From NCBI RefSeq assembly GCF_006345805.1, contig NC_042997.1:53072001-53136000 (forward strand): a stretch of 64,000 nt of DNA, written 5' to 3'. The DNA comes from Octopus sinensis. Lineage: Eukaryota. Under the pieces are notes generated by a model that did no database searches, had not been told where the DNA came from, and saw only the letters and a program-made list of their open reading frames with translations. How positions within the stretch are numbered: the stretch's first letter is position 1; every line of letters begins with the position of its first letter. A program made the position numbers and the translations under genes. Of the stretch, positions 1 to 64,000 are shown piece by piece.

Positions 1-572
1 TCACTGTTCTTACTAAACAGCGTTAATGAAGACACATAGAATCAACCAGCAAACACACACATACACACGTATGTATACATACATTCATATATATATATAA
101 AACATGCCAATTGATGTGTGTGTATATACTATATTAATAACATCCAGTCCAACAAATGTTTTTAGTCTGAAGACATGTCAGAGACTAAAAAGCAGTTATA
201 TTTTTTCTTACAAATTATTTCTTGACATATCTTTGAATGAAATAAAATACTATTGCTGGGCTCATTGTTTGTAATAGAGCATATATTGATACTCAAACTT
301 TATTCTAAGTAGTCTAACCCATATTCCTGTAAGCAGCCAATCCCAGGACATGGACACACAATTGCACTTCACTAGCATTGATTTCTCTTAAATTATTTCC
401 ATTCCCAATTCATTTACATTGCTCAACCTATCCCAATCTCTTCTGCAGGATAGTTCTTTGATCTTTTCTAGAAACAATTTTTAACTTCACACAGCTGTCC
501 ACAATATTTTGCTTTCAGCTGTTATCAAAATTACAAACTTCATTTGATTAATAAAATACTTCTGTTGTTTAA

Positions 573-793
573 CCCTTTCGTTACCAACCTGGCTGAAACC
601 GGCTCTGGCTCTGAGTACAAATGTCTTGTTTCCATAAGTTTTGAATTAAAATCTTCTATCAAACCTTGGTCACAACTTATGTTCCTAACACTAGCTGAAT
701 GATAAACTGAATTATTTTACTAAATTCTTTGTTATATTTAAAGTAATTGAAAGAAACTCAGAGTATCTCAAAATAAACACAGTAACGAAAGGG
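573..793. mobile_element. piggyBac-type MITE (TTAA TSD)
   Basis: TTAA|CCCTTTCGTTAC ... GTAACGAAAGGG|TTAA: perfect 12-bp TIRs, TTAA at 569-572 and 794-797, no ORF. Confidence 0.85.
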
Positions 794-1033
794 TTAAATT
801 GTGAATTTCATTCTTATTCTTTTTCAACATTTTACAACTTGACAGTTCTCTTCAGATTCTAAAATGTACAGATAGACACCTCAGTGGCCTTGCTACATGT
901 TAGAAATAACAACATAATCAACAATTTCATGCTTAGCATTTTCTGAAACAAAATCATACATAGTTTTCTTAACTTCCACTTATATAGGACAAACACCAGC
1001 TGACAGACAAAACTTAACTGAGAGGGACTACTC

Positions 1034-1335
1034 CATCATCATCATCACATGTCAGTTTTCCCTGCTGGCATGCCTTAGATGGTTTGACATCTAAGCTGGG
1101 AGCCAGAGGATTCTACCAAACTCCAATAACTACTTTGGCATGGTTTCTGTGGCTGGATGCCCTTTGTAATGCCAACTGCTTTACAAGTGTATTGGATGCT
1201 TTTTACATGACACCACACCAGTGAGGTTACCAAGTAACTTGCAAGATAAGACACCCTCAACTGAGGAAGGTGGCTTTATGCTAGGGTGTGAGAGCTTAAA
1301 ATATGACAGAATTACAGGAATAGATGTCTTGCTGT
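1034..1335 (-). mobile_element. RTE-LINE 3' end / derived repeat with (GAT)n tail
   Basis: catcatcatc tail followed by the conserved ...ggctggatgccct... block seen in many copies in the window and linked to RTE ORF remnants at 55.3-55.8 kb. Confidence 0.65.
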
Positions 1336-2142
1336 ATGGCAAGGACTATCAGTTATATCTACATTATTATGACAGTTTCATTTATGGAGGACTGCCAAGC
1401 CTAGAAATGCAGTCAATAATATTCACACTTGTTACTAAACACATACTATATAGTCAGTGTGCATCCAGATTAAGACCTGTAGAGGCCTAAAGTACTTAGA
1501 TTTTGGTGCCCCCATATGTCATTCAAACAATAATAAACCATAAAATAAATTTTTCCAGTCATATAAACCACTTTAAATATAATTTTTAGCAAGTTTAGTG
1601 ATTTCTTTTGTACCATAAGCCATTTCCCATTTTTGTGAAACCCCCTTCCCTCCATGCTTTAATGATGTGCTTATTTTGCTTAATAGTTAATCCAGCACTG
1701 CCTGTATTGGAGAGACAAACCCAATGTATTCTGTAGTGTTTATGGGAAATGTGAAAAGAAATTACTCTGAACAATTCCAAGAAACTTCTGCACAAAATGA
1801 TAATGGTTCTAAATTTAAAATATCATGTATAAAATTGGATAGTCAGTTCATATTACTGTCCATGTTACTCTTCTTCAGTGTTAAATATGGTGGTGATTGC
1901 CATATAAATATATGCACATGTTTATATAAGAAGGGGCAAATGTATGTATGGTGTTTGTTACGTGCCCACAGCACGGAGGCCAGTCGATGCGGTACTGGCT
2001 ACGGCCACGTTCGGATGGTTTTCTTGTGTGCCACCGGCATTTGTGCATAAATATTTTTAGATGTCTGAGTGTTATTGCATAAAAGAGTATAGTGCTTTTA
2101 TATGTATATAAGTGTGTGTATGTTTGAGTAAACAATGATACA

Positions 2143-2541
2143 TCTTTATATATAAAAGTCAAGTTGTGTGTCTGTCTCCTACGATTTAGATTCCTAACTA
2201 CTCCCACATTTTGCGATGCAGTTTAACCAAAACCGGGTATCTTATAGTTGTGATTCATATTGAGCCCTTCTGGGTATTAGCACACGTCTACAATGAGTCT
2301 ACGATTTAAAAAAAAATTTACCATCATTTTTTCCATTTTAATGCATCCTTTTCGCTATTATATAAGGGAAGTAACTCTCTAAAAATGTCTACGATGAGTC
2401 AACGATTTAAAAAAAAATTTACCATAATTTTTTTCCCATTTTTAATGCATTTTTTTTGCTATTTTTTGGCTATAACTCTCTAAAAATGCTTATATAGTTA
2501 TTTCCCTTACAAACCGGAGCAACGCCGGGCGATACTGCTAG
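2143..2541 (+). mobile_element. Non-autonomous Helitron
   Basis: Starts A|TC, ends CTAG|T, subterminal GC hairpin ccggagcaacgccggg, no TSD; internal ~60-bp direct duplication near 2287 and 2388. Confidence 0.8.
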
Positions 2542-3156
2542 TATAATATAAATAGATACATAGATATATCTATTTGTGTGTGTGATGGTGTATATTTTAA
2601 TTATAAATGCATTTGTGATGTTGATAGCAAGAAAAATCAATGTAGGGAATTTAGCAGAGTTTATCTATAGAGGTGTACTCTATAAATATTATTGATGTGT
2701 AGAAGTTATGAACCATTTATCATTTTTCATTTTGTTTATTTATTGATCAAGATGTGATATGAGATTAATAAACATAAATAGGTCATGAGAACCTATTTTT
2801 AGGGGGTCAAATATGATAGAAGTTGAATATTATTTGTTGAGTCTGTATTCCTTAAGTTTTATTTGTTCAAAATATCCAAATTTAGACCCTGAATACAAAA
2901 TATTTTTGAAAATATGTCAATAAGTTGATTTGAATAACCAAAAGATTTATGAGATTTTTTTTTTTACTTTCCTTCTTAAAGATATCAGTGCAGGCATAGC
3001 TGTGTGGTTAAGAAGCTCACTTTACAACCATGTGTAAATGTGATTTTGGGTTCAGTCCCAGTGTGTGGTACTTTGAGCAAGTGTCTTGTACTATAACCCC
3101 AGGTTGGTAATTCCTTGTGACTGAATTTGATCAACAGAAACTGTATAGAAGTTCAT

Positions 3157-3188
<32 letters not shown>

Positions 3189-3340
3189 CAATTCATAAAT
3201 GAGGGCAAAGGAAAAAATTTCTAATGCCAAATATGCCGAAAAATTGGACATATTGTCCATTAACCATATAATTTTTTCACAATACGCACGCTACTCGAAA
3301 AAAGGTCGACAGAAATTTTTTAAAAATTCCATTATTACCA

Positions 3341-3393
3341 TATCGGACCGATTTCAGAGTTAGCTACTAAGAGCCCTCTCTTCGTCAGTGATA
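3341..3393 (-). ncRNA. Minimal type I hammerhead ribozyme-like motif (Penelope type)
   Basis: Minus strand: tatca CUGACGA agag[loop]cucu GAAA ucg GUC cgata. Core boxes intact, stem II 4 bp, stem I 4/5 bp. Confidence 0.55.
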
Positions 3394-3609
3394 CATGTGG
3401 CAAAAGAAATAAATGAGATACTTACTCATACCCATGGAAGAAGCAAATACTAAGTCATGGGCACAACTAAGTACCCCTAATACATCCAAAATAGAAATAC
3501 TCCAGCCCATTTGAGGCACGTGCGATTTGAACTGAGGCTCTCACAGAGTGAGTTAGTTAGTTCGGAAGTGAATGCTTAAATTTATAATAATTGTAGCAGA
3601 TACTAGTGT

Positions 3610-3808
3610 CTTGCAAATGGCACCCGTGTCAGTGGCATATAAAAGTACCCATTACACTCTCAAAGTGGTTGGTGTTAGGAAGGTCATCCAGTCATAGAAA
3701 ACCATGCCAAATCAGACTGGAGTCTTGTGCAGCCCTCCAGCTTACCAACCCTGGTCAAACCATCCAAACCATGCCAGCATGGACAACAGATGATAAATGA
3801 TGATGATA
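3610..3808 (+). mobile_element. RTE-LINE 3' end with (GAT)n tail
   Basis: tggttggtgttaggaaggtcatccag...catgccagcatgga..gatgatgat; same family as 55324-55800 in the opposite orientation. Confidence 0.7.
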
Positions 3809-4139
3809 ATAATATGTATATGTTTGTGTCTTTGTGTTGGTCTCTATCACCACTTGACAACTAGTGTTTGTTTACACCCCTGTAACCTTGTGGTTTAGCA
3901 AAAGAGACCAATAGAATAAGTACCAGACCTTAAAATAATGAATGCCATGACTAAACCCTTTATGGTGGTGCCCTAACATGGCTGCAGTCCAATGACTGAA
4001 ATATATAAAAGGTAAAAACTTAAACCCCAAATTCAAAATTTTCATTTTCTTTTAACAAGAAAACCCATTCTTATGAAATTTTTGTGTCATCATATAGAAT
4101 ATAAAATAATAAATATACACATTGGGCTATACAAGAATA

Positions 4140-4203
<64 letters not shown>

Positions 4204-5174
4204 TTTGAACTTGTTCAAAATGCTGACAAGTTTGCTGTCATTGTTCTAAGAAGAAAGAGCCTTAAAAACGTTACTGAGATGTTGAATGAGAAGAATGTAT
4301 GGGAGAGTGTAGGTCTACCCAAAGCAGACCCAATACAAGAACTGGCTCATGAAGTTGTCAGCTGTGTTGTTGGAGGCATAAGGAAGGATACAAAGGCAGA
4401 AAGAGCAGTTATGGTTGCTGGCATACTGAAGTAGGACATACTCTAGTTACTGGCATTGTCAATCAAGATAGAATAACTTCAATTAAAATACTCTGCCCTT
4501 AGGCCTTATCGAGTCCTTTGTTCAACTTGCAGATCTGTTTATCTCCATGTCCTTCTAAAAGAAAAATCCATCCAATTATTAAATCTTTTAATATCAACAC
4601 ACCTGTGGCTGTTCATATTCATGCATTCATATTTGTTATATCAATCAAAGTCTCATAAAATGAACACTAAGGTAGGTCTTCAGTTGGTCAAACCAGTGTA
4701 ATATATGATATTATAAAATTACAGATATTTTATGAAAAACCCACTCAAATGTAACACAAAGGCAATCTACTTATGAAAAATATATTTTAGAAAAAAATGG
4801 TTTATTAATTACTCAAAAATGTATTATAGGTATACAATTGATTTTCTGGCAACTTTTAATCTAAATAAATTTTGATGAGGGACCTGAAATTCCTGTGGCC
4901 ACCATTCTAGTTCACTGTGCTACCACCGGTGACATTGAGTGCACTGTGTGTTTATATGCATTATTAACACTACACTTGTTAGTGGCAATAGCAAAATTTT
5001 GAGAGGTCTTCTGCTTATTTAGTTTAAAGTTACTTTTAACTGTGGCTACTCCAGGTAAGAGAACTGAGAGCATCAATAATAGTGTCAAACATGAATACCA
5101 ATCCATATTGGTCCAAAAGTAGAATGCTTGGGGGAAAAAACAAAGGACCCTGGTGTTGTGGTATGTACCCTTAA

Positions 5175-5400
5175 AACCTTAGGCCTCCATTGGTCATGGC
5201 TGACCATGGATGATGTCATCCGTCCGTTGAGTTGTCTATTCAGTTTTTGCAATGCCTCCTGTGGCTGTAGAGACCGATGCGAGAGTGGCAGTCTTGTTTG
5301 CAGAGGTCACACCTATATGCTGAATCTGGTCTGTCGGCTGTCATTTCTTTTCTGCAGGCTCGGTTTTCAGCTGCCGCCACCCTCAAATTTTCTTCACCAG
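5175..5400 (-). mobile_element. RTE-clade LINE 3' fragment (C-terminal zinc finger)
   Basis: Minus-strand translation AAENRACRKEMTADRPDSAYRCDLCKQDCHSRIGLYSHRRHCKN*, the CxxC..RIGL.SH motif typical of RTE ORF ends. Confidence 0.8.
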
Positions 5401-5949
5401 CTTGCAGTTGTGGTATGTAAGTGGCATTAGCTCATCTATTGTTTATGATGTAAAGAAGCAAAGGAACAAAATATTAAAGCTTTATATAACTAGAGATGGT
5501 TCAGCAAAATTGTTAATCCGTCAAGGCTTTGGAAGTAAGGATACCAGAAAGTCAATGGTGTACCTAATTATATAATAACTAAATGGGTAAATAAATAACT
5601 AAGCAATATAATTAGTAAGAAAGAAAAGTAGTTAGTATGAGATAAGATTGGTTAAAAAAATGGTAAAAAAAATTTGAAAGAGTTGGGTGTAGTAAAGTTG
5701 TTAGTAAATTAATATTTATTTAAATATTCCGTAAATTATGTTTTGGAACAGGATTGTTACATGAGAACTAGAGAGCAGGTTCTTTTAATAAAAGAGTAAG
5801 TACAATATTAGGTTAGCAAAAAGAGTAAGACAGAGAAAGATGGAAAAAAAATGGATAAACATAATTTGTTATTTATGAATATTATATTTTCTAGTTGATA
5901 TCAGGATTTTTGTAGGTTTTAATAGCTATATAGCAGATTTCATCTATAG

Positions 5950-6590
5950 ATTACTTTAGTAGTCCGATTGTTAATGTTAGTATTGACTGCAAATATATTA
6001 TCTTGTTGGAAGAAAATAACTCTGGTCATTTTTTTGTTGTTTACAGTACTTTTGAATGATATATATTTGGTTATTACATAGGTGTTTGTAATACATATAC
6101 ATAGTGGGAAACTGAGGAGACAGAGAAATTAATGTGAAAGATTTGGGGTTTTGGAAACAGTTTTTCAGCATTTAACTATGAAATATGACCTTTTCTTTGG
6201 CCAAATTCCATTCCTATATCAGCTAAAAATGGTGTTACTAAATCTAGCTGTTTCTCAGCATTGTAAATATTTCTAGTATAGATCTTTAGATCATCCATAA
6301 AGCCAAAATAACCAGCAACACAGACAGACTGTCTCCTTGCAACATTTCCTTTGAAGTATTTATAACATCAGAGACAATTGTTCTGCTTTCAGTTATGAGC
6401 ATGAGGAGTGTTGGTCAATGTCAGCTACTTAGGCAACAGGTTCTTTATCCAAGTGAACATAGCATTGAACACCTTTCTTGTTATCAAGCACCACTAGCAT
6501 AAGATTTCTGCTATATTTTCTTATTTCATCAAAAGATTTATACTGTATTATTTTCTTATTTCAAGCAGCACAGTTTTATTTATCAAGTTG
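5950..6590 (-). mobile_element. Degenerate non-LTR retrotransposon RT remnant (R4/Dong-like)
   Basis: Minus strand: LQGDSLSVLL (~6310-6345) and FMDDLKIY..QLDLV..FLADIGMEFG (6181-6304). Boundaries approximate. Confidence 0.7.
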
Positions 6591-6919
6591 TATGTATAGA
6601 TATATGTGTGTGCATGTGCACGCCCCCCCCCCACACACACACACACATGCACACACAATGCATAAATATTTCTTTGAGATTTATTCAAGTTTGCAAAATT
6701 CAAGCTGGTTAGCAACAATTTTGGGGGTTTCTTTTTTATAATTAAGACAGTTTCAGAGATTTGTGAATATGTGAGTTGATGTGTGCGTATGAGTAAGTGT
6801 GGATATCCTTGCATACATGTTGTGATGTACATGTCTCTTTAGTACATATGCATATGTATGATTACTCTATGTATGTGTGTGCATGTGCTATATACATAAA
6901 GAATAATCACACATATATT

Positions 6920-7100
6920 GGTTTCAAATTTTGGCACAAGGCCAGCAGGTTTAGGGGGAGAGGGTCAGTCAATTACACCAACTTATTTTATCAACCCCAA
7001 AAGGAGGAAAAGCAAAATTTGAACCCATAATGTAAAGACAGACAAAATGCTGTTAAGCATTGCACCTGGTGTACTAATGATTTTGCTAGCTTGCTGCCTT
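6920..7100 (-). mobile_element. tRNA-derived SINE family A, degenerate
   Basis: Reverse complement of the ggcgagctggcagaa...gagttcaaatt...cctttcatcc consensus. Confidence 0.65.
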
Positions 7101-7149
7101 AATACATATATGTTGGTTTTAAATTTTGGCTAAACTACATTTTTATGTC

Positions 7150-9100
7150 CTGTGAGAATACTGTAACAAGTTCTGTCTCTTGATGTGAATATTACATAAA
7201 TACAGCTTCAGATCAGTGACATTAATTTTCTTTTCATTTGCAAACCTTAACAGAGTTGACCAGAGGTTCATTACCAGGATGAACAGCAGTGCAGACTAGC
7301 AGTCACTTTTGAATGTTCTTGTTTGTGACTATAGTATTTGCTTCAGTTCTTAGTGAGAATTGTGTGAACCGTGTTGATAGTCTTTTAGTGAAATTGATTA
7401 TAGCGAATGAAATTTTGGTAAAAAAATAGTGATTCTGGTGTCCATGATGAGAGACAGACTCAAACTCCTTCTAATATTCTAGTCATACTGTCAGACAGTT
7501 TCAGAGATGCTGCTTTACTTAAGGACAGCTTTGTTGATGAGGAGGCATTTGACACAATGCCAGACTAGTTGCTTTCCTGCTCCCTGATTATCAGTCACCA
7601 CATTGTTTTGTAGTAATCTTGGAGAAACACATTCAAGGAATTAGTCAACTATTTACAGATGATTTTAAGCATGTTATCACCTGTAGTTTTTCCTATGTGT
7701 GTTTCCTGGTTCTTAAGTATGAACTTTGTGCAACTGCTACATTATGTTCAGCATCCATTTTTTTTTTTTAAAACTGGTTGATGATAGCTTTCCTGCAGAA
7801 CTTGAGATTCCTATCCATATATTTAACTGCCAGGCTTTTCTTAGGTGATTTTCCATTGGATAGTTTTGCAACAACTATCAGCAAAGTTTTACTGGTAATG
7901 TTATGTTTTAGGAGAGTCATTTACACAGTACTCCCTTCATGGTTTGTTCAAACCATACTGCATTGTTTTTGTTTTGTTTTTGTTCCTTCTCGAGCCATGC
8001 CTGGCTCATAAGGGCCAGTTTCCCGGTTTCTTGGCGTATAGGTTCCCCACCTGGACGGGACGCCGGTCCTTTGCAGGTGAGCTGCAAGATGCAGGAGGAA
8101 AGAGTGAGAGAAAGTTGTGGCAAAAGAGTCAGTAGAAGTTTCGCCATTACCTTCTGCCGGAGCCGTGTGGAGCTTAGGTGTTTCGCTCATAAACACACAC
8201 ATCATCCAGTCTGAGATTCAAACCCGCGATCCCTCGACCGCAAGTCCACTGCTCTAACCACTAGGCCATGTGCCTCCACAAACCATACTGCATTGCATTT
8301 CTGGTACTTATTTATGTTCCAGATCACCTCTAAGTATGACTCCAGATCATTCGAAGGAAGAGCATTTACAACCCCAGCACTATGACCATCTATGTGGTAA
8401 TATACAGTTTGTGAGCTTAATACAAACTTCTGTTTGATAATCCTATAATTTTGTTATTTGCTACAATAACAAAGCTTTTGACTTATTGTTTGTAGTTCAC
8501 ATTTAAGGGCAACAAGTTTACTTTGTCAGTCTCTGTAAATTTGGGATAATCTACCATAAAGTCATTGTTAGTGCTTTGTGAATTCATTATTCACTTTGCA
8601 TATAAGGGTAGTATCCAATTATCCAATGATTTTGTGTATTCTGTCATTGTTTTCTTTTTGATAGAGCTAATGTATTTTGGTTATATTCTGTTATTTCTGT
8701 TGATTTTTATTAGTCCCATCAGTGACAACAGGTGATGTTGACACAACAAAACAATATGATATTGAGTGTCCCAAAATTTCAATTTATGCTAGATTTTATC
8801 GAGCATCCTGATCAATGACAGACAAATCTTGTCAGTAGATTTTTTGTTTACTCTTGTCATAACCACTTTCAATTGTTCATGTAAAAAGGGAAATTCTCTC
8901 TAAATTTTGCTGTTTTTTTTATACATCAGTTTGTATTCTTTACTCATTTCTATTTGTCTGTAATCAACTACCACATGTCCACATAATAGCGTCAGTCATT
9001 TTTCTGTGTTGGTGTTATCATTTTCATTTGGGTTGTGGTTCATGTTCTTAGCAAATTTCTTGGGACCAGAGTCTATTGGGCTTTTGATTCAGTTGCGAAT
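7150..9100 (-). mobile_element. Second, older R4/Dong-like LINE remnant
   Basis: Minus-strand degenerate RT motifs in the expected order: NGKSP (~7845), VITCL (~7670), DC*SALLFILVMN (~7285), DLKLY (~7205). Many stops; boundaries approximate. Confidence 0.45.
7966..8278 (-). mobile_element. tRNA-derived SINE (family C) with 17-bp TSD
   Basis: Minus-strand head tggcctagtggttagagc..gggtttgaatctc (A/B boxes), (AAAAC)n-like tail; TSD caaaccatactgcattg at 7949-7965 and 8279-8295. Confidence 0.85.
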
Positions 9101-9659
9101 TTTTAATTTTGCTAGGTAGAGACTATAATTTTCCACAATGAATATAGCTTGCTATATGAATATACCTGCTTCATGCTGAAATTGAAAGATATTTTACATC
9201 CAAGTAGTGCTTCATCCTGTGCATGTGACTGATTAGAAGATTTCCCTTGCATTTTTTCTAATTAGTACAGATTGTGATTAAATTCAGAAGTCCACTGAAA
9301 TTTCTCTTGATAGTTCCACAATCTATGAGAGCTAACTCTGGTTTTTTGTCTTTCTGGGGCATATGTTGCTATCTATGTATTACTTACCAGTTTAATTAGA
9401 CAACTTGATTGTTACTATGATCTTATCTAAACTTTTTTTTTTTTACATTAATGGCAAAAGTTGAAGGGATAGTGTTTATTTCTAAAGAGGATAACTAGTT
9501 CCATGCCAACATGTCTGACATCAATGCTTTTATGATAGAATTATATAACGAATTTGTTAGATTTAGAGTAATATCAAAGAAGTGGTAAGATTTTGTATTT
9601 ATAGTAATTAGCAGTACATTTTTGAAAAAGATGTTGACTTTTTGGAGATATATTCCACA

Positions 9660-10500
9660 CTCACATAAGATCAATCACAGAGTGGTATAATACAATGTCT
9701 AAAAGGAGGAATGCTTTGTTGGAAATACAGCATCTGATACTGTTCCTTTCTCTAGAGGGGCAAGAGAAATGTTTGTAAACCAGAAAACTTGGGTGGCTAT
9801 GAGTCAGGAATAACTTGCAAATGGGTTTCATATTACCAGCATCAGGATTTTTCCACAAGAAACATCAAATGGCATTTTGGGAAGCTTTAAAGCCTGGAAC
9901 TGATTTTTCTTGTCCTAGTAGACATGCACTTCTAGTAAATTCCAGTTACATCAACATTGTACACTTGTTCAATGTATTTAGTTTTCTTCAGCTTCTCATG
10001 ATAATTAGTAGCAGCTTTTGTATCAATACTGGCGGCTTCATTAGTCATTTTTATGTTTTGCAAATTAAGTTACCTCTTAGACCTTTCAAACAAAGCTTTA
10101 CTTGCAAAGAGAATATTTTTTTTATTTCATCAGTTGTTCCTTCTATTTTCTGAAAGTCATCATACAAACTTTTAGCTTTTGCTTGAATAACTACCACACT
10201 TATCGGTACATTATATTCAGTCTGATCAGTAATAGACATATTTAAGCTGTTCCATATTAAGTATCAATTGAAATTTATGAAAAAGCTATGTCTAGGCATT
10301 CAATGGAGTAGTTGCTTGAGCGCAACCTAATTTTATCTCTATTATCATGAATTGTTACCTCTGCAGACATGGCAAACTTTAATGCTTTTGTAGTATGGCT
10401 GAGTATTTCGCTCGCTTGAAAACTTTTAAAACATCAAACATTTGATGTAACCGCTTTATGAATACTTTTCATGTCACTGACTTCACTTCCGTTTGATAGT
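9660..10500 (-). mobile_element. Tigger/pogo-like DNA transposon remnant
   Basis: Minus strand: ITDQ..VPISVVVIQAKAKSLY (CENP-B-type HTH), then EQVYNVDVTGIY*KCM.TRT and VPGFKAS (start of the DDE domain); frameshifted. Confidence 0.7.
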
Positions 10501-12158
10501 TGATTTCCAGTCATCCTGAATACCGTTGGATTTAATTTTGTATTACTAATTTAAATCCAACTGTAGTGGTGACAGACAAGAAATCCATATCAAATAGTAC
10601 TGCAGTGTTGTTTTGTATTAGCAAAAAGTAATCGTCTTATATAGGATACAAAAAGAGGATGGAATGCACAGGTGCTTGTGAGGTTTGAAAAAATATATAC
10701 TTAGGAATTTTAGTTGTTAAAAGTGTTAAAATCTATCCAAATGTCCATAGGGGGTTGAAATTATATGCCCCATCACAAAATTAATGGTCATAGTTTAAAA
10801 CTTCCATAAGTACTGAATTCCATAATTCAAGTTTTTGTTATACAGGAGATGCATATATTTCCTGTGCCATTATTGTAGCTGCTCCAGTCACTGAGTATTA
10901 CACCTCCCTGTATTACCTGAGTAACTATATAAGTGGCTTGCATGTGTCCTACTTCTCCAATTATTTTTAGCATTTTAGTATGTATCCCTGATATGGCTGC
11001 TGCTTTCCCTAACTTAATATCCTTTAATCATGCTTTGGACCATATAGCTGCCAACTTGAATAGCTGTCTCTTCTCTTGAATCTGCTTTTATTGGTCCTGT
11101 GTGTTCCCCAGATTTAGCAACCACTTCCAAAAAAATAATGACTGGACAGTAAAGAGTAGAATGTAGCAGGTAAAGTTGTGTGTGTGTGTTGGTAAACTGA
11201 GGAGTGAGTAGTGGTTAAGCAGAAGTGAAAAGTGGAGTGGTAGAGAGAGTTAATGGATGATTTAAAGCTGTTAACCTAATCAAGGTATAAGTTTAGTCAG
11301 TGAGTGTTCGTGTGTGTGTGTGCATGCATTCATGTGTGTGTCTTCAAGGTGGTGCATCAGCATTGTCACAGTCTGATGACTGAAACAGGAAAAAGATAAA
11401 ATAATATTTGCACCTTCAATTGAATATATGATAGTCTGAAACATATTTCTGTGTTAAAATATATTTCTCAAGAAGCTTAAGAAATAAATGTAAAGTTAGA
11501 ACCACAGAATAATTTTTGGTATTTCTCTGGAGTTACTTATGTTTTGCTTCACTAAATAAAAATGTAATTCTTCGTACTATTAACATCATTGTTAAAGGTG
11601 GAACATTTTAATATCTATGTCTACCTTAGCTTTAATCTCTGATTATCACTAGGTATCTTATCCTTGAATTTGTATGTAGTATCTGACTGGCTTTGAACCA
11701 GAAACCTTTATTTCTAAATTAAGAATTCTAATACCATAACCTCAAGGCCTCTGAAATGTCAGCAGTTAATATTATATTTTTGAATTACTAAAATTTATCT
11801 TTAGTAAAGTAGAACAGAGGGTTATTACCATTAATTTAGGTTCCTAGTTCAAATCCAATCTGGTGATGTATGCACATCTAGGAATAAGGCACCTGATGAC
11901 AATTGGAGATCAGACTGATTGAATGTTGTATAGATTTGTATATATTAAAAATTATCTGTGAAGATGAGGTTGCAAGTATGAAAAACTACAGTCTTATTAA
12001 GAATGGCTGAAGGCATAACAGTGTGGTGAAGAAGTTCTCTTGCAATCTCATGGATACAGATTTTATCCTTGTACCTTAGGCAAATGTCTTCTACCACAGC
12101 CTCAGGTCAACCAATGTCTTTTGAGTGAAATTTTAGTTGACAGAAACTTTTCAGAAAC

Positions 12159-12162
<4 letters not shown>

Positions 12163-12228
<66 letters not shown>

Positions 12229-12254
12229 CACACACACACACACACACACACACA
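12163..12254. repeat. (TA)n/(CA)n microsatellite at the end of a family-B SINE 5' half
   Basis: Directly visible dinucleotide runs. Confidence 0.9.
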
Positions 12255-13125
12255 TGCACATATAAAACATTATTTTCTGTGTGTGTATGCATCCATATGT
12301 GTACATCTATATCATCTTTATCATATTTAGCTATGAAAAGAATAAACATCAGCAGAAAAAGTGATAATTGAAAACAAAAATATTTTTCTGGTATCTGTTC
12401 CATCTAACTGACACAAGCTCCCTCTTTTTGTATTTGCCATTATAAATGCAATGAACCAGTAACTGGCTCATTAGAAACCAATGATGCTGTATTATTTGCA
12501 GAATGCTATATAACTTGACTTTTTGGCATTAAATTAAAATGTTTTATATTATCAGAATAACAAACATTACTTTTATTCATAATTGTGGAGATAGTGTATT
12601 TTGTTGCAATAATGAAAGACTATATTTGTTATTAAGAATAATTATTATTTCTTGTATATACTTGCTGTGTGTAAGTTAAAGGAAAATAAATTGTGTGGTC
12701 AAGTGATAATGGTTATTGATGACTACATAAACAAATATCATATGTCTGTTGGTAATGTGGTAATCCTATATGTTAGAAGATTGTGAAGGCATTGGAAGAG
12801 GTAGCTAAAAGCTGACAGCCAAGAGCAACATTTATCTAAGCTATTGATTTAAAGTACATAGCTGGTATAAAGACCAACCATGTGATAGGCAAACATAGGT
12901 CAGAAACAATCTTCAAACTCTTTTGAACCAGTGATGGTTCTTCTTAGTAGCATAGTCTGCTACAAATCACAACCAAATCTTCTTCAAATTGCATGCTGAC
13001 TGAGAGAGAATGATGGGATGATCATGACTAGAATGCCTTGAGCAGTCAGGTTGACTGGGGCTAAACAACAGCAGTAATCTTTGAACTCTGGTCACTGTTC
13101 TTATTGCTTGTTCATAGCTATCCTT

Positions 13126-13352
13126 GGCGAGCTGGCAGACATGTTAGCACGCTGGGCGAAATGCTTAGCGGTATTTCGTCTGTCATTACATTCTGAGTTC
13201 AAATTCCGCCGAGGTCGACTTTGCCTTCCATCCTTTCGGGGTCGATAAATAAAGTACTAGTTTCACACTGGGGTCAAAGCAATCGACTTAATCCCTTTGT
13301 CTGTCTTTGTTTGTCCCCTCTATGTTTAGCCCCTTGTGGGCAATAAAGAAAT
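13126..13352 (+). mobile_element. tRNA-derived SINE family A, near full-length
   Basis: ggcgagctggcaga (A box) .. gagttcaaattcc (B box) .. gtcgactttgccttccatcctttcggggtcgataaat central domain .. gggcaataaagaaat tail. Confidence 0.85.
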
Positions 13353-15554
13353 ATATACAGAACACAACTCTCAGTTTCCCTGACAACTGAACAGTGTGCT
13401 AGTTTCTAAACTTCTCATTTGATACTTTCTTTGTTCAGTTCTTCCTCCATTAGAATCAGCTTTATGCTGTAGTTCTATTAGAACTACATCATTGTAGAAC
13501 TATTTTCTTAATCTCTTCAATAAATATGATTCTATAGACATTCAAGTTAAACTCTGACTATACAAACATCACTAACAATCTTATCTCCTAGCACATATAA
13601 ATGTCATTTATATCTATTTTTTATCTTATAAACCTATTCAACATTCTGATTGAGTAATCTGCTAGATTTCCAGCTCAAACTTTTGAAAAAGTATCTGGAA
13701 AACAGATACCAATTTACTTTATGATAATGTTGAAACAGTTGAAGCTAGATAAAAGCTTACTGTAAGGACATACAATATCAATATCTCAGTTGGTGTATTT
13801 CTACTATTAGTTTATTCAGTATCCATGCTTTATGATTTTTGTATTTATTTGCATTAGAGGTTATGTTATTGTAAACCATACAAGTTTATATTTAACCATC
13901 TTGCTTTCATGACCCTGAGGGCAACTCAGGAGTTCTTTTGTTTTTTGTTTTCACAAAAAAGAAGACCTGTAACCACTTTATATTGCTTTGTTAAAGTAAG
14001 GTAAAATCTAAAGTAGTCATAAACTAATAGTATATGGTTGTCATCTTATCACAACATTAACAACAATAGTGAAAGCATTTGAATATGTAATGATTATAAT
14101 CAAAATAGGAATATGAAGCATCTTATGATTCTTATATATAGGAATCAAACCACATCTAGCTTTGATTTTTCCTACTGTCTCTTCAAAGAGAAATACTGGT
14201 TTTTCAAAACATTCCAAGAATTGTGGAATGTTATTTGGGTTATAGAGCAGCCAAATATAATCTTCTAAATTTATTTAAATGTAAGCAGAAGAAAATAATC
14301 ACAAATGCAGAGGCTCTAACTCCCACACAAATAGTCAGTAGAGGGAACTAAAACTAACTCTTGCCCAGAACTATATTTTTCTCACATAGTAACATAGCAG
14401 ACACATATCAAAGGCTGTCAGTAAGTATAAACTTAGATATCCATTTCACTTTCCAAATTCCCCCTGTAAAGCTTAATTCTAAAATGAATCTGCTTCATTC
14501 TAATGGAATAGTATTTAAAAAAAGACTACTTTTTTTTACGTTTTTACGTGCTGTAGGTATAGTTGGATAGGCAAATTAGTCGATATATCATTTTGCATTT
14601 TTAAGTATCTGTTACCAAGATATTCTTTGAACATTTCTTTTTATGTTTCTATTCCAAGAGAAACATTGTCTATCCATAGCTCACGGGAATATATGAGTGG
14701 AGGAGGGGGGATGAAGAAAATTGAAGCAATTAATGAAGACCTTGAAAATGGCTGCTTAACACATTTAAGAACATATTGACAGAAGAGAAGTTCCTTAGTG
14801 CAGTACCCTTGGAACTACACACATTTTTTATTCACAGATTTGTGAGAGAAAAAGTAATGGGTCTTTGTATACTTATTTATAAATGTAGTTCTAAAGAAGC
14901 AGAATTTTTTATGGTTACTTTTCCATGCTGTCATGGGTTGGACAGGACTTCATAATCTGAATCAATTCAATGGTTAAAAATATTTTTTTTGCATATGTGA
15001 ACATAGGTACTGTTTTAGACATTTTATCATTGTTTTTATGTAAACAATGCCAAGACAATGGGAAAACAACACACACACGCACACATATATACTTACACAA
15101 AAGCTTCTTACAGTTTCCTTATAACAATGTCATTGGTCAGTCTAAGACTATATTAAAAGACACCTGCCCCAGTGCCATGAAGTGGGTCTGAGCCTGAAAC
15201 TGCATGGCTTTGAAGCAAACTTCTTAACCACATGGTATTACATGCACCTAAAATGTATCCTCCTCCTCGTCGTCCTCATCCTCATCAGCAACATCAATTT
15301 GATATCCACTTTTCCATACTTGCATGGGTCAGACAAAATTAATCGAGACAGATTTTCTTCATCATGATACCTTTCTTGTCACCAACACTTACTCATTTCC
15401 AAGCAAGGTAATATTTCCTCACAACCAGACGATTAGAAGATTAGAAACGAATGACACTGTTTGTATGATGGTGACAATCATTCACAACTATCACATAATA
15501 CCAAGACAGGGAGGCACAAACACACACTCGCATACATATATACATACATAAACG

Positions 15555-15730
15555 CACACACACACACGCACACACGTACATACTATGTGTTTTTGTTTCA
15601 GTTTCCATCTACCAAATCCACACACAATGCTTTGGTCAGAAGACACTTGTCCAAGATGCCTCACAGCAGGACTGAACCCAAAGGCATATGGTTTGGATGT
15701 GAACTTCTTAACCATATAACCATGCTGGCA
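15555..15730 (-). mobile_element. tRNA-derived SINE family B 5' half (another at ~15070-15250)
   Basis: Reverse complement of the family-B head (cagtttccatctaccaaatcc..gacacttgtccaag..gactgaacc). Confidence 0.65.
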
Positions 15731-16493
15731 CCTTTGAGTTGTGTGCGTATGTGATAGTTTGGCCATCAAATTTCATGATGACCGAGCAACTGCTAGTAGA
15801 AAAATAAAAATTAAGAAGCAGAAGACACCTAAAGTTATTATGTTCATCTATTGGCAATTAATGAAAACTATGACCTTAAAATTCAGTACCTCCACTGAAG
15901 ATGCGTCCATGTAGGGGGGATTGTCTTAGGATCTATCTATCCTACATCATCTATGAAACTACGAATTTTATTGTCATGAATGTGTTATACTCCCACTGCC
16001 ACTCTGAGAGGTCTGCCATCTGGGACTCGAAAAAGTTTTGGCTTTCAGTATTCAATGAAGACCATGACTAACTATGTAGCACTTCAATGAAGGATGCAGA
16101 CACTCAGTCAGTCAGGTGGACAAAGCCAATCCTTGGCACTCTCAGTCTTGTGTCATAAAAATATGCTAAAACAAGAGAGAATGAAGAAGATAAGGAAGAA
16201 TACATGAAAGACAGCTAGATACTAATAATCATTGATAACTGACTGACTGTGAGCACCCAACCAGAACAACTGACCTATGCAAACAAAATCAAAAACAACA
16301 GCAAAAAACATACCCAGCTAAATATATCAAAAATGTTTAGGTGCAGCATATTTTTTGTCTGTGACCAAATTGCAGTTTAATGTGACAAAATTTTGACACC
16401 ATATTACGAATAAATGATTAAGCAAAGCTAGCAGTTTTTGAGTGTTTCTAAATGGCTAACTTGTGTCTTTCATGCTGCAATTGCTAAATATAT

Positions 16494-16494
<1 letters not shown>

Positions 16495-16531
<37 letters not shown>

Positions 16532-16845
16532 ATGTCCGTTTTCCAGGATAGCATGGGTTGGACAGTTCAACAAGGGTCTGGGAAGCCAGGAGGCTGCACC
16601 AGGCTCCAGTCTGATCTGGCAGTGTTTCTACAGCTGGATGCCCTTCCAGGATAGCATGGGTTGGACAGTTCGACCGGGGTCTGGGAAGCCAGGAGGCTGC
16701 ACCAGGATCCAGTCTGATCTGGCAGTGTTTCTACAGCTGGGTGCCCTTCCTAACGTCAACCACTCCATGAGTGTAGTGGGTGATTTTTACGTCCCACTGG
16801 CACAGGTGTCAGGGGAGGCTGACAACAGCCATGATTGGTTGGTGC
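16495..16845 (-). mobile_element. RTE-LINE 3' end with an internal 103-bp tandem duplication
   Basis: (CAT)n tail; unit ttccaggatagcatggg...gcccttcc repeated at 16541 and 16644. Confidence 0.8.
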
Positions 16846-17294
16846 TTTATATATATATATATAAATCTGTAAAATTTTTGGAATTGATCATCTGGTGGCA
16901 TAGACTTGACATATTATTTCATATGCTACATAGTATTACACTACTGTATTGTAAAAACTTCTCTTGTCTCTTCTTAGGATAAAATATTCCTAGTGATGTG
17001 TTTATTTGACTTCCTGATTTATCTTGTTACATTCTCTCAATTTTAAACACTTGAGGTGCTGCATCATTACAATATAGCACATTAACCAAGCTGTTGATTA
17101 TGTTTTTTTCGGAGCTGAGTTAATCTGAAATACAATCTTTGCACAATTCTGTACCATTCCTTTTCCATTTTTTCATTCATATTATGGAACTCCAGCATCT
17201 TCTGCCCTCTATAGTTTTTGAACCATAGCCACAAACTCCATATAAACCAGTGAGTTACTTAGACTTGGGTCCCTCATGAGATTTATGTCTCATA

Positions 17295-17545
17295 AAGCTG
17301 GAGCTTGACTTGGTTTCCATGGCTATAAGTGGCCGAAATTACAACACTCTGCCCTTGAACAAGATGCCAGTCCATCACCAGATTAATTTCCCAGCTCCTG
17401 CTGAAACTCATTTACAGCTGAGTGAACTGGTGCAACATGAAATGAAATGCTTAACTCAAGAACACAATGCATCATTTGGTCTGGGAATTGAGACCATGAT
17501 CTTAGTCATGAGTGCAACATCTTAACCATTAGGTCACACATCTTC
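17295..17545 (-). mobile_element. tRNA-derived SINE (further family; related + strand copy at ~18735-18860)
   Basis: Minus-strand head ..cctaatggttaagatgttgc..ggtctcaattcccagacc then tgtgttcttgag..cagttcactcagctgtaaatgagt. Confidence 0.55.
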
Positions 17546-18056
17546 ACTAACCGATGTGGCTATTAAAATCTTATACTACATTATAAGAATTGCGATTTTG
17601 TGGAGATAGTATTTTATTGTGCAAAAAATAAAATTTGCTTGTGAAGCATGTGTACAAATTACAGAGGCTGTTATGTTGTATAAGCATTTTAATTTTACAT
17701 TCTTTCTTTAAGAAAAGTTTGCTAGAAGGGTAGCACTGATGGCTTTGCAGTCCCTCCAAGACCATTGATGTCAATATGGTTATTGTCAGGGAAAGTTTTA
17801 CATTACACATACAATATTTCTACATAACATCCAACATCACATTTATTTATTCATTTCTCTATTTCCATTTCTGCATGCTAGCATAGGTTGAATGTAAACT
17901 TATTTGAGGCAGCATTTTTTGGCTGGATGCCCTTCCTGTTGCCAGCCCTTAACTGTTTTCAGTTAAAGGCTTATTTGATATTCCACTTGTCTTCAAAGGC
18001 ACAGAACAAGAAGATATATTGTCAGCAGGGAATACATTAAAAGACACACGCACACG

Positions 18057-18093
<37 letters not shown>

Positions 18094-19193
18094 CATCCAT
18101 ACAATTATTATCTAACACTTCAACTCACAAGGCACTGATTGGCTTGAGTCTTTCATGTCTCACTGAAATAGAACTCAAAATCATATGGTTACGAAGCAAG
18201 CCCCAAATTCACATAACCATGTCTGTATTTATTACATCATATATTTGTTGACATAACTCCGCAAAATCATATTTATTCATCTTTTCTTTCATTCTGTAAG
18301 AAACAAAATAGTCAGAGATAGAGGACAGAAGAAGTGAATGAGAGCGAAAGCGAAACACTCGTCTTGAAATGGCAAGGATCCATTGTAATTTTATATTACA
18401 TGAGCTCCTATATACAACTTTTATTGGCTTAGTACTAAAGAAGTATTTAAGTAACTTTATCACAATTTCTAATCTGATGATATGATATTTTATCAAACAG
18501 CTGTGTAACTTCAAACCATGTTGTGAGAACATGAATATCTTAATCTTTAGTTCAATAAATAATTCTTCTAATGTTAATTCTGAATTACTTATTTCCTTTC
18601 TTCAAACTTACCTTCTTAACATTCCTACCTTTGGTAAATCTTCTGCTCTTTTCTAATCAGATATTTTTTTGAAGCTCTTATTACATCAATTATATTATCA
18701 GTTCTAAGTGATTAATGATAGATTAATGTTGTGAGGGCATGAGACCTTATGGTTAGGGTGTTACACTAACAATCACAAGACCGTGGCTTAGATTTCTGGA
18801 CCAGGCACTGGCGTTATGTTCTTGATCAAAACAATTTCACTTTGCCTTGTAAACACTGGATAAAGTGCATCTGTGAGTTAGAAGTTGACCTGTATTGGTG
18901 ACTCCATATCAATCAGTCAGGCAGCTCTCTTTTAGATGTGACCTAATATGTTCATGTGTCTCAACTGATAGCAATTCAGTTTTATTTATTTGTTATGGCT
19001 ACAGGATGTTCTTCCTATTATAGACCAGGTATATTCATTGTAGTGGTTCTGTTTTAAAATTGTAATTCTGTGATTTGGTCACCTTGAACTGTAATCTACA
19101 ACAGGGGTCACCAACTGCCAGACTGTAGATCATTTGGTGCTGGGTCACACCGAAAAAATAAATTAAAAAACTTTTATTCTATTTTATTAACCA

Positions 19194-20400
19194 CTAGCAG
19201 AGATACCCAGCATTGCCCATGTCACATGGAAATAAAGAATTGGACTTTTCTTTTATATTTTCTCTAATGAACTGGAATACGTATGATTTGAATTTCATCA
19301 AAATTGCAGATGAAGAATTTTAATGAGAGTTCTTTCCCTCTTTACATGCCCTAACAAAAATTCTAATCATGACACTTTTATCCCATAATACTCATCTTTA
19401 TGCCTAGATTCAAAAATTCAAATCTTATGGAACATATTGAAAGGTTTTTGCTCCTGAAAAATGGAGCTCATGGAGCTCTAAAATGTTAAGGCCCCTGTTG
19501 GGGGTGGGATCTTAAAGTCAACCAGAGAAGTTGAATTGTTGGGAATCTTTTTAACTTGGGTCTTATATCTATTCTTCAAATTTCTTTGAAATCGAAATAT
19601 ATGTAAGTTCACTGGGTTTGTAAAAGAGAGCAAAGCTACAGGAAACCAAAAGACGAATGATCAAAATAACCCTAGTCATTACCACTCCCCAATGTAGGAT
19701 TCCTCACCATGTGTTATATGGATATACCCTCGTTTGCAACAGTCGGTGCTGTGTCTAACACAACCCATCATCTAAAATGTTGACACCTCCGTCGGGTTTG
19801 TTGACCTACATCACTCATATAGTAAATTTGGAGGAACTGTGGTTGTTCATTTGTGGGTGCACAAAACCATGTCATTTGCAGAGTTGTATTGTCTGATATT
19901 GTTCAGAAAATCCTTTGACCTGATGGAAATGCCTTCTAGAAGATCCATAAGAGGTTGAGAAAGAGTTGGTAGTGCTGGCAATGTTACCTGAGCAGCACAT
20001 ACCATTTGTTTCATTTGAAAATTTTAAAGCTCTACAGAAAAGACAATTTGTGTTTAGCATACCAATTTGGACAGAGTTATTATTTTTATACGAATAGGAT
20101 GGATCATATCTGAAAACAGCTTCAGGAGTTGTGAAGAACGAATTTGTACGTTGTCTGTTGGACCTCTGTCTAATCATTAAAACATTGATTTAATGATCCA
20201 GCATTAAGTGCTGCAACATGCATTTGCTGATGTTGAGAAAATCTCATCTGTCTTCTCTCTTCAGACTCTCGCCTTTGGTTTTCTACAATCCTCCTTGCGT
20301 TACACTTGTTTCTGGAGAGATTACGTCTTTTCTTTGGTGGCATATTTTTCCCAATATTGTAAACCAAAAATTATGAACATAGAAAGAAATTATACATTAA
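19194..20400 (-). mobile_element. Helitron remnant with RepHel N-terminal coding fragment
   Basis: Minus-strand 3' end hairpin + CTAG at 19194-19197; ORF fragments MPPKKRR.. and AVFRYDPSY..VQIGMLNTNCLFCRALKFSNETNGMCC, typical of the N-terminal Zn region of animal Helitron RepHel. 5' boundary uncertain (may reach ~20.9 or ~21.5 kb). Confidence 0.72.
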
Positions 20401-21494
20401 TCCCTGTTTTTGTAAGCAGTTGTATCTGTAAAAATGTTACTTGAAGAGAACAGAAATTGAAAGAAGAGAAAATGAAAAGAACAGAGAAAGAAGGTGAAAG
20501 ATGTATGTACGGCTATATGAAATGGACGTGTGTGTGTTTGTGCGTGTGTATGTGAGAGAGAAAGAGGGTGAGAAAGAGAGATAGAGTGAGTGAGTGAAGG
20601 TGTATGTTGTGATGATTGATGTCTTTTAAGGTACACACACACATATAGAAAATGTGACATCATTGTATAAAATTTTTATGATAGTTGATTTATGGAAAAG
20701 ATTATGTTAAATTTTTGCTATGCAAATAATTGAATGGAAATTAAGTTTAATTTGTAGTCAAAATTGTACTGAATCTTTTGATACCTCATATGTCAAAATC
20801 TGTAACTCTGTTTTGGAAAGCATAAGGAATATATAATATATAGGACATTATCTCACATAACAATACAGCCGTAATACTGAAATAGTGTAAGAGATAACAG
20901 ATTGCTCTGGGCTCACATTAGGCAAAAATGTTGGAAATTTTTTGACCCATGAGACTGCATGGGCCTTGGCTTTTGTATTTGACACCTGCTGCTTTAAGTA
21001 TTTTATTTATATTATATATATGTATGTATAAGCTATGAGGAAGATATGGTAGCTAGACCTGATTAGTAAGAGCAGCCAAATCTCCCTCAAAACACCCTAC
21101 TGTCTTAATCTGACAATTCTGCTTATTATGTAGTTTGAATGAGAAACTGTAACTAAAGATTAAGATTATTAACCCCACAGAGAGAGGAAAGAAGAGAGAC
21201 AATATAGCAACGGTTTTGGCTGACTGTCATCCTGTACTCCACTTGTTGCTGGTGAAATGGTATATGCCAGCTGTCTGAGCAAGGGATTGTTTTAATGGTG
21301 GAACAAACAGGACATAAGGATTACAAAAATAGCGATTCTCACTTTGAAACCAACAATTTTGAAAATCTTTCTAGATTACGGAGTGCCCTGCTGTCTCATG
21401 TATCCGTGTTTAAAATTTCAGTATGATCGGATGAACAATACTCAAGCTATAAGTGCACAGACAGACAGAATGGATTTTATATATTAAGATATTT

Positions 21495-21686
<192 letters not shown>

Positions 21687-21938
21687 ATGTATGCCTGCAT
21701 ATATGTAAGATAATAGTTTCACTTTAATAGTGAAACTATTAAAGTGAAAGTATCTGACATTGCAATAGAGAAATGTTTCACTTTTGACACGTAATACTGA
21801 AATAGGATTGCTCTGGTTTCCTTTTCCAGAACACTGAGGTGAGAAGCTTCACCTTGAGCATAGCAATTCATCTGTAGAAAGTTTAGCCAGAATTGGGTAT
21901 GGAACAAATTCAATGTGAGAACAAATCAAGAAATTATT

Positions 21939-22409
21939 TACATTATTTACATTTGATGGATATTTGTCCTCATCTTGTTTGTTAAAACATTTCAGCTGAT
22001 ATACCCTCCAGCCTTCATCAGGTGTCTTAGGAGAATTTCGAACCTGGGTTTTCATTCCCAAAGTATTTTTCGATGTTGTCATTATTATTATTATTATTCA
22101 GATCACTGCCTGGAATTGAACTTGGGATAGTAGCCGACACTCTTAACCACTACACCAGCATATGGCATAGTGGTTAAGAGCGCAGGCTAACCCCAAGATT
22201 CCATGTTCGATTCCAGGCAGTGATCTGAATAATAATAATAATAATAACAACAACAACAACAACAACATCAAAAAATACCTTAGGAATGGGAACCCAGGTT
22301 CTAAATTTCCCCCAAGACACCTGATGAAGGCTGGAGGGTATATCAGCCAAAACGTTGTGTCAACAACAAACAAGATGAGGACAAATATCTGTCAAATGTA
22401 AATAATGTA
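21939..22409. mobile_element. ~470-bp palindromic element: head-to-head tRNA-like heads, (AAT)n, hammerhead motif (Penelope pLTR-like)
   Basis: The arms are reverse complements (tacattatttacatttga.. / ..tcaaatgtaaataatgta), centre ~22160. Right arm has A box tagtggttaag and B box gttcgattcc. Confidence 0.8.
22316..22361 (+). ncRNA. Minimal type I hammerhead ribozyme-like motif (G12>A variant)
   Basis: gacac CUGAUGA a ggcug[gaggguauau]cagcc aAAA cGUU guguc: stem I GACAC/GUGUC, stem II 5 bp, palindromic ACGU stem III. The mirror copy at 21986-22026 (-) keeps GAAA. Confidence 0.6.
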
Positions 22410-25400
22410 AAAAATGTACATAATTCCTCATTTACTTATTGATAGTACAAATTCACAAAAGTTAAGATGAAAGAGATTATTTTATAAGAGAGCAAATAAA
22501 CTGATAATTTCACTAAATAATTCCTTTTATTAATTTGTTAATTCAGGCTTAATTCCCTGTAGTTTCTTTTTCTCTGCATATCTTGTAATTAAAAGGCAAT
22601 AAGGGAGTTATGTGGTTGGTGGTTAGTCAATGGGTTCTTTGACCTGCCTACAATCAACACTGACCTGGGCCTCTACTACAACAATAACAATAACAATAAC
22701 AACAAGAAAAGCAGCTTCTATCATACTATAATTAAATCAATTTTTGATTATAGTACAAGAAGCTACTGATATAGTATATAAATATAAATATTTGTATTTA
22801 TGTAAGGGAGTAAGAGAGAAACTGGGAGAACATTTTGCTTCCTTTTAAGGAGAGAATCATGATAGTTTTATGAAGGTAGGAAGTAACATGTAGGTACACA
22901 TTACTTATGAAAATAAATATGGGACACGCACACACACAGCTGCTCACAAACACATGCAAGTCAGAATTTTATTCATTTAGAAGAGTAATCAAACTACAAG
23001 GGTCTATGATAGAGAGAAGAATGAATTACTTTTGTGGAGGAAGAAGAAGAAGAAGAAAAAAAAGGGCAGGATGAAGAAGTTACACATTAGTTTTAAGAGA
23101 GCAGTGAGAAAGTTGTTTTGAAAGAGTGAAAGAGAAAGAAAGAGAATGTAAATCATTCCAGTTACCTATATATTTTGCTGACCTATTTTCTGTTGAACTG
23201 ACTCAGATATCAAAATCACATCTTTAGAACCATGCTAAAGAATAATACCTCTTCACCAACACATTGGATCTCAGCTACATTTTGTGAAATAAGTAATTAA
23301 CATTTTGCAAAACAGAATTAACATTTTTTGTATCAACATACTTAAACTATACTGTACAGACAAGTGATATTTCTATAGTTGATGTTTAACAACATAAGTA
23401 TATGTGTGTGTGTGTTTAACTACGTATGTGTGGGAATGTGTGTGTGTGTCCCTACAAATAACACTTAATATACATTTACAAATAAAATACCATTACTAAT
23501 AGCCAGGTGAAACAGTGAGTAAGTGGTTAGAATGTTGATTTGGTAGGAGGGTGGAATTTAATGAGAGGGCAGTGTATTCATTTACAACAGACAATAGTAT
23601 TTACAAATGAAAAGAACATATCCTTCAATGGTACAAAACCTGACTTCAAAAGATATTGATACAAAACAGAAGTCTTTAATGCATTTGGTAGGTACCATTC
23701 CAAATTGTTTTTTGTTTTTAATTATTTGTTATATTTAAAAAGGGACATTCTTGTCCTGTGTCCACAAAGTAAGAATACTACAATTAATGTATAATGAATG
23801 AAGAAAATGAATTAAGAAATTCCAGTATAAGTAAAAGGCAAAACTATACTTGGTGAGATTAAGAAGAAAAAAATTATGGGAAGTTGTTACTGTCCTTCAC
23901 ACCACCCCTGCTGCCCTATCAATCTTGGCTGAAGAGGCCTATGGTTAAAAAAATTCCAGTCTTCACCACCACCACCACCATTCCTTCCCCCACCCTCCAA
24001 GAGTATCTAGTAGTTCAATATCCTTGTTTAAGGCTGGGGGTGTAATTTGAGAGAGAATAGGTTGTTATTTCTAAGATTGGTTATTGTCTATCAAATGGAG
24101 GAATCAGGTTCAACAGGTGGATTCCAGTAAATGTAGCATGAAATGATAAATTCTGAAGATCAAAGTGATTTATAGTTGAAAAACAAGAATCAAGAAACAA
24201 CATAATGATAGGCTAGAAGATTAAAAGAGTTTTAGTCAAGGAGAGATAGGTAGCTTTTTTTCTTTTTTTACCTGGATGTGGTCCATGATGCCACTAATCA
24301 AAGGTGTATTATCTTGTGATATCTGAACACTAAAGAAAGATATATGCAAGCCTAGTAGACAGTCAACAGCTGTTAAGAACTAAAATAGATTTTGGCACTG
24401 AAGAAAAGACAAGAATAATTGATGTGGTTTTCACCGTCTGGAGAATAGAGGGATTCCAAAAATGTTTGCAGGAAATGGTGAATTTTAGCACAAACAGAAA
24501 AATGATAAATTAAAGTGGATGAGTTTCACTTTTTATCACTAGAGTAGATTTTAAATTAAAGTTTATTAAAGCAGAGTTTCTGAAGTATTAAAATAGAGTT
24601 TACTGAGATAAGATTGTTTAGTCATTCCTTCAGATACTATTTCATTTAAGGCTGTTTTAAACTAATCTATTTTTACATCACTAACAGGGATGTATCTTTA
24701 CATCACACACAAGGAAGGTGGGGAGAGTATGCAAGTTAAATTCAGGATCAATTTTAAACTGAACCTCTGTCTTTAGGTTAAAAGCTAGTTAAATGAATAT
24801 TTAACACTCCTGAAATACACTGAAAACTAGCAAAAATAAACTAAAAGTCTATATGACTAACAAAAGAAATTCGCTTCTAAAATGAAATGGAATATTAGAA
24901 ATATGGAAAAATCTAAAGAAACGCCACGACTGTTGATTTTACCAAATTAACTTTCCTTTGTTTAAGTTTTTCCTATTAATTATTTTTTCACACATTTCTG
25001 AATCAAGAATACGACAGTGCTTATCAGTTTATTTCTGTCATCACATTTAAAATTCCATTTAAAATTTTCAAAAGAGCACAGTTTTCTTCAGAGAATACTT
25101 CAGTTGTGCTATAAAGAAAATAAACATCATTCTTCAATCATCGCCGCAACTACTAACACAACCATTATCACTATATCACTACCACAACATTTCTATAAAT
25201 AATTTCCAGAAAATCTCTGGATATGTAAGTGTGAGAACATAAATGTGTGTGCGTGTATAATTTAATATACAGAGGATTTAAGTATGAGCAGCTATAAGTT
25301 TCATGCCTATGATAATACAATAATCAGACAAACTTGTATATCATACCTGTCCAATAATACATGACATGTGCATGTTAAATAATTATCACTCAGGGGATGG

Positions 25401-25434
25401 AGCATTATTTTTGAGTGCATGTGTGTTCGTGGGC

Positions 25435-26175
25435 ACAGGGTGTGGTGGATAAATTGTTGCCATTTTATATTTTGAATTTCATGCATGTGGATGTTTGTTT
25501 TAGATTTTTGTTGAGTACCCAGTATAGTTAAGGGTCAGTAAGACACAGTCCGTGAGAAAAACAGCACCATGATGCAATTCACTCTGCCAGAAGTTTGGAA
25601 ATGACATACTGTACTGCTTAGTATTTTGCGCTGGAAGCTCCAATGCGAACATTTTAGAATGTTTGGGTGTCAGTCTGAGGACATGTACAGAGAGTGATGA
25701 AAATCAAACATCCAATCTACATCATGGTGTTTGGAGTGATCACTAGTGATGAGAACGTTATGCCGCCATTCATCTTCCCACACGGCCTCAGACTCAATAC
25801 GGAGGCCCACATCAAGTACCTGTAGGAGGTAGTGTTACCTTGGGTCAAGAGGGTGACTGCTGGAAGACCCTATGTCTGGCTACAGGACTCTGCACCATGC
25901 CACACAAGCAGGAGAACCCAGTCATGGTTGTCAGACAGTTTCTGTGACCACATCACCCCTAACATCTAGCCACCTAACTCCTCATATTGCAACCTCCTTG
26001 ATTATCATGTGTAGGGTGCAGTTGAGCAAGAGACAACGAAATTCTTTGTAACACCAAAGATGAACTGAAGGCAAAGAGTATGGCAGCATTCACCAACTTA
26101 AACAAGGAGAGTGTCTAGAAGAGTTGCAGGAGATTCTGAAATCATCTGGAGACCGTGGTTGAAGCCATGTTTTCA
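25435..26175 (+). mobile_element. Tc1/mariner DD37D (maT-like) transposase remnant
   Basis: IMVFGVITSD..MPPFIF..VWLQDSAPCH..(W)PPNS..CN.LDY with 37 residues between the last two Asp; in-frame stops. Confidence 0.8.
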
Positions 26176-26274
26176 TCGGCATTGGTTTGTCCTTCTGTCT
26201 CTCTGTCTGTCTGTCTGTGTGCAAAATAACTCAAAAAGTTGTGAACAGTATTTGATGGAAACCTTCACACCTAC

Positions 26275-26660
26275 AAATCTGTGGACACTGTTGTGGACCA
26301 AGAAGAGGCTGTTTATTTTCTCACAGAAATCCTCAATTTCTTGGACCCCCTCTGGACTACCACCTCATCAACTGCTCCTCAAAATTGGAGCTCCAGTCAT
26401 GCTACTCAGGAACCTGGAGCCACCATGTCTGTGCAACGGAATGCAGTTAGTGGTAATAATGTGCTGCCTCATGTTATTGAAGCAACAATTCTTATTGGTT
26501 GTGGCATCAGAGACGTCTTTATATCCAGGATACCTCTTACACCATCAGATAAGCAATGCCCCTGTCCCTTGTGTTGACTTCAGTTCCCTCTTCGACTTTG
26601 CTTTGCCATGTCCATCAACAAGTCCCAAGGCCAAACACTAACAACAGGCCTCCATTTAGG
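26275..26660 (+). mobile_element. Helitron PIF1-helicase fragment
   Basis: [65 protein letters not shown] across frameshifts. Confidence 0.88.
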
Positions 26661-28899
26661 CCATAAGTCTTTTTTTCATTTTGTCTGCTACTGTTTCTGA
26701 ATCTCCTTGTAGATGGCTTGAGTTTTGGCAGCACTGCACCCACTGCTTTTCATGTGAACGAAAAAGGGACATTTATACCTGAGAATGGTTAACAATCCTT
26801 TTCAGGGCTATTGTGAGAACGATAACATGGCCCTTTTCAGGGCTACTTTACATTCAATTGTTACACCTCCTGAGATGCTCTTGTGGCTTCTCCAGGGCTT
26901 TTCACCCTGTTTTTACTACTTTATTTATGATCTATGGGAAAAATCACTTCTTCCTCAATGTCAATGTTTGCAACTTAATGCAAAAAATATTCAAAGAGAT
27001 GTACAACAACAAAAAAAAAGAATGGTAGAACCTATTAAAACCATTGCTGAGTATTTAATACCCAAGCAACGCTGGGTACTGCTAGTACTGAATACAATCC
27101 TTTCCTTTAGAAAATAGCAAAGTAGAAGTCCAAATAGATCATTATTGTCAAGTTGTTTCTTTAACAATAAACTACTAATGATAGTTAACTGAATCATTAC
27201 AATCATGAACAAAATGCCTGTAGTATTTAATTATGATTTTTTTAATGCTGAGTTCAAATCCTACCAAAGTCAACTTCACCTTTCATCTTTCCATGGTTGT
27301 TAAATAAGGTATCAGTCAAATACTGGGGTTTGTTGAATATTTGTATAAAACTCCTAATGTGAATGGAATTATAATAGTGAATTAAGACTATTAGATGATT
27401 GTAGAGAGCAAGCAAAATCATTAACTAAGAGCCAACAAAGAAATCTCTACATGGTCAAGTGACCTGCTAAAAATAGCAACTAAATCTCACTTAAATTACA
27501 GCTTACTATCTTAAAAAAAGAAAGGACATGTTACATAATGTAACTTTAAGTATGGAATACAAAAGAGATGGCTAGACACAGCTGGAATTATTTTGATCAT
27601 AAATCAACTTCATCAGAGCTGACCTATGCTAATGACAACAGCAATAGCACAAACAACAACAAGAACAACAACAGAATCAGCAGTAGCAGAGTATACTTTT
27701 TGAAATATAGATTAATAATTCAAAACCTATAGCTGATCAAGACATTTCGTTTTCTAGAAAAACATTCAGCCTTTTCATGTCTTAAAAACTGATTTCTATT
27801 TTTACGAAGCCAAACTTTTAATCGTGATATTTCATCTTCACTCCACCCTCTTTTAGTATCTGATCTCTTTTGATAATTTCTTTCACATCTCATTTCTCTT
27901 TACATTTCATTAATCTCTATATAAACAGAAATATATCTTTTTTTAAAAGGATGATATTAATAAATAAAAGGGTGTCTTAAAAGTGCAAGGACATTTTGCT
28001 GGAGACAAGAAGATTATTTCTTTAAAATTAATTTATTTACTGTAATAAAGGAGGACATAAAACAAGTAAGAATACAAAGGACAGTAGTTTGATAACATTC
28101 AGCTGTTTAGACAACCTACATAGAGCTAGATCTCAGCAGAAGTGTGTGTGTGTATGTGTGTATAATAAAGAAAGTGTTATAATAAAGAAACCTAAACAGT
28201 AAAGAATTAATTGAAGAAATATGATATATTAACAGGAAGAAGAATCCTTTCAATGAAATTATCATTCAAACAGTAATAATAATAACATTGCATATCATAT
28301 AACTATGAGAAATACTGAAGTCTGAAATTTTCTGTTGTTGTTCAACTCAAGGTCAGCCATATCAAAAATGGATCCAGCTGTGACAATCCTGTCTTTTGTA
28401 TAAAATCATTGCATTGTTGAATGTGTCTTTCTCTCTCTGGTAAGGGTGTGATTTGAAAGAAGTTTTGATGTTATTTGTCGCAGACGAAGTGACTGTGTAA
28501 ATGTTTCCACACTAGCTTGTATATTTTCTGTTTTTAAAATAGATATATAATACCAAAAATGAAATCTTGGGTATATATTCATTTAACATTTTATAATACA
28601 TTGGATTGTACAGGAACAATGAAAGCTTTATTTTTGAGTATAAATTCAAGAAAGGACATAATTTGAGCTCCTTTTTTGTCATCTTCTGCAGGACTCCACA
28701 GAAAGATGTGAGCTCAAATATATTTCTTACAAAAGTAAAGTGTGTGTGGGTGTAGACACAAATATGGGCAAATGGTTAAGTCACAGTAACCAAGGTATCA
28801 TAGACGGCTCAATCCAAATCTTGTAAGTGAAATTGAGTAGCTGGAAACTGTGTGGAAGATTACTGGATTTTAACTTCCATTATAGAATTTTAGTTACAT

Positions 28900-29620
28900 A
28901 GTGAAAATTCATGAAAATTCTGTGAAAATTCATGAAAATTCTGTGAAAATTCATATGCTTTGGATTTTGATGAAATTTGAACCATAGGCATTAGAAATAA
29001 ATTTTAAAATATACCCAAAATGATTCTAAAACCCTCTAATAGGGGCTTAACCCCTAAATTTTAGTCATTTTTCACGGACCAAAATTACTGAATGGATCCT
29101 TATAATATTTGGAACTTAGATTCAATGCACAAAAGTGGGTATAATGCAGTATGTTTGGTTTGAATTTGAGGGGGCTTAAAGGGGGCAGAACCCCCATGAA
29201 AATTCATAAATTTCTGATGTTGATGAAATTTCAACCATAGGTAATTGACACAAATCAAAAAGTATTCTCAAAGTTTCCATTTCTCATGAGGATTCTAAGA
29301 CCCCCAAATGGGGACCTTAATTCCCAAATTTGAGTCATTTTTTAATGATCCAAAACAAGGTCAAAAGTACTTAATGGATCTTTCTGAAATTTGGAAATTA
29401 TATTCTATGCATAAGGACAGATGTAATGCAGTATATATTTGGAAGTGAGGGAGCATAAATGAGGCCATAATCCCCATGAAAATTCATATATTTTTGCTGT
29501 TAAAGAAATTTTAACCATAGATATTAGACAAATGAAGTAATATTCCTTAAATTTCAACTTCTTAAGAGTTAGTAAGACCCCTTGATGTGGCCTTAACCCC
29601 CCACAATTTAGTCATTTTTC
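28900..29620 (+). repeat. Tandem array of ~250-280-bp units (about 2.6 copies) preceded by short gaaaattc repeats
   Basis: gaaaattcat..gaaattt.aaccatag recurs near 28945, 29197 and 29477; ttagtcatttt and aatgcagtat also recur. Confidence 0.8.
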
Positions 29621-29784
29621 CTAAGCCAAGATGAATACAATTGTATTCTTGGAAACTGTAGAGTCACCTGAGGATACAAGGTGAGCTTTATTTGGAATTC
29701 ACTGATACAACAGTGTAAGACTTTGTTTTGAGATATACTTAGATTTGTGATTTCTGCAATGTGGTGCATAAATTGGTTTCTGTA

Positions 29785-29821
<37 letters not shown>

Positions 29822-30779
29822 TCGGTGGCGGCGTCGAACATCTGTTTTCCATGCCGGCATGGGTTGGACGGTTCAACTGGGGTCTGGGAAGCCAGGATAT
29901 GTGTGAGTGTGTATGTTCTTGTCTTGACATAACATGATAGTTGTAACTGAGTGTCACTGTCATGCAAGCTGTGTCATATATTTCCAGCCTTCCTTAAAAA
30001 CATGTATGGCCATGGGGAAATATTACCTTGCTTGGAAACAGAGAAAGGTTGGTGACAGGAAGAGCATCTCTCTGTAGTAAAATTTGCTTCAATTAAATTT
30101 TGTTCAGCCTGTGTAAGCATGAAAATGTGTGTATTAAAATGATGGTGATGGTGGTGATGATCAGTAAAGATTTGAAGAGGAGTAGCATGCCCATTGCTTT
30201 TTGTCACATAAAGTACTGATTCTTAACAATCATGTTTTCATTTTACACTGCTAGAACCACCAAAGCAGATCTGTAATCAAAGATACTGTTCAAGTAAAAA
30301 GTCAGAAAAAAAAAAGATGTTAAAGATGATTTTGGGTTCTGTTACCTAAGAATCGATTAAAAGCTGTTGCAAATTACCCAAAGAAAAACTTCTGACAACT
30401 TCCATGTGTCAGATTGTTAGCTAGTTCCTCTCTCATGAATCTAATAAAAACATTGCTCTACATTGCTAGAATTATTTCTTCAAGATCTGTTGTTTGTTAT
30501 CACTAGCTTCAAGATATATTTTAACAACTTAAATCTGCCTTCCACCAATGTATGCCCCCCCCCCCAATTTTTTTGAAAATTATATTTTATGTACTTTCAG
30601 CAGTTAAATATTTAATAGAAATACTTTAGTATACTAGGTTTGCATAAAACTATTTGTATGTTAATATTTCTTACTTTTCATTGGAGTTGTAAATGTAGAA
30701 TCTAACAATCTGTTTTGCACTATTGATGTAAAAATGACTAAAATGATTGCTGTTCTGTTGCTGTATTTCGTCATTTACT

Positions 30780-30941
30780 TGGTGAGCTACTAGTCATTTG
30801 TAGTGACTTCGCCTTTCATACTTTCATGGTCAATAAATTAAGTACCAGTTACACACGGGGGTCGATGTAATTGACTTAATCCCTTTGTCTGTCCTTGTTT
30901 GTCCCCTCTGTGTTTAGCCCCTTGTGGGCAATAAAGAAATA
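30780..30941 (+). mobile_element. SINE family A, internally deleted
   Basis: gcctttcat..aaattaagtaccagttacac..gggcaataaagaaat. Confidence 0.7.
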
Positions 30942-31852
30942 AGTATTGTTTTGTGGATTAACGAGGTATTAATGTAACATTAGTTGATAACTCCAATGGG
31001 ACCAATGAGGAAGGTGTCTATATGGTCACTCTGCTTGCTAGAAACAATAGCTACATCTCCCGTAAATTACACATATGATGTAGTCCCTTTTATACAAAAA
31101 AACAGAATAATCACAGCTGGAAGATCTTTGACCATTGCTCTACTCAATCAGGGCTAACCTGGAGCTAAACAACAAATCAGCACAACCTGTGAAAACCGCC
31201 TTGCTAGTTTGGAGATTTGTACACACACACGCACACATTAACTTCCTTCCTTCTTTATTCTCTCTATCTCTTTTCGTTGTCTTTTCCTTTGGTGGACTGT
31301 TTTCATTATTGGGTGGTAGACTTAATCTATCTCCCAGTTTAATGCTAGTTCTTAATTCTTCAGTGCCTTTAACAATGTCTACTTTATTGTTAGCATTTGG
31401 ATGAAATCTCCTGTTCAAGGATAATGTATGTAGTGGAGTATCTTCCTTTATTCCTCTATTCCTCTCAGAGGTCCTGCAAAAAGCCACAGGTACTGGTTTC
31501 CTTTGCATCACTAAGCAATAAAAACATTTAAAAAAATTTTCTGACTGGCATAGTTGAGTGAATCTTTCTTTTCTTTTTCGATAGTTTTAAAGATAATAAA
31601 ACTTTTATCTACAAATGTAACTAAAATTTAATTTAAGATATTATAAATTATGACAAATAAGTATGTATATATTCCACTATTTTTTTATAGTAGTTCAAAT
31701 AAAGTAAAGCCTTGGAGGTCATACAATATGTTGAATGGTTGAATATCAAAAGTTTTAGACGGATGTTTATTTGCTCTGTCCTTGAAAGAAAACAAAAGCA
31801 AATTGATTGGGTGTGAATTGTTTTAAACTGTAACTCTGTTGTAGCCTTTGTA

Positions 31853-33014
31853 TTAGGTCATCCCATAAATAATGCAGTTTCTTCAACTGCATGAACTAAA
31901 AGTCAGAGGGGGACAGGATAAACTACTTGCATCAACTTGCTATACAAGCAGGTAGTTATTTTACCTTGTCCTTATTATTAGTGCATTTTAACAGTTATTT
32001 TTTTTTCAATTCTATAATGGAAGTTACAAAGGAGCATATTCAGCATATTTTGCTTTATGAGTTCAATAGAGGCAACAACGCAATGGAAAGTGTGAGGACA
32101 ATAAGTGTAAGCCAGTTTCAATGATGGTTCCAGAAATTCCAAGCCAGAAACTACAGCCTAGAAGACGCTGGAAGATCTGTAGAGCTCAACAAAGATGTCC
32201 TGCAAACACTGGTGGAACAAAATCTCATTGTAATTGTTGAGGAACTAGCAGAGAAGCTTGGATTTGGTCATTCAATCATCCATTGGAAAAGTCAGCAAAT
32301 TGTGCGCAGAGAGTGGATGTGTAATCTTCTTTGCTGTCATGTCTCACAAATGAATCTTTTTTGGACTGAATAGTGACTGGTGACAAGAAATGGGTTCTCT
32401 ATAAAAATGTAAAGCACTGAAGACAGTGAGTAGGGAAAGGAGAAACACCGACACCCCAGGTTAATGAAAGTCTTCACCCATGTAAGGTGTTGTTATCTCT
32501 TTGGTGGGATATGAAAGGTTTAGTTCACTTTGAACTTTTAAACTCAAACCAAATGATAACAGTATAAGATAAATGATAAGTCAGTATTAGAAGAAAAATG
32601 ACCATCTTTGGTTTCAGGACAAAAGGTGTTCTTCCATCAGGATAATGCTTGGCCACATACAGTAAGGATGACATTCCAAAGGCTGGAGCAGTTTGAATGG
32701 GAAATGATGCCCCCACCCACCATATTTGATGGATATTGCCCCATCTGATTATCATATATTCCATAGTCTTCAAAATCATTTGAATGGAAAAAATATGAAT
32801 TCTGTAGATGAAGTCAGAACAGTATTGGAAGAGTATTTTTCATGATGGACAGGTAAATTTTGGAAGAGGGGCCTTGTAAGTCTACCAGATAGGTGGAAGA
32901 GCATTACGGAAAATGAAGTAGAGTATATTTTAGATTAAAAAAGAACTTTGTTTATTTTAATTTTGAAAAATGAAAGAAGTATTTAAAAACTGCTTTATTT
33001 ATGGGATGACCCAA
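31853..33014 (+). mobile_element. Mariner (D,D34D-type) element with both TIRs, non-functional
   Basis: TA TSDs; 28-bp TIRs ttaggtcatcccataaataatgcagttt versus reverse complement ttgggtcatcccataaataaagcagttt; degenerate transposase MEVTKEHIQHILLYEF.., VTGDKKWVLY, HQDNAWPH, HPPY..DIAPSDYHIF. Confidence 0.92.
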
Positions 33015-33624
33015 TAGAATACCAACAACTTTAATTTTCCCCACAGATTTTGACTTCTTTGAGTAATATTAAGTTTTAAACGCCCATGTTATTAGTTTGT
33101 CAGAGTAAGTAGAGTAGTTCTACTACTCACGGGAGTTAATGCAAAAATTTTTTATTCAAAGCATCAACTGGTTGAATGAAAGTTAATGAAACAATGATTT
33201 TTGTCTTCTCTCCTCAGAAAAAAATGTCTCTATGATGATGATAACATCAGAAGTGTGATGATTATGGTAGTGGAATATGCATGGTGAAAGTAGTATGTGC
33301 AATTTATAAAGAGTTAATAAAAAGAAAAAAGTGTAAGATGGAATACACAAATGCGCACAATTCAATAACAAGTATTTAGAGGTTTAAATTTGCACTAAGA
33401 ATAAAGAAACAAAAAATTCCTTATACTGGTACAAGGACATAATTTGTAGGAGACAGGTGTATTTGGATGGACTGGTGCCACTATATATCTGGCATTTACG
33501 TTATTATTTATGGACAGATAAAAAATCAAGGCATTTAAAACAAGGTCAAAACTTGCAACATAAAAGGACAAAACTAAATACGGTCAGGTTTTTAGTCCAG
33601 CATTCTGCTAATAATACTTTTAAA

Positions 33625-33830
33625 ATTTTGGCATAAGGCCAGCAATTTTGGGGGAGGGCTAAGTCAATTATATTGCCCCCATTACTCAATTGGTACTTAT
33701 TTTAACAGCTCCGAAGGGGTGAAAGGCAAAGTCAATGTTGACAGAATTTGAACTCAGAATGTAAAGATGGATGAAACATTACTAAGCATTTTGCCTGGTG
33801 TTCTAAGACTTCTGCCAGTTTGCTGCCTTG
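33625..33830 (-). mobile_element. SINE family A with degenerate TSD
   Basis: Reverse complement of the family-A consensus; flanks cattctgctaat (33601) and cactctgctaat (33831). Confidence 0.75.
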
Positions 33831-34779
33831 CACTCTGCTAATGACAACAACATTCAGCACCAAGGTAGGGCAAAGATGATTTAGAGAAAAAATTACTCAG
33901 AGACATGATCTGCATGAATAACAATAGTCAAGTTAGTGTTATATTTAATGTAGTGAGCATTAAAAATCCAATTAGAAATACTTATGAGGACAAAGAAAAA
34001 ATGGCAATATTAGTTAATTACTAGCATTATGATTATTATAAAAGGTGGTATTTATAGTCTTTACAGTGAATCCCTAACTGATGTGTTTATTGTTGTTGTC
34101 TAGCTCCATGTTAACTGTGACTGAGAACACTTGTGATCAGTAATAATGGGTAATGTAAAAGAATACATTATCAAATGTGTCCTTACTTTGTAAGATACTT
34201 AGGTGTGATTTGAGAGTGATTTGACTTCTACTTCTAGCCAGCTGAACAACTGTACTGGCTTCCTTGTTAATTCATGAGATAGGTGAGGTTGATCAGGTTG
34301 ATGTTCAACTTGAACTTCTGTAGATCAGCATCAGTTAAGAAAACATAGGAAGAGTGAAAGTTCCAGGGAATTATAGCACTGAATATTTCTGAGGTTTGGA
34401 AAGTGAGACAGTAAAAAAGAAAAGAGGAAGAGGTGTTTGCATTAAAAATATTTTGGATTGCACAGCATGCAGGGTTTGAATAAGTAGGAGTTATTACAGA
34501 AGCAGTAGAAAAGACAAGAGTAAAGGTATGACATATCTGTAATGATTTGCTTTTTATGGGGATACAGCTTTCAAATGGCTGTGTGGGAGAGAGAGAGAGA
34601 GAGACAGACAGAGAGGTATTTTCTGACCTTGAAAAGAGGCCTGTCTTAAGGGAAAGTTTAGTCTACATAAATAATGAACAGACCTCAATTGTAACCTCTG
34701 TTTTAGTTTGATAATAACTGTTGTGTTAGATTAGAGACTGTTCATCCTCCTCATCATCAAATGATAAATTGAATATGTA

Positions 34780-35194
34780 GGCGTAGGAATAGCTGTGTGG
34801 TAAGTAGCTTGCTTACCAACCACATGGTTTCGGGTTCAGTCTTACTGCATGGCACCTTGGACAAGTGTCTTCTACTATAGCCTCAGGCCGACCAAAGCCT
34901 TGTGAGTGGATTTGGTAGACGGAAACTGAAAGAAGCCCGTTGTATATATGTATATATATATATATATGTATGTACGTGTGTGTCTGTTTTTTTCACTCCA
35001 ACATCGCTTGACAACCGATGGTTGTGTTTACATCCCTGTAACTTAGCAGTTCAGCAAAAGAGACCGATAGAATAAGTACTAGGTTTACAAAGAATAAGTC
35101 CTGTGGTTGATTTGCTCAACTAAAGGCGGTGCTCCAGCATGGCCACAGTCAAATGACTGAAACAAGTAAAAGAGTAAAAGAGAGTAAAAAGAGT
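34780..35194 (+). mobile_element. tRNA-derived SINE family B, full-length, with internal (TA)/(TG) microsatellite
   Basis: gctgtgtggtaagtagc..gggttcagtc..ccttggacaagtgtctt..internal microsatellite..atgactgaaacaagtaaaagagt tail. Confidence 0.88.
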
Positions 35195-36502
35195 ATGCAA
35201 ATGAGTTTTAACATCAAATGTAGGTTTTAATTGATATACTTAGAAATACTTAAGTTTTAAGAGTCTCTAAGAATTTAATTATATAAAAGAAATGTTGTAG
35301 AAATATCTTTAAAAATAATTTTTAACAAATTATCTTGATTTTTTTTGTTTTTTCCTTAATTTATCAGCTGATGAGACTCTTAGCTAATTTAATGTTTATG
35401 AAATGATAAACAGAATAGAGGTCAGAGAGTGAGTGAGGGAGGGAGAGAAAGAATGAATGAGTGAGAGATAGATATTTACATAGACTCAGTAAAAGTGCAT
35501 CACCTATTCGGCCAAGTTTTATTAACTATTTTAATCTCTACCACTGGGTCTGCTTTGTGATTAGTAGACAAATAGATCGACATTAATCATAACTGACTTT
35601 CATCTAAATGAAGAGTTTCTTCTTTTTTTTACATTTTATGTTCATCTGCAATAAATAAAATAACAGAAGCATTTTCTGTTAATTTTTCTTTCCTTGCTTG
35701 TTAATGTATTGTCAGATAATAAAATCTAAAAATACCAAATCAACTGTTATCTAATGGAGATTCTTCCAGCTCGTAATGTTTCATTATGTATTAAGTTACT
35801 CACTGATTTTCTTGTCAAAAGCTATCTGAAGTATAGCTCTTATGTTATCAGTGATGACTGACTTGTTATTAAAGATAAGTAATGCTCTACACTGCAAGAC
35901 AGCATTCATATCAGTAATACATTAAACATATAAGTGTAGGAGATTAGATAATATATGAAAGGAATGTCTAACAAGATCATTGCTTCTATCTTAGAAAGTA
36001 TTAAAAGTTAATCTAGCTTTTATATCATCAAATTATATGCACAGAATCGTTTTGTCGAGTCAACTTGGAATATTTTTTATTGAAAAATTATGGATAATTC
36101 GATAAACTAAATAGAAAATTTGAAAAAAGATGAAAGATGTTATATTTGTATTTGTTAAAAAATGTGATTTCTGGTCAATAATAATAATAATAATAATAAT
36201 AAAAAGAAGCAGAAATTGTAAATATTCAGATGGCAAATGAACTAAGAAATGCGGTGAGTGGGGGTGCATCTAAACAGCTGAAATTATATTTAGTTTATTA
36301 AAAGAGTGAAAATTCTTATAAAGTCTAAAACATAATGTAGTGTGGGTAAGGGAGACAACTCTTAAATAAATTGCTAAAGAAGATTAATTTGCTTGTTCTT
36401 AAAGAAAAAAATTGTATCCTTTGATATTGGAATAACAATAATAGCAACAGTGAGATTATTGTATACAGTGCTCAGGTGCACTTCAGCAATTGCTGCAAAA
36501 AA

Positions 36503-36603
36503 TTTTATATTATTTATTTACCTGTGTTAATTCTGTTTTATTTTATATTATTTATTTACCTGTGTTAATTCTGTTTTATTTTATATTATTTATTAACCTG
36601 TGT
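36503..36603. repeat. ~37-bp minisatellite (about 2.6 copies)
   Basis: ttttatattatttatt(t)acctgtgttaattctgtttta repeated. Confidence 0.85.
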
Positions 36604-37079
36604 TCTTGTTTTCTCTTTCAAATGTAATTTTTTTTCTTTAAGAACAAAGCTAATTAATCTTTATTGTGAACTCTCAAAAAAGAAAATAATCTTAAGCGTT
36701 AACTTCTTCTTACTACCATTTCAACTTTATTTTTTGGTTGTTTTATACAAATTTTCAGTCAGCTGAATCCAGAAGCTGGTTTTCACTTCCTGTTTAGACA
36801 ACTTCACATGTTTCTAATGCTTTGGATAAAGACAGGCTTTGAAAATCTCACTCTGTATGCTTGTTTAAGAAACCATAAATTTAATTTCTTATGGAATCTG
36901 TTTGCAGGCTTTCATTTTCATTCAAGCTGAAATATTTTAAAAGTTGATTTACTTTATAGTGCTTAATATATTAATTCAGAATGAGAAAATTTTTAATTAA
37001 AGGAGAATCTCAGCCTTTAATATTGTGATTGACATTTTCTAATCCAGTTCATTTTTTTTTCTTCTCTTTAATTTTATAG

Positions 37080-54018
<16,939 letters not shown>

Positions 54019-54225
54019 AGGAAATTAGAGGACACTAGATAAAAATGAAGAGATAAAAATGGCAAAAATATTAAAAGACAGAAAATTGATTACTGATTGT
54101 CAATATTTGACTGATGTTTTTTTAGCGTGTTTAAGAACACACAGCTAAATTGTAACATTCTTTGACAAAATTTTACTAATATCTGACCATAATTCTGTTG
54201 TAAGGATTATTAAATTGTTTATAAA

Positions 54226-54231
54226 AATAAA
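54226..54231 (+). promoter_or_regulatory. Candidate polyadenylation signal AATAAA
   Basis: AATAAA about 210 nt after the stop codon with GT-rich sequence downstream; the AT-rich context makes chance hits likely. Confidence 0.25.
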
Positions 54232-55323
54232 CTATGTGTGTATGTATACATACATGCACACATGTGTGTATATATGATTTATACAAAAGGCTTTTAAATG
54301 AAAACTGCAAAAGTGGTATAAAATGTATTTGATCTTCAATCCTGAGTTAAATGATATTGAACCTTGAATCCTACAATTATTTTCCCAAAATATTTATAAC
54401 TAGCAGTATGAAAATTTCATAGAACTATGTGAGAAATATGTGAGTTTATTATCTGTTAGCTTTTGCAGTTTTCTTTTGAATGTTTCCTTGTGTACAAAGT
54501 AAAATATTTAGGAAGATGAATTAAAAATAAATATTTAAAAAAAAGGTTACTTCTCACTCTTGTTTAACCTAATATAGTGATCAAAATTTCAGCTTAGTTT
54601 ATTTATATTTTCATTATAGTATCTATGTAACTTATATTCTTTTCCACAAATTTAAATAAAACATTATTTTTTTCAGATTAACATTGTTATTCTTATCACC
54701 AATATTGTTGTCCTTTATATTTGTATCATCATTAGTAAAGCTAAAAATTTGTTCGTGGTTTTGGTACAAATTTGGATATTATTCATCTTAAGTTGATAAT
54801 AATTGTTACCTAATCTGTTTTAACAATTAAATGGATTAGGTTACAAAGATTCATCAACTTGATAACATTTTGTTATTTCAGATAGATTCTTTTTGGTTGG
54901 CTTCAGCAATATTGTACTCAGGGAATTTAATACTAAATGAAATTCACTTAAGATATTTAAAGTTTTCCCAGATTTGTTCTGTCTTTGGGAAATATTTTAT
55001 TTTCTCACCATTAAAAAATTTACATGAACAATATGATTTATTCTAATGTTATTTATATAGAAATGAGAACTAAATAAAATATCAAAAATGTATATTTTCA
55101 TACATAGTTGTATGTAAATATATCGATTTTGAGTGAATGTATAGATGTGTGTATGCATGTATGTATAAAGAGGCCTATTTTATGGGCTTAAATTTATATA
55201 TAAGTGCTATATAAATCAATTAAAAAGGAATATATAGAGCATGTAAATGAAAATATATAAATACAGAGTTACACATGAACATATTGGAGAGCATATTTGC
55301 TTCCAAGCATTTCTATTAAACAA

Positions 55324-55800
55324 CATCATCATCATCATCATCGTTTAACGTCCGCTTTCCATGCTGGCATGGGTTGGACGATTTGACTGAGGACTGGTGA
55401 ACCAGATGGCTGCACCAGGCTCCAATCTGATCTGGCAGAGCTGGATGACCTTCCTAGCGCCAACCACTCTGAGAGTGTAGTGGGTGCTTTTATGTGCCAC
55501 CCGCACGAAGGCCAGTCAGGCAGTACTGGCAACAGCCACGCACAAATGGTGTTTTTTTATGTGCCACCTGCATTCTGTCAAGTATGCATACTGACATTAC
55601 ACATCCAGGAGAGCATACTGGCTTCATTCCTTGTGAGCTTACGCATGTCCTCAGCAGTCACGGTCCATGTTTCACTGCCATGTAGCATGGCTGTTCGTAC
55701 ATATGCGTCATACAGTCTACCTTTTACTCTGAGCAAGAGGCCCTTTGTCACCAGCAGAAGTAAGAGCATCTGAACTTTGCCCAGGTTATTCTTATTCTAT
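55324..55800 (-). mobile_element. RTE-clade LINE fragment (RT C-terminal piece joined to 3' UTR and (GAT)n tail)
   Basis: KGRLYDAYVRTAMLHGSETW..L.RNEASML.WMC on the minus strand next to the abundant 3'-end repeat. Confidence 0.85.
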
Positions 55801-57425
55801 TAAATAAATCACAGAATGTATATTAGATTTTAAGAAATTTTTTTTCAATGCAACTAAAATAATATAGGGATGGCTGTGAAGGCACAAAGGCTGTGAAGTT
55901 AGATGCTAGATTGTTGATTATGTGACTATCAATCCAAACACAGTTACAGCCATTGTGTTATGCTTCTAGGCATAGGCACATTACTGTCCTTGGCTCAGTC
56001 TGTCTAGCTGAAAACATGTGCCATTACCACTTCATAACTGAGTTGCTAGCATTAAAAACAGCATCTAGTTGTAAAACCTTTTGTTTTAACATTTTATGGG
56101 CAAATAACCAAATTTATAAATTCATCCTACATAAACTTTAAGGGAATAGAGTAAAAGAAAAATGCAATGTACCATCACTTTATTTTATAATACTGTCTCT
56201 TTATTTTCGTCAAAGTCAATGGTTGCATTGATTTGCTACCTTTTTAGAAATTCCTTAACTATATTTATTCATTCCTAAAGGGCATTATACAAATATTTTC
56301 TCCACCAATTACTAGAGAATACAAGTAACAATAAGATATGTTGCAGTAATGAAGATATAAAACATTAATGTTGTTTTTAATTAGATGTAATACTGAACCA
56401 GTTCCCAGTGTGTGAATATTATAAAGTTTTTAATATTTCAACTCTAATTGTTTGACCTTTTACTCTTAAATTCTTTATTATGTTCAGAAATTACAAAATT
56501 TTGTTTAGTGTGCAACAAATATTTCAAATATTTTCAAGGATTTGATTACCATAATTAGTATGATTAATAAGATTGTGGGCAAATTTTCTAGCATTGCTAC
56601 AGTATGAAAATTGATTTTTGTTAATAAAACATAAATAATAATAATAAAACATTGTGTACAGTGCTCAGGTGCACTACAACTCATCTAAAGTGTATGTATA
56701 GTACATAGGGTAATGTACAAGCGTCAGGAAAAGAACAGTGCATGAGTCATGACATACACATATGTGTATGAGTATGGAAGTAAAAATATAGTATATGAAA
56801 TGATGATATTGGAATACCTGTGTTTTTTTTTAATTTTCAGTCAAGCTTTGGAAATTATTGAAAGTTTCCACATATAGTTAATTCTGATCCTATTTTATTT
56901 AATTGCAACTAATGTTTTCACACTATTCTTTAGATACAATTCTTTAAGTTGTAAATTAAGTTGAGATGAAAAAAAAAATACTGGTTTATATAAAACATTG
57001 GGAACTAAAGCTTTGTTTGTCATATTTAGTATTAATTACATGTTGTTGGTGAAACTACATTTTACTTTTCTTTTCTTCATGTATGATTTATAGAACATGC
57101 TTCCATAACAATGAAAAGCAATCTTTCTGATGTTTACACTGAAAATTATATAAACCAAAATATTAAGAAATATTCCGTGATGATATGGTTCTTGAAAGAA
57201 ACATTGGGTTATTCCCAAACTAAGAGATATACCAATTACAAACTTGTCTTGTATTTACTTGCCCTAAAAAAAATAAAAATAAATTCTTTTGTCTACATGA
57301 GTTATAAAAACTGAAGCTCAGAAAATATATCTTCAGTTTCTTTCTCTTAAGTGCATACATATGTATATCCATACTTATATTGTGTTATTAATGATATACC
57401 AGTCTGACAATCTTTTATATGACCA

Positions 57426-57462
<37 letters not shown>

Positions 57463-57749
57463 GTGTGTGTGTGTTTTATCCTTGGAAAAGAGAGTTTAGA
57501 GTAGAACAATTCTGAAACCAAATTATGTAGTGTAATCATATACAAAATTTTACACAATATTTCTGCTTAGATAATTTAGCATTTTGAGTTACATACATGA
57601 TTTCCATGTAGGTAAAAAATGTGAATGGGTCAAACATTTATCTGCAGAGACTGAAAAGATAGGTTCAAATATTTCAAAGTGTTTCATTTTGTTTATTACA
57701 TTAAAGCACTTGTCCCCATAAATACTTACTTGCTAATATTAATCTTTAA

Positions 57750-57968
57750 CCCTTTTGATACCAAACCACCTGAGATTGCCTCTTGTTGCACGAATACAAC
57801 TTCCTGTTTTAAAGTGACTTAAATTAAAACCTTTCATCAAAATTTCATGTTAATTTATATTCAAAACACCAGTTTAATAATGATAGTTATTTTACTAAAT
57901 TCTTCATTATTTTACAAAATTAACTATAACAAAGACTGGATTTCAATGGAATTATTGTAACAAGGGGG
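57750..57968. mobile_element. piggyBac-type MITE related to the 573-793 copy
   Basis: TTAA|CCCTTTTGATAC ... GTAACAAGGGGG|TTAA; shares internal sequence (ttattttactaaattctt) and length with the first copy. Confidence 0.75.
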
Positions 57969-58299
57969 TTAAACTGCTTCAACAGTAAATTTGATGTGAT
58001 GTGTTCTCCATTTACAAAAAATGTGGTTCATAAAAACCTGTTTTGAATCAGCTAAAAGTTTAATTGTGGAATTGCTGTTTTATATAATAGAGAGGTGAAT
58101 TAGAAACTTCTATTCACTGGTTTGGCTCCTTTTGTATTTCAATGTTCAATTCCTGATGGATTTATTTTCTGAATTTCAGTTATCTGATGATGGTCCAATA
58201 AAATAACTACAAGTGATACTGTAATTCTTGAAAGTACTAATGTATGCCTTTATATGCACACACAAGGGTGTGTGTGTATAATATTTGTAAACAAATATT

Positions 58300-58826
58300 A
58301 TATAGATATATTTGTAAACAAACCCAAAGGCTTTGTAAGTTATGGAGATAGAGTGACTAAGGAAGTCTCTTAGTAGAATAATAACTATATAATAATATAT
58401 CATAATAATGATATACTCCAATTTAAAGCGACATTTTTTTAATATACACAATTGACTGAAAAATGACGAGCTAACCCAGGCCAGAATTGAACCCACATAG
58501 CTCCGTGCACATCCAATTGGGCCAAATGCTCACCCATCAATTTCAGCCAAATTTTATAAATATATACTTTAGACTTCCATAAGTCGCTCTATCTCCATAA
58601 CTTAAAAAGCCTTTGGGTTTGTTTACAAATACTATATGTAGTATTGGACAGTTAAAGTATATATTCATAAAATTTGGCTGAAATTGATGGGTGAGTGTTT
58701 GGCACAATTGGATGTGCATGGAACCGTGTTAGCATTGATATATGGGTTTGATTCTGGCCTGGGTTAGCTCATCATTTTTCAGTCAATTGGTTATAGAAAA
58801 AAAATGTAGCTTTAAATTGGAGTATA

Positions 58827-58871
<45 letters not shown>

Positions 58872-59103
58872 AATAAGAAACTTCCATAGTCACTCTATTT
58901 CTGTAACTTACAAAGCCTTTGGGTTTGTTTATAAATACTATATGTAGTATTTGACAGTTAAAGTATATATGCATAAAATTTGGTTGAAATTTATGGGTGA
59001 GTGTTTGGCCCAATTGGATGTGCATGGAGTTGTGTTAGTGTTGATATGTGGGTTTGATTCCAGCCTTGGTTAGCTCATCATTTTTCAGTAAATTGTTTAT
59101 ATA
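58300..59103. repeat. ~310-bp tRNA-like-headed repeat: one inverted plus two tandem copies
   Basis: Inverted copy ~58300-58570; direct copies ~58571-58878 and ~58879-59103, the latter resuming at ~59760 after the LINE. Confidence 0.8.
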
Positions 59104-59762
59104 ACCATGATGGTCCTCTGGAGGACACTTGTCCTAAGCCACTTTGACTATTGCTCTCAGCTATGGTCACCATCCAGTGTCAAGTTAATCACAGAACTTG
59201 AGGCAATCCAACGAAGCTACACGAAGAAGATAGCCTCTGTGCAGCATATAAGCTATTGGGAAAGACTCAAGAGATTGAGACTCTATTCTTTAGAGCGTAG
59301 GTGAGAAAGATATGCCATAATATACATCTGGAAGATCCTAGAAGGACTTGTCCCAAACTTTGGCATCGAGAGTTACACAAATGCCAGAACTGGGCGCCAC
59401 TGCATAGTGCCAAGGACTCCAAATTTGCCATCAAGATGTAGGACAAGATACTGTGATAGCCTGGGCTTCCGAGGCCCACAGCTCTTCAATATCCTCCCGA
59501 AGAACCTAAGAGACCTGCATGGGGTGGATGCAGATGTCTTTAAAATGAAACTGGATCTCTTCTTGTCAGGTGTCCCAGATGAACCAACTTCACGGCAGGA
59601 GGTGCAGATGAGGGCAGCTGCATCGAACTCTCTCTTGCACCAGATGGCATTTGCTAAAAAGCATTCGTGAAGTAAAATCATGTAGCAACACCAAATGGCG
59701 GAGCCACAGCTTGTGAGCTGAAACTAAATAAAATAAAATAAAAAATAAATAAAATAAAAAAA
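59104..59762 (+). mobile_element. CR1-like LINE 3' fragment
   Basis: LVLSHFDYCSQLWSP..LEAIQRSYTK..YWERLKRLRLYSLERR*ERY..WKILEGLVPN..FKMKLDLFL..VPDEP; single in-frame TGA; (AAAAT)n tail. Confidence 0.88.
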
Positions 59763-60167
59763 TGTCACTTTAAATCGGACTATATATATTATTATATAGT
59801 TGTTATTGTGTGTGTATGACCTTCACCTATACATACACTATAATAAAAAAGATGTAAACTAATTTTGGATAGTATTGAGAAAAATTAAAATAAATAAGTG
59901 AAAACATCATAAAAGAAAACTGAAACTGGTTGTATTGTGATATAAACACATCTTAAAATTGTATCACAGTGGTTTAAGAGAAAGATAGAAATAAAGAACT
60001 GGAACTCTTCAGTTTTCAAATATATATTACAAACTAAATGGTGTCAAGAGGTAAGTTACTATAAGTAATAATCACCAGAAAATTAAGAGTACAAATAGTT
60101 AAATGTTATAGTGTAGATGTAAGAGTAACAGAAAATAAAGTGGACCAAAAATGAAAAAAAAATATAT

Positions 60168-60535
60168 GGAGTGGCTGTGTGGTAAGTAGCTTGCTAACCA
60201 ACCACATGGTTCCGGGTTCAGTCCCACTGCGTGGCATCTTGGGCAAGTGTCTTCTGATATAGCCCCGGGCCGACCAATGCCTTCTGAGTGGATTTGGTAG
60301 ACGGAAACTGAAAGAAGCCCGTTGTGTATGTATGTGTGTGTCTGTGTTTGTCCCCCTAGCATTGCTTGACAACCAATGCTGGTGTGTTTACGTCCCCATC
60401 ACTTAGCGGTTCGGCAAAAGAGACCGATAGAATAAGTACTGGGCTTACAAAGAATAAGTCCCGGGGTCGATTTGCTCGACTAAAGGCGGTGCTCCAGCAT
60501 GGCCACAGTCAAATGACTGAAACAAGTAAAAGAGT
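60168..60535 (+). mobile_element. tRNA-derived SINE family B, full-length (partial copy follows at ~60735-60962)
   Basis: Highly similar to 34780-35194. Confidence 0.9.
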
Positions 60536-61369
60536 AACTGGATACATTTACACATACACACACTCTCACAAAGGACTGAGGTGACAGGTGATTCACTGTG
60601 CCTGAGAAGACCTGTCCATCTCAGGAAAGAAATGTTTATGCTTATGTCCATCCTCCACACCCAATCTTTGCCTGTCAAGCTTTCCTCTACTCATTACACT
60701 AGAATGTATGCACACACTTGCATGCATTTGTATATATAGCCTCAGGCCAACCAAAGCCTTGTAAGTGGATTTGGTAGACAGAAACTGAAAGAAGCCCATC
60801 ATGTGTATCCCCTCTGCTATCGCTTGAGAACTGGTGCTGGTGTGTTTATGTCCCTGTAACTTGGCAGTTTGGCCGTGGGGTCGATTTCTTTGACTAAAAC
60901 TCTCTTAGGCAGTGCTCCAGCAGGGTCACAGTCAAATGACTGAAACAAGTAAAAGCGTAAAAGAATATATATATTATCATTTAGTGACCATATTCCAATG
61001 AGGAAGATTAGGAAATGACTGTCCATGTCCAGTGCCGAAAAAGGTGGTTTGAAGAGCAGCAGATCAGTAAAAATGATACAGTAGATAGGGGAAGGGTAAG
61101 AGAGATAAATGACATGTGGTTGGGTATGTTGCACAGAGATTGGGAGATGTATGGTGGTGGAGGAAACATAATTTGGTGGCTTGAGGTTAATCAATGTAAA
61201 ATGTCAGTGGAGAGGACAGTATTAAAGATAGATATCAAGTGAAATGGTTATGGATAGTAAATTGTATCAAGGAAAAGGTGATATTAGAGAGATAATGGGT
61301 GGCTGTAGTGTCTTGAGGAAATTGGGTGAAGAGCCTGTGTGTGAATATGTATACACACGCAGTGCTTCC

Positions 61370-61670
61370 AGAACTCAGTTTTGTCAAGTTAGGCAGATCT
61401 CAAGGACTGCACTTTGTTAGTCATCCTGTCCTTTGTCATCTCCTCTATGAGGTTCAAGGTCCTGAGATTCAGCCTTCACTACTTCATCCTATGTCTTCCT
61501 GGGTCTCCCTCTATTACAAGCTCATCAACATTAAGTGAACAGCACTTCTTTATAGAGCTATCTTCATAGCAGTGCAGCCTTCCTTCTTGCACATTACTTC
61601 TAATTCCACTTACACCCTGTTTTTTCTTTTCTCCCAGCACATTTGTACTAGGTCGTTCATCACACACCAA
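61370..61670 (-). mobile_element. Degenerate RTE-LINE ORF C-terminal fragment
   Basis: GIRSNVQEGRL..IKKC..L.V..G.PGR motif remnants. Confidence 0.5.
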
Positions 61671-62642
61671 TACATGAATAAGTATACCTTCAGCGTGTAA
61701 ATGAATGTGTTGTGAGAACCATGTAGTCCATGCACAAATAGAATAAGTAGTAATGATTTCAATGACAGATTTATCTGGTAAGCATTCATTGGGCTTAGTA
61801 CTTAATCACCTCTTTATCATAATCGAAGTGTTTAAAGCTAGTTGATCACTGGAACTCCTGTATACTGATGATCTAGTTCACAGCTGAATCTATTACAGAA
61901 TTACAGGAAGATCTTATAAATGTCAAGATAAAGTCTAGAATTAAAAGACCTTGAAGTAAACCTAGCCAATACAAAATTTCAAATTAGCAAACAAACCAGG
62001 AAGACATTGCTGTCATCTGGCAGCTGGCTATACTCAGTATACAGGAAAATTGGCAGTTAGATCGCCAAGGAAATAAATTCATTTAAATGTTCAGATTGTT
62101 CCCTATAAGTAACTGATAACTTTGATTATCTAGGTAGTCTGATAAACTGGATGTTGATGTTCTGAAAGCATAGAACCAAAGGAAAAAATGAGGTAGGAAA
62201 AGTTCAATGTCCTCTTAATTTTATTGGTAATAAAAGGATTTTTCTGTCTAATTGAAGAGCAGATTATATGATATTTGTAGCTAATGTTACAAGACAGTCA
62301 AAAATGGTGACTGAATCTGGAAGATGTAATGATCATCAACTTGATCTTGAGCATAACCACTTTCTTATTGTAGATATGCCTGTAACTGGTTCGTTAGCTT
62401 TCTATTAACAAGTTCTATTTCATTATCTACAATGATAAAAAAATAATACAACTGATAGAAGAGCGAGTTATGGTGGGATGAGCAATAAGGAGATGAAAGC
62501 AAGTAGCAGATGTAGACAGAGACATATTAGTCATGGGACCCATGATAGGGATATATTAATCATGGGACCAAAAGGTGTGCATGCATATACACATACATAT
62601 GCAAGTTATGAGAAGTATTTAAGGAAATATGTGGTAATTTAA

Positions 62643-62855
62643 AGGTAGTGAGCTGGCAGAAACATTAGCATGCCAGGCAAAATGGCTTAGCAGTATTTTG
62701 TCTGTCTTTACATTCTGAGTTCAAATTCCTCTAAGGTTGACTTTGTCTTTCATCCTTTCGGGGTCGATAAATTAAGTAGTAGTTGCATACTGGGGTCGAT
62801 CTAATTGACTGGCCCCCCCTCCAAATATTTTGGGCCTTGTGCCCAGAGTAGAAAA
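62643..62855 (+). mobile_element. SINE family A with 18-bp TSD (one mismatch)
   Basis: aaatatgtggtaatttaa (62625-62642) and aaatatgcggtaatttaa (62856-62873). Confidence 0.88.
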
Positions 62856-63039
62856 AAATATGCGGTAATTTAATGAACCAACTCTAATCCAGCAAAAACT
62901 AAATGTATTTCAATAAAAATTTGTGCACAATCATGGTGGTTCTACAGCATCACTGCAGCCACGTGGCTGAAATGAATAAAAAAATAAAAGGATACATGCT
63001 CTCAAGAAGCTTTCTTATAATCTTATTTTATGAACCCAC

Positions 63040-63215
63040 ATTCAGCTTTGATGGCTGCTTCAGAGCAGGATCAGAATAATTGATATACCTCCTCTAAACG
63101 GCCTGTATTCATTTCAGACATTACCTTGACAATAGCGACTTTCAGTGAAGCTATGGTATTGTGAGGATGTTGATTGGTCCCCCATTCAACAACACCCCAA
63201 AGAAAGTAGACCATG
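63040..63215 (-). mobile_element. Tc1/maT-like transposase C-terminal fragment
   Basis: YFLWGVVE..TN..PHNTIASLKVAI; analogous to the C-terminus of the 25.4-26.2 kb element. Confidence 0.6.
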
Positions 63216-64000
63216 ATATTATTATATATATATATATATATCGCTTTTTCTCTGTCAATCATTCACACATTCAATCACTACAAAAAGTGAATAAAAAATT
63301 TCAGTTATCTCTCTCTCTCACACACACATACCACAAGCACACACTGCAGCAACATTACTCTCCCTGTCTCTTCACACACACTAATAAAAGCACTTCACAT
63401 ACACACCACACTTAGTGTCTCGCACACCCCATCAAACACACACTCTCTCTCTCTCTCTCTCTCTCTCTCACGTATGCACACCCATTCTTCCGATTCACAC
63501 CAACTTCAAAAGAACTTCCCTCATACAATCGCACTCTCTCTGTCTCTTTCGCTTTCACGCCGACTTCAAAAAAATCCCCTTTTCCCACAACCCCATATGT
63601 GGTTTGTAAGTGACAGTCGTGTGACTAGTATCGTAAGATCGCCCTTAAGTCTAAAGAAAGTGGATATTAATTATTGATTTGGACACCAAATAGTTAAAAA
63701 AAATCCTCGGAATCCATATTAATCGGGAAATGTATTACTTTTGTATTTCTTTTGTAAATTTAAACACAAAGATAATGTACATTATTGTTGCATATATGAT
63801 CACAGAACAGTTTAAATATAGTATGATTCCATACATATAGAATTCCGAGCTTTATTACATAATTTGATCTGCATTTATATACCAGTTTAGAACAGAATTG
63901 GTGAAATTTAAGAAATAATCAAGAATCCTGATCTTGACGTTTTTTTTTTATATTTTTAATACATTGCTTTTGTTACGTAATTTTCAAAATAATCCAGAAT

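What the first reader, a model, noticed from the sequence alone, without database searches (positions are those of the whole stretch)
21939..22409. Palindromic retroelement joining tRNA-like Pol III heads to minimal hammerhead ribozymes
Seen: a ~470-bp inverted repeat. Each arm reads outward from the centre as tRNA-like head (A box tagtggttaag, B box gttcgattcc), then (AAT/AAC)n, then gacac-CUGAUGA-stem II (ggcug/cagcc)-[G]AAA-CGUU-guguc. The right arm has a perfect stem I but G12>A; the left arm keeps GAAA but has lost the 3' strand of stem I, so the two-arm consensus is an intact hammerhead. Established: minimal type I hammerheads with a palindromic ACGU stem III, thought to cleave as dimers, occur in Penelope-like element pLTRs and retrozymes, and inverted pLTR arrangements are typical of Penelope insertions. 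Inference: a non-coding, Pol III-transcribed, self-cleaving SINE/retrozyme mobilised by Penelope machinery, possibly undescribed in cephalopods.
Basis: partly seen in the sequence, partly recalled or inferred. Interest (0 to 1): 0.8.

Follow-up and report, generated by a model that had tools for sequence, protein, structure and literature searches.

The report
Penelope retrotransposon with captured tRNA promoter
This palindrome is two back-to-back, broken copies of the end piece of a very common protein-coding Penelope retrotransposon; copy starts pile up sharply at a tRNA-derived stretch in that end piece, so the element likely uses a captured RNA polymerase III promoter, next to a predicted self-cutting ribozyme that overlaps the first codons of its own gene.

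Summary
The inverted repeat is real (window 21933 to about 22431), but it is neither one palindromic element nor a separate non-coding SINE. It is two 5'-truncated, head-to-head copies of the pseudo-LTR of an autonomous Penelope/Poseidon-type retrotransposon (RT + GIY-YIG, about 838 codons; roughly 20,000 or more arms genome-wide), a routine Penelope insertion shape. Both window hammerheads are mutated; the family majority is an intact minimal Penelope hammerhead, and it lies inside the first codons of the ORF. What is unusual: the pseudo-LTR opens with a tRNA-Arg-like cassette with A and B boxes, and copy 5' ends pile up at its start (19 of 29 stop within 15 nt; about 7% per nt against 0.2-0.4% in most other stretches). 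That points to a captured Pol III promoter which makes the element shed SINE-like short copies of itself. The whole 2.7-kb unit has no T4 Pol III terminator (P about 0.03, weak), so Pol III may even make the full-length RNA. RNA-seq of a related species was uninformative; promoter use and self-cleavage are untested. No description was found in ten literature searches; Repbase and Dfam could not be checked.

The parts
21933..22157 (-). Left arm: 5'-truncated copy of the Penelope pseudo-LTR, element positions +8 to +241 (+1 = first base of the tRNA-like head)
22158..22431 (+). Right arm: 5'-truncated copy of the pseudo-LTR, element positions +3 to about +258, carrying part of the 3' tail extension that the left arm lacks
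22158..22227 (+). tRNA-derived cassette, right arm (best match among sampled host tRNAs: tRNA-Arg(TCT))
   Evidence: family majority aligns end to end, 51 of 72 aligned positions identical, z 8.3 against shuffles; window copy 64 of 70 to the majority
22163..22174 (+). Pol III A box (one CpG change)
   Evidence: sequence, tRNA numbering
22205..22214 (+). Pol III B box
   Evidence: sequence
22099..22157 (-). tRNA-derived cassette, left arm: A box 22146-22157, B box 22112-22122 with a CpG change, 9-nt deletion
22228..22265 (+). (AAT/AAC)n microsatellite, right arm; length varies from about 14 to over 300 nt among copies
22081..22098 (-). (AAT)n microsatellite, left arm
22286..22288 (+). ATG at element +113, predicted start codon of the Penelope ORF (frame runs through hammerhead and tail into the RT in tandem copies)
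22316..22361 (+). Minimal type I hammerhead, right arm: stem I 22316-22320/22357-22361, CUGAUGA 22321-22327, unpaired A 22328, stem II 22329-22333/22344-22348, G12 mutated to A at 22349 (predicted inactive), predicted cut site after 22356
21984..22026 (-). Minimal hammerhead, left arm: core kept, C11.1>U, C15.2>U and 6-nt deletion in stem I (predicted inactive)
22362..22431 (+). 3' tail of the pseudo-LTR, which is also N-terminal coding sequence; contains a 9-nt unit whose copy number varies in frame

Best explanation
The locus is two decayed, head-to-head copies of the pseudo-LTR of an autonomous Penelope retrotransposon, and that pseudo-LTR likely works as an RNA polymerase III promoter taken from a tRNA gene. 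Shown: the unit order is ORF end - 45-nt UTR - tRNA cassette - microsatellite - ATG - hammerhead - tail - rest of ORF (RT, GIY-YIG); copy 5' ends pile up within about 7 nt upstream of the tRNA start; about 40% of arms have an inverted partner directly upstream. Inferred mechanism: Pol III starts about 6-7 nt before the tRNA-like +1; the element's own RT/endonuclease primes at or near the tail and copies back to that RNA end, giving about 280-nt SINE-like copies that outnumber ORF-linked ones several-fold; the cDNA end often snaps back on a 5-bp hairpin spanning +1 or switches template, giving palindromes such as this one. The hammerhead would cut only as a dimer in multi-unit RNA, and a cut would remove the start codon, so uncut RNA would be message and cut RNA template. 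Whether Pol III also makes the full 2.7-kb RNA is open (no T4 terminator in the unit; weak support).
For: Linkage to ORF: (24 of 25: 23 by BLAST, 1 by eye; four loci are one duplicated insertion). RT: Pfam RVT_1 E 5e-9; endonuclease: ESM Atlas GIY-YIG clusters at 0.96. One 786-codon frame at depth 23-43 that opens upstream through the hammerhead in a natural copy, with the same hammerhead-coded peptide in a distant relative. 5' ends: head-anchored positional sample, 75 of 90 stop within about 12 nt of +1 and 15 go on 20-467 nt; tail-anchored sample, 19 of 29 arms that reach the head stop in a 15-nt window, 7.0% per nt against 0.37, 0.20 and 0.39% in three other stretches and 1.1% just inside the head. 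Whole-genome exact counts: head 2,760, UTR 39 nt upstream 956, about 10-16 thousand against about 2 thousand after correcting for match rates. 56 of 72 short copies were not classed as hairpin fold-backs, and their match runs up to -7 (10 cases) and past it once. Two of four insertions whose upstream pseudo-LTR reaches the head start there and run on into the ORF. In D. virilis Penelope the internal promoter sits in the same place, the pseudo-LTR (PMC2377424, passages). No T4 on the sense strand of ORF or pseudo-LTR; 10 of 11 control PLE ORFs have at least one.
Against: No direct transcription evidence: three raw RNA-seq runs of a related species gave equal strands, a depth profile like the copy gradient and no pile-up of starts or ends at the head or the cut site. 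The T4 result weakened with better coverage (P 0.009, 0.034); A5 runs are also depleted (P 0.013) and nine or more 4-mers are more depleted than TTTT. A and B boxes decay like the rest of the head in copies (5.0% against 5.4%) and the hammerhead core like its flanks (3.8% against 5.1%; 15 of 88 intact), so there is no sign of selection among copies. No clear excess of 5' ends at the hammerhead cut (4 of 90 at +181 to +184, two from one palindrome). The fold-back class is under-called by the script. Pol III RNAs are uncapped (general knowledge), so translation from them needs an extra, untested step.
Confidence: 0.65

Rival explanations
1. Ordinary Penelope pseudo-LTR with a passenger tRNA remnant. 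The RNA is made by Pol II (an internal promoter at the same spot, as in D. virilis, or read-through), and the pile-up of 5' ends is a Pol II start or an RT stop and snap-back at the small hairpin spanning +1.
For: D. virilis Penelope uses a TATA-less internal promoter in the pseudo-LTR (PMC2377424). A hairpin does span +1 and at least 16 of 72 short copies fold back on it. No Pol III evidence in RNA; boxes not preferentially conserved among copies.
Against: The pile-up coincides with the tRNA start, where a type 2 Pol III promoter would initiate; both boxes match the consensus while the cloverleaf has decayed past recognition; most short copies are not hairpin fold-backs; other small palindromes in the unit give no such pile-up.
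Confidence: 0.22
2. One reading: an independent non-coding SINE or retrozyme that borrowed a Penelope tail and spreads in trans as its own lineage.
For: Short head-to-tail copies outnumber ORF-linked ones several-fold and each carries its own boxes, so some could be re-transcribed.
Against: The head is part of the autonomous element; short and long copies share the same polymorphisms and haplotypes and differ at no fixed site (73 and 44 heads, 59 and 42 tails); the hammerhead is coding sequence; no short tandem arrays of the retrozyme kind were seen in the sampled loci.
Confidence: 0.06
3. The tRNA-like fold in a long Pol II transcript is cut by RNase P at +1, making the 5' end seen in the copies.
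For: Many copies start at or within 2 nt of +1.
Against: Ten non-fold-back copies extend to -7, upstream of an RNase P cut; the acceptor stem pairs at only about 5 of 7 positions and no tRNA scanner calls the fold.
Confidence: 0.05

Closest known systems
EN+ Penelope-like elements, Penelope/Poseidon clade (Craig et al. 2021, PMC8557442; Schostak et al. 2008, PMC2377424)
   Same: Single ORF with RT then C-terminal GIY-YIG, no zinc-finger linker; pseudo-LTRs from partial tandems; inverted 5'-truncated copy upstream; 30-40-nt tail on one end; pseudo-LTR overlaps the ORF start.
   Different: The pseudo-LTR begins with a tRNA-derived A/B-box cassette at which copy 5' ends pile up; the described D. 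virilis promoter resembles TATA-less LINE promoters. None of 11 control PLE ORFs had an A+B box pair within the up to 600 nt downstream.
Minimal type I hammerheads of Penelope pseudo-LTRs (Cervera and de la Pena 2014, PMC4209133)
   Same: CUGANGA plus one unpaired base, G10.1-C11.1, short stem I, palindromic stub of stem III; thousands of single copies, some on opposite strands 100-700 bp apart.
   Different: Nothing in the ribozyme itself; stem II is 5 bp. Its overlap with the first codons of the ORF is shown here in two families; I did not see this stated in the parts read.
Schistosoma SM-alpha / Sj-alpha hammerhead SINE-like repeats (known to me through the review PMC6765202, passages; primary papers not held)
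   Same: Pol III promoter next to a hammerhead in a retro-mobile repeat.
   Different: Those are non-coding tandem repeats with canonical hammerheads; here both parts belong to an autonomous protein-coding element.
Metazoan non-LTR retrozymes (Cervera and de la Pena 2020, PMC7229834, passages)
   Same: About 300-nt units with a type I hammerhead, low GC.
   Different: Retrozymes are non-coding short tandem repeats with canonical hammerheads giving small circles; this unit is dispersed or inverted, ORF-linked and minimal.
tRNA-derived SINEs of octopus (OK, OR1, OR2; Ohshima and Okada 1994, citation only seen in PMC4758252; tRNA-Arg origin of OR1/OR2 recalled)
   Same: tRNA-derived head with A and B boxes; short, high-copy.
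   Different: The head is built into the partner retrotransposon rather than joined to its tail in a separate lineage; sequences could not be compared.

Membership tests
EN+ Penelope-like element (Penelope/Poseidon) | Single ORF with Penelope-type RT | tested here: met
   786-codon frame; Pfam RVT_1 E 5e-9 above cut-off; motifs run parallel to the Poseidon and Penelope rows printed from the supplement of PMC8557442 (compared by eye)
EN+ Penelope-like element (Penelope/Poseidon) | C-terminal GIY-YIG endonuclease, no zinc-finger linker | tested here: met
   ESM Atlas top clusters GIY-YIG at 0.95-0.96, 10 of 10 named hits share the family; linker read. Pfam scan itself gave no hit and the fold model was unusable (pLDDT 40)
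EN+ Penelope-like element (Penelope/Poseidon) | Pseudo-LTR / partial tandem, inverted 5'-truncated copy, tail on one end | tested here: met
   22 of 30 ORF starts preceded by the tail; inverted arm adjacent in 36 of 90 and 43 of 90; 3' ends cluster at +232-251 and +273-277
EN+ Penelope-like element (Penelope/Poseidon) | Placement in the clade by RT phylogeny with named references | not tested
   no named reference sequences were available as tool inputs
Minimal Penelope hammerhead | CUGANGA-H, G10.1-C11.1, GAAA, palindromic 15.2-16.2, NUH, short stem I | tested here: met
   family majority; 3,715 exact cores; not met by either window arm
Minimal Penelope hammerhead | Stem covariation | tested here: inconclusive
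   copies are about 5.6% from the majority and show only decay; the one subfamily change in the core is at the free position 7; relative P0018 keeps the core-coded residues with a different stem II peptide, DNA not available
Minimal Penelope hammerhead | Self-cleavage as a dimer | not testable with these tools
   no excess of 5' ends at the cut, no read ends there; unconstrained dimer fold did not give the active form
tRNA-derived SINE | tRNA-derived head with A and B boxes at the 5' end of copies | tested here: met
tRNA-derived SINE | Non-coding lineage separate from its partner retrotransposon | tested here: not met
tRNA-derived SINE | Transcribed by Pol III | not testable with these tools
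   RNA-seq laid cannot show it
Non-LTR retrozyme | Non-coding short tandem repeats with canonical hammerheads | tested here: not met
   dispersed or inverted copies, minimal hammerhead inside an ORF

The most novel reading that the evidence does not exclude
A protein-coding retrotransposon transcribed end to end by RNA polymerase III from a captured tRNA-Arg gene: the terminator-free 2.7-kb unit is read through in tandem, a hammerhead inside the first codons switches the RNA from message to template, and the same promoter makes the element breed its own SINE, a caught-in-the-act origin of a Penelope-dependent SINE.
Probability: 0.3. Interest if true: 0.75.

Novelty: new variant of a known kind. 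Interest (0 to 1): 0.5.

Why it matters
How Penelope-like elements are transcribed and how their tandem and inverted shapes arise is stated to be unresolved (PMC8557442). This family offers tens of thousands of copies with a sharply defined RNA 5' end, a fold-back hotspot at that end and a ribozyme overlapping the start codon, so those questions become testable with simple assays. If Pol III drives it, it blurs the line between autonomous retrotransposons (Pol II) and SINEs (Pol III) and shows one way a SINE can be born from inside its partner. For annotation: a repeat that looks like a tRNA SINE in an octopus-like genome is really a Penelope end.

Tried and rejected
Rfam scans of the window region, of a near-majority head and of a near-majority hammerhead: no tRNA or hammerhead hit. 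ARAGORN: none. Pfam found no GIY-YIG; the PDB sequence search gave only weak RT hits; the AlphaFold model was too poor to search with. Sequencing-run search: no RNA holder listed on record; raw RNA-seq of a related organism laid on a full-length copy was uninformative on starts, ends and strand. An apparent cluster of inverted-arm starts just 3' of the hammerhead cut did not hold in the tail-anchored sample. Separate SINE lineage: no diagnostic site. Selection on boxes or catalytic core among copies: none seen. AATAAA depletion as a Pol II sign: not significant (2 against 3.6). No target-site duplication is evident at the window insertion (by eye). DNA of the closest protein relatives (52-68% identity) could not be obtained, so whether they carry the tRNA cassette is open; the metagenome scan returned only distant PLEs (25-42%). 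Lunse 2017 and Ferbeyre 1998 were not held. The family is not in the supplement of PMC8557442 by name or motif search, nor in the one searchable supplement file of PMC4209133 (file 1 was not searched and may bear on this).

Full report
Observation. The inverted repeat is real: 511 aligned columns at 78%, left arm 21933-22157 on the minus strand, right arm 22158 to about 22431 on the plus strand. Each arm reads head, microsatellite, hammerhead, tail as described. The right hammerhead has G12>A; the left has C11.1>U, C15.2>U and a 6-nt deletion; these point changes are CpG transitions. Rfam and ARAGORN recognise neither part.

Family. Exact whole-genome counts are 11,656 for a 20-nt tail motif, 3,715 for a strict hammerhead core, 2,760 for a head motif and 956 for a motif 39-19 nt upstream of the head, with 0 for each reversed control. 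Match rates give about 19,000 arms from the tail motif (38 of 62; likely low, as that sample favours young copies), about 10-16 thousand heads (10 of 60) and about 2,100 upstream UTRs (14 of 31); the hammerhead rate (5 of 62) gives a higher, very loose figure. Copies are about 5.6% from the majority. The majority hammerhead is intact and has the features listed for minimal Penelope hammerheads in PMC4209133 (parts 1-2 of 4 read): unpaired base after A9, G10.1-C11.1, palindromic stem III stub, short stem I.

It is a Penelope pseudo-LTR. In L012 the head follows a broken RT-thumb and endonuclease frame. Of 25 loci found with that endonuclease DNA, 24 continue into the head (23 by BLAST, one by eye; four are one duplicated insertion). 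Walking upstream gave RT (Pfam RVT_1 E 5e-9) and full-length copies such as L438 and L441. The column majority at depth 23-43 is one 786-codon frame; the C-terminal domain groups with GIY-YIG clusters at 0.96, although Pfam missed it. In 22 of 30 loci found with the ORF start, the same tail lies directly upstream. A natural copy translates without a stop from the ATG at +113 through hammerhead and tail into the ORF, a 9-nt unit in the tail varies in frame in 16 of 19 copies and the C-run is in frame in 24 of 26, and a relative about 53% identical starts its alignment at the same hammerhead-coded peptide. So the hammerhead is coding sequence. Seven relatives at 52-68% were found, one cluster named from a barnacle. 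Inverted 5'-truncated copies and a one-sided tail are standard for the class (PMC8557442, passages); here 36 of 90 and 43 of 90 arms have an adjacent inverted arm. The window is one such insertion, with both arms decaying separately.

The unusual part. The head aligns end to end with a host tRNA-Arg(TCT) (51 of 72 positions, z 8.3), the best of 22 tRNA sequences from only six isotypes, so the isotype is provisional. Copy 5' ends pile up at it. In the first 90 head matches by position, 75 stop within about 12 nt of +1 and 15 go on 20-467 nt. In the first 90 tail matches, which were not chosen on the head, 29 reach it and 19 stop in a 15-nt window: 7.0% per nt against 0.37% (+101 to +196), 0.20% (+26 to +75), 1.1% (+4 to +25) and 0.39% upstream (22 arms ending in the microsatellite were not resolved further, two long copies are cut by the fetch edge, and a few arms are pairs of one insertion). 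After dropping three duplicates, 72 short copies split into 16 hairpin fold-backs, 30 with an inverted arm starting elsewhere and 26 with none; the script under-calls short fold-backs, but among the 56 others the match reaches -7 ten times and passes it once. An RNA end about 6-7 nt before the tRNA start is what a type 2 Pol III promoter would give (general knowledge), and the pseudo-LTR is where D. virilis Penelope has its internal promoter (PMC2377424, passages). Of four insertions whose upstream pseudo-LTR reaches the head, two start there and run into the ORF and two continue into the previous unit. Short and ORF-linked copies share polymorphisms and haplotypes, with no fixed difference, so the short ones are shed by the same masters, not a separate SINE.

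Could Pol III make the whole RNA? The sense strand has no run of four T in the ORF or the 322-nt UTR plus pseudo-LTR. Codon shuffles expect 2.7 (P 0.034); an earlier, shallower majority gave P 0.009. Eleven control PLE ORFs (80 metagenome loci, 23 with a frame of 300 codons or more, 11 after dereplication) have 49 runs against 40.6 expected, 10 of 11 at least one. Against: A5 runs are depleted too (P 0.013), TTTT is not among the ten most depleted 4-mers, and controls are single copies. This is a necessary condition met, not proof.

Against or silent. Boxes and catalytic core decay like their flanks; 15 of 88 hammerheads remain intact; 5' ends show no clear excess at the cut. Three raw RNA-seq runs from a related organism (6,810-10,155 reads laid each, about 6% of each run) show equal strands, a depth gradient like copy number and no start or end pile-up at head or cut; reads do show the fold-back junction at -7, so that shape is shared by the relative.

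Literature. Ten searches (listings and abstract starts) found no Penelope with a tRNA-derived promoter and no description of this family. Passages were read in PMC6765202 (Pol III hammerhead SINE-like repeats of Schistosoma), PMC7229834, PMC6962438, PMC8967140 and PMC4758252. The supplement of PMC8557442 lists octopus Naiad and Hydra elements but not this family. Repbase, Dfam and subscription papers were out of reach, and a repeat this common may be catalogued there.

Verdict. The locus itself is a routine Penelope insertion with dead ribozymes. The family is a new variant of a known kind: a Penelope whose pseudo-LTR likely runs on a captured tRNA promoter (0.65), possibly for the full-length RNA (0.3). 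Interest 0.5.

Noticed in passing
window 58292-59104: A second repeat family (541 first-look candidates): an about 305-nt unit in partial tandems and inversions with TA-rich flanks, holding an A-box/B-box-like cassette followed by a T5 run; no hammerhead core match in 18 loci. Looks like a non-autonomous Penelope-like element with its own Pol III cassette; partner not sought.
   Followed up: partly
element +76 to +92 (window 22228-22265): The (AAT/AAC)n tract sits in what would be the 5' leader between the tRNA cassette and the ATG; A-rich and (CAA)n leaders aid cap-independent translation in some viruses (recalled), which would matter for an uncapped Pol III RNA. Speculative.
   Followed up: no
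P0007 cluster: Among the nearest protein relatives found (52% identity over the C-terminal 289 aa) is a cluster named from the barnacle Amphibalanus amphitrite; the closer ones (60-68%) are unnamed. Could reflect horizontal transfer among marine animals or only database coverage.
   Followed up: no
element +64, +151, +220: Two or more subfamilies differ at linked sites; the change inside the hammerhead core is at position 7, the one free position, and is a conservative Asp/Glu change in the overlapping frame.
   Followed up: partly
window 13125-13353, 39293-39516, 34785-35179, 60168-60537, 16505-16831, 55321-55538 and others: Several other dispersed repeats, some with tRNA-like heads, typical of the abundant SINE families of such genomes (family names not checked).
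   Followed up: no
L322/L323 (G000:C1:30954803-30954858): A palindromic insertion folded back on the 8-nt palindrome just 3' of the hammerhead cut site, a second, minor fold-back point.
   Followed up: no
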